NCBI GenBank assembly: GCA_951406725.2
Contig: OX597816.1
Span: forward strand, 57,970,001 to 58,034,000
DNA length: 64,000 bases
From: Octopus vulgaris
Lineage: Eukaryota
Direction: 5' to 3'
In this document: positions 1 through 64,000 of the stretch, piece by piece
Layout: each line of letters starts with the position of its first letter
Position numbering within the stretch: position 1 is the stretch's first letter
Translations under genes and position numbers: made by a program
Notes under the pieces: model-generated
Database searches by the model: none
Seen by the model: the letters and a program-made list of their open reading frames with translations, nothing else
Told to the model about the DNA's origin: nothing

Positions 1-2699
1 GAGATTTTTATATTTTGTGTTTCAATTCTGCTGAGGTCAACTTTGCCTTTCATCCTCCGGGGGTTGATAAAAAAAAAAGTACTAATTAAGCACTGGGTTG
101 GATGTACCCTACTAGTCCCTTCCCACAAAATTTCAAGCTCTGGTTATTGGTACTTAATGTTCTGTGCCTGGAAAGAATAGTGAAATACAGTGTCAGATTC
201 TACAGGGAAAAGGAACCAAAAAGACACCACTGGAATGAAACGAAGTAGCAGTCAAATCAGCTCCCTCCAATTATAAACAACAAAAAAAAAAAAAGACATT
301 TTAAATCCTTTTAAAGGTATAAAATGTATTCTGGGATGTAATTATTTGAACTGGTGTCAATATTGACCCTGGGTAGGTTAAGCCAGTTCCAAGCCAACTG
401 TGTTCTCACAGACTCTCAATATTGTGATTGTCCACCAACTGAGATTCACAATGGCAGACAGTAGACACACAGGATTAAGTATTAAGATTAGACTTTATAT
501 CACTAATCCATGTTTTCAGCTAATTGCCACACCATTTACACCCTCATTTAATATCCACTTTCCATGTTTGCATGGGTTAGATGGAATTTGTTGGAGCAGA
601 TTGTTCTGTGGCGTCATGTAAAAGAAGCACACAGAAGAGGGTAATTTTTATGTGGCACCAGCACCAGAGAGGTCACCAAGTAACATGCAAGACAAAAACC
701 CTTAACTAAGAGAGGGAGTGGTATCGAGGGAGGTGGCTTTGAGCCAGGTTATGAGAGGTTAGACTGTGATAGAGGAACAGAAACAGGTGTTTTGCAGGTG
801 AGTAGAGATATTACAATCAAATCATGCACTTCATCTTGACTAATAACAAATAATAATAGCTACTGACCTGATTTTTTTCTGCTGTGCTGTGGTAGTCAGA
901 GCTGACTGATGACTTGAAAATCGATTGCTAAACGAGAAATAAATAAATCTATAAATTATATTTAACAGACAATAGGAGACATATTTCGTTAACTTTGGTG
1001 TTTAGAAAATTCTGTAATAGTGAAGACATCTTTATTATTAGGTAAAAAAAACCCCAACAAAAATGAACAGTAATTGGGCCTTGACTGTCATAGCCCTGGG
1101 CTATTAAATAACAGGCACAGGCATGGCTGTATGGTAAGAAGTCTGCTTTTCAACCAAATGGATACTTGCCCAAGGTGCTATTGCATGGCATCTTGGGCAA
1201 GTATCTTCATCTATAGCCTCAGGCCAACCAAAGCTTTGTGAGTGGATTTGGGAAAGGGAAACTGAAAGAAACCTGTTGTGTGTGTGTGTGTGTATATATA
1301 TATTGTTACGAAACCTGCCGTCGCTCAAACTCGAACCCGGGACCCTACTAAGTCGAGTGACGACGATTGACCAGCTCAGTCGAACGGGAATCCGCCACAG
1401 AAAGAGGAAACGGTGGTGGGGGATTGCAGCGAACTCGAACCGGTGATAACAACAACAACAACAGCAGGAAGAGATAGAGAGACGGCGGAAGGCAATTTGC
1501 TTACATTTAAGAACAGTTTATACAATTATTACATCAAATACAATGTGAAACATATCAGATACATTAAAGAAAATAACATGCAACAGAATCAAAAAGAAAA
1601 CAACAAAATCAATGCATTTAAACATAACTCGTCGTTCGAAAACAATCAAAGGCATGCACGATACAGAACGTCCGAAGCAATCAAAACAGTTCAAATTGAT
1701 GCAATATAGTTCGAAACAGTTCAACATTAAAGTCTTTCTCTTTCTTTCTTTTTCTCTCTCTTTTTCTTTTGACACAATTCTCTCTTTTGTTTTTAACAAT
1801 TCTTTTTTTCCTCTTTTTTCCTCAAGTGGTTGGCATTAGCAAGGGCATCCAATCACAGACAGTAGGAACCATGTCCAAGCAGACAGTTGAGCTTGGCACA
1901 GTCTCCTTGACTTGCCAGCTCAAACCGTCAAACTGGCCAATCCATGCCAACATGGAAAATGTATGTTAAATAATGATACATTTTCAACTAAAAACGCTGG
2001 ATATATCTGAGGAGAGAACATATCAGATAGTTAAAGGACATTTGGAATTTTACGTAATATACCTGGCCTACACCAGTGTCGCATAACCAGCCCACTCAAA
2101 AAGTACCTTGGATCATAGGGAGACAAGCTGTGTTTGAGGATATCTATTAAGTACATCAAAATCAATTCAAACCACAATCAAATGAAAACTGTAGTTATGG
2201 CTGATGCCAGCGCTGTCTGACTGGCTCCTTGTGCCAGTGGCACATAAAAAGCATCATCCGAACATGGTCGATGCCAACCCCACTCACCCCAACTGGCTCC
2301 TGTGCCGGTAGCATGTAAAAAGCACCATCTGAAAGTGGCCGATGCCAGTGCCACCTTGACTGGCTCCCATACCAGTGGCATGAAAAGCACCATTCAAATG
2401 TGGTCGATACCAGCTCCCTCTGTCGGTGGCACGTAAAAAGCACCCACTATACTCTTGGAGTAGTTGGTATTAAGAAGGGCATCCAGCTGCAGAAACACTG
2501 CCAGATCAGACTGGAGCCTGGTGTGGCCTCTTGGCTTCCCAGAGCCCAGTCGAACCGTCCAACCCATGACAGCATGATGATAATGACGATGATGACATCT
2601 GATGATAATGACGATGACATCTGATGTTCTTTTCAAAAGAATTGTAGTACTTAACGACTTCTCTCACCCCTGTATATACAGCTTATCTAAGGCTTGTTT

Positions 2700-3110
2700 G
2701 TCAACGCTACCCCTGGTAGTGCATAATGAAAAGCCTAAGTTAACCTGAATCTAAGAATTGAAGTAGTAGAAAGGCCAAGAACTCCCATAAAATTCCTGAT
2801 CAATAGATGTACAGAGGGACGATACAGAAACCCAACATATATTGGAGAGACAGCCCATAGCATAGGAGAGGATAGATCAGCAGTGAGAACATAAGAGAAA
2901 AACTTATCAAAGCTATACTGACATGGCAAACTAGAACACAGGGGTTTGCTAGATAACATAGAAGTTAAATCATATCCACACATAAAACAAACACTCAGAC
3001 AAATTATGGAGGCCACACACAAAATAGAGAGTAGTCCAAACCTCTAACAGAAAGCATGAAACATCCCTATCCCAAAACCTAATGGCTGAAGACAGAATAA
3101 GGGAACAGAA
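2700..3110 (+). mobile_element. Highly degenerate Penelope GIY-YIG remnant
   Basis: Conceptual translation includes VVERP...YIGETAHSIGE. Confidence 0.4.
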
Positions 3111-4875
3111 AAAGAAAATGGAGACACAAATATACACATATATATTCAGACGTATGACACACATGCACATGCCAAACACATAGACGTACACACAGTCAGA
3201 GACTCAATCATGAACAGTGATGCGTACCACATACAGACAAGATGGAGTGAGCAGAAAGAGAGGGAGACAAAGTGAAGAAAAACAAACTGTCATTGAAGAG
3301 GTTACAGAAGTAAAGATCTTTGACAAAATAACCAATAACAATAATAATAAAGCAGAAGTGAAAGTCAAACAGTGCATGTGTTTATTGGCAAAATGACCGT
3401 CCCCAAATATAGAAATATCTGTTTCAATACTGAAGTTCACATCAAGAATCTTAAAAGACAAACACATAAACGTGTGTGTGTGTATTTATATGCATATCTA
3501 CGATTTCACAGGGGAATGGGGTTAATCAGTACTTGTCAGGCACTTTATTTTATCAATCCCAAAAAGAAAGAAAGGAAAAGTTGATCACGGCAGGATTGGA
3601 ACTTAGCAGGCTGAGGCCTGGAGAAAAGATTTGCCACTAAGCATTTGTTTGACGCACTAACAATTCTGTGAGCTTTCTGCCCTGTGTATGCGTGTGTGTG
3701 AGTATGTGTGTGCGCACACGCATAAAACACAGTCACAGGTGTAAATCAGGCACTGAATGCTTACACACATGCACATACATATGTATACATCATCATCATC
3801 ATTTAACGTCCGCTTTCCATGCTAGCATGGGTTGGACGGTTCAACTGGGGTCTGGGAAGCAAGAAGGCTGCACCAGGCCCAGTCTGATCTGGCAGTGTTT
3901 CTACAGCTGGATGCCCCTCCTAACGCCAACTACTCTGTGAGTGTAGTGGGTGCTTTTTATGTGCCAGACGAGGCTGGCAAACGGCCACGATCGGATGGTG
4001 CTTTTTACGTGCCACCGGCACGGGGACCAGACGCAGCTGGCAATGGCCACAATCGGATGGTGCTTTTTACGTGCCACCGGCACAGAGGCCAGTCGGGCGG
4101 CGCTGGCTACGGCCACGTTCAGATGGTTCTCTTACGTGCCACCGGCACTGGTATCACAGCTACAAATTCCATTGATGTTGATAGATTACGATTTTGATTT
4201 TGACATGTAAAGAACAATCAACCCATTCATACAGATATACTCACCCACACTAACGTACGCAGAATCTACACCACAAACATATATAAATAAATCACACACA
4301 CACACACAGTCCTATTCTCAATCTACTTAAAAATACAGAAAACTGGGGCAAATACATCTTTGGCTGCTGGGATAAATTTAGTCATTTTCTCTATTTTTTT
4401 TCCTCTCTCTCTCTTTCTGAGTGTTGCACAGCCACACACACACAATATATTGTCGCTGTTATGCTAAACTGTTGGCTATCCAAATGGGTTTTTTCCCTTC
4501 CCAATATTTATTTTTTTACATGTAACAGCCAGTTCTTTTGGTCAAACTATATCTCCAGCTGCTTCAGATGCCAAGATATTAAAATCTGTTAAAGCTTTAG
4601 AAATATGACGTTATACATGTATGTATTTATTTACTCTCACTCTAACAGACACGAGGATTTTTAGTTGATAATCAAATTATGTGTTGCTCACATGAGTGTG
4701 TGTGTATATATATGTATGTATATACATGCATGTATGTATGTATATATATAGAATGGGAGAAAGCGCTAATAATCTGAATGATATGATATATATATGTAAA
4801 AAATGTAATATATAAATAAATATCTATAAATATGAACCATCCGATCTTCTGATTAACTCATTTCTTCTAATATAC

Positions 4876-4907
<32 letters not shown>

Positions 4908-5374
4908 ATAGGTTTGGTGATGTAAACATGAAAAATATAACTCAAAACATCAGTATATATATTCTTTTATTCTTTTACTTGTTTCAGTCATGGACTCTGG
5001 CTATGCTGGAGCACCGCCTTTAGTCGAGCAAACTGCCCCTGGGACTTATTCTTTGTAAGCCTAGTACTTATTTTATCGCTCACTTTTGCCAAACTGTTAA
5101 GTTATGGGGACACAAACACACCAGCATTGGTTGTCAAGTGATGTTGGTGGGAACAAACATAAGCACATACGTATATATATATGATGTGTTTCTTTCAGTT
5201 TCCGTCTTTGGTCGGCCCGAGGCTATAGTAGAAGACACTTGCCCAAAAGTGCCATGCAGTGGGACTAAACTGGGAACCATGTGGTTGGTAAGCAAGCTAC
5301 ATACCACACAGCCACTCCTGTGCATATATATATATTTGGTGATGTAAACATGAAAAATATAATTCAAAACATCG

Positions 5375-5408
<34 letters not shown>

Positions 5409-5448
5409 TTGGTGATGTAAACATGAAAAATATAATTCAAAACATCGA

Positions 5449-5481
<33 letters not shown>

Positions 5482-5520
5482 TTGGTGATGTAAACATGAA
5501 AAATATAATTCAAAACATCG

Positions 5521-5564
<44 letters not shown>

Positions 5565-5929
5565 TAATATATATATATATATATATTTTATCAAATCTAT
5601 TTTATTAATATCTAGCATAAGCAACTGAGTGTATTCGTGTATATATGTATGCGTATGCATGCGTGTGTATATATATATATACACACTTTTCTTGTTTGTT
5701 TACGTATTTATTTACCGAATGGCATAATGGGCAAACTACTTGACAAATACAAATTATCCACGTGACACTGAAATTGTTTTTAGAATTTGTTCCAGAACTA
5801 TCCAGGGAAATACCATTATCACTGGTGTATAAAATTATCACTGCTTGATTTGATGGTAAGTGCTAATGTTTGAAATTCCCAGCCTTTGAGTCATTCTGTT
5901 GCTTCTACTAAACATACATATATATTTTG

Positions 5930-6920
5930 AGCTTTGGGTCTCATGGAGCCAAAGTGGCTGAGTTCCTTTCAAGCTTTTGGCCTCACAGAAGCAAAGGTGC
6001 CAAGTTCTTTTTGAGTGTTGGGCCTCACAGAGGCAAAGTGGCTGAGTTTCTTTCAAGCATTGGGCCTCATGGTGGCAAAGTGGCTGAGTTCCTTTCGAGT
6101 GTTGGGCCTCATGGAGGCAAAGTGGTTGGGTTCCTTTCAAGCATTGGGCCTCATAGAGGCAAAGTGGTTGAGTTTCTTTCAAGCATTGGGCCTCATGGTG
6201 GCAAAGTGGTTGGGTTCCTTTCAAGCATTGGCCTCATGGAGGCAAAGTGGTTGGGTTCCTTTCAAGCATTAGGCCTCATGGAGGCAAAGTGGCTGAGTTC
6301 CTTTCAAGCATTGGGCCTCATGGAGGCAAAGTGGCTGAGTTCCTTTCAAGCATTGGGCCTCATGGAGGCAAAGTGGTTGAGTTCCTTTCAAGCATTGGGC
6401 CTCATGGAGGCAAAGTGGTTGGGTTCCTTTCAAGCATTGGGCCTCATGGAGGCAAAGTGGCTGAGTTCCTTTCAAGCATTGGACCTCATGGAGGCAAAGT
6501 GGCTGAGTTCCTTTCAAGCATTAGGCCTCATGGAGGCAAAGTGGCTGAGTTCCTTTCAAGTATTGGGCCTCATGGAGGCAAAGTGGCTGAGTTCCTTTCA
6601 AGCATTAGGCCTCATGGAGGCAAAGTGGCTGAGTTCCTTTCAAGTATTGGGCCTCATGGAGGCAAAGTGGCTGAGTTCCTTTCAAGCGTTGGGCCTCATG
6701 GAAGCAAAGTGGTTGGGTTCCTTTCAAGCATTAGGCCTCATGGAGGCAAAGTGGCTGAGTTCCTTTCAAGCATTGGGCCTCATGGAGGCAAAGTGGCTGA
6801 GTTCTTTTCGAGCATTGGGCCTCATGGAGATGAGGTGCCCGAGTTCCTTTTGCATCTTGGGCCTCACGGAGGCAAAGTGGCTGAGTTTCTTTCAAGCGTT
6901 GGGCCCCATGGAGGCAATGA
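5930..6920 (+). repeat. 42-bp minisatellite, ~23 copies
   Basis: Unit GGGCCTCATGGAGGCAAAGTGGCTGAGTTCCTTTCAAGCATT. Confidence 0.95.
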
Positions 6921-8033
6921 CTAAGACCTTTGGCGTTATGTCGCACTTGAAAAGTGGTGAGCTGGCAGAAACGTTAGCACGCTGGGTGAAATGCTTAGTG
7001 ATATTTCATCTGTCTTTACATTCCGAGTTCAAATTCCGCCGAGGCTGACTTTAGCTTTCATCCTTTCGGGGCTGATAAATTAAGTACCAGTTGCATACTG
7101 GGGTCGATCTAATCAACTGGACGCCTCCCACAAAATTTTGGGCCTTGTGCTTAGAGTAGAAAAGACTATGTTGTGCTTGAGAAGAAGACCCATCAAACTG
7201 AGCAAAATTGCAAGATTGCAGCCATATTAGTGTCATAAAAATTGGCATGTAAATGCACCCTGGTGCCATGCAAATGGCACCTGTGCCGGTGGCATGTAAA
7301 AGAACCATTATACTCTTGGAGTGGTTGGCATTAGAAAGGCCATCCAGCCATAGAAAACTATGCCAAATCAGAGTGGAGTCTGGGGCAGCATCCCAGCCTT
7401 GGTCAAGACATCCAACTTATGCCAGCATGGACAGCGGACGTTAAATGATGAAGACGATACATATGCAAACACACACATGTAAACATATAACATGATGCAG
7501 GAGTGGCTGTGTGGTAAGAAGCTTGCTTCCTAACCATATGGTTCTGGGTTCAGTTCCACTGCATGGCACCTTGGGCAAATGTCTTCTACTAAAACCTTGG
7601 GCTGACCAAAGCCTTGTGAGTGGATTTAGTAGATGGAAACTGAAAGAAGCCTGTCATATGTATATGTATGTATGCATTTGTGTGTCTGTGTTTGTCCCCC
7701 CCAACCATCGTTTGACAACCTATGTTGGTGTGTTTATGACCCCGTAACTTAGTGGTTTGGCAAAAGAGCCCGATAGAAGGAGTTCTAGACTTACAAAGGA
7801 TAAGTCCTGAGGTTGATTTGTTCGACTAAAAGTAAAAGAGTAAAAGAAAGACATGTATGATTACACATACCTGTAATACACTCCTGCATTAAATGTAACA
7901 CTCAGAAAGATATAGGACAAAACAGTGAAGGGTTACCTCAGGATTTTGAAATTCATGGGGGAGGTGACAAAGAACCAGGATGAAAGTCTGAAAGCACAAT
8001 ATGTGTGTGTGTTTGTGTGGGTACGGCAGTGTG

Positions 8034-8885
8034 CTGGCAGAAACGTTAGCGCGCCGGGGAGACATGCTTAGCGGTATTTCGTTTGGCTGAGTTCAAATTC
8101 CATCGAGGTCGAATTTGCCTTTCATCCTTTTGGGGTCGATAAATTAAGAACTAGTTACGTACCGGGTTCGATTTAATCGATTGCCTCCCCTCCTCCAAAA
8201 TTTCGGGCCTTGTGCTTAGAATAGGAAAGAATGTTTACAGTTGTAAGGCGGCGAGCTGGCAGAAACGTTAGCGCACCGGGCGAAATGCTTAGCGGTATTT
8301 CGTCTGTCGCAACGTTGTGAGTTCAAATTTCGCCAAGGTCGACTTTGCCTTTCATCCTTTCGGAGTCAATAAATTAAGTACCAGTTACGCACTGGGATCG
8401 ATGTAATCGACTTAATACTTATGTCTGTCCTTGTTTGTCCCCTCTATGTTTAGCCCCTAGTGGGTAATAAAGAAATTGGTATTTCATCTGTCTTTTTGCT
8501 CTGAGTTCAAATTCCGCCGAGGTCGAATTTGCCTTTCATCCTTTCAGGGTCGATAAATTAAGAACCAGTTATGTACTGGGGTCGATTTAATCGATTGCCT
8601 CCCCTCCTCCAAAATTTCAGGCCTTGTGCTTAGAAAAGGAAAGAATGTTTACAGGTGTAAGGCGGTGAGCTGGCAGAAACGCTAGCGCGCCGGGCAAAAT
8701 GCTTAGCGGTATTTCGTCTGTCGCAACGTTGTGAGTTCAAATTTCGCCGAGGTCGACTTTGCCTTTCATCCATTCGGGGTCAATAAATTAAGTACCAGTT
8801 GCGCACTGGGGTCGATCTAATCGACTGGCACCCCCCCCCCCAAAAAAAAATTTCAGCCCTTGTACCTAGAGTAGAAAAGAATATG
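8034..8885 (+). mobile_element. Tandem cluster of a second SINE family carrying a Nin-domain-like motif
   Basis: GAGTTCAAATTCCGCCGAGGTCGACTTTGCCTTTCATCCTTTCGGGGTCGATAAATTAAGTACCAG occurs 4 times. Also at ~20-140, 6953-7163, 15970-16200(-), 27500-27705 and 42753-43325. Confidence 0.75.
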
Positions 8886-8952
8886 TGTGTGTATAAACAT
8901 TGCACTGGCAAACATATTTTATTGAATAATATCAGGCATTTGATTCTAGTAC

Positions 8953-9233
8953 AGTTCTATATTTCAGAGATGAGGAATTATTTACATTATTTACATTTGA
9001 CGGATATTTGCTCTCATCTTGTTTGTTGTTAAAACAACATTTCGGCTGATATACCCTCCAGCCTTCATTAGGTGTCTTAGGGAAATTTCAAACCTGGGTT
9101 CTCATTCCTAAAGTATTTTTCAATGTTGTTATTTTTATTATTATTTAGGTCACTGCTTGGAATCGAACTCGGAGTAGTGGTTAAGTGTGCGGGCTACTAA
9201 CCCCAAGATTCCGAGTTCAATTCCAGGCAGTGA

Positions 9234-9265
<32 letters not shown>

Positions 9266-9427
9266 GTAATAATAATAGTAATAATAAAAAAAATACCTTA
9301 GGAATGAGAACCCAGGTTTGACATTTCCCCAAAACACTTAATGAAGGCTGGAGTGTATATCAGCCGAAACGGTGTGTTAACAACAAACAAGATGAGGACA
9401 AATATCTGTCAAATGTAAATAATGTAC
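8953..9427. mobile_element. Palindromic tRNA-head/hammerhead element, copy 1
   Basis: Two inverted arms; TSD ttgattctag(t/g)ac at 8940-8952 and 9428-9440. Confidence 0.85.
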
Positions 9428-9719
9428 TTGATTCTAGGACTAAAAATTTAAGTTGGGTTAAACGATGATGATGATTAAGTGTATGGTAGTGATAATGTTT
9501 ACATTACTATGATGCTTTGAGCACAAAATTTGAATATACACACACGCACGTGTATTTGAACAAGTGCTAACCTTATCCAATTTCCTCTTCAAGGCATCCA
9601 GACCACTCATCATTTCTTTAACTGCATATTTCACCAGCTTTTCTTTGATATCACTTATCTTTCTCACATCCCCAAACAATTTCACTTGCTATCCACTCCA
9701 CATTCTTAATAATGTCTCT

Positions 9720-9997
9720 GTGTAACCTCTCGAAAGAGCTGTTCTTCACTCCTGCTCCAGAGCGTTGGCTGCGGGGTCATTCCGAAAAGCTCTATCTGCG
9801 ACGATTTCATCTCAATTGAAGGAGAGGGGCTTTCAACATCAGGGTTGCGGATCTGTGGAATAAGCTGCCGACGACCGCTCGGTTCAAAGTCTCTCTTGAC
9901 CTCAAGTGGCCTGAACTCTTTACATGAACACCACCCTGTACATAACTACATGGCCTTGCTTTTTGAGCCAAAAAATTAACTAACTAACTAACTAACT
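9720..9997 (+). mobile_element. 3' fragment of a second CR1-type LINE
   Basis: RVADLWNKLP...FKVSLDLKW coding remnant followed by a (TAAC)n tail. Confidence 0.6.
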
Positions 9998-10319
9998 ATC
10001 CATATTTTACATTGATCATTCTTCTGAGTCACCAAATTATCTCTCCTTGGGTCTTAGTCTTGTAGGCAATCTCATAGCTGCTGGGACCACACAGAAAGGC
10101 ACCCAGTACATGCTGTAAAGTGGTTGGCATCTCAAGAAAGGCATCCAGCCACAAAAACCATAACCAAAGCAGGCATTGGAGCATAGTTCTCTGATTTGTT
10201 GAAGCCTTTCAAACTGTTCAACCCATGAAAGCATGGAATATCAGGCATTAAATGAATGATTATATACAATAGACACATACAAATATAAATAAATACTAAT
10301 ACAAATTGCATCACAATGC

Positions 10320-10740
10320 ACACACACAGACAATATACATACACAAATAATACACACACTCACAGACACACAGACCTATTACAACACATATGCACACACA
10401 GACAATATACATACACAAATACACATACACACACAGAGACAATATACATACACAAATAATACACATACACACACAGAGACAATATACATACACAAATAAT
10501 ACACACACACACAAACAATATACATACACAAATAATACACATACACACACACAGACAATACACACGCACAAATAATACACACACACACACACAATTCACA
10601 TGCACACAGACCTATTACAACACATACACACACAGACAATATACATACACAAATAATACACACACAATATACATACACAAATAATACACACACTCACACA
10701 GACCTATTACAACTCATACACAAATAATACACACACGCAC
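10320..10740. repeat. Compound CA-rich minisatellite (~40-bp unit)
   Basis: CACACAGACAATATACATACACAAATAATACACAC recurring. Confidence 0.8.
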
Positions 10741-10956
10741 GCAGACATAATATATAGACAGACAAAAGACACACACACACAGACTAAAACACTTACATAG
10801 ATAAACCACACACACACGCATAAGTGTTTACTAGCATTAGGAAAAGCCCATTTTTATTTTTAGTTTACTTTCACTTTCAGGTTTTTAGCTCTGGGATTTA
10901 TAGACGCACACACACACGCACACTGAGAGTTGTATACATGTATTCCACATCTAAAG

Positions 10957-11001
<45 letters not shown>

Positions 11002-11165
11002 ATGTATTCATCATGATATCTTTCTCACTTTCTCCAGTGTTTATACACACTATGTTATATTTGGCATTTTCTCATTGGTAGTTATAAATATATCCTTTCT
11101 TTCTTCTCTCTCTCTTTCTTCCTCACACAAATTACACACAAATTACAAACATTGTGTGTATACAT

Positions 11166-11580
11166 AGGCGCAGGAGTGGCTGTGTGGTAAGTAGCTTGCT
11201 AACCAACCACATGGTTCCGGGTTCAGTCGCACTGCGTGGCATCTTGGGCAAGTGTCTTCTGCTATAGCCTCAGGCCGACCAAAGCCTTGTGAGTGGATTT
11301 GGTATACGGAAACTGAAAGAAGCCTGTCGTATATATGTATATATATATATATATGTGTGTATATATGTTTGTGTGTCTGTGCTTGTCCCTCTAGCATTGC
11401 TTAACAACCGATGCTGGTGTGTTTACGTCCCCGTCACTTAGCGGTTCGGCAAAAGAGACCGATAGAATAAGTACTGGGCTTACAAAGAATAAGTCCCGGG
11501 GTCGATTTGCTCGACTAAAGGCGGTGCTCCAGCATGGCCGCAGTCAAATGACTGAAACAAGTAAAAAGAAAAAGAAAAGA
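11166..11580 (+). mobile_element. tRNA-derived SINE with CORE-like segment, internal (TA/TG)n and CR1-like 3' end (representative copy)
   Basis: A/B boxes TGGCTGTGTGG and GGTTCAGTC; (A)CCTTGGGCAAGTG. Other copies lie near 4965-5325(-), 7497-7850, 21062-21750, 28395-28750(-), 29492-29882(-), 34500-34707(-), 38390-38765, 46057-46443, 51575-51996(-), 52063-52230 plus 57420-57635, and 58389-58848. Confidence 0.85.
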
Positions 11581-12624
11581 AAAATACGTACATCATCATC
11601 ATTTAACGTCCATTTTTCATAAGTTGGATAGTCTGGCGAGAACTGACAAGCCTCAGGAATGTCCGAGGCTCTACTGGCCGTTTAGGCATAGTTTTTATGG
11701 CCAGATGTCTGGTACAGCCTTCTGGCTTGCCAGCCCTCAGTCAGCCCTTCCAACGCATGCCAGCAGAGTGTACTAGTGGGATTTTACATGGCACAGCACC
11801 AGTGGGGTCACTAGACAGCTTGCAAGACAGGACAAAGTACCCTTGCCTGGGGGTGGTATTGAGGGAGATGGTTTTGTGCCAGTCGATGAGGGATTAAAAA
11901 AGTTTAATGGGGGAGAGAGAGAGAGAGAGGGAAATAGGAGTCTTGCTGTAGAAGAGACACAAGGAGATCCCAGCTGGAGAAGGGAGGAAAGATTTAGAAA
12001 GATAGAGAGAGAGTGAGAGAGATAGTGTCAGGACATACCTTTAAAGTCGTAAATATATATATATATTAAATTAGAGATAAAATCACTATTAAGCAAATCA
12101 AACAGTGTAAAACATAAACCAAAACATAGAAATAAAATTAATTAATATAATATACAAAATATATAAAATATAAAATTCAAATTTAAATTATTTAAATTTA
12201 AAGTTAAAAATTTTAAAATTAAAAAAATTTTTTAAATTATTAATTTATACTTATAAATTTATATATAAATATTTTTTATTATTTTTTATTTATTTAATTA
12301 TTTATTTATTTAAATTTTTTTATTTTATTTTATTTTTTTTTTGCTGTAGTTTCAGCTCATAGCTGTGGCCATGCTGATATATATCATTTAACGTCTGCTT
12401 TCCATGCTGGCATGGGTTGGATGGTTTGACTTAGGACTGGCAAGCTAGGAAGCTGCACCAGGCTCCAATTTGATTTAGCATGGTTTCTACAGTTGGATGT
12501 CCTTCCTAACACCAACCACTCCAAGAGTGTAGCAGGTGCTTTTTACATGCCACCAGCACAGGAGCTAGTCAGGCAGCACTGGCATAGGCCATGCACGAAT
12601 GGTAGTTTTTACTTGCTACTGGCA

Positions 12625-12800
12625 TTAGCCATGGCTACAACTACAACAGGCATTGGCCACAACTACAACTGGCATTGGCCACAACTACAACTGGCATTGG
12701 CCACAACTACAACTGGCATTGGCCACAACTACAACTGGCATTGGCCACAACTACAACTGGCATTGGCCACAACTACAACTGGTATTGGCCACAACTACAA
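12625..12800. repeat. 22-bp minisatellite (~8 copies)
   Basis: AACTACAACTGGCATTGGCCAC repeated at the end of an RTE-tail copy. Confidence 0.9.
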
Positions 12801-13330
12801 TCTTGTTCTGTTCATAGGAGGTGGTTCCTCTGTTTATACAGCTTCACCAGGCAGGACAATCTTGTGCTTGTGTTTCCCAGGTGTCAGGGTTGATCCCAAA
12901 GCTCTTCAGTGAGGCTTTGAGTGTGTCCATGAAGTGCTTCTTTTTGTCCACCTTGCATGTGCTTGTGTTCCATCAGTTTGCTATAAAACAGTTTCTTGGG
13001 GAGTTGTGTGTCAGGCATTCAAACAAAGTGGTCTGCTCACCTTATCTGTGCTCTCCTCAGCAGTATATAAATCCTTTGCAAATCAGCTCAAGAGAGAACC
13101 TCCATATCTGAGACCCTGCCTTGCCAAGTGATTTTCTATAGATTTCTTAGGCAGTTCATATGGTAGTGCTTTAGCTTCTCGCAGGTGTATAGTAGCATGG
13201 CCAGTACAACTGCTTGGTACACCTTCAACTTGGTGGCCAGCCTAATAATTCTCTTCTCCCACATTGATTCACATAGCCACCCAAATGCTGAGTTCCCCTT
13301 GGTGATGTATGCATCAACTTCATTGTCAAT

Positions 13331-13621
13331 TATTTACATTTGACAGATATTTGTCCTCATCTTTATTGTTAACAACATTTCAGCTGATATACCCTTCAGT
13401 CTTCATCAGGTGTCTAGGGGAAATTTCGAACCTGGGTTTTCATCCCTGAGGTATTTTTCGATATTATTATTATTATTATTCAGGTCACTGCCTAGAATCG
13501 AACTCGGAATCTTGGGGTTAGTAGCCCATGCACTTAACCACTACGCCCACGGGCATATGGCATAGTGGTTAAGAGCACAGGCTACTAACCCTAAGATTCC
13601 GAGTTCGATTCCAGGCAGTGA

Positions 13622-13653
<32 letters not shown>

Positions 13654-13816
13654 TAGAAAAATGCCTTAGGAATGAGAACCCAGGTTCGAAATTTCCCCAA
13701 GACACCTGATGAAGGCTGGAGGGTATATCAACCAAAACATTGTGTTAACAACAAACAAGATGAGGACAAATATCCGTCAAATGTAAATAATTCCTCATCT
13801 CTTAAATATAGAACTG
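13331..13816. mobile_element. Palindromic tRNA-head/hammerhead element, copy 2
   Basis: Two inverted arms; perfect TSD cttcattgtcaat at 13318-13330 and 13817-13829; hammerhead-like core at 13701-13746. Confidence 0.88.
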
Positions 13817-14119
13817 CTTCATTGTCAATGTTCACAGATTTGGAGAGTCTGCTACTGAAGAACATGAACATAACAATCTTCAAGGCTTCTTCACCAGTGA
13901 CAACTGGTTCCACATACAGTTTCTGCAAGGCACTTTGGTACACATGTACTGATTCATCATGATTGTCATCATCGTTTAACGTCTGCTTTCCATGCTGGCA
14001 TGGGTTGGACAGTTTGACTGAGGGCTGGCGCACCAGAAGGCTGCACCAGGCTCTAATCTGATCTGGCAAAGTTTTTACAGCTGGATGCCCTTCCTAACGC
14101 TAACTACTCTGAGAGTGTA

Positions 14120-14610
14120 GTGGGTGCTTTTTATGTGCCACTGGCACGAGGGCCAGTCAGGCAGCACCGGCAATGACCATGCTTGAATGGTGCTTTTTAT
14201 GTGCCACCAGCATAGGAGCCAGTCAGGTGATACTGGCATCGACCACGCTTGAATGGTGCTTTTTATGTGCCACCGGCATGGGAGCCAGTCAGGTGATACT
14301 GGCATCAACCACGCTTGAATGGTGCTTTTTATGTGCCACCGGCATGGGAGCCAGTCAGGTGATACTGGCATCGACCATGCTTGAATGGTGCTTTGTAGCA
14401 CTGGCAACAACCATGTTCAAATGGTGCTTTTTACATGCCACCAGCACAAGAGCCAGTCAGGTGGTACTGGCAATGACCGCATTTGAATGGTGCTTTTTAT
14501 GTACCAATGGCATGGGAGCCAGTCAGGCGGCACTGGCAATGGCCATGTTCGAATGGTGCTTTTTACATGCCACTGGCACAGGAGCTAGTCAGGTGGCACT
14601 AGCATCGATT
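14120..14610 (-). repeat. 63-bp tandem array (~8 units) within an RTE 3' UTR copy
   Basis: GAATGGTGCTTTTTATGTGCCACCGGCATGGGAGCCAGTCAGGTGATACTGGCATCGACCACGCTT-type units. Confidence 0.85.
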
Positions 14611-15611
14611 GTGAGGCCAAAATTCTTGCAAGCAGTGGAAAAGTATTTCATGCTCTGATGCACCTGGGCCTCTTACTTAGTGAGCAGTTGTTTGCAATCA
14701 GGAAGTCATGCACTGAGTCTACCAGGAGTCCTGAATCTGATCTTGATCTGGTCCATTGTCATTACAGAAAGCATCCAACAGCATGGCTGAGAACACTATG
14801 CTGAACAGCAGAGGGGCAAGTACACGGCCTTGCTTGACTCCGTCAGTGACTGGGAATGCATTGGAAGAATCTTCACTGCCCAGTCCATTGCAGAACTGTT
14901 GCACCAAGCTAATGAATTTGTCTGGGCAGCCAAACTTTCCCCTGATCTTGTTCAATCCATTCATTTTCCTCCATTTCATTAATCTTCTCTCTTTCTTTTT
15001 CTATTTCGTTGTTTGCACTTCTTTCTTATCTTCTTTATTTCCCTTCTCCTCCAACTACACCTCCACATCCTTTGTACTCTCTCTCTCTCCACTTTTTATC
15101 TCCTTATAATGTTGGAACACCATTATAACTGACATCCATCTATTAATTAACCCAGTTAACGAGGATACAGGATTAGTCCAATTATAATTCTTTTAACATT
15201 TAACGATGATTCCCACAAAAGCATTGTTTTTCTCTTCTCAGGGAAAAATAACTAAAAAAACAACCAAAAATCAAAAAAGAGCAAACAACAATTTATCTCT
15301 TATTCCCATTACACATCTTTTGGTTTCCTTCCCTCCCTCTCTGTGCCATCAATGTTCCACTCCTCTCTACTATCTCTCTCTGACTACCCAGCCTCTTTAG
15401 CTCCCACTCCACATAATCAGTCACCCTCTCATCTTTTACTATTTCCTTCTCTCTCTCTCTCTCTCTGTTTCTGCCTGTCTCTCCCTCCCATTTAACATAC
15501 CTCCCTCCCTCCTCACCACACAGCTATCTTTCCCCCACTCTCATTTTCTGTTAGCTCCTCTTTTCCCTCTCTCTTACACTCCTACAATTCCATTCATGGA
15601 CATTAAATAAT

Positions 15612-15642
<31 letters not shown>

Positions 15643-16520
15643 CCCCTGACAGGCTCCTGTGCCAGCAGCACCATGTGAATGTGGTCAATGCCAGAGTCCC
15701 CTGACTGGCTCCTGTGTCGGTAGCATGCATAAAGCACCATGCAAACGTGGTCAATGCCAGTGCCCCCTAATTGGCTCCCGTGCTGGTGACATAAAAAGCA
15801 CCATGTGAATGTAGTTGATGCCAGTGCCTCCTGTGCCGGTGGTATGTAAAAAGCACCTGTTACACTCTTGGAGTGGTTGGCATTAGGAAGGGCATCCAGC
15901 TGTAGAAACCATGCCAAATTAGATTGGAGCTTGGTGCAGCCTACTGGCTTGCGAGTCCTCAGTCAAACCTATTTCTTTACTACCCACAAGGGGCTAAACA
16001 TAGAGAGGACAAACAAGGACAGACAAATGGATTAAGTCGGTTATATCGACCCCAGTGCGTAACTGGTACTTAATTTATTGACTCCGAAAGGATGAAAGGC
16101 AAAGTCAACCTCGGCGGAATTTGAACTCAGAACGTAACGGAAGACGAAATATGGCTACGCATTTCGCCCGGCGTGCTAACGTTTCTACCATCTCACCGCC
16201 ATCCAACCCATGCCAGCAAGGAAAGCAGATGTTAAACAAACGATAATCAAGGATAAAATCTGTAGAGGATTTTATCAAGAAGCTAGCATGTAAAAAAACC
16301 ATTTAGGTAGAAATTAATACTACGTATTTCACTTTTAATACACAGTATCGTCATCATCATCATCATCATCGTTTAACGTCTGCTTTCCATGCTGGCATGG
16401 GTTGGACGGTTTGACTAAGGTGTGGAGAACCAGGAGGCTGCACCAGGCTCCAATCTTGTGCCTGGGAGGGTAACTTTCTAAGTGCAATCCCATGGTCAGT
16501 CATGACCAAAGGGGGTCTTA

Positions 16521-16554
<34 letters not shown>

Positions 16555-17116
16555 ATATTCAAAAACTAAAAATATTCATAAGATAAATAGTTATGTAGAA
16601 GCTTATAAATATCTATATGCAGTTACAAATAAATTTACATAGAGTACAAAAGGTATAGAAAACCAAGTGGAGAATGCATAGTTTTTTAACAGCTGTTTCT
16701 AGGAGTTTGGAATTATGTAATAGTTGTAATGTTCATAACTAGCAGATGGAGTGTTCAAAAAGTCGTGGACATGCAACCAGTTGATAGATGCATATAAATC
16801 GGCTTCCTTCATCAGGAGGGGAAGATTGGCAGATAGCAGTTCACATGGTGGTGTGAGAAATCCATGGTTTGAATGGGAGAAGAGGAAGAAGAGTAAAAGG
16901 CAGGAAGAAGGAGGATTCAGTTGGTCTAGAGAGTGGGCAGAAAAGGAAGAAGCGATAGGAAATACAAGGTGGGAGAGGTGAATAATCAAGGGATAGACTA
17001 GAAGTAAAAGTGGAGATGAAAAGTCTCCAAACACTGTGCTGATGGTGTTGATAACAAGACAAACTCTGTAGGAAATTGACATTGGACAAGAATAAAAAAA
17101 AAATTGAAATAATTAC

Positions 17117-17212
17117 CTTCAAATCAATAAGACGTGTCTTAACGAGAGTTGTATATTCAAAGTACACTTCAGAACATTGTGCAGGTACAAAAGGAGTTTT
17201 CATGAGGTGTGC
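17117..17212 (-). CDS. FANCA: FANCA exon (exon 16 equivalent), 96 nt
   Basis: cttgttgctcag|AHLMKTPFVPAQCSEVYFEYTTLVKTRLIDLK|gtaatt versus human [32 protein letters not shown]. Confidence 0.95.
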
Positions 17213-17277
17213 CTGAGCAACAAGAGTAAAAAAAATATATTAAAGAATAACTTTTTACAATGACATCAGTCTTTTGT

Positions 17278-17619
17278 CATTCATCATCCGCTTTCCATGC
17301 TGGCATGGGTTGGACGGTTTGACTGAGGGCTGGCAAGCCAGAAGGCTGCACCAGGCCCCCAGTCTGATCTGGCAGAGTTTCTACAGCTGGATGCCCTTCC
17401 TAATGCCAACCACTCCAAGAGTGTAGTGGGTGAAGGCTTTAATTATCATAGAGAGGTTCGCTAGTCCAAGCAGGGATTCAGGCCACACATTCACAAGAAG
17501 CTACTACAACATGATTAAGAAACAAGTTAGAAATACAGATGCAAGTAAGTTCCAAACTTGCAGTGTAACTTCCATATAATCTCCAGGCATAAATTAGAGT
17601 TACTTGCAGAGATGTATTT
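17278..17619 (-). pseudogene. Processed retrocopy of a partly spliced FANCA RNA (3' 18 nt of exon 5 + exon 6 + start of intron 6 + intronic RTE 3' tail)
   Basis: 17602-17619 matches 45207-45224 and is joined without an intron to 17537-17601 (= exon 6). 17432-17536 matches unique intron-6 sequence at ~40418-40524, followed by the RTE tail. Confidence 0.85.
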
Positions 17620-18078
17620 AACTGTAATTATTATCAGCAGTAATTACAATTAAGGGTTTGGCAATGCAAACAGGAGGTGGCAAGCTGGAGATCACATTCA
17701 AATGGAAATTGTTGCTGTGATCCCTGTGCCAGTGATACGTAAAAAGCACCACCCAAATGTGGCCGATGCCAGTGCCACCTTGACTGGCTTCCATGCCAGT
17801 AGCACGTAAAAAGCACCATCTGATTGTAGTCGATGCCAGTCTCCTCTGGCTCCTGTGCCAGTGGCACATAAAAATGCACCCAGTACACTCTCAGAGTGGT
17901 TGGCATTAGGAAGGGTATTCAGCTATAGAAACACTGCCAGATCAGACTGGAATCTGGTGCAGCCTCCTGGCTTCCCAGACCCCAGTCAAACCATCCAACT
18001 CATGCCAGCATGGAAAACAAATGTTAATCGATGCTGATGATGATGACATATAATTCCTCTCCATATATATACATACAT

Positions 18079-18112
<34 letters not shown>

Positions 18113-18324
18113 CATCATCATCATCATCAAAGCGTCTGCTTTCCATGCTGGCATGGGTTGGACGGTTCAACGGGTCTGGGAAGCCAGAAGGCTGCACCAG
18201 GCCCAGTCTGATTTGGCAATGTTTCTACGGCTGGATGCCCTTCCTAACGCCAATGCCCTTCCTAACATACCTTATAATATTTATCATTATATAGAATTTT
18301 CATTCATTCCTAAACTGAACTCAC

Positions 18325-18435
18325 CTTCAGATGAATTGCAGATTCAAAGGGTACCAAGTCAGACAACAGTTTGATAAGAAAGGTAAAACTTTTCTGGGTG
18401 TTTGCAATTGATTTATTCGAACAACCAAATGTTAA
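18325..18435 (-). CDS. FANCA: FANCA exon (exon 15 equivalent), 111 nt
   Basis: ctttgttgcag|LTFGCSNKSIANTQKSFTFLIKLLSDLVPFESAIHLK|gtgagt versus human ASFGS...[24 protein letters not shown]. Confidence 0.95.
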
Positions 18436-18689
18436 CTGCAACAAAGAAAAACAGGAACATTCTAGATTAATTTCTTCTGGCAAAAGTTTTGTTTGTTTGT
18501 TAGTTTTTTTGTTAATGTCTCATAAACATTATTAAAAGGTTACCATATGTTTTGAGAGGAGGGGTTAACTGGTACTCCTTCGGTTATGATAACAAGTGTT
18601 CTAGCTGATCTGCTCAACGCAATAGCATGCTTTTGAAATTAACATGCCTTAATAAAAATAATAATAATCATAATAATAATAATAATAAA

Positions 18690-20623
18690 AAGAAGAATAA
18701 CAGGTGAACAAAAGGCAATTTATGACAGAATAAAGGTAAGACTACAGGAGAACGACAGTGACATTACATGCAACCTTAAAAAGGTTTATTGATGGAAATT
18801 GAACCAAGAAGCGAAAAATGTTAATGATATTCTGAAATACATCAGAACAAACAACATCATAGAAACAAATAATTTGATCAAGGTAGCAAGTATTGTTGTA
18901 GCAGAAAATGTGGGTGTTGATGTCAAGAAAAAAGAAACATAATGGGAGTGACAAAAGAAAAGATCCATGGTGGAGAAGAAGTATCCAGGCAGGGTTAGAC
19001 ATGATCTCGAAGGAAATTTCTGTGTTAGACTGAAAAGAGCAAGGGGAGCTTAAAAGCGAACAAAAATACAGGGCACTGAAAAGGAAGTATAATATTGAAA
19101 GAAAGGGCCTGAAAGTAGTGGTGGAGGAACTGACACAGTGCCTCGTTGCAAAGAAAGCAAAGATGGTAAGATACGACCAAAGAATGAAGGGTTACCACCA
19201 GAATAGGTTATTCAGAATAGATCAGAGGAGATTCTATAAAGAAATGAATGGAGAGTGTACAGATGAAAAGTTGATACCAGATAACAATGAAAGTCAAAGG
19301 TTTTGGAACAACATCTGGAGCAAAGACAAGGAGCATAAAAAGGATGCTGAATGGTTGGAAGAACTGAAACAAACAGTAGTTTGTCTGAAACAGGCAGAAC
19401 TAGTTATTTCAGTTAGGGAAGTGAAAGAAACCAGCAACAAAATGAGCAACTGGAAGGAGCAGGAGTACTCGCATGGACAGTGGACGAAGTAAAAACCTTA
19501 AACAGAAAGACAAGGAAGTTGCTAACTAGATATGGGTCACTCCACCCAAAAAGTGACACAAACAGACTGTATGTACCAAGAAAAAGAGGGGGAAGAGGAC
19601 TTATTGGATGCGAACACAGCACTAGAGCAGAAGAAAACAACATAGGATGGTATGTAAAAAATGCCACAGAACTGCTATTATTAGAAGTAAGAAGGTCAGG
19701 CTTGTGTAGGATAAAAGATTGCAAAGATAAAGCACTATACAAGAAATTGAAAACGAATGAAACTGAAAATAGGTGGGTAAAGGAAAGAATGCATGGTCAA
19801 TTTCATAAGGATGCTGAAGATAAGACAGACAGAGAAAAAAGATGGCTGTGGATGACTAAAAGTGATTTCAAACCGAAAACAGAGGCTCTAATCTGTGCTG
19901 CCCAAGAGCAAGCACTAAGAACAAACTACATAAAATACAGAATTGACAACACAGCAGAAAATGATAAGTGCAAAATCTGTGGACAATACGGTGAAACCGT
20001 ATGGTATATTACCAGCTAAAGTACGCCACTAGCTCGGAAGGAATATAAGAGACACCACGACAATATAGCCAGGCTTGTCCATTGGACACTCTGCAACAAG
20101 TATGGACTTGACAGAGCAAAAAATTGGTACCACCACAAACCTGAAGGCATCATCGAAAATAGAAATGCAAAGATCCTGTGGGATTTTATGATTCAGTGCG
20201 ATTATGAGATAGAGAATAGGAAGCCAGACATAGTCTTAATTGAGAATGAAAGCAAACTATGCTGGATCATAGATATAGCATGCCTGGTTGACAACAAGGT
20301 ATGCGATAAGGAAGAACAAAAAGTTGATAGATATGACAGGTTAGCTTGGGAAGTTAAGCAGTTGTGGTCAATGAAAAAGGTAGCAGTAGTACCAATAATT
20401 GTTGGAGCTCTGGGAACAGGGAGCAAAACTCTCGAGAAGTACATGGAACAAATAGGGGTTGCAATAAGGGTGGAGCACTTGCAGAAAACAGCACTGCTTG
20501 GAACCACTCGAATACTGTGGAAGGTGCTCGAAAAAATGTTACCTTAGTTCAGCTGACACTGTAGTACATCTCCATCGTTAGAAGCTGTGTAAAGACAATA
20601 ATAATAATAATGATAATAATAAT
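18690..20623 (+). mobile_element. Dong/R4-clade non-LTR element (restriction-like endonuclease) with the RT deleted, inserted in (TAA)n
   Basis: LYVPRKRGGRGL, CKICGQYGETVWYI zinc knuckle, HDNIA, KPDIVLI, IIDIAC..D...KVDRY. (TAA)n on both sides; stops and frameshifts present. Confidence 0.85.
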
Positions 20624-20634
20624 GTGGAACATAC

Positions 20635-20768
20635 CTCGACCCAATCAGGGTATGAAGGGAAGACGTGAGGCCCTTCAAAGCAAGCTTGTCGGGCAAAGAG
20701 AAGTGCAGATATAGAACTCTCAATCTCCAGATTTTCTAATCCTTGTTTTAACATTGCATTGACAAAAC
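20635..20768 (-). CDS. FANCA: FANCA exon (exon 14 equivalent), 134 nt
   Basis: ttttctttag|(S)FVNAMLKQGLENLEIESSISALLFARQACFEGPHVFPSYPDWVE|gtatgt versus human ...[24 protein letters not shown]. Confidence 0.95.
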
Positions 20769-21310
20769 CTAAAGAAAATGAAGGTCTTATTTATGATGAT
20801 GATGATGATTTATCTATATATAAGCAGTTGTCATCATTAATCAGCATCAATGACAGGCGTACAGCACAAACTAATCGATTATCAATGTCCTAACTTCCCC
20901 GGTAGTTGTGGCCTCACTGAGTTCCCTCAGTCTAGTTCTGAAAGGACATCCCTGGTTCACCCCCCACCCACTAACTCAGTTCCCATACAATGACAACATT
21001 TGTGGATAACAAGCTGGATCTGTTCCCTAATCAAAACCTATCACAGTTATTCACTCTAGCACTGGCGCGGCTGTGTGGTAACAAGCTTGCTTCCTAACTA
21101 CATGGTTCCAGGTTCAATCCTACTGCATGACATCTTGGGCAAGTGTTTTCTACTATAGCCTCAGGTCGACCAAAGCATTGTGAGTGGATTTGGTATACAG
21201 AAATGGAAAGAAGCCCATCGTGTGTGTGTATATACATATATATATGTGTGTGTGTGTATACATATATATATGTGTGTGTGTATATACATATATATATGTG
21301 TGTGTGTGTG

Positions 21311-21358
<48 letters not shown>

Positions 21359-21848
21359 CGCAGGAGTGGCTGTATGGTAAGAAGCTTGCTTCCCAACCAC
21401 ATGGCTCCAGGTTCAATCCCACTGCGTAGTACCTTGGGTAAGTGTCTTCTACTATAGCCTTGGGCTGACCAAAGTCATGTGAGTGGATTTCTTAGACAGA
21501 AACTGAAAGAAGCCTGTCATATGTATATATATATATATACATACATATATTTGTGTGTGTGTGACCCACCATTGCTCGACAACTGATGTTGGTGTGTTTA
21601 TGTCCCTGAAACTTAGTCGTTCAGCAAAAGATCGATAGAATAAGTACTAGGCTTAGAAAGAATAAGTCTTGGGGTTGATTTCTTTGGCTAAAGGCAGTGC
21701 TCCAGCATGGCCACAGTCAAATGACAAACATGTAAAAGAGTAAAAGAGTCAACACACACTCTACTTTGAAAGTTCTCCAGTTGAAAAGAAAGGTATAACA
21801 ATTTAAAATTTAAAAATTCCCAGTTTTCTCAAAATCTCTTCAACTTAC

Positions 21849-21990
21849 TTTTCAAAAGTCTTGGAGCAGTTTGGAAGCAGATAAGGAATGTAGAAGTAAA
21901 ACTCAGCAAGGTACACCAGTTGAAGTCATCTGCTTCTAAAAGACTTTGGATAACATTGAGGACAGCATTAGCATCCAGAACAGCAAAGAA
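21849..21990 (-). CDS. FANCA: FANCA exon (exon 13 equivalent), 142 nt
   Basis: tttttacag|FFAVLDANAVLNVIQSLLEADDFNWCTLLSFTSTFLICFQTAPRLLK|gtaagt versus human [47 protein letters not shown]; same size. Confidence 0.95.
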
Positions 21991-22567
21991 CTGTAAAAAG
22001 AACCAGAACAGACAAAAGACATTCTTGGAATACAGGAAGATAAAAATGGTGAAATGCTTAAATAAAGGGCTGGAGTAAAACAAGACAAAATTTTGATCTG
22101 TTCCAATACTCATTGATAGGAGGAGATGTAAAAGGGGCTTTGTGGGTTTCTGGAAGAAAGGAATGGTAAGTGAGGAATAAAATATGCTGCAGGATTTCAA
22201 TTAGAATCCATAGTCTAGGATTAATGATTTGAGGGATAAAGCATAAAACACTAGAAATTTAAAAAAAATCTTTTATCCTTTGTTTCAGGCATTTGATTGT
22301 GGCCATGCTGGGGCACCACCTTGAAGAATGTTTAGTTGAATGAACTGACCAAGTACTTATTCTTTAGGTTTCAAACCGTCCAAACCATGCTAGCATGGAA
22401 AGCAGATGTTAAACGACGACAACGATGATGAATGGTGTTATGAAGGGCATCCAGCTGTAAAAATCCTGCCAAAACAGTCACAGAAATCTGGTGCAGGCTC
22501 TGGCCTGGCCAGCTATTGTGGTACTGCCCCACCCATACTAGCATGGAAGACGGACGTTAAACTATGA

Positions 22568-23058
22568 TCATCATCATCATCATCACTTAGCGTCCACTTT
22601 CCATGATAGCATGGGTTGGACGGTTCAACTGGGGTCTGGGAAGCCAGGAGGCTTCACCAGGCTCCAGTATGATCTGGCAGTGTTTCTACAGCTGAATGCC
22701 CTTCCTAACGCCAACCACTCCGTGAGTGTAGTGGGTGCTTTTTACGTGCCACCGACACAGGTGCCATACGAGGCTGGCAAACGGCCACTGTCGGATGGAG
22801 CTTTTTACATGCCACCAGCACGGGAGCCAGGCGAGGCTGGCAATGGATATGATCGGATGGTGCTTTTTACATGCCACCGGCATGGGGACCAGGCGAGACT
22901 GGCAACGGCCACGATCGGATGGTGCTTTTTACGTGCCACCAGCACAGGGGCCAGGCGAGACTGGCAACGGCCACAATCGGATGGTGCTTTTTACGTGCCA
23001 CCGGCACGGGGGCCAGGCAGGGCTGGCAACGACCATGATCGGATGGTGCTTTTTACGT
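22568..23058 (-). mobile_element. Representative RTE 3'-end fragment; about 20 more copies in the window
   Basis: Same sequence as the 3' UTR of the RTEs at 52256 and 62161 (GGAAGGGCATCCAGCTGTAGAAAC...GGACGTTAAAC(GAT)n). Other copies lie near 2065-2620, 3787-4205, 12385-12800, 13960-14610, 15645-15968, 17690-18045, 18110-18265, 23890-24135, 25255-26285, 35600-35895, 37300-37815, 40285-40418, 40645-40880, 41820-42085, 47457-47740 and 51432-51558. Confidence 0.85.
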
Positions 23059-24265
23059 ATCCGTATGTATCTAATATATACCATGTGAGGTATCTCTGAA
23101 GAGAGGTAGCATTTTTGGTGTCTGTCAGCTGCATCAGGAATGGTCAAGTGGATAGGCCTCGCTGGTCCTCATTTAACTTCTTGTCTCTCACTTGAAGGTG
23201 CCAAGCATCATACTCCAGTGCCCCACTTCAGCTGTTGGCCTAAATCAAGTGAGAGCTGGAGTTAATAGTACACCAGTGGGTGAAGTCTCTGAATAAGGCT
23301 TCCTGTTGCTAACCTTGTTTCTCAAGTAAGGGATCTCATATTTCATGTATCTTCAAAGGCGCAAAGCTAGCAAACAGTTTGTTGGCAAGGAAAATGACAA
23401 ACATCACTGTTTCTATTTCATAGAACTTCACAGAAGCACAGACAGAAACACACACACAATCACCATCATCATCATCATCTTTACCATGCTTGCATTGTAG
23501 TTATAACAGAAGACCCCTGCCCAAGATGGAGTGCAGTGGGACTGAACCTGAAACAAGATTCACCACCACCATCATCATCATTTAACATCCATTTTCCAGG
23601 CTGGCATGGGTTGGATAGTTTAACAGGAACTGCACCAAATTCCATAGTTGTTTTGGCCTGGTTTCTACCCCTGGATGCCCCTCCTAACCCCAACCACTCT
23701 ACAGAGTGTACTGGGTGCTTTTTTTTTTACATGGCACCAGCTCCAACAGGAACACCAAGTACCTTGCAAGACAAAAAAATCTGAACTGGGATTGGGAAGT
23801 GAATTTGTCAAAACCACAGCAATGCTTACATCTGCCATTGACACTGCTGAATTGTTGAAGACTAGTCATTTGGATTAATTTTCACCAGAAAGCACCATTT
23901 GAGCGTGGTCATGGCCAGTGCCGCCTGACTGGCCCTTGTGCCAGTGGCACATAAAATGCACCCACTACACTATTGGAGTGGTTGGTGTTAGGAAGAGCAT
24001 TCAGCTGTAGAAACTTTGCCAGATCAGATTGGAGCCTGGTGCAGCCTTCTGGTTAGCCAGCCCTCAGTCAAACAGTCCAACCCATGCCAGCATGGAAAGC
24101 AGATGCTAAACAACAATAATGATGATGATGATGATGAATGATGGCAAGGAGATAATAATTTCTATCAGGCCATTCCTTATGTACAGTTTAAGATTTTATG
24201 GAGAAAAATCAAAATGCCTTTAGCAGAATATGTACAAAATATTACAGGCAAAAAGGACCAGCAAC

Positions 24266-24583
24266 CCCAGACTCGCGGTCGGAGGATTGTGGTTTCGATC
24301 CCAGACTGGGCGTTGTGTGTGTTTATTGAGCAAAAACACCTAAAGCTCCACGAGGCTCTGGCAGGGGGTGGTGGCGACCCCTGTTGTACTCTTTCACTCC
24401 AACTTTCTGTCACTCTTTCTTCCTGTTTCTTGTTTCCAACTTCCTACGCAACCGCTGAGCCTGGATGCTTTCGGTGTCGGGGGTTGACCAGCTTTCTCTT
24501 CTGCGGGTCTTACGAATAGCAAAGGACCACGTTTCGGACTTCTCCCACTGGGACGAAGACCGCTTCGCTCAACAAACAAGCAA
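24266..24583 (+). mobile_element. Fourth SINE (5'-clipped tRNA head, (CAAA)n tail)
   Basis: B box GGTTTCGATCCC; 9-bp TSD accagcaac at 24257-24265 and 24584-24592. Confidence 0.7.
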
Positions 24584-24621
24584 ACCAGCAACTTTAAATT
24601 AAATAGCTTTATAAACTGTAC

Positions 24622-24698
24622 CTGTTTGAAGAAGGCTCTCCTAAAAGGGGTTAACTTGCTGTAGGTCCATTGTTCTTGGTGTTTCACTGCATCTGACA
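24622..24698 (-). CDS. FANCA: FANCA exon (exon 12 equivalent), 77 nt
   Basis: tttatttag|(V)SDAVKHQEQWTYSKLTPFRRAFFKQ|gtacag versus human [26 protein letters not shown]; same size. Confidence 0.92.
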
Positions 24699-26422
24699 CT
24701 AAATAAATAAATGATTAAATCACTGAAATAGCTTTAAATAGATTGGAATACTTTAGCAAGCAATTTAATGAGAACCTAACAGATAAATTAAAATTGCGTT
24801 AAGGCTTTTATTAGCATATTTCTGCTGAAATGTGTTCTCCTTGTTTCAAGTTTGAGAATAATGAGGAATTTAATAAAATAATTGTCATTATTAAGATGGT
24901 GCTTGGAAGATAATCTGAAACTTTGGTGGAAGGTTTTAATTTAGATCATTTTGACCCTTTTGTTACCATATTTGTGTTGAAACTGTTTTTGTTTCAATTA
25001 ATTTTGGAAATAATGATGACTATAGTAAAGCTGGTGTTTGGAATACAGCCGGAAATTTGATAGGTTTTCATTGAAATCACTTTAAAACATTAAGTTTGTA
25101 TCATAGACCCAGGGGCAGTCAAAAGTGGATTCTATATCATCATCAATATTTAATGCTTGACTTTTATGCTGGCATGGGTTGGACAGTTTGACGGGAATTG
25201 GTAAGCCAGAGGACTGCACTAAGCTTCGTTCTTTGGTTTGGCAAGGTTTTTACAGGTGCTGGGCCTCATGGAGGCAATGACTGAGACCTTTGGCATTATG
25301 TTGTGCTTGAGAAAAAGACCCATCAAGCTAAGCAAAATCAGTCGTGGCACATACTGGTGTCATGCAAATTGACATCTGTGCCAGTGGCACGTAAAAGCAC
25401 CTCGGTGTCACCAAATTGTACCTATGCTGGTGGCACATAAAAGCACCCATTACACTCTCGGAGTGGTTAGCGTTAGGAAGGGCATCCAGCTGTAGAAACC
25501 ATGCCAAATCAGACTGGAATCTGGTGCAGCCTTCCAGCTTCCCAGCCCCAGTCAACAGCCCATGGATAACAGATGTTAAATGATGATGATTATGGTGCCT
25601 CTTCCTAATGTCAACCATTTTACATATGTCATAAAAGAGTGTATTGTGAAACTCTGTGATTAATATCATAGGCCTGGTACCACAATGAAATAAAAGGTTG
25701 TAGGTGTTTGTATCTGGCAAATTATGAGATGGGTGGAAGATGCCAAGAAAACCGAGGTAAAAGCAATGTATGTACATATATGTATTTGTATTTGTGCCAG
25801 CTCTGTCTGGCACCTGTGCGGGTGGCACGTAAAAAGCACCCACTACACTCACGGAGTGGTTGGCGTTAGGAAGGGCATCCAACCGTAGAAACACTGCCAG
25901 ATTTGACTGGGCCTGATGAAGCCTTCTGGTTTCACAGAACCCAGTAGAACCGTCCAACCCATGCTAGCATGGAAAACGGATGCTAAACGATGATGATGAT
26001 GATATATGCTAGTACCCACTGACTGGCCCCTGTACCAGTGGCGCATAAAAAGCACTATCTGAATGTGATTGATGCCAGGCCCACTAGACTGGCTCCTGTG
26101 CCGGTGGCACATAAAAAGCACCCACTTCACTCTCAGAGTGGTTGGCGTTAGGAAAGGTATCCAGCTGTAGAAACATTGCCAGATCAGACTGGAGCCTGGT
26201 GTGGCCTCCTGGCTCTCTAGACATCAGTCAAACCGTCCAACCCATGCCAGCATGGAAAACAGCCGTTAAACAATTATGATGATGAATGTGTGTGTTTGAG
26301 AAAATGTTAGAATGAGGAGCATAGAAACTATTAAAATGAGAGAGAGATTCTGGATTAGAAATGTTAAAGTAGTAAAATGTAAGTAAAAGCAAGAAGGTAA
26401 ATGTTGTTTTTCTGCTTCATAC

Positions 26423-26569
26423 CAGTGTAATCCGGTTTGAACCTGAAGAGGACGTTCAGCTGGTGGACGGCCATCTTTTGTAGAGAATCTAAATGAATTT
26501 GGTGATACTTTGAAGCGAGTTCAATAGGAAGGAGAGGAATGGGGCTGTCAGTGTCTCTTGTAGCAAAAC
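26423..26569 (-). CDS. FANCA: FANCA exon (covers human exons 10+11), 147 nt, phase 1->1
   Basis: tctttttccag|FATRDTDSPIPLLPIELASKYHQIHLDSLQKMAVHQLNVLFRFKPDYT|gtatga. The C-terminal half matches human [25 protein letters not shown]. Confidence 0.85.
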
Positions 26570-26621
26570 CTGGAAAAAGACAAGAGAAAATATCAGCTTA
26601 TATTGTGATTGTGCATTTGTA

Positions 26622-27198
26622 TGTGTGGGGAATTACAACTGTGTTTCGTGGTCTGCTACCACAACAGCTCCTTTATAGGATCCAGTTAGCTCAAGACATC
26701 ATCAGGAGGAACCACGTCCGGTTTCGGACCCTACTCCTCTACCGTTTTGACGTGGCGCCTCCCCACTTTTCGGAGGTGTCTTCATCTCTGGTGTTGGGTG
26801 CATGTCTTCTTTCTTCTGTTCCCTGGCCTCTTCAATGTATCGTCAGCAAGTGTCAGATGGTGACTGACTGTCTTGTCAAATTTCTCCCTTTAAATACCTG
26901 CCGCATAGGCTCCAGCCTTCCTGGTAGATTGTATTAGCCAGGTTTTCGAGCTTTTGTTTGTCGTCACCTTTGAATTCGGTGGTCGTTCTTGCTATCTCGT
27001 CATCAAATTTTTTTATAACTCGCTGCGTCATTTGCTTTCGGCCACTTAACCTTTGTCCTCTTCACACCTAACAGTCTTTTTGACTGTTCCAATTCAACTG
27101 TGGAATGAACCTCGCTATGGTTATTTTCTGGGGGGTTCTGGCCACACGTCTTATGGTTTATCAACCCGCGTTGTTGAATTACATTCTTCTGGCACACA
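26622..27198. mobile_element. Possible solo LTR
   Basis: TGTG...CACA termini, near-match 5-bp flanks (ttgta/ttgtg), CpG-richer than its surroundings. Confidence 0.35.
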
Positions 27199-28159
27199 TT
27201 GTGAGTGAATTTGATAGATGTGAACTGAATGGAAACCATTGTGTGTGTGTGTGTATTTATAAAACTGCTGTAACTGACTATATGCATGTATGCACAAATA
27301 TTGTGTCACAAACTTGGGCACCAAACTGTTAATCGTTAACTAACGAAGTAAAAACTATTGAAAAGGTTACACGATGCAACGAAAATTTTAGAAAAATAAA
27401 AAAGAAATAAGTGGAAATTTTACCAGTGAGTGTGTCAAATAATAAGGCACCAAAAGAGAATGACTCTCCCCAGACACAACAGAATATGCTTCAACATATG
27501 CGGCGACCTGGCAGAAACGTTAGCATGCCAGGCGAAATGCTTTGTGGTATTTTGTCCGCTGCTGCGTTCTGAGTTCAAATTCCGCCGAAGTCGACTTTGC
27601 CTTTCATCCCTTCGGGGTCGATAAATTAAGTACCAGTTATGCACTGGGGTCGATGTAATCAACTTAATCCCTTTGTCTGTCCCCTTTGTGGGCAATAAAG
27701 AAATAAGAATATGCTTCAACACACGAACTCACATAAAGAATCTTGCAAACCAAATCCCAAAACAAAATAACATTTTCATTAATAATTTAACTTTTAAGTT
27801 AACGCTGGAAATCATTATCAAAATAATTAACTTCCATTTCATTTTACTTTCATTTACTCAAGTTAACTTCCATTAACTTCAATTTAATCGAAGCGTTAAT
27901 AGTTTATTGATAACCTCCGTTACATTTTTAAAGAATTAGCTGAATAACTGATTAACCTTCCGAATAAGATTGCCCACCTTTGGGGTGTCCAGTTGTCATT
28001 TTATATGAGAAACTTAACAGTGATAAACAGAGGTTTAGAAAATATTGGGTTTGATATGATAGACAAACCCTTGACTGTGATGCTGCAGTATGGCCAGAGT
28101 TTAGTGACTGAAACTTGTAAAAACAAAAACTTAAAATAAAGCTGTATATGTTGCCTTAC

Positions 28160-28193
28160 CTTGTGTTATTAAAGTAAAAATGTTCAAAGAATC
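28160..28193 (-). CDS. FANCA: FANCA exon (exon 9 equivalent), 34 nt, phase 0->1
   Basis: ttttcttacacag|DSLNIFTLITQ(G)|gtaagg. Same 34-nt size and phases as human exon 9 (recalled). Confidence 0.72.
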
Positions 28194-29690
28194 CTGTGTA
28201 AGAAAATTAAGAAAGGTTAATTAGAAATTAAATGCATCATTAATTAAAACCTTTAAAATATGAAAAACAAAGAGAGTTAAAAGTATTGCATTACTAGATT
28301 GTGGTACATCTACCATGGGAAAGGATGAATTATGCTTGGTGGTGGCCTAGTGAGGCAATCTCAGGCATGCAGATTTTCTTCATACATTTTATATTTTACT
28401 TGTTTCAGTCATTTGACTGCTGCCATGCTGGGGCACTACCTTAAAAATCTTTTAGTCAAATGAAGTGACTCCTGTGCATTTTTTTTAAAGCCTAGTACTT
28501 ATCCTCTTGGTCTCTTTTGCTAAACCACTGGGTTATGGACACGGAAACACACCAACGTTGATTGTCAAGCGATGGTGGCGTCAAATACAGACACAAAGGC
28601 ATACACACATTATATACGTATGTGTGTGAGTGGCTTCTTCAGGTTTCCATCTTCAAAACCCACTGAAAAGGCTACAGTAGAAGACGCTCGCCCAAGGTGT
28701 CATGCAATGGGACTGAACTCGGAACCATGTGACTCAGATGTAAGCATCTTACCAATCAGCAATGAATGTGATATGATATCAACATGCTTATCTAATCATT
28801 GACAACTCATGGAAATAAGGGTTGGCAACAGGATGAGCATCTAGCCATAGAAAAAGAAAAAATCTACCTCAATGAATCCCGTCTGACTGACACAAATACA
28901 GTAAAATACATGTTAAAACAACGATGATGAACTGAAAGTGAAGTAGAGGGTTGTGTAATGGCCATGGTACTAAACTCTCAAATTTACTTATTTATAAATA
29001 GGTACCATGATGAGGTTAGATCTACTTTGGGAGGTAGCAACACTAACAGTATAATACAACTGAATTGTTTTGTTATATTGTACAAGGTTGAGATACAGTC
29101 TTAATCACACAGCCAGACCTGCTTTATCCCATGTCAAAGCTGGAATTAGCTCCAAAACCCTTTTTGGAAGCAGAAGCTATAGACAAAATATCAGTGGTGA
29201 AAAATGCTAGTCTGGCACTGTTGGTTCTAATGATGAGGGTTCCATTAATGGAACAGAATGCTGGTGAAATAAACGGGCAAGTGGCACCAGGTTCCATCGT
29301 CTGTTTACACTTGGTTTCTACACGTGATGCCCTTCATAATGCCAACCACTTTACAGTGTCCCGGGTGCTTTTTACATGGCACTATCACCAGTACGTTTTA
29401 TGTGGCACCCTCACCAGTGCTTTTTATTTAGCACCAGCACCAATGCGTTCTATGTGGAACCATCAACAGCGCATTTTATGTGGAACCAGCACTACTCTTT
29501 TACTTGTTTCAGTCATTTGACTGCGGCCATGCTGGAGCACCGCCTTTAATCGAGCAACTCAACCCCGGGACTTATTCTTTTTGTAATCCCAGTACTTATT
29601 CTATCAGTCTCTTTTGCCGAACCGCTAAGTAATGGGGACGTAAACACACCAGCATCGGTTGTCAAGCAATGCTAGGGGGACAAACACACA

Positions 29691-29727
<37 letters not shown>

Positions 29728-30052
29728 CGGGCTTCTTTTAGTTTCCGTCTACCAAATCCACTCACAAGGCTTTGGTCGGCCCGAGGCTATAGTAGAAGAC
29801 ACTTGCCCAAGGTGCCACGCAGTGGGACTGAACCCGGAACCATGTGGTTGGTAAACAAGCTACTTACCACACAGCCACTCCTAGTGCATTTTATACGTGA
29901 CACTAGCACCAATGTTTTTTACATGGAACTATAACTGTTTTTTTATGTGGAACCAGCACCAGTGCTTTTTGTTACGTGGCACATCAAAAATAATGAAGAA
30001 TAATAAACTTCAATGTAAGGATGAAAGACTGTGTCATAGAAATCTTTCTTAC

Positions 30053-30126
30053 CTGTTGAAGAATGGAAGTTTGCTGACAGGTGCTGGTGACAGGGAACGA
30101 CTGGTTGATAAGTATACCAGAAATAT
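30053..30126 (-). CDS. FANCA: FANCA exon (exon 8 equivalent), 74 nt, phase 1->0
   Basis: cattcctgtag|(N)ISGILINQSFPVTSTCQQTSILQQ|gtaaga. Phases match human exon 8. Confidence 0.7.
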
Positions 30127-31892
30127 CTACAGGAATGACAATGATTTGAAGAAAGAGTCAGAAATATTTTAGACTATAGTTTTTTCACAACTATCACCAT
30201 CATCCTTGTAAGGGTTGGACAGAACTTATGGAAGCAGATTTTCTACAGCTGAACGCCATTCCTGTTGCTAACCCTCACCTGTTTCCAAGCAACAGAATAT
30301 TTCCTCATGCTTTTACAGAATATAATACCCATCTGACCCATGCCAGCATGGAAAACAGACGTTAAATGATGATGATGAATGACAGTGACCCTCACATCTG
30401 TCATCATCATCGAAAACAAGGAGACAAACGCACACAATGGACTTCTCCCAGTTTCTGTGTACTGTAGCTTCAGGACTACAGTAAGACACATTTGCCCACA
30501 GTGGGGTGGGACTGAACCCAAAACCATGGAATTGGCAATCACACTTCTTAACCACACAGTCACATCTGTGTCTATATAAGTTGTTATCTAATAATGTATG
30601 ATTGTATTTGTACATTGGATCATGATATTATATTTTTTATTTCTATGTTAATGTTGATTAAATGACTACTCAGTCCAAACCACTGTATTATCCCACTTAC
30701 CCCCCCCATATCCCGAGGGCATGACTTAACACATCTTCACCACCATCTCTCACATAACTGCCCCCTTTATCTCACCCTCTCATTTCTTTGTATTACTCTT
30801 ACTTGCTCTCCCAACTGTAACTACTCTCCAGCAAGGCCCCTATCCTTGTCCCTCTGTACCTTTGATCCCTCAACTGGTGCAAAGCCACCCCTACCTCAAT
30901 ACTACTACCCCCACCCCTGAGCCAAGAAGTTACGCCTTGGAAGTTCCTTAGTGACCCTGTTAGCACCGATGCCATGTAAAAAGCACCCAGTCCACTCTGT
31001 AAAGTGGTTGGTGTTAGGAAGGGCATTGAGCTGTGGAAACCATACCAAAACAGACAATGTAGCCAAGTGTGGTCCTCAGTCTTACCAGTTCCTGTTAAAC
31101 TGTCCAACCCATACCAGCATGGAAAACGGCTGTTAAATGATGATGATGATGATGATATTGCTGAAGCGCTGTTTTCTTTTTTCTTTTCAAGCTGGCGGTT
31201 TTTCCTACCACCAATCCTTACCTGCTTTTTCTAGCAAGGGAGTTTTTCATCTTTGAAAGAGCAGCACTAGCAGATGGTTTGTTGATAAGGAAATGACAAC
31301 AAAGAACACCAACTACAAGTCATGCGATAACAGTCTGATTTGGCATGCTTTTCTACAGCTTGATGCCCTTCCTAATGCCAACCACTCTGAGTGCCATTTG
31401 CATGACACTGGTATCTGCCATGACTATGGTTTTGCTCAGATTGGTGGGTCTTCTCAAGCACGACATAATTGTCAAAGGTCTTGGTCATTGATATATACAC
31501 ACACACACACATACTTTCTATATACACATTTACAATATGAATACGTCATTCAAAATACTTCCCGGATTTACTTGGGATTTTAACTGAGGACCTGTACCTT
31601 TATGGAAATACCGACCAACATCCATATCCTCTGGAAAAAGAGGAATTGTGAAGATTATTCTCCTGCTTGTATTCTTCTAACTACCTTTACTCTATATTCT
31701 TCTGTTTTATTCCTTATAAACTGTGAATTTGCCCATGTCTAAAGTATTTATACCTTGTCTCTGATGACGGAATACCCAGTGCACAGACATGCTAACCAAC
31801 ATATATATATACATATATATATATATATACATACATATATACATATATATATATATACATACACGAGAAAGAAGCAACAAGAATGGATTAGT

Positions 31893-31983
31893 TTTTAGTA
31901 CAATTGTTTCATACAAAGACAGGCTTTATTACAAGTTGCAAAAATTGCAGCAGATAAAAGTGTCCCGTACTCATCAGCTAAAA
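31893..31983 (-). ncRNA. Type I hammerhead ribozyme with long stem II
   Basis: TTTTAG-CTGATGA-GTAC[long hairpin]GTAT-GAA-ACAATTGT-A-CTAAAA: 6-bp stem I, intact core, palindromic stem III, GUA cleavage triplet. Confidence 0.75.
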
Positions 31984-32089
31984 TACATTTGAGTTCTCTA
32001 GACATTTAGTGGGTGAGGTTATACTCATGAAATATTGGAGATAGTTCCATTAGAGGCAGATATAGGTTGTAAACAGTTTTCCAAAGTTC

Positions 32090-32300
32090 CTTAATGATGA
32101 TGCACAGTCTTATCACAGATTTTTAAAAACTTATTAGTTTCGAAGAGAAGATGAATCAATCCATAGTGTAGATTTAAATTTCCAGAGATATGAGGAGGAT
32201 GATGCACAGACTTATCACAGGTTTTTAAAGACTTATTAGCTTCACAGAAAAGGTGAATTAATCCATAGTGAAGATTTACATTTCCAGTGGTAAGATGAGG
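32090..32300. repeat. Diverged ~100-bp tandem duplication
   Basis: GATGATGCACAG.CTTATCACAG.TTTTTAAA.ACTTATTAG occurs twice; it appears as a repeated peptide in ORF 32091-32333. Confidence 0.75.
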
Positions 32301-34491
32301 AATTTCATACTCACAGACGATGTATTTAACCATTATTAATCCACAATCATTTCATGCTATATGATAAGGTAATTTGCCATGTTATTGCTCTCCGTGCAAA
32401 ACTGCTATGTTGAGATTTCTAAAGGCTGAAGGAATTTATTTGTGGGGCAAAGAAAATAAAATAAAAGAAAAAGGAAAGAGACAAGGAAAAAAGAAAAAGA
32501 AAAAGGAGAAGAAATAAGGAAAAGAAAAAGAAAAAGAAAAAAGAAAAAAGAAAGAGAAACGGGGGAGAAGGATAGAAAAGAAAAAGAGAAAAAGAAGAAA
32601 AAAGAAAAAGAAGAAAAAGGAAAAGAAAAAAAGAAAAAGTGGAATAGGGAGAAAAGAAAAGGCACCTATATAGAGTATACTGCAACAACTTAGCGGGAGG
32701 GGGTTTTTAAAGTGACCAAATACAGAAGAATTTGTAGATAACTTAGTTAGCTTGAATCTTTAAGAATCTTTAAGAATTCAGGAACTATGAGGAAAAAATT
32801 ATTTTTTTGACCAGTACACAGCTATTTACTATCAACCTGACACGGATGAAAGCAGATATGAATCTAAAGAGAATTTAAAGAGATAAACAAGGTCAGGGGT
32901 AGAGGGGTCAAAAGCTATCCTCAAAAGGAAATACAATAAGAGAAAGGATCTAAGTGCAACCTTAACCAGAGGTCATTTAAATTATTTATTTATTTATTCA
33001 TGTTACTGTCTTAAAAATTGTAGCCGTTACTATCAATACATTAACGGACTACCGGTCAAAACCTAGAATTTAATTAACAAGGTGTGATGGAATTGTCTAT
33101 TTTATTGAAGTTTATCATACTACTTTCAAGGGAGTTTCTTCACTTAATTAATTTTGTAATAGAATTGTTAAGCCTTAGTAACTTAATTTATTAAAGTAGT
33201 GTTACCTAAACTAGATTAAGTTCCAAAATTAAAAATTTAAAATTAAGATTTAAGAATTAAATAAACACTAAAAATTAAGAATTAAGAATTAAATAAACTT
33301 TCAATTAAGCAATGTACGAATACTATTTTATTTCCCAATGTTTAAAATCAGGTGTAGTTACAAAGAAAAAGATAAGCATAGTGTGAGAAATTGCAGATAT
33401 CTACTTAAAAATAATGTTATACTATTAAAGACCCGGTTATATTTATCTACCTATCTTGTTACGATTATTCTATACAGTTATTCACTTAAAATATTTTAGG
33501 GTTTTCAATTTAGCGTGGACACAAACTTGTCCTACTTCAATATGGTTATTTAACAAGTTTCTATTTTTTCTATGCCTTAGAATTTCATAGGTCTCCATTG
33601 AGCAGAGTTGGCAACCAACCCTGCTATTTTTATACGGTATTGCTCTCCTAACTATTTCCCAATTAAGATTGTAATTCTTGTTATTATTTTTGAGTTCCCA
33701 GATTTTACTTGAAAGTGTGGTGGTACCAGCTTTATGACGTAATCCAAAAGATGAGATGTGATTTCTAACCCTTTTATTAAAATTTATTGTGCACCCAATG
33801 TAAAAAAAATTGTTATTCTCAGTAGATATGGTACATTTATAGATTACGTTATTTTCCCCGCAAAGACCGGGTGCCGGGCATCTTGACTTAATTCTACACT
33901 TACACGCAGGAGGAACAACTTCAGAAGTTGGATTATTCATGGGTAGATGTCTTATGTTCTTATTATTATGATTATCATGAGTATAATTATCCTTATTATT
34001 ATTATTATTTTTATAGTTGGTGCTGTTATCTAAAGCATTGTTATTATTTATTGATCCTATTGCTCCATCTTTTAGGTCTAAAGTCCTACCATGATTATTT
34101 ACATTATTAGTAATGTTACTATTATTGTTAGTATTATTATCAAACTGTGTATTGTTACTATAGATATCACTGATATTTTCCTTCTCCGCGTTTTCTCTAT
34201 TAGCCTTACTTCTATTATTAACATTTTTACTTCTATTAGTATCGGTATTATTACTATTCTTATTACTGCTAATATTATTATTAGTCGTTTTGTGGTTATT
34301 GATTCCATCCGTGTTTTGATAGTTACTATTGTTGCGTTTATTGTTGTTAGTATTGCTATAATTGTTATTAGTATTCCTGTTGTTATTATTATTTTTATTT
34401 TCATCTTTCCTGGCTAGTTTAATGTTGTTATTATTAATCTTAGCTATTAAAGTGGACATATTTGGGAGGGTTGAATAAGAAATTCTAACTG

Positions 34492-34522
<31 letters not shown>

Positions 34523-34761
34523 CACACACACACACATATATACGACAGGCTTCTTTCAGTTTCCGTCTACCAAATCCACTCACAAAGCATTGGTCGGCCC
34601 AGGGCTATAGCAAAAGACACTTGCCCAAGATGCCACGCAGTGGGACTGAACTCGGAACCATGTGGTTGGTTAGCAAGCTACTTACCACACAGCCACTCCT
34701 GCGCCTATAATATAATATAATATATATATATATATATATATACATACATACATACATACAC

Positions 34762-35325
34762 AGGCCATGTCAGTGAAACATGGACCGTGACTGCTGAGGA
34801 CATGCGTAAGCTCGCAAGGAATGAAGCCAGTATGATCCGATGGATGTGTAATGTCAGTGTTCATACTCGACAGAGTGTAAGTACCTTGAGAGAAAAGTTG
34901 GACTTAAGAAAGCATCAGATGTGGTGTGCAAGAGAGAAGATTGTGCAGGTATGGTCATGTGGCAAGAATGGATGAGGATAGCTGTGTGAAAAAGTGCCAC
35001 ACCCTAGCAGTTGAGGGAACCTGTGGAAGTGGTAAACCTAGGAAGACCTGGGATGAAGTGGTGAAGCACGACCTTCGAACATTAGGCCTCACAGAGGCAC
35101 TGACCAGTGACCAAGACTTTTGGAAATAAGCTGTGCTTGAGAAGACCTGGCAAGCCAAGTGAAACCATAACCTCGTGGCCTGTGCCAGGGGTGTAACCAG
35201 CCCACTTATGCGTACCTTCCCTTTGTTGGACACTGCTTACGAAGACCTGTTGAGGCAAGTGAAATCGAAATCAAATTTGATGACCGGCATCTGTGCTAGT
35301 GGAGCACTAAGAGCAACATCCGAGA
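34762..35325 (+). mobile_element. Degenerate RTE ORF C-terminal fragment
   Basis: TAEDMRKLARNEASMIRWMCNVS...KPRKTWDEVVKHDLRTLGLTEA, with frameshift and stop. Confidence 0.85.
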
Positions 35326-35963
35326 GTAAGTACTAACATGTGTGAATGAGTTACTGTCTCCTTACATTGATGTCATGTAATAACTGTAAATGAGAGTCAC
35401 TAGCATGCAAGAGGCATCCATTTCCAGTCTTCTGTGCACAAACATGTCTGGTCATCGGGGAAACATTACCTTATCTGGAAACAAGTGAAGGCTGGCAACA
35501 GGAAAGGTATCTGGTCATACTAAATCCATCTGAACAAACTGTGTCCCACCCATGTAAAAGTAGGGGAAAAGTAGATAAGACAATGATGATGGTGAGGATT
35601 ATGATGATTCCGATTGTGGCCGTTGCCAGCCTCGCCTGGCCCCCGTGCCGGTGGCACGTAAAAAGCACCATCCGACCGTGGCCGTTTGCCAGCCCCAACT
35701 GGCACCTGTGCCGGTGGCACGTAAAAAGCACCCACTACACTCACAGAGTGGTTGGCGTTAGGAAGGGCATCCAGCCGTAGAAACATTGCTAGATCAGACT
35801 GGGCCTGGTGCAGCCTTCTGGCTTCCCAGACCCCAGTTGAACCGTCCAACCCATGCTAGCATGGAAAGCGGACGCTAAATGATGATGATGATGATGTATA
35901 AACCAACAGAACTTTACAAACCTTTGAGAAGAGATTTTCGTTTATCTGTATGTGTTAATTTAC

Positions 35964-36028
35964 TTGAAATGCACAGCTTCAGGATCCTGTCCGCAATCAG
36001 TTGACATTGGTAAGATTTGTCAACTTTT
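35964..36028 (-). CDS. FANCA: FANCA exon (exon 7 equivalent, shorter), 65 nt, phase 2->1
   Basis: atatttcag|KVDKSYQCQLIADRILKLCIS|gtaaat. Phases fit both neighbours; sequence similarity to human is weak. Confidence 0.65.
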
Positions 36029-37903
36029 CTGAAATATCAATATATAAAATATACAACACCAAACAAGCTGATAACGCAACACACACATTCACACACGTTG
36101 ATGTTTGTTGTTATGTTCACTTATAATAAGAACAATTTTACATTAATCTGAAGGGTTACTCAGTGCTTTTGTAGAACACTAATTTGGTATTCTTGAAGAA
36201 GAATATCATCTGACAATGCATTAGCAGGCCAAAACTTCAAAGTCACTATTCTGGTTGTACTAGGCTTCAATCTGATCTGGCAAAGTTTCTACAGCTGGAC
36301 ACCCTTCCTCACACCAACCACTCCGAGAGTGTAGTGGGTGCTTTTTACGTGGCAGTGTCACGGGAGGCAGTCGGGCAGCACTGGCAACATCACGCTCGAA
36401 TGGTGCTATTTATGCGCCACTGTCACGGGAGCCACAACAATGACTTCACTTGACTCAACAGGTCTTCACAAGCGCAGTTTATTGCCAAATGATTGAAGGC
36501 TATTCTTAAATGGGTTGGCATAGGCTATGGCTACACTCTCACTTGGCTTGCCAGGTCTCCTCATGCACAGCATATCCCCAAAGGGATCAGTCACTCTCTC
36601 TCTTTCTATATATTGTTAATAATTGTTAACATATTGCCAACTAAGGCTTTACATGGAAGGCTTTCAAAATACATATCTTAATGGTCAGATTTTTCAAACT
36701 TTTGTCTATATTTGATTTTAAATACGACAATACAATATGAACGCTGCTCATCCATAAGTTTCCTGAACTGTATCTATTACCAAACCAATGAAAATAATTC
36801 ATCTATACCAGTCGACTAATAATTCTTTTTACGACCTAACTTCTCCATTTATTTTATTATATAATCTTCCCTTGTATATTTAAGTATTGTTCTTTCCTTT
36901 TATTTAGATTTATATTCAACATATATTTATATTTTTCTTTACATATTGGTCTTACTTTACCTTTCTTTTTATGCTATTTTAATTTCATTTTACCTGTACT
37001 TACATCTATAATTCACTAAATACATACGCATAATATATATATTCTAACTTCTTCAACTTAGTAATTCGTCTGCGTCCTTTCAGGTGTGTTGACCCTTGTT
37101 GTATAAAGTTCATGGGGCCCTTATGGGATTCTACCCCATGTGGTTGGTGTTGATGGCTAATTCTTGGCATGTGGCTCTACTCAAATGCTTAGAGTTGCGA
37201 GTCACCTGGGGGGCACAAATCAGGACGCATGTGGGGGCTTTTGGCATCTATCATTTCATAGAGCTTCATAATTTGTAATGTATTTGTATTGTTTTTCTGA
37301 CAAAAGACCGAGACCTCTGGAGATATGCTGTAACTGAGAAGACCCAGCAAATAAGGCGAGTTCACAGTTGTAACCTACACCAATGTCACATAACCAGCCC
37401 ACTCAAAAGTACCTTGGATTGTAGGGCAACATGCTGTGCTTGAGGAGACCTATTGAGTCAACCACATCAAAACTGAAATCAAATGGAAATTGTAGTTGTG
37501 ATCCCCATGCTGGTGGCACGTAAAAAGCACCACACAAATGTGGCCGATGCCAGCGCTGCCTTGACTGGCTTCCATGCCGGTGGCACGTAAAAAGCACCAA
37601 CAGATCGTGGTCGTTGCCAGCCCCCTCTGGCCCCTGTACAGGTGGCATGTAAAAAGCACCCACTACACTCTCAGAGTGGTTGGTGTTAGGAAGGGCATCA
37701 AGCTGTAGAAACACTGCCAGATCAGACAGGAGCCTGGTGCAGCCTCCTGTCTTCCTAGACCCCAGTCGAACCATCCAACCCATGCCAGCATGGAAAACGG
37801 ACACTAAATGATAATGACTTTCAACATCATTATATCATACAAATGGATTGTTTGTGCATTCATGGTTCTCTATTTTCTGTCTTTCAATATTAATTTATTA
37901 TGT

Positions 37904-38268
37904 ACTAGCAGTATCACCCGGCGTTGCTCGGGTTTGTAAGGGAAATAACTATATAAGCATTTTTAGAGAGTTATAGCCAAAAAATAGCAAAAAAATGCAT
38001 TAAAAATGGTAAATTTTTTTTTAAATCGTTGACTCATCGTAGACATTTTTAGAGAGTTACTTCCCTTATATAATAGCGAAAAATGCATTAAAATGGAAAA
38101 AAATGATGGTAAATTTTTGTAGATGCGCGCTAATACCCAGAAGGGCTCGATATGAATCACGACTATAAGATACCCGCTTTTGATTACACTGCACCGCAAA
38201 ATGTGGGAGTAGTTAGGAATCTAAATCGTAGGAGACAGACACACAACCTCACTTTTATATATAAAGAT
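37904..38268 (+). mobile_element. Helentron/DINE-like non-autonomous element
   Basis: ACTAGC start with CCCGGCGTTGCTCGGG hairpin, ACAGAC repeat and TTTTATATATAAAGAT end. An inverted copy lies at ~39190-39588 and a related element at ~48570-49575. Confidence 0.55.
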
Positions 38269-39792
38269 TACTACAATAATCCCTAACATATCGTTGAGAC
38301 TTTCTCATTATATAATAGTGATTAAGCAGTGGAATTTTTGGATTATTTAGATATTTAATCCCTAATGAAGACCTGACATCCTCAAATAGGATGTGGCTGT
38401 GTGGTAAGTAGCTTGCTTACCAACCACACGGTTCTGGGTTCAGTCCCACTGCGTGGCACCTTGGGCAAGTCTCTTCTATTATAGCCTCAGGCCGACCAAA
38501 GCCTTGTGAGTGGATTTGGTAGACAGAAACTGAAAGAAGCCCATCATATGTGTGTGTGTGTGCCTTTGTTTGTCCCCACCAACATCGCTTGACAACCGAT
38601 GCTGGTGTGTTTACCCCCCCCCCCCCGTAACTTAGCGGTTTGGCAAAAGAGACCGATAAAATAAGTACTAGGCTTACAAAGAATAAGTGGGGTGGCTTTA
38701 CTTCACAAAAGGTGATACTCCAGCATGGCCACAGTCAAATGACTGAAACAAATAAAAGAATAAAAGTATATATATGAGCACCGCCACGACAACATAAAAA
38801 CCAATTTACCTTTTCTGTCCTCCGTGTGTCTTTGCAAATGTGTTGGAATGATAAGTGAGTTGTGTTTTTGCGCCTTTTTTACTAATAACAAACATTATTA
38901 TTGTTTTTTTGTATTTATATTCGCATTACCTTTTGTTTTTGTATTTATATTTGTGTGGCATCGTCCGTTTTTCTGAACTTGTTTCGTATACATTCAATCC
39001 TTTTTCCAAGAAATCTAATGCTCGTAGCTTAGTTTTTCCTTGGGGCTGGCGATCTCAAGATTAATCAGCCGAAATTGCGAGGATGATCCGGTTCTTGACT
39101 GAAGATTAGAGGCTTCAAATGACCCGTCTGTTTTTTGTGTCGTCTATTTGAATGTTTTGCGATCTTGTCCCATTTTGTATTTTTATATATATCTTTATAT
39201 ATAAAAATGTAGTTGTGTGTCTGTCTCCACTGATTTAGATTCCTAACTATTCCCACATTTTGCGGTGCAGTTTAACCAAAAGCGAGTATCTTATAGTCGT
39301 GATTCATATCGAGCCCTTCTGGGTATTAGCGCGCGTCTAAGATGAGTCTATGATTTAAAAAAAAATTTACCATAATTTTTCTGCATTTTTAATGCATTTT
39401 CGCTCGGTTTATATAAAGGAAGTAACTCTCTAAAAATGTATTATTAAATCTCAGAACGTAAAAAGCTTCAGTAACACCCCCCTTTGTGGTTAGCCATATT
39501 GAGATGGCTATTATACTTTACATCTTTAAAAATGCTTATATAGTTATTTCCCTTACAAACCTGAGCAACGCCGGGCGATACTGCTAGTATATGTATATAT
39601 ATACATATACATATATATATATATATATAGAGATATAGGTGCTGGCATGACTGTGTGAGAAGCTTGTTTCCCAATTATGTGGTCTTGGGTTCAGTCCCAG
39701 TTCACAGCACTTTGGGTAAATGTCTTCTATTATAGCCCTGGGCTGACCAAAGTAATGTGAGTGGATTTGGAAGAAGCCTGTTTATGCATGCA

Positions 39793-39839
<47 letters not shown>

Positions 39840-40524
39840 ATGTGTACCTTTGCTTTAACAACATGTAACGGTTGTAAAAGTCCATCATTGACATACAAGT
39901 GCTGTTCTTTGTTCTTAGTCTTCTGTGAGAAACATGTCTGGCCAAAGGGAAATATTACTTTGCTTGGAAATCAGGTGAGGGTTAGTGGCAGGAAAGGCAT
40001 CTGAACAGAAAGACTTCAACAAATTGCTTCTGACCCATTATAAGCATAGAAACAAATGCTTTTAAAGTTATTCAAATAACTTAAAAAAAAAAAATTAATG
40101 TCTTTACAATCTCTTCAGATAGACATTTATCCAGGGTGCCACCCAGGGAGACTGAACCTTAGGCTACATGGTAGGGAGGCGAGCTTCTTAACCACACAGC
40201 CATACCTGCACCTATGTGGCAATTATAGGAATAATACTACAAGAGCTTTAAGAATTAGGTGAGGAGAAACCGAGAAGATGAATCATTCATCATCATCATC
40301 GTCGTCGACTTTTAACGTCTGCTTTCCATGCTGGCATGGGTCGGACTCCAGTCTTGATCTGGCAGAGTTTCTACAGCTGGATGCCCTTCCTAATACCAAC
40401 AACTGAGTGTAGTGGGTGAAGGCTTTAATTATCAGAGAGGTTTGCTAGTCCAAGCAGGGATTCAGGCCACAGATTCACAAGAAGCTACTACAACATGACT
40501 AAGAAACAAGTTAGAAATACTTAC

Positions 40525-40601
40525 AGGTGCAAGTAAGTTCCAAACGTCAGAATATTAGTGCAGTGTAACTTCCATATAATCTCCAAGCATAAATCAGAGT
40601 T
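40525..40601 (-). CDS. FANCA: FANCA exon (exon 6 equivalent), 77 nt, phase 0->2
   Basis: tttctttcatag|NSDLCLEIIWKLHCTNILTFGTYLH(L)|gtaagt; matches human [24 protein letters not shown]. Confidence 0.92.
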
Positions 40602-41051
40602 CTATGAAAGAAAAATAGAGGATATAGATATAAATATACAGATACAACATCATCATCATCGGTTAATGTTTGCTTTCCATGCTGGCATAGGTTGAATAGT
40701 TTGACTAAGGACTGGCAAGCCAGGAGGCTGCACCAGGCTCCAATCTGATATGACAAGGTCTCAACAGCTGGATGCCCTTCCTAACACCAACTGCTTCAAG
40801 AGTTTAGTGGGTGTTTTTCACATGCCATCGGCACGGGTGCCAGTCTGACGACACTGGCATTGGCTACGTCTACAATTTCACAGTCACTACAACAAAAACT
40901 CAAAGAAAATGAATGTATGGTTTAACACTTCTTGCATGACACAGTAGTGCATAGGACGGTATCGGTCAACCAGTCCTGAACTGCAGAATATCACACAAAT
41001 TATACTAACCTTACATTCATTTTGAAGGAAGTGTGGAACCTCTGACCCCTT

Positions 41052-41224
41052 ATAGTTCTATATTTAAGAAATGAGGAATTATGTACATTATTTACATTTG
41101 ATGGATATTTGTCTTCATCTTGTTTGTTGCTAACACAACGTTTCGGCTGATACACCCTCCAGGTTTCATCAAGTGTCTTGGGAAAATTTTGAACCTGAGT
41201 TCTCATTCCTAAGGTATTTTTCGA

Positions 41225-41259
<35 letters not shown>

Positions 41260-41498
41260 TCATGGGCATATGGCGTGGTGGTTATGAGCATGGGCCACTA
41301 ACCCCAAGATTCTGAGTTCAATTCCAGGTAGTGACCTGAATAATAACAACAACAACATTGAAAAATACCTTAGGAATGAGAACCCAGGTTCGACATTTCC
41401 CCAAAACACTTGATGAAGGCTGGAGGGTATATCAGCCGAAACAGTGTGTTAACAACAAACAAGATGAGGACGAATATCTGTCAAATGTAAATAATGTA
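41052..41498. mobile_element. Palindromic tRNA-head/hammerhead element, copy 3
   Basis: Two inverted arms; TSD ctct(g/a)acccctt at 41040-41051 and 41499-41510. Confidence 0.85.
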
Positions 41499-42277
41499 CT
41501 CTAACCCCTTCTATCATCTGTTTCTGTTACATAATGGAATTATTACAAGACTGGACTTTCCACTTACAAAATTTTAAAAGGAATTTAGCAAAAGAGTTCT
41601 CTGGAAATGCTTAATTTTAATTTAACAGCAGCTTCAGTATTGAAGTCACCATTACCACTATCATCATCATCATTGTCATCAAGGTTCTAATTTTCCCCTT
41701 CAAGAAATATATATTTACATGAGGGCCCTTCATCCTGAAATATAGAAATACAAGGTAAAACTGCAACTTTGTTCTGTTTTCTTTTCATTTTGTTGTTCAC
41801 TTTGTACTGTCTCGCATTGCTCAGGCTGGCATGTAAAAAGCACCATTCGAGCGTAGCCATTGCCAGTGCCGCCTGACTGGTTTCCTGCTGGTGGCATGTA
41901 AAAAGCACCATTCAAGCATTGCTGTTGCCAGTACCACCTGACTGGCCCCCATGCTGGTAGCACGTGAAATGCACTCACTACCCTTTTGGAGTGGTTGGCG
42001 TTAGGAAGGGCAGCTGTAGAAACATTGCCAAATCAGATTGGAGCCTAGTGCAGCCTTCTGGCATGCTAGCCCCGAGTCAAACCGGGGGGGAAACCAGATC
42101 GAACCATCTCAAGTGTAACTGCCTGAAATGGTCGTGATTTTTGGAACTTGACTGAGGAAAGAAAGCCACGAATGACCCACCTATTTTTGCCTGTCCTTCT
42201 AATTGTCGTTTCTCTTGTCTGATTTTGTATTGTCTATCTATCCAAATGTTTTAATGTCCTTTATTGCATTTTGTTCC

Positions 42278-42319
<42 letters not shown>

Positions 42320-42655
42320 TGAAACCCACTTCGGTCATGACTGACCATGGGATTGCACCTAGAAAGTTACCCTCCCAGGCACAAGTCTGGGCAAGGTTGT
42401 TTATGGAAGACCAGCAGTCGCCCATGCATACCGTCCTCCCCTCTCCACGCCACCAGTGTTATCCAAGGGAAAGGTAAAGGGGCCGATACAGCTTGACACC
42501 TGTGACATAGCAACTCATTTCTACAGCTGGGTGAACCGGAGCAACGTGAAATAAAGTGTCTTGCTCAAGAACACAACATGCAGCCCAGTCTAGGATTTGA
42601 ACTCACAACATCATGATCATAAGCTCGATGCTTTAACCACTGAGCCATGCGCCTT
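42320..42655 (-). mobile_element. Third tRNA-derived SINE family
   Basis: tRNA-like head GGCGCATGGCTCAGTGGTTAAAGC...GAGTTCAAATCC, then CTTGAGCAAGACACTT; 5' part also at 61290-61450. Confidence 0.75.
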
Positions 42656-44709
42656 CACACACACACACGTTATGTTTTAATACCAACTTATGCATGTGAA
42701 AGCCCATCCAGCCAGTAATGGAGTGAACACGTGAGCAATATACACTAAAAAATAAGGTGGCAAGCTGGCAGAAACGTTAGCACGCTGGGTGAAATGCTTA
42801 GCGGTATTTCGTCTGTCTCTACATTCTGAGTTCATATTCCGCCGAGGTCGACTTTGCCTTTCATCCTTCCGGGGTCAATTAAATAAGTACCAGTTATGCA
42901 CTGGGGTCGATGTAATCGACTTAATCCTTTTGTCTGTCCTCTCTGTGTTTAGCCCCTTCTGGGTGGTAAAGAAATAGGTATTTCGTCTCTACGTTCTGAG
43001 TTCAAATTCTGTTGAGGTCGACTTTGCCTTTCATCCTTTCGGGGTCGATTAAATAAGTACCAGTTACCCACTGGGGTCGATATAATCAACTTAATCCCTT
43101 TGTCTGTCCTTGTTTGTCCTGTCTGTGTTTAGCCCCTTGTGGGCAGTAAAGAAATAGGAAACGTTAGCATGCTGGGTGAAATGCTTAGTGATATTTTGTC
43201 TGTCTTCATGTTCGGAGTTCAAAATTCGCCGATGTAAACTTTGCCTTTCATCCTTTCAGGGGTCGATAAATTAAGTATCAGTTGCATACTGGGGTCGATC
43301 TACTCAACTTCCCCACTCCCCCAAAATACACACTGATTAGAGCAGAACCCCAAAATTCATGTGCAAAACAAAGAAGTATGCAAATTAGAAGAATTATTAT
43401 TTGTACAAATTAACAAAATAGAAACACATTTACTAAACAAGGCAAAAGTCACCAAACTCAGTTCGGTACCAAGTCAGAACAGAACTGAATTAGAGCAATA
43501 TAACAATATATATAACGGCAAGTATTTTCTTCTTCTTCTCGAGGACAATTCAATTTTTGGTTCTCCATCCTCTGAAATCCTCCTTATTCATTAAATTTAC
43601 TGTATTACTATTGCTTTGATAATGAAGATTATACCAGAACTGAGCAGACCGAGATGAAGAATTATTCCAGATGCAACATATAAGGAAAAAAGCAAATTTC
43701 TTATGGGTGAAGGAACTGAACGTCACATTATTGGATATCCTTTCGTAAGACAGTGTATGAAATAAGGGTTATTATTTCTAACATGGAGTGACTCTCACAT
43801 TGGTTTCTATTGCTAGAGTTAAACCATTATGTAGAGGTTCCATCAACAACGACCATATTCCAAAGATGGTGGTTCTCTGAAGTTTTTAAATTAGTTTCTT
43901 TTCTTTAATTTTTTTCTTTTTTTTTTTGCATCTGATGTTAATTTGTTATGTCTGCATGAAGGGAGAGTGCCCGTGGCTGTTGTAGCCCTTCTAAGAACAG
44001 GGAGATCGCTCCATTTTAACCATTGTAGTTAACATCTGAGATGGTGCCCTAAAGCATGTGATCTTGGGAGTAAGGCTGGGTTTAGTGGGTTAGGGCAGAG
44101 CCTTGGAGGTGGATGAAAGAAGGTGGGACAGGTGGGTTGGAAATGCCTGAGTGGAAGTGGCACAAACTCGGTCAGCTCCAACGAGCAGAAGCCGTTATAG
44201 TAACAGTACAAAAGGCAGGGAGAGAGGATACAGCATACCTGTGAGCCAGGGGACCAGAGTATGCTTGAGAGTGGCTTTAAACTATTCACTCAAATAGCCT
44301 CTTTCTTGGATACCTGTGTGTAACATTGCAACCTAGGTTGTCTGCAGCTGCAGCAACACCATCTCAGATGCAGGAGCAATCCTTTATTGAAAGTTTCACC
44401 TAAGCTTTGTAAACTACCAGTAATTGTTAAGGGATGAGGTACCTTCTGGTCATGAACAGAAAGGGTTCATTATTGGAATGAGGCCCCAATAACCTCAAAT
44501 TAAGGATGGTGTTGGTTAACCCCACCTACAAAGCACCATTGTACACTGTGGTACCAAACCAAACCAAACCGTAGAACCACTAAAACAGCAACATCCTCTC
44601 CATAAAACTATTCTAGCAGAATCAGCTGGGAATACTTGACAGGAACTCCCCCACCACTACTACACTAATGAACCAATGAGGGACCCTCTTAATGTAGTCA
44701 CACATTATA

Positions 44710-44950
44710 CAGGGTGTTCAAAAAGTCTCTCCGCAGTGAATTTTTTTCATCCTATGCATCACCATGATGTTACTTCAAGAGTTTTTGGTGAACAGATTAT
44801 TTCGAAGGGACTTTGGCCATCAAGATCACCTGATTTAACACTGCCAGACTTTTTTTTTCTTTTCTGGAGAGCAAGTAAAGGATCAGTGTACAAGAATTGC
44901 CCAGAGACCATTATAAATGCTCACTGTGGAGAGACTTTTTGAACACCCTG
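44710..44950 (+). mobile_element. Tc1/mariner-superfamily internal-deletion derivative (241 bp)
   Basis: 30-bp TIRs CAGGGTGTTCAAAAAGTCTCTCC(G/A)CAGTGA, TA on both sides, transposase remnant WPSRSPDLTLPDFF. Confidence 0.9.
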
Positions 44951-45206
44951 TACTAGCAGTAGCAGCCAAATCTACACCAAATAAAATCCTATCAGTTTAA
45001 AAACAAAAGACACATTATTATACAATGTAGTCCAAGATACATTAGGTCCGACTATGACAGAGATGGTCAAGGCTAGAATGCAGATCAGAATTCTGCTCAG
45101 TTTGAACCGACTTGGAATGTTGAACCACCACTACCACAAATGACGGCGACGACGATGAGACGCCAACAACAACAACAACAACATAAAGATTATTGCTTAT
45201 ACTCAC

Positions 45207-45296
45207 AGTTGCAGAGATGTATTTGTGGAAGAAGTCCATTTCAAATTGTTGCTCTTTCAGTGAGAGTATGACATCGATTATGACTTGTAAGGAAAC
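45207..45296 (-). CDS. FANCA: FANCA exon (exon 5 equivalent), 90 nt, phase 0->0
   Basis: gctgtttcag|VSLQVIIDVILSLKEQQFEMDFFHKYISAT|gtgagt. Its 3' end is found spliced to the next exon in the retrocopy at 17537-17619, which supports the junction independently. Confidence 0.88.
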
Positions 45297-46622
45297 CTGA
45301 AACAGCAAAATCTCTGTTATAGATGATGGCTGTGAACTCATTGGGCGAGCATGACCATTGCTGACCGGTTAAGTGTTCAGAAATGCTCACACAATGGTTT
45401 TAGGTTGAGTGCAGCTTGCCCAACACCAAAAGGTGTTTTACTAGCAATACCAAAAAGCCAGCAGACAACCAAACTGCAAGGTATCTGACTCAGCAGAACA
45501 GCGGGTCTTATATATACAAGTTAGCCTTGACAAAGACCAGGTGTTTACGACACCTTTGGACACCAACCCAAGTATTTCTATGGCCCCATGCTTATATATT
45601 AGTTTATCCATGGCTGGGACCTTAACAGGTGCTACAACGAAAATAAAATCCTTTAAAGCAATATGTAAATAATGGAGATGTAGAGTAAAGAATGCACTGA
45701 ACAGGAACGCAATTATTTAGCAGTTACTGTGATGTGAAATTGAATCGACAAATGTAAACAAATGCCTTCCAATAACATGGACTTGCCCTTCCTCTCAAAA
45801 CTGCTGGCTGTGCAACCCACAATGGACTGGTATCCAGTTCAGGGGTGGGATGGGGATGTTGTGATCTTAGAGACTTACATGCCATGGAAACAGGGTAATT
45901 GGCCTTCGTCCAAGGGCCTGAGGAATCACATACACACACTGGGCTTCTTTCAGTTTCTGTTTACTAAATCAACTTTGGTCAATCCAGGGTCAGAGTAAAA
46001 GGCACTTTGCCTAAAATGCTATGGAACAGGCTTGAACCTAAAACCATGTCATTATGAAGCACATTTCTTAACCATATAGGTGCAGGCGTAGCTGTGTGGT
46101 AAGAAGTTTGCTTCCCAACCACATGGTTCTGGGTTCAGTCCCACTGTGTGGCACATTGGGTAAGAGCCTTTGACTATAGCTTCAGGCCGACCAAAGTCTT
46201 GCGAGTGGATTTGATAGATGGAAACTGAAAAGAAACCCATTGTGTTTGTCACCCATCATTGTTGACAACCAGTGTTGGTGTGTTTACATCCCTGTCACTT
46301 AGCAGTCCGGCAAAAGAGAATAACAGAACTAGTTCCAAACTTTAAAAAAAAAAAGAAGTCCTGGAGTTGATACATTTAACTAAAAGTTCTTCAGGACAGT
46401 GCCCCAGCATGGTCAAAGTCTAATGATTGAAACAAGTAAAAGATACAGTCCTGTTCGTACTTTTAAAAAATTTAAAACCTTGAGATTACCTGAAGACCAT
46501 TCGGTCAGTCCCCTAACTCCCTGGACATCCTCTTTCTTACATCTCTTTCTTTTCTCCAAAATCAAAGGCAGAACAACCAAAAAACAAAAACAAAAAAATC
46601 AAACAATACAAAACCCTCGTAC

Positions 46623-46777
46623 ATGTGCTTTGTCTTGCAGTATATCTTCATAGTCCGAAGAGGTCTCCTCTTTGGACAGCTGCATGATCACAGAACCACA
46701 GTAATTGGCAGCTACAAGATTGAAAGGTTGTCCAGAACGAGCCACTTCGTTATGAAGCCATTCCATACAAGCATCAA
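46623..46777 (-). CDS. FANCA: FANCA exon (human exon 4 equivalent), 155 nt, phase 1->0
   Basis: ttttccag|...|gtacga. Translates (x)DACMEWLHNEVARSGQPFNLVAANYCGSVIMQLSKEETSSDYEDILQDKAH, resembling human [27 protein letters not shown]. Phase fits the next exon. Confidence 0.75.
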
Positions 46778-47232
46778 CTGGAAAAGATCAAAAACAGCTT
46801 CATAAGAAATTTAACTCATTCACTGAACCCTAACCCTCACACATTTGGGTTCATGTATCAAATGTAATCCAGATTCATTCACATATATATACATACACAT
46901 ACATACGTATGCACATATATATATATATATATATATACACATACATATGCACATATATACATATATATATATATACACATACATATGCACATATATACAT
47001 ATACATTTATATATACATATATATACACACACACACACACATATATATATACACACACACACACATATATATACACACACACACACACACATATATACAC
47101 ACACACACACACACACATATATACACACACATATATACACACACACACACATATATATACACACACACACACATATATATACACACACACATATACACAC
47201 ACACATATATACACACACACACACACATATAT

Positions 47233-47327
<95 letters not shown>

Positions 47328-47328
47328 T

Positions 47329-47451
<123 letters not shown>

Positions 47452-47747
47452 TATATTGTGGCCGTTGCCAGCTTCACCTGGCCCCCGTGTCGGTGGCATG
47501 TAAAAAGCACCATCTGATCGTGGCCATTTGCCAGCCTCGTCTGGCACCTGTACCGGTGACACGTAAAAGGTACCCACTACACTCACGGAGTGGTTGGTGT
47601 TAGGAAGGGCATCCAGCTGTAGAAACATTGCCAGATCAGACTGGGCCTGGTACAGCCTCCTGGCTTCCCAGACCCCAGTTGAACCGTCCAACCCATGCTA
47701 GCATGGAAAGCGGACGCTAAACAAAGATGATGATGATGATGACAATA

Positions 47748-48506
47748 TTTTTATTTTATTTTATTTATTTTTATTTTTATCTAGTTTCAGCTCACAAGCT
47801 GTGGCCATGCTGGGGCACCGCCATTTGGTGTTGCTGCATGATTTTACTTCACAAATGCTTTTTAGCAATTGCCATTTGGTGCATGAGAGAGTTCGATGCA
47901 GCTGCCCTCATCTGCACCTCCTGCCGTGAAGTTGGTTCATCTGGGACACCTGACAAGAAGAGATCCAGTTTTATTTTAAAGATATCTGCATCCACCCCAT
48001 GCAGGTCTCTTAGGTTCTTCGGGAGGATATTGAAGAGCTGTGGGCCTTGGAAGCCCACAGTATCACAGTATCTTGTCCTACATCTTGATGGCAAATTTGG
48101 AGTCCTTAGCACTATGCAGTGGCACCCAGTTCTGGCATTTGTATAACTCTCGATGCCAAAGTTTGGGACAAGTCCTAGGATCTTCCAGATGTATATTATG
48201 GCATATCTTTCTCGCCTACGCTCTAAGGAATAGAGTCTCAATCTCTTGAGTCTTTCCCAATAGCTTATATGCTGCACAGAGGCTATCTTCTTCGTGTAGC
48301 TTCGTTGGATCGCCTCAAGTTCTGTGATTAACTTGACATTGGATGGTGACCATAGCTGAGAGCAATAGTCAAAGTGGCTTAGGACAAGTGTCCTCCAGAG
48401 GACCATCATGGTTTCCTGGTCTCTTGTTCTAAAGGTTCCAAGAATCCATCCGGTCAGCCGCCTACATTTCATTGCCAATTTAGCAACATGCACATGAAAG
48501 GTCACA

Positions 48507-48508
<2 letters not shown>
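47748..48508 (-). mobile_element. 3' fragment of the same CR1-like family
   Basis: Near-identical to 59130-59860 (YSLERRRERY...DEPTSRQEVQMRAAASNSLMHQ); (AAAAT)n tail. Confidence 0.9.
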
Positions 48509-48571
<63 letters not shown>

Positions 48572-49578
48572 TAGCATTATGACCCGTTGTTGCCGGGTCA
48601 TAGTGCTAGTGCATGTATATATGTGTATATATATATGTGTACATATTACATGTACATCTATATATATACATCTACACATAAAATACAAAATACAAAGTTA
48701 TATCTTGATATCGCTAGTGATAATAATACTCAAAATATATAACAGACTGGAATTGTAAGCCCGTCTCTTGCAATTTCGATCAATTGTATCTTGTCCTCCC
48801 TCTTGTATAGAAGTGTGGCTACAATCCAGCCTACCTCAACTTCTGGGGGGGGGGGTAATTTTTATCCGGCATGTCCTGTGTCCCAGATATAAAGGTAAAA
48901 ATAAAATATTTCCACTTTGCAAGTTCGAGTCGAGTACTCCCTTGCACGCTCCGTTGACTCGAACCTTGCTTCTATTGTGGTGAATTTACCGCCTCTGGTT
49001 AGATATCTTTCATAGTCACGCCAAGACACTTTTCGATGGTGCTTTCCTCCAAGTGTTCAAATCTTTTTTTTCTACATTGTATACTTTATAGACAATAGTC
49101 TTTTCTTTAATTTAATTTTTTATTATCCATCTGGACTATTCCATTTCTGCATGCTAAATTATTTTTAATTTATTCCCATTCATGTGAAACTACTTATTCA
49201 AGTTCAAGTCATTGATGCAATTTTATACCAATCGCTATTTTTACTTTTGTTATGTTACGATTATATTATACTTTAGTTTGATTTTAATTATTGCTTACTA
49301 CATATAATTCAATTATTATTATTTTTATTGTTAAAGTGAAAGTATCTGACATAAAATAGAGAAATGTTTTTGTTTCACTTTTAACACGTAATACTGAAAT
49401 AAAGATATGATATTGCTATGGGCTCGCTCTAGGCAAGAAGTCGAACATTTTTTTTGCCTATGACACACCCCGGACCCTAAGTAAGGCATGTGTAAAATTT
49501 GAATGAAATTCGTGGTGTAGTTCTCAAGTTTTAGGGAAACAGATAGACAGACACACATTCTCAGTTTTATATATATAT

Positions 49579-51431
<1,853 letters not shown>

Positions 51432-52254
51432 GGGCATTCAGCTGCAGAAACGCTGCCAGATCAGACTGGAGCCTGGTGCAGCCTTCTGGCTTCCCAGATC
51501 TCCAGTCGAACCCTCCAACCCATGCTAGCATGGAGAACGGACGTTAAACGATGATGATACACACACATATATATACTCTTTACTCTTTTACTTGTTTCAG
51601 TCATTTGACTGCGGCCATGCTGGAGCACCGCCTTTAGTCGAGCAAATCGACCCCGGGACTTATTCTTTGTAAGCCCAGTACTTATTCTATCGGTCTCTTT
51701 TGCCGAACCGCTAAGTGACGGGGACGTAAACATACCAGCATCGGTTGTCAAGCAATACTAGGGGGACAAACACAGACACACAAACATATACACACACACT
51801 TATATATATATATATATATATATACATATATACGACAGGCTTCTTTCAGTTTCCGTCTACCAAATCCACTCACAAGGCATTGGTCTGCCCGGGGCTATAG
51901 CAGAAGACACTTAACCAAGATGCCACGCAGTGGGACTGAACCCGGAACCATGTGGTTGGTTAGCAAGCTACTTACCACACAGCCACTCCTGCGCCTATAT
52001 ATATATATACACACACATATATATACACATAGGCGCAGGAATGGCTGTGTGGTAAGTAGCTATAGGCGCAGGAGTGGCTGTGTGGTAAGTAGCTTGTTTG
52101 CCAACCACATGGTTCCAGGTTCAGTCCCACTGCGTGGCACCATGGACAAGTGTCTTCTACTATAGCCTCGGGCCAACCAAAGCCTTGTGAGTGGATTTGG
52201 TAGAAGGAAACTGAAAGAAGCTTGTCGTATATATATGTATATATATGTATATAT

Positions 52255-52293
<39 letters not shown>

Positions 52294-52622
52294 GTTTAAC
52301 GTCCGCTTTCCGCGCTAGCACGGGTTGGACGGTTTGACCGGGTCTGGGAAGCCAGGGGCCGCTCCAGGCTCCAGTCTGAATCTGGCAGAGTTTCTACGGC
52401 TGGATGCCCTTCCTAACGCCAACCACTCCGTGAGTGGATTGGGTGCTTTTTACGTGCCACCTGCACAGGGGCCGGAGGGTCCGGCATCGTCACGATCGGA
52501 TTCGAGCATTTTAACGTGTCAGCGGCACGGGGGCAACGAGGTCCGGGGTACTTTGGGGATTGGGGTATTTTGGGGATCCAGGGTACTTTGGGGATCCGGG
52601 GTACTTTGGGGATCCGGGGTAC

Positions 52623-55600
52623 TTAGAATGGGTAGGGGGTACTTAGAATGGGTAGGGGGTATGTGGAATTGCTGCAGAAAGCAGCCCGGGTCTTTGTAGT
52701 CACAGCATATCTCCAGAGATCTCGGTCCTTCGCCATTGCCTCAGTGAGGCCCAATGCTCTGAGGTCATGCTTGACCACCTCATCCCATGTCTTCCTGGGT
52801 CTACCTCTCCCCCTGATACCTTCAACTGTTTGGGAGTGGCACTTCTTCACACATCTCTCTTCATCCATCCGCAGCACATGACCATACCATCGCAAGCGTC
52901 GCTCTTGCACACCACATCTGACGCTTCTTATATCCAGCATTTCTCTCAGGATACTTACACTCTGTTTTGCGTGCACACTGACACTACACATCCAGCGGAT
53001 CATGCTAGCTTCATTTCTTTCAAGTCTACGCATGTCTTCTGCAGTCACAGCCCATGTTTCATTACCGTGAAGCATGGCAGTTCGCACACATGCATCATAT
53101 AATCTACCTTTTGCTCTGAGGGAGAGGCCTTTTGTTGCCAGTAGGGGTAGGAGCTTTCTGAACTTTGCCCAGGCTATTCGTATTCTAGTGGTGATACTCT
53201 CTGTGCATCCACCTCCGCTACTAACTTGGTCTCCCAGGTAGCGGAAACTATCAACTACTTCTAGTTTCTCTCCCTGGAGTGTGATGGAATCTGTTTTCTG
53301 AGTGTCTGTTGTGTCTATTGTCCCTGTGCATCTGCCGCACATGAAAGCTATCTTATCTGTTAATTTCCCTTTAATGTTGCTGCACCTCTTATGTGTCCAT
53401 AACTTACATTGGGTGCATCTTATGGAGTTTCTACCTGTACCTTTCCTACAGGTTGAGCAGGGCCACCTACCCGAGGGGATGTGTGTTGAGTACCTCTTGC
53501 TGCTTACTAATACTTTGGTCTTTGCTACATTTATTCTAAGGCCCTTTGATTCCAACCCTTGCTTCCATACCCGAAATTTCTCTTCTAGTTCCGGTAGTGA
53601 TTCTGCTATGAGAGCTAGGTCATCGGCATAGAGGAGCTCCCAGGGGCATCCCGTTTTGAATTCCTCTGTTATTGCTTGAAGTACTATGATGAACAAAAGG
53701 GGACTGAGGGCTGAGCCCTGGTGCACACCTACTTCTACTCGGAATTCTTCACTATATTCGTTGCCAATCCTAACCTTGCTAACAGCCTCTCTGTATAGAG
53801 CCTGTACAGCCCTTATTAGCCATTCTTCAATCTCCAGTTTCCGCATCGACCACCAGATAAGGGAACGGGGAACCCTGTCAAAGGCTTTCTCCAAGTCTAC
53901 AAAAGCTATGTAGAGGGGTTTATCTTTAGCTAGGTACTTCTCCTGCAGTTGTCGGACCAGGAATATAGCATCAGTGGTGCTTCTACCTGGTACAAAACCG
54001 AACTGCATTTCATCTAAACAAATTCTCTCCCTAATGAGATTGGTTATGACCTTCTCTGAGACCTTCATCACCTGGTCCAACAGTTTGATATCTCTGTAGT
54101 TATTTCTATCTAGAGCATCACCCTTACCCTTGTAGCAGTTGACTATGGTACTGCTGCACCAGTCATTGGGTATGGCTCCATTGTGAACTACCTGGTTTAC
54201 AATGCGGGTGACTATGGCATGGCCCACATAGCCAGCTGTTTTAAGCATCTCAGCAGTGATTCCTGATAGGCCAGGGGCTTTGCCTGGTTTCATATCCTTA
54301 ATTGCCTTATCTACAAGGGAGCTGTCTATTCGGGTAGCTGGTCCCTCTACTGGGTCAACATTTGGCAGGCTCTCCTCCTCCCATTCATTCTCCTCATTTA
54401 GCAGTCTTTCATAATGGCTTCTCCAAGCCTCTTTCTTTTCACTAGTAGTAAAAGCAAGTGCCCCATCATCCATGCGGACACATTTCTCTCCTATAACATC
54501 GCTATTTTCTCTGACACACTGTCTGGCAATCCGAAATACTTCAGCTCTTTGATCCTCGCGACGCTGGACATTGGCAAACTTCTTCTTTTCTGCTACATCT
54601 TTGGCAATGTATACCTGCCGCCCAGCCTCCCTTTTGGCTATCTGGTACAGTTCCCTGCTGCCCCCCTCCTTCCAGGCTTTCCAGGCCCGTCTCTTTTCAC
54701 AGATGGCTTTATCTACTGCACTATTCCACCACCACGTAATTCTAGGTCTGGAAGGGACTTTGCACCATCCACAAACTTGGTCTGTGGCACTCAACAAGCT
54801 GTCCCGTAGGAATTCCCAGCTACCTTCTATGTCTGACATCTGAAGCTCCTCTTCCCTCTCATCAAATTTCTTGATGAGTATGTCCCTAAATTTCTGACCA
54901 TGCGAAGGGTTCTTTAGCCTCCAAATCCTTCTTTTCTGGATTGGTTTGTTTCTTGGAGTCCTTCTGGCCTCAAGCTTAAAGTCACTGATGATTAGTCTAT
55001 GCTGAGGGATACATTCTTCACCCGGGAGGGTCTTTGTATTCAAGAGCAACCCTGCATCCCGTTGTCTGGTGAGGATGAAGTCTATTTGGCTAGCGGAGTC
55101 TCCTGACTGATAAGTTATAAGGTGGCAGACTGGCTTCTTGAAGTTAGTGTTGCAGATTGAAAGGTTACATGCATCACAGAATTCCAGTAGTCTAGTTCCC
55201 TCATCGTTTCTGGTGCCAATACCATATCCACCATGTACCCCAGTGAAGATACCCGATTCCCGCCCAACATGCCCGTTAAAATCTCCACCTACAAAGATGA
55301 GGTCCTTGTTACTAGTCTTTGAAGTAGCCTGCAGAAGGGTATCATAAAAGTTGTCCTTCTGATCATTTGGTAGTCCCGCTTGTGGGGCATAGGCTGAGAT
55401 AATCATAGCTGTGCCACTCTGTAGGACCAACCTGAGCTTAAGCACTCTATCACAAACCCTGACAACCTCTATGACCTTATCCACCCATTCCTCCGCAAGG
55501 AGAATGCCTACACCCCCTACACCTTCCGCGTTACCTTGCCAGTAGAGTTTGTATCTAAGTGCCTTGCCCGTGAGGACCCTAGCCGAAGCATCTCTCCATC

Positions 55601-55859
55601 TTACCTCTTGTATGCAGCATACATCAACCTGTCTTCTCTCTAGCATCTCTACAATCTCACTAGACTTGCCTGTCAATGTACCAACATTGATAGTGCCAAC
55701 TCTGAAAACTGGGAAGGAGATGTGGGGGGGACAGGGGGGATTCGGCGCCTGAGAAGAGGAGGGTTGTAGTGGTGGTGATAGTTTTCGTGGTATTTTTCTT
55801 TTGATCTCTCTTCCAACCTGACCACGCCGTGGGCAGGAGCTGGTGTTAGCAGTGGACAT
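52623..55859 (-). CDS. RTE ORF: APE endonuclease + reverse transcriptase with inserted PHD-type zinc finger, 1078 aa
   Basis: APE motifs GTINVGTL, CIQEVRW, GGDFNGHVG, SQIDFIL. RT motifs DLEKAFD, GVHQGSALSPLLF, YADD, FRYLG. RTE-type C-terminus RRLRWYGHV...RGRGRPRKTW. Confidence 0.95.
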   Translation of the reverse strand: MSTANTSSCPRRGQVGREIKRKIPRKLSPPLQPSSSQAPNPPCPPHISFPVFRVGTINVGTLTGKSSEIVEMLERRQVDVCCIQEVRWRDASARVLTGKALRYKLYWQGNAEGVGGVGILLAEEWVDKVIEVVRVCDRVLKLRLVLQSGTAMIISAYAPQAGLPNDQKDNFYDTLLQATSKTSNKDLIFVGGDFNGHVGRESGIFTGVHGGYGIGTRNDEGTRLLEFCDACNLSICNTNFKKPVCHLITYQSGDSASQIDFILTRQRDAGLLLNTKTLPGEECIPQHRLIISDFKLEARRTPRNKPIQKRRIWRLKNPSHGQKFRDILIKKFDEREEELQMSDIEGSWEFLRDSLLSATDQVCGWCKVPSRPRITWWWNSAVDKAICEKRRAWKAWKEGGSRELYQIAKREAGRQVYIAKDVAEKKKFANVQRREDQRAEVFRIARQCVRENSDVIGEKCVRMDDGALAFTTSEKKEAWRSHYERLLNEENEWEEESLPNVDPVEGPATRIDSSLVDKAIKDMKPGKAPGLSGITAEMLKTAGYVGHAIVTRIVNQVVHNGAIPNDWCSSTIVNCYKGKGDALDRNNYRDIKLLDQVMKVSEKVITNLIRERICLDEMQFGFVPGRSTTDAIFLVRQLQEKYLAKDKPLYIAFVDLEKAFDRVPRSLIWWSMRKLEIEEWLIRAVQALYREAVSKVRIGNEYSEEFRVEVGVHQGSALSPLLFIIVLQAITEEFKTGCPWELLYADDLALIAESLPELEEKFRVWKQGLESKGLRINVAKTKVLVSSKRYSTHIPSGRWPCSTCRKGTGRNSIRCTQCKLWTHKRCSNIKGKLTDKIAFMCGRCTGTIDTTDTQKTDSITLQGEKLEVVDSFRYLGDQVSSGGGCTESITTRIRIAWAKFRKLLPLLATKGLSLRAKGRLYDACVRTAMLHGNETWAVTAEDMRRLERNEASMIRWMCSVSVHAKQSVSILREMLDIRSVRCGVQERRLRWYGHVLRMDEERCVKKCHSQTVEGIRGRGRPRKTWDEVVKHDLRALGLTEAMAKDRDLWRYAVTTKTRAAFCSNSTYPLPILSTPYPF

Positions 55860-56410
55860 TTGTTATCGTCTCTGAGTAACGTAATTAGGTAGAGGAAAGA
55901 AATACAGATATTCTAGAGTTGAGTTGGGGAGGTCCAGTTGAGGCGGGTAATATAGGGGAGCAACCAGTGGGGAAGGTTGGGGTAAGGAGGAACGATGGCA
56001 GGAAGGGTTGGTGTAGGTTCCTAAGAAGATTACGAGGCGGGAGGGTACTAAAGGGGATGGTCGGATTGACGAGGCGGGAGGGTACTAAAAGGGGATGGTC
56101 GGATTGAGGCAGTGTCAGGAGGAAGCGTAAGATCGGTGGGCAGTTGATGAGCTATGGCGCTAGCAGCTTGTCTTAAGCATATGAGGAGAAGTGGTAGTGG
56201 GAGGAGGAGGAGGGAGTAGGGCGTACCCAGTGTAGATGAGTAAGGTGTATCCGGTGTAGATGGAGAGAACGGGGTATACTGGTATTGGTGGTGGGGGGGG
56301 TGAGAACAGTGTTCAACGGTATTGGTGGTGGGGGTGAGAACAGTGTTCAACGGTATTGGTGGTGGGGGGTGGGGTGGTGGGGGTGGGGGTGGGGGTGGGG
56401 GGGGGCGCAC

Positions 56411-57349
56411 CGCCAATGACTGAAAGATGGGAAAAAGATGGGATTACGGCTTGAGGCAGCCTGCGGTTAAATATTGTAGAGAGAGAGATAGGAAGATAAA
56501 TCAAGTTATGGCGAAGGCTTGAAAGTATCCTAAAAAAGGTTAAATTTTCGTAACAGTGTATGAATAAACGTATTAACAACGAATAAAAAAATATAGTAAG
56601 ATAAATTTTTTAAGAACTTGCTGCGGTCATCGAGCGGGAGTTGAAATTGAAGAAGAAAGTAGTTGAACTGGGAATTTAAATTGCAGAATCGTAATAGTAA
56701 TAGTAATGGCGGTTTTCAAGTTTTAGCATATGAAGAAGAAGAGGAGGAAAAAGAAGACCGCCAATGACTGAAAGATGGGAAAAAGATGGGATTACGGCTT
56801 GAGGCAGCCTGCGGTTAAATATTGTAGAGAGAGAGATAGGAAGATAAATCAAGTTATGGCGAAGGCTTGAAAGTATCCTAAAAAGGTTAAATTTTCGTAA
56901 CAGTGTATGAATAAACGTATTAACAACGAATAAAAAAAATATAGTAAGATAAATTTTTTAAGAACTTGCTGCGGTCATCGAGCGGGAGTTGAAATTGAAG
57001 AAGAAAGTAGTTGAACTGGGAATTTAAATTGCAGAATCGTAATAGTAATAGTAATGGCGGTTTTCAAGTTTTAGCATATGAAGAAGAAGAGGAGGAAAAA
57101 GAAGACCGCCAATGACTGAAAGATGGGAAAAAGATGGGATTACGGCTTGAGGCAGCCTGCGGTTAAATATTGTAGAGAGAGAGATAGGAAGATAAATCAA
57201 GTTATGGCGAAGGCTTGAAAGTATCCTAAAAAAGGTTAAATTTTCGTAACAGTGTATGAATAAACGTATTAACAACGAATAAAAAAATATAGTAAGATAA
57301 ATTTTTTAAGAACTTGCTGCGGTCATCGAGCGGGAGTTGAAATTGAAGA
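56411..57349 (-). repeat. ~2.7 tandem copies of a 348-bp monomer forming the RTE 5' end
   Basis: cgccaatgactgaaagatggg recurs at 56411, 56759 and 57107; copies are near-identical. Confidence 0.92.
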
Positions 57350-57351
57350 TC

Positions 57352-57418
<67 letters not shown>

Positions 57419-57639
57419 ACGTGTATGTTTGTGTGTCTGTCCCCCTAGCATTGCTTGACAACCGATGCTGGTGTGTTTATGTCCCCGTCACATAAGGGTT
57501 CAGCAAAAGAGACTGATAGAATAAGTACTGGGCTTACAAAGAATAAGTCCCAGGGTCGAGTTGCTCGATTAAAGGCGGTGCTCAAGCATGGCAGCAGTCA
57601 AATGACTGAAACAAGTAAAAGAGTAAGAGTAAAGAGTGT

Positions 57640-57680
<41 letters not shown>

Positions 57681-58001
57681 CACACACATATATATACACA
57701 CACACACATATATATACACACACATATATATATACACACACTCACATATATATATATATATACACATATATACACACACATATATATACACACATATATA
57801 TATATACACATATACATACACACATATATACATACACATATATATACATATATACACATATACATACACACATATATATACATATATACACATATATATA
57901 CACACATATATATACACATATATATACACACATATATACATACACATATATACACACACATATATATACACACATATATATATATACACATATATATACA
58001 C

Positions 58002-58034
<33 letters not shown>

Positions 58035-58557
58035 CATATATATACACACATATACACATATATACATATATATACACACATATACACATATATATATACA
58101 CATATATATATATACATATATATACACACATATATATATATATACATATATACACACACATATATATATATACATATATACACACACATATATATATATA
58201 CATATATACACACACATATATATATACATATATACACACACATATATATATATATACATATATACACACATATATATATACATATATATACACATATATA
58301 CACACATATATATACACACATATATATAAATACACACATATATATATATATATACACATATATATATATATACACATATATATATACACGCGCAGGAGTG
58401 GCTGTGTGGTAAGTAGCTTGCTAACCAACCACATGGTTCCGGGTTCAGTCCCACTGCGTGGCATCTTGGGCAAGTGTCTTCTGCTATAGCCCCGGGCCGA
58501 CCAATGCCTTGTGAGTGGATTTGGTAGACGGAAACTGAAAGAAACCTGTCGTATGTA

Positions 58558-58623
<66 letters not shown>

Positions 58624-59109
58624 CGTGTGTGTGTTTGTGTGTCTGTGTTTGTCCCCCTAGCATTACTTGACAACCGATGCTGGTGTGTTTACGTCCCCGT
58701 CACTTAGCGGTTTGGCAAAAAGAAACCGATAGAATAAGTACTGGGCTTACAAAGAATAAGTCCCGGGGTCGATTTGCTCGACTAAAGGCGGTGCTCCAGC
58801 ATGGCCGCAGTCAAATGACTGAAACAAGTAAAAGAATAAAAGAAAGAATACATATATACACACACATACATATATATACACACACATATACATATATATA
58901 CACACACACACATATATATACACACACACATATATATACACACACACATATATACATAATATATACACAGACATATATACATAATATATACACAGACATA
59001 TATATACATATATATACACACACATATATACATAATATATACACACACATATATACATAATATATACACACACATATATATACACACACATATATACACA
59101 CATATATAT

Positions 59110-61203
59110 TTGATTGATTGATTGATTCTAGTTTCAGCTCTTGAGCTGTGGCCATGCTGGGGCACCGCCATTTGGTGTTGCTACTTGGTTTTACTTCACG
59201 AAAGCTTTTTAGCAACTGCCATTTGGTGCATGAGAGAGTTCGATGCAGCTGCCCTCATCTGCACCTCCTGCCGTGAAGTTGGTTCATCTGGGACACCTGA
59301 CAGGAAGAGATCCAGTTCCATTTTAAAGACATCTGCATCCACCCCATGCAGGTCTCTCAGGTTCTTCGGGAGGATATTGAAGAGCTGTGGGCCTCGGAAG
59401 CCCAGGCTATCACAGTATCTTGTCCTACATCTTGATGGCAAATTTAGAGTCCTAGGCACCACGCAGTGGCGCCCAGTTCTGGCATTTGTGTAACTCTCGA
59501 TGCCAAAGTTTGGGACACGTCCCTCCAGGATCTTCCAGATGTATATTATGGCATATCTTTCCCGCCTACGCTCCAAGGAATATAGTTTTAATCTCTTGAG
59601 TCTTTCCCAATAGCTTACATTCTGCATAGAGGCTATCTTCTTTGTGTAGCTACGCTGGATCGCCTCGAGCTCTGTGATCAACTTGACACTGGATGGTGAC
59701 CATAACTGAGAGCAGTAGTCAAAGTGGCTTAGGACAAGTGTCCTCCAGAGGACCATCATGGTATCTTGTTCTCTTGTTCTAAAGGTTCTGAGAATCCATC
59801 CGGCCAGTCGTCTACATTTCATTGCCAATTTAGCAACATGTACACGAAAGGTTGCGTCATCACTCATGTAAATACCCAGGTCACGCACTGATTGTGCCTC
59901 TGGGATTGCTATTCCTCCGGGTCCAGTGTATTCATTGGGTATTGCATTTAGTTTTGCATGCTGATAGTATAAAGCTTGAAACTTTTCAGCATTGAACTGC
60001 ATGCTATTCTTTTCAGCCCACTTGTATATTTTGTCCAGCTCACATTGCAGGCGTTTAGTGTCCTCAGGGTTCTGTATTGCCTGTGAAACTTTTGTATCAT
60101 CTGCATAACTTGTGATCGTGGCTCTCTGCGTGGCTGAGGGCATGTCTGAGAGGGCCATTATGAACAGTAGTGGTCCCAGAACAGTGCCCTGCGGAACACC
60201 GCTCACTATTTGTGTGTTAATGGAGGTGGCCCCATTGGCTACTACCACCTGACTTCTATCTTTCAGAAAGTCATGAAGCCATTCTCCCAGTTTTCCAACT
60301 ATGTTGAGATCACGCAGTTTGTGACATATCATTCCATGATTGACTTTATCAAAGGCCTTTGCAAAGTCGAGATATATCACTTCCACATTTGAGTGGTTGA
60401 GCAGCCGTTTCAGCACCCAGTCATAGTGTTGTAGGAGCTGAGTTAAACAGCTTCTCCCTGGTCGGAAACCATGTTGGGTGTCGGGCAGCAAGTCATTTTC
60501 TTCAAGGAAGGTGATCAGTTTCCTTCTGACTATTCGTTCCATGACCTTGCTGATGAGTGAGGTCAGAGAGATAGGTCTGTAGTTCTTGGCCTCCACTCTG
60601 CTACCTTCTTTATGAATGGGGCATATTTTACCTTCCTTCAATTTTCTTGGAAGTTTGCCAGCTGCAAGGAAGCTCTTAAAGAGGAACTGCAGTGGTCTTG
60701 CTAGGACTCTCTTACATGCTTTTAGGAGGATTGCCGGGAATCCATCGGGGCCAGTAGCTGAGTCTGTTTTCATTTCATCTATAGCCTTTATTACATCGTC
60801 TTCCTTTATATCGATGTAATTTATCGTCGCCGCCTCTGATTTTATATCTGCAGTGGTAAAGAAGTCAGTTGGATTGGTGATTTGGAGATGCCCAAGGGGT
60901 GGAGTGAAAACACTCTTGAATTGCTCATTCAGTATTTCACTTACCCTCATTGGTTTTCCTGTGAGTGTGCCATCCTTTTCAAGGAGTGGCCCTATTCTAC
61001 AGTGCACCGTAGCTGTTTCATTGGCATACCTGTAGAAAGCTCTGGAGTTAGATTTTATGTTGTCTATAGCCCATGCTTCTTTGTCTGCTCTTTCCTTTTC
61101 ATGGGAGATTTGCAGACATTTTTCAATTTCCAACAGTTTTATTTTTAGGCGGGACTTTTCACTGCTTTCAATCTGTTTGTTTAGGCGATTTGAAATTTTT
61201 GTA
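59110..61203 (-). mobile_element. 5'-truncated CR1-like LINE with open RT frame
   Basis: ORF 59196-61220: TGPDG, NYRPISLTS, QHGFR, YLDFAKAFDKV, SGVPQGTVLGPLLF, YADDTK. No endonuclease; (AATC)n tail. Confidence 0.92.
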
Positions 61204-61218
61204 AGCACACATACATAC

Positions 61219-61265
<47 letters not shown>

Positions 61266-61492
61266 CATACATATATACACACATATTTGGCACCTGTGAT
61301 GTCACAACTCATTTCTACAGCTGAGCAAACTGGAGCAATGTGAAATAAAGTGTCTTGCTCAAGAACACAACACGCAGCCTGGTCCGGGATTTGAGCTCTA
61401 CAACCTCACGATCATAAGTTCGATGCTCTAACCACTGAGCCATGCACCTACGTGTGTGTATATATATATATATATACACACACATATATGTA

Positions 61493-61523
<31 letters not shown>

Positions 61524-61760
61524 GCACATATATACATATAAGTCAGTAAATGGTGGGGTTGTATTAGTAATTAGTAAAAAAAAACGGAGAAAAACAATGC
61601 GAGGACATACATGAGTGTGTGTGTATATATATATATATACTAAGAAAATATATATACTATAGGAACCTTAGAGAAATTTTCTACCAGTGACTAGCATGCA
61701 TAAAATAGTCAGTAGACCACATATTTCTCATATAAAATATACACTAATTTTAGATGAGAA

Positions 61761-61810
<50 letters not shown>

Positions 61811-62127
61811 CAGTAAACCAGTAAACAAAGCTAGATAAGAGGAAGTCATGATTATGTCACAATATTTATTTACGTTTTTCCAGGAAAATCAAGTTTCATA
61901 TGAATGACTCTGCAAATTTTAAATGTCACGTAGACTCACCAATGCAGTGTTATGTGCATTCTCTCGCTTTGTTGAATTCTCTGAAATAGCCCCAACCCTT
62001 CCCAGCCTGGAAGACTGACGTAAAACAGTGATGATGATGTATTTACTTATGTGCCTATATATTTACATACACCTACGTATTTACACTCATGAATATGTTC
62101 ATAAACAAAAATATTTATTCACCCATG

Positions 62128-62160
<33 letters not shown>

Positions 62161-62162
<2 letters not shown>

Positions 62163-63578
62163 TCATCATCATCATCCTCGTTTAACGTCCGCTTTCCATG
62201 CTAGCATGGGTTGGACGGTTCAACTGGGTTCTGGGGAGCCCAAAGGCTGCACCAGGCCAGTCAGATCTGGCAGTGTTTCTACAGCTGGATGCCCTTCCTA
62301 ACGCCAACCACTCCGAGAGTGTAGTGGGTGATTTTATGTGCCACCGACACAGGTGCCAGACAAGGCTGGCGAACGGCCACGCTCGGATGGTGTTTTTATG
62401 TGCCACCGACACAGGTGCCAGACGAGGCTGGCAGACGGCCACGCTCGGATGGTGTTTTTATGTGCCACCGACACAGGTGCCAGACGAGGCTGGCAGACGG
62501 CCACGCTCGGATGGTGTTTTTATGTGCCACCGACACAGGTGCCAGACGAGGCTGGCAGACGGCCACGCTCGGATGGTGTTTTTATGTGCCACCGACACAG
62601 GTGCCAGACGAGGCTGGCAGACGGCCACGCTCGGACGGTGTTTGTTACGTGCCCACAGCACGGAGGCCAGTCGATGCGGTACTGGCTACGGTCCCGTTCG
62701 GATGGTTTTCTTATGTGCCATCGGCACTGGTACCACAAGGATACAAATTCCATTGATGTTCATCTATTTTGATTTGGTTTGACTTGATTCGATTTGACTT
62801 TGATTTGATTTGCCTCAACAGGTCTTCTCAAGTGTCACAAGCAGGAAGGTATGCACAGGCGGACTGACTACGTCCCAGGTAGGGGCCACGGGTTATGGCT
62901 TCACTAGTCTTGCCGGGTCTTCTCACGCACAGCATACTTCCATAGGTCTCGGTCTCTGGTCATTTCCATGGTGAGACCTAATGTTCGAAGGTCGTGCTTC
63001 ACCACCTCGTCCCAGGTTTTCCTGGGTCTACCTCTTCCACGGGTTCCCTCAACTGCTAGGGATTGGCACTTTCTCACACACCTATCTTCATCCATTCTCG
63101 CCACATGACCATACCATCGCAATCGTCTCTCTTGCACGCAACAACTGATGCTTCTTAGGTACAACATTTCTCTTAGGGAACTAACACTCTGTCGAGTAAG
63201 TACACTGACATTACACATCCATCGGAGCATACTGGCTTCATTCCTCATGAGCTTACGCATGTCCTCAGCAGTCACGGCCCATGTTTCACTGCCATGTAGC
63301 ATGGCAGTTCGAACACATGCATCATACAGTCTGCCCTTTACTCTGAGCGAGAGGCCTTTAGTCACCAGCAGAGGTAAGAGCTCCCTAAACTTTGCCCAGG
63401 CTATTCTTATTCTAGCAGTTACACTCTCAGCGCACCCACCCCCACTACTGACTTGGTCACCTAGATAACGGAAGCTATCAACTACTTCTAATTTTTCCCC
63501 CTGGAAAGTGACGGAAGTTGTTTTCTGCAGATTTTCGGAGGTCAATGCTCCCGAGCATCTGCCACATATAAAGACTAT
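62161..63578 (-). mobile_element. 5'-truncated RTE LINE (related subfamily) with 61-bp tandem array in the 3' UTR
   Basis: ORF 62904-63545 is highly similar to the C-terminus of the 1078-aa ORF. Truncated within the PHD (FICGRC). (CAT)n tail at 62161; five 61-bp units at ~62335-62640. Confidence 0.92.
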
Positions 63579-63595
63579 ATTTATTTTATAGAAGG

Positions 63596-63646
63596 AGCTT
63601 CTACAGGACTAGAACTGTTTCATTCAAATGAAATCATCAGGAAGCT
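63596..63646 (-). ncRNA. Candidate type I hammerhead ribozyme in a Penelope-like inverted terminus
   Basis: AGCTTC-CTGATGA-TTTCATTTGAAT-GAA-ACAG(TTCTAGTC)CTGT-A-GAAGCT. Stems I and III are perfect; stem II is weak. Confidence 0.6.
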
Positions 63647-63781
63647 TGGTGTCAAGAATAGTTTCATTTGAATGAAACAGTTCTAGTCCTGTAGAAACTC
63701 CTTCTATAAAATAAATTAATTTACTCTGCTATGTATTGAGTACCTTATTTACTGTGGTTAACCCCGACTCAACCCGGGACC

Positions 63782-63820
<39 letters not shown>

Positions 63821-64000
63821 TTCATGTGTTTCTTGTCTCAGTCATTTGACTACGACCATGCTGGAGCACCACCTTGAAGGATTTTTAATTGAATAAATCA
63901 ACCCCGGTTTTTTGTCTTTTTTAATCCTGCACCCATACTAGCAGGGAAGGCAGACGTTAAATGGTTATGTACTTATTCTGTCTGTTTCTTTTGCCGAACC

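Follow-up and report, generated by a model that had tools for sequence, protein, structure and literature searches.

A probable local copy of half-spliced FANCA RNA within an intron of the octopus FANCA gene

An intron of the Octopus vulgaris FANCA gene contains a fragment, named C1, in which the end of one FANCA exon is joined precisely to the next exon, followed by the retained start of the next intron and by the 3' tail of a LINE. C1 occupies positions 17277-17619 (minus strand) of the window, which is the whole 64,000-nt stretch of DNA analysed, and lies on the strand of its host gene, 23 kb downstream of its source. On balance, C1 is best regarded as a DNA copy of half-spliced FANCA RNA, likely written by the reverse transcriptase (RT) of the tail's LINE family, with nascent RNA probably captured in the nucleus at its own locus and entry gained through an intronic tail. 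Retrocopies are expected to arise from finished mRNA and to land anywhere; the surprise here is the locality together with the half-spliced state, seen at two genes, about 25 kb downstream and on the gene's own strand.

Anatomy of the copy and its host gene

The host gene is identified as FANCA by a protein search, in which the peptide of the captured exon matches two octopus proteins, a FANCA-like protein of O. bimaculoides and one labelled O. vulgaris. The FANCA proteins P0001 and P0002, each with three FANCA Pfam domains (Fanconi_A_N, FANCA_helical and FANCA_arcN), map over contig C3:57.89-58.05 Mb. Throughout, C1 and C2 are the names of two FANCA copies, and coordinates beginning with C1:, C2: or C3: refer to genome contigs. 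The numbering used in the initial annotation, exons 5 and 6 and intron 15, is presumably that of human FANCA and does not carry over to the P0002 model, in which the captured exons rank 4th and 5th and the intron hosting C1 (17213-18324, 1.1 kb) about 12th; exon 5 and exon 6 are kept here as names. The source, the host intron and C1 comprise the following features in window coordinates.

45207-45296, minus strand: source exon 5, bounded by AG and GT
40642-40868, minus strand: second sense tail, 41 nt upstream of source exon 6, equivalent to the 5' part of C2
40525-40601, minus strand: source exon 6
40419-40524, minus strand: unique start of the source intron
40283-40418, minus strand: sense tail within the source intron, bearing the ATCAAG subfamily mark and an internal deletion that is nearly private
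18325-18435, minus strand: FANCA exon upstream of the host intron
17602-17619, minus strand: C1, last 18 nt of exon 5, one mismatch, 5'-truncated
17537-17601, minus strand: C1, copy of exon 6 fused to the exon 5 end at the splice site, 12 nt deleted
17433-17536, minus strand: C1, 104 nt from the unique beginning of the next intron, retained, its donor lost via a 4-nt deletion
17277-17432, minus strand: C1, LINE 3' tail with the terminus GATGATGAATGA, including 42 nt absent from the source
17117-17212, minus strand: FANCA exon downstream of the host intron

The fusion of exon 5 to exon 6 with loss of the 4.6-kb intron, as first described, is borne out at the level of single nucleotides. The best other match in the window for the 18-mer at 17602-17619 is 45207-45224, with one mismatch, and it ends exactly at the GTGAGT donor of exon 5; the next best match has four mismatches, and the probability of a chance match at this pre-specified site is 1.8e-9. 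The intervening intron of 4605 nt, bounded by GT and AG, is precisely absent from C1. Alignment of C1 to a spliced model composed of exon, exon, intron and tail scores 441.5, compared with 410.5 for the unspliced genomic model, and yields 282 identical columns among the 295 aligned, with 13 substitutions and 7 gaps. The fused sequence reads FHKYISAT followed by NSDLCLEIIWKLH, in frame and in agreement with P0001 and P0002. Additionally, C1 preserves the exact intron-tail junction of the source and stops at the (GAT)n end of the tail, its 3' end lying 64 nt from the next FANCA acceptor.

Several details of the original description require adjustment. The segment is located as given, except that the 3' end shared with the source (40283) falls at 17277 and not at 17278. 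The extra tail sequence is indeed present in C1 and absent from the source, with a net length of 42 nt rather than about 45 nt. The exon 6 donor is lost, through the 4-nt deletion rather than the change first reported, and exon 6 itself carries the additional 12-nt deletion.

Three artefacts named in the initial annotation are rejected. A chance 18-mer is incompatible with a one-mismatch match placed exactly at the true donor. A common dispersed repeat is rejected since the unique part of C1 has three genome-wide matches (C1 itself, the source and C2), compared with 2063 candidates for a common-repeat control in the same search. An assembly chimera is rejected since contigs from the related organisms B (17050-17314) and C (17050-17315) cross the 3' junction of C1, running from the flank into the tail. 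Furthermore, an organism B contig over 17410-17536 carries two C1-specific alleles, lacking both source alleles at 17488 and 17515, and is therefore read as the C1 orthologue. The alignment of this contig ends at the donor with 9 letters remaining, which suggests, at the level of sequence comparison, that the donor deletion in C1 is recent.

The motif TTACAG lies 2 nt before C1 (17622-17627, minus strand), and the single mismatch of the exon 5 stub creates GTAACT (17603-17598, minus strand). Speculatively, C1 with its original donor could have acted as a frameshifting cryptic exon, and loss of the donor may have been favoured. In its present form C1 appears to be a dead fragment that has decayed since copying and looks functionless.

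Further copies and their locality

Two other copies bear on the origin of C1, one from FANCA and one from CDC5L.

Contig C3:57,597,345-57,597,835, plus strand: C2, second copy of exon 6, unspliced, outside the window, 413 kb from the source
Contig C2:36.7315-36.7321 Mb, source strand: half-spliced CDC5L copy, 25 kb downstream of its source

C2 runs from the upstream tail through the acceptor, exon 6 and the beginning of the intron into 48 nt of the following tail, at 92.5% identity. On its 5' side, a passage within tail homology leads over into the end of the ORF of another LINE copy; on its 3' side it adjoins a different repeat, and C2-like contigs are present in organisms B and C. Being unspliced and on the opposite strand, C2 may be a DNA-level event. 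Over 167 shared unique sites, five substitutions are found in C1 only, two in the source only and none in C2 only, counts that agree with an older C1. Extra copies were found for exon 6 only among 36 matches of a strict protein search, a result that is hence a floor.

The CDC5L copy shows a closely parallel arrangement, running from a 10-nt stub of the previous exon through the exon, about 195 nt of retained intron and a 3' piece of U6 to a tail of the same family. The stub is the sole match of at least 7 nt before any of the 2576 GT dinucleotides in 43 kb, and the U6 piece gives an Rfam E value of 9e-6, below the gathering score. The CDC5L source is the only other genome-wide match and has no tail at the corresponding point; the tail family can therefore join local half-spliced RNA by switching or ligation.

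All three copies from the two genes are local, at distances of 23 kb (C1), 413 kb (C2) and 25 kb (CDC5L copy), with none found elsewhere in genome-wide searches. By length, the chance of such locality is 1.6e-5 for C1, 2.9e-4 for C2 and 1.8e-5 for the CDC5L copy; C1 and the CDC5L copy came to notice through source and copy falling within one window, and C2 was found free of this bias. Locality by chance would require, by estimate, millions of dispersed events, and none was found for either source. The exclusively local placement of these copies points to nascent RNA captured at its locus. The RNA origin and local reinsertion initially proposed for C1 are supported by the precise spliced junction and the 23-kb distance from the source.

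A splice-junction scan over 1.664 Mb, about 0.6 Mb of it tail-rich, returned six raw matches from 2406 anchor tests, with C1 as the one convincing case. The other five were judged unconvincing from their junctions, two arising from one local inverted repeat and three being weak 15-mers. A local inverted repeat is located at 49579-50201 (185 nt, 98% identity, internal 353-nt offset). A shared-flank screen of 248 tail elements produced, besides C1 and C2, 44 other 5'-side rows, from which two pairs were inspected: one is explained by a common SINE that entered both tails at an identical position, and the other is a 230-nt piece comprising a microsatellite and a tail start, found at contig C3:57,563,731 and 57,566,305 (minus strand), 2.6 kb apart. 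Five low-copy pairs from the FANCA region resembled other repeats when inspected by eye. A duplicated host flank was present at none of the four other U6 3'-end loci tested. Exact matches to the U6 3' end number 210 genome-wide, many of the 30 viewed being joined directly to SINE-like repeats, and seven U6 copies form a tandem array with a spacing of about 1.1-1.4 kb at contig C1:139.42-139.43 Mb. Such local copies exist but look rare. The proposal that RTE tails serve as portable tags in a common process is not sustained, given one convincing case in 1.66 Mb and a CDC5L source that has no tail at the relevant point.

The LINE tail and its LINE family

The tail family of C1 is represented in a FANCA intron by an intact element.

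52623-55862, minus strand: 1079-aa LINE ORF with endonuclease and RT (plus PHD), of the same tail family, in a FANCA intron

The single ORF with endonuclease and RT fits an RTE, a label that we take from this architecture. Over 1.2 kb the element matches 39 other copies at 99-100% identity, these together with itself making up all 40 scored candidates, which indicates that the family has recently been active and that this copy postdates C1. As the cis source of a read-through transcript the element is rejected, since it is younger than C1 and its tail type differs. The whole element is a very young LINE spanning 52239-57350 (minus strand) in sense orientation in the FANCA intron; its 5' end carries 348-bp tandem monomers, and (TA)n flanks it on either side. 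Active RTE families have been reported in O. vulgaris (PMC13282606).

Tail copies form a sharp domain at contig C3:57.5-58.1 Mb, with 22-66 per 100 kb compared with 0-12 outside it (57.17-58.83 Mb); in and near FANCA the density reaches 66 per 100 kb, whereas bins beyond the domain contain 0-12. The captured exon 6 ranks second among 35 FANCA exon matches for closeness to a downstream sense tail end. The role initially assigned to the tail gains support from this rank, from the young LINE family, and from the (GAT)n end and exact source intron-tail junction of C1.

No target-site duplication (TSD) was detected at C1, where the best candidate, 9 nt with a mismatch, is at control level. Truncated tails in this region likewise show no TSD above control (38 of 138 versus 27% at >=9 nt), so its absence at C1 says little. 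In addition, C1 carries no 3' poly(A) and terminates in GATGATGAATGA. For RTE-related SINEs, PMC6007223 describes a TSD whose initial T lies about 10 nt beyond a run of T. The same common SINE occurs at the same position, after CAGTCAAAC, in two tail copies, at 15969-16199 (plus strand) and at contig C3:57,954,976-57,955,201, which reflects either a shared insertion preference or a composite element.

Comparison of tails places C1 closest to its source: among 118 tails compared, that of C1 is the nearest to the source (4 mismatches in 96 positions, the next having 7, median 12.5%), and both end in GATGAATGA, which is seen in 2 of 78 other tails. No private allele shared by C1 and the source was found inside the tail, and two tail-start changes common to the source and C2 are absent from C1. 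In 4637 genomic copies the source mark CTCTGCCAGATCAAG, that of the ATCAAG subfamily, precedes CATCTGGTT; in 33 it precedes the CTTCTGGCT of C1, and the type of C1 itself, which lacks the extra A, occurs in 246. The extra 42 nt of C1 would thus fit a subfamily other than that of the source mark (33 versus 4637), which suggests a template switch, an argument softened by the fact that only 373 of 4707 copies of the source's subfamily carry the source's 3' allele. The internal deletion of the source tail is nearly private, with three genomic matches including the source, and is rejected as a subfamily trait on this count. No contig bridging the deletion junction was listed for any of four organisms, three of which also lack the source flank, so that this absence carries no weight for dating the deletion; in organism D the 3' end of the source tail is present. 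As a matter of judgement, priming on the intron's own tail is placed slightly above even, and a switch from another tail RNA slightly below. Tails that combine the ATCAAG mark with the middle segment of another subfamily number 33 (about 0.7%), a combination that suggests, from sequence, tail-to-tail switching or conversion.

Mechanism, rival explanations and related systems

The template of C1 was an RNA with one intron removed and the next retained, and its copy, which ends at the (GAT)n of the tail, is cut 18 nt into the upstream exon. Such RNA would still have been tethered to the gene with the polymerase already downstream, so that the cDNA would have been inserted downstream and on the same strand. 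The RT may have primed on the intron's own tail, or it may have begun on another tail-bearing RNA and then switched through tail homology; termination of the transcript at the tail would be unnecessary when nascent RNA is captured. Stringent tail recognition is established for several LINEs (PMC3747384), and pairing between tail and target has been proposed for RTEs (PMC6007223).

The main rival to nascent-RNA capture, though itself improbable, is a double-strand break in the host intron, possibly within a pre-existing tail, into which a host polymerase or an RT acting independently of endonuclease copied neighbouring FANCA RNA as cDNA, as in a class 2 templated insertion. Such a patch accounts for the locality and for the lack of both duplication and poly(A) at C1; a pre-existing target tail would explain the subfamily mismatch, and class 2 insertions can derive from spliced RNA (PMC5110952). 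An end at (GAT)n is nevertheless not predicted unless the tail pre-existed, and the CDC5L copy is a three-RNA chain, suggesting a LINE RT. Weak evidence against the patch also comes from organism E, in which the flank contig ends at 17257 with 22 unlike letters and none of the pieces listed joins the flank to a tail there.

Ranked below this is the scheme of the initial annotation, which we consider rather unlikely: FANCA transcripts terminated at the intronic tail, a stringent RTE enzyme treated the resulting short RNA like a SINE and reinserted it, and the source later lost 42 nt. The (GAT)n end, the source's own end and junction, the nearest-tail relationship and the second rank of exon 6 among 35 for tail proximity all agree with this sequence of events; the two tail-start changes shared by the source and C2 and absent from C1 fit an older C1, and RAP1GDS1-L1PA2 offers a precedent (PMC11838501). 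However, a free finished RNA should insert anywhere, yet three of three copies are local, a placement that the scheme does not explain. It also needs one A to have been gained by the source or lost by C1 exactly at the subfamily-diagnostic site (4637, 33 and 246 copies). DNA-level duplication with a chance precise intron deletion, or an assembly chimera, is highly improbable and largely refuted. C2 demonstrates that unspliced duplication of the region is possible, but for C1 the exact GT..AG removal of 4605 nt and truncation of both ends would be required, and 13 substitutions and 7 gaps separate C1 from the source; against a chimera stand the 3' junction in organisms B and C and the organism B contig with two C1-specific alleles.

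Among known systems, the closest resemblance is to LINE 5' transduction from a host promoter, exemplified by RAP1GDS1-L1PA2 and 17 mRNA/LINE-1 chimeras (PMC11838501). In RAP1GDS1-L1PA2, spliced host exons located 5' of sense intronic LINE sequence were retroposed together with it (PMC11838501), and in C1, too, exons and intron of the host precede a sense element, with the source junction kept. As described in PMC11838501, that type involves a near-full L1 in cis, usually splice-joined to the exon, with TSD and poly(A), and insertion on other chromosomes; C1 instead has a non-coding tail of 136-156 nt, a retained intron, no TSD and an insertion in the same gene. SINEs with RTE tails (PMC6007223, PMC3747384) and snoRTEs (PMC4233971) are also host RNAs with a LINE 3' tail copied by the enzyme of that LINE; as characterised in these sources they are Pol III- or snoRNA-headed and form amplifying families. 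C1 shares with them a tail held in common with an autonomous LINE, but it is a single local fragment of Pol II pre-mRNA with three matches and no family amplification. Compared with a classical L1-type processed pseudogene, C1 shows precise intron removal and lacks poly(A) and TSD. Collectively, C1 works like a 5' transduction and is neither a classical processed pseudogene nor an amplified SINE-like family.

Other systems share individual aspects. Two-RNA template-switch insertions by L1 ORF2p (PMC11702581) and U6/LINE chimeras (PMC11838501) also link RNAs in the same orientation within one insertion, whereas the accessible text of these sources reports neither nascent target-gene RNA nor a drive by tail homology. 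Class 2 templated insertions (PMC5110952) and RNA-templated break repair (PMC12065846) similarly leave RNA-derived patches free of TSD and poly(A), although the donors of class 2 insertions described in PMC5110952 are distant and a LINE-tail terminus is unexpected. Nuclear colocalisation of retrocopies with their parents also biases insertion towards the parent's neighbourhood (PMC10733166); the effect described there is a weak interchromosomal Hi-C bias, in contrast to the same-strand distance of <25 kb at C1. Searches of the open-licence literature, exclusive of supplements, returned no report of a partly spliced retrocopy placed in its own gene via an RTE tail, and the 17-chimera table of PMC11838501 could hold a local case.

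As a broader and still tentative proposal, an octopus RTE-type RT may act at sites of transcription, where it would capture half-spliced nascent RNA, dock or switch at intronic tails, and write the RNA back into the same transcription unit some tens of kilobases further downstream, forming a recurrent cis route of exon duplication that also fossilises the order of splicing. Should this hold generally, nascent RNA at its own locus can serve as a template for LINE reverse transcription; exons could then be duplicated locally even where the main LINEs of a genome are thought to depend on a tail of their own, and the cDNA that is called upon to explain intron loss would have a testable origin.
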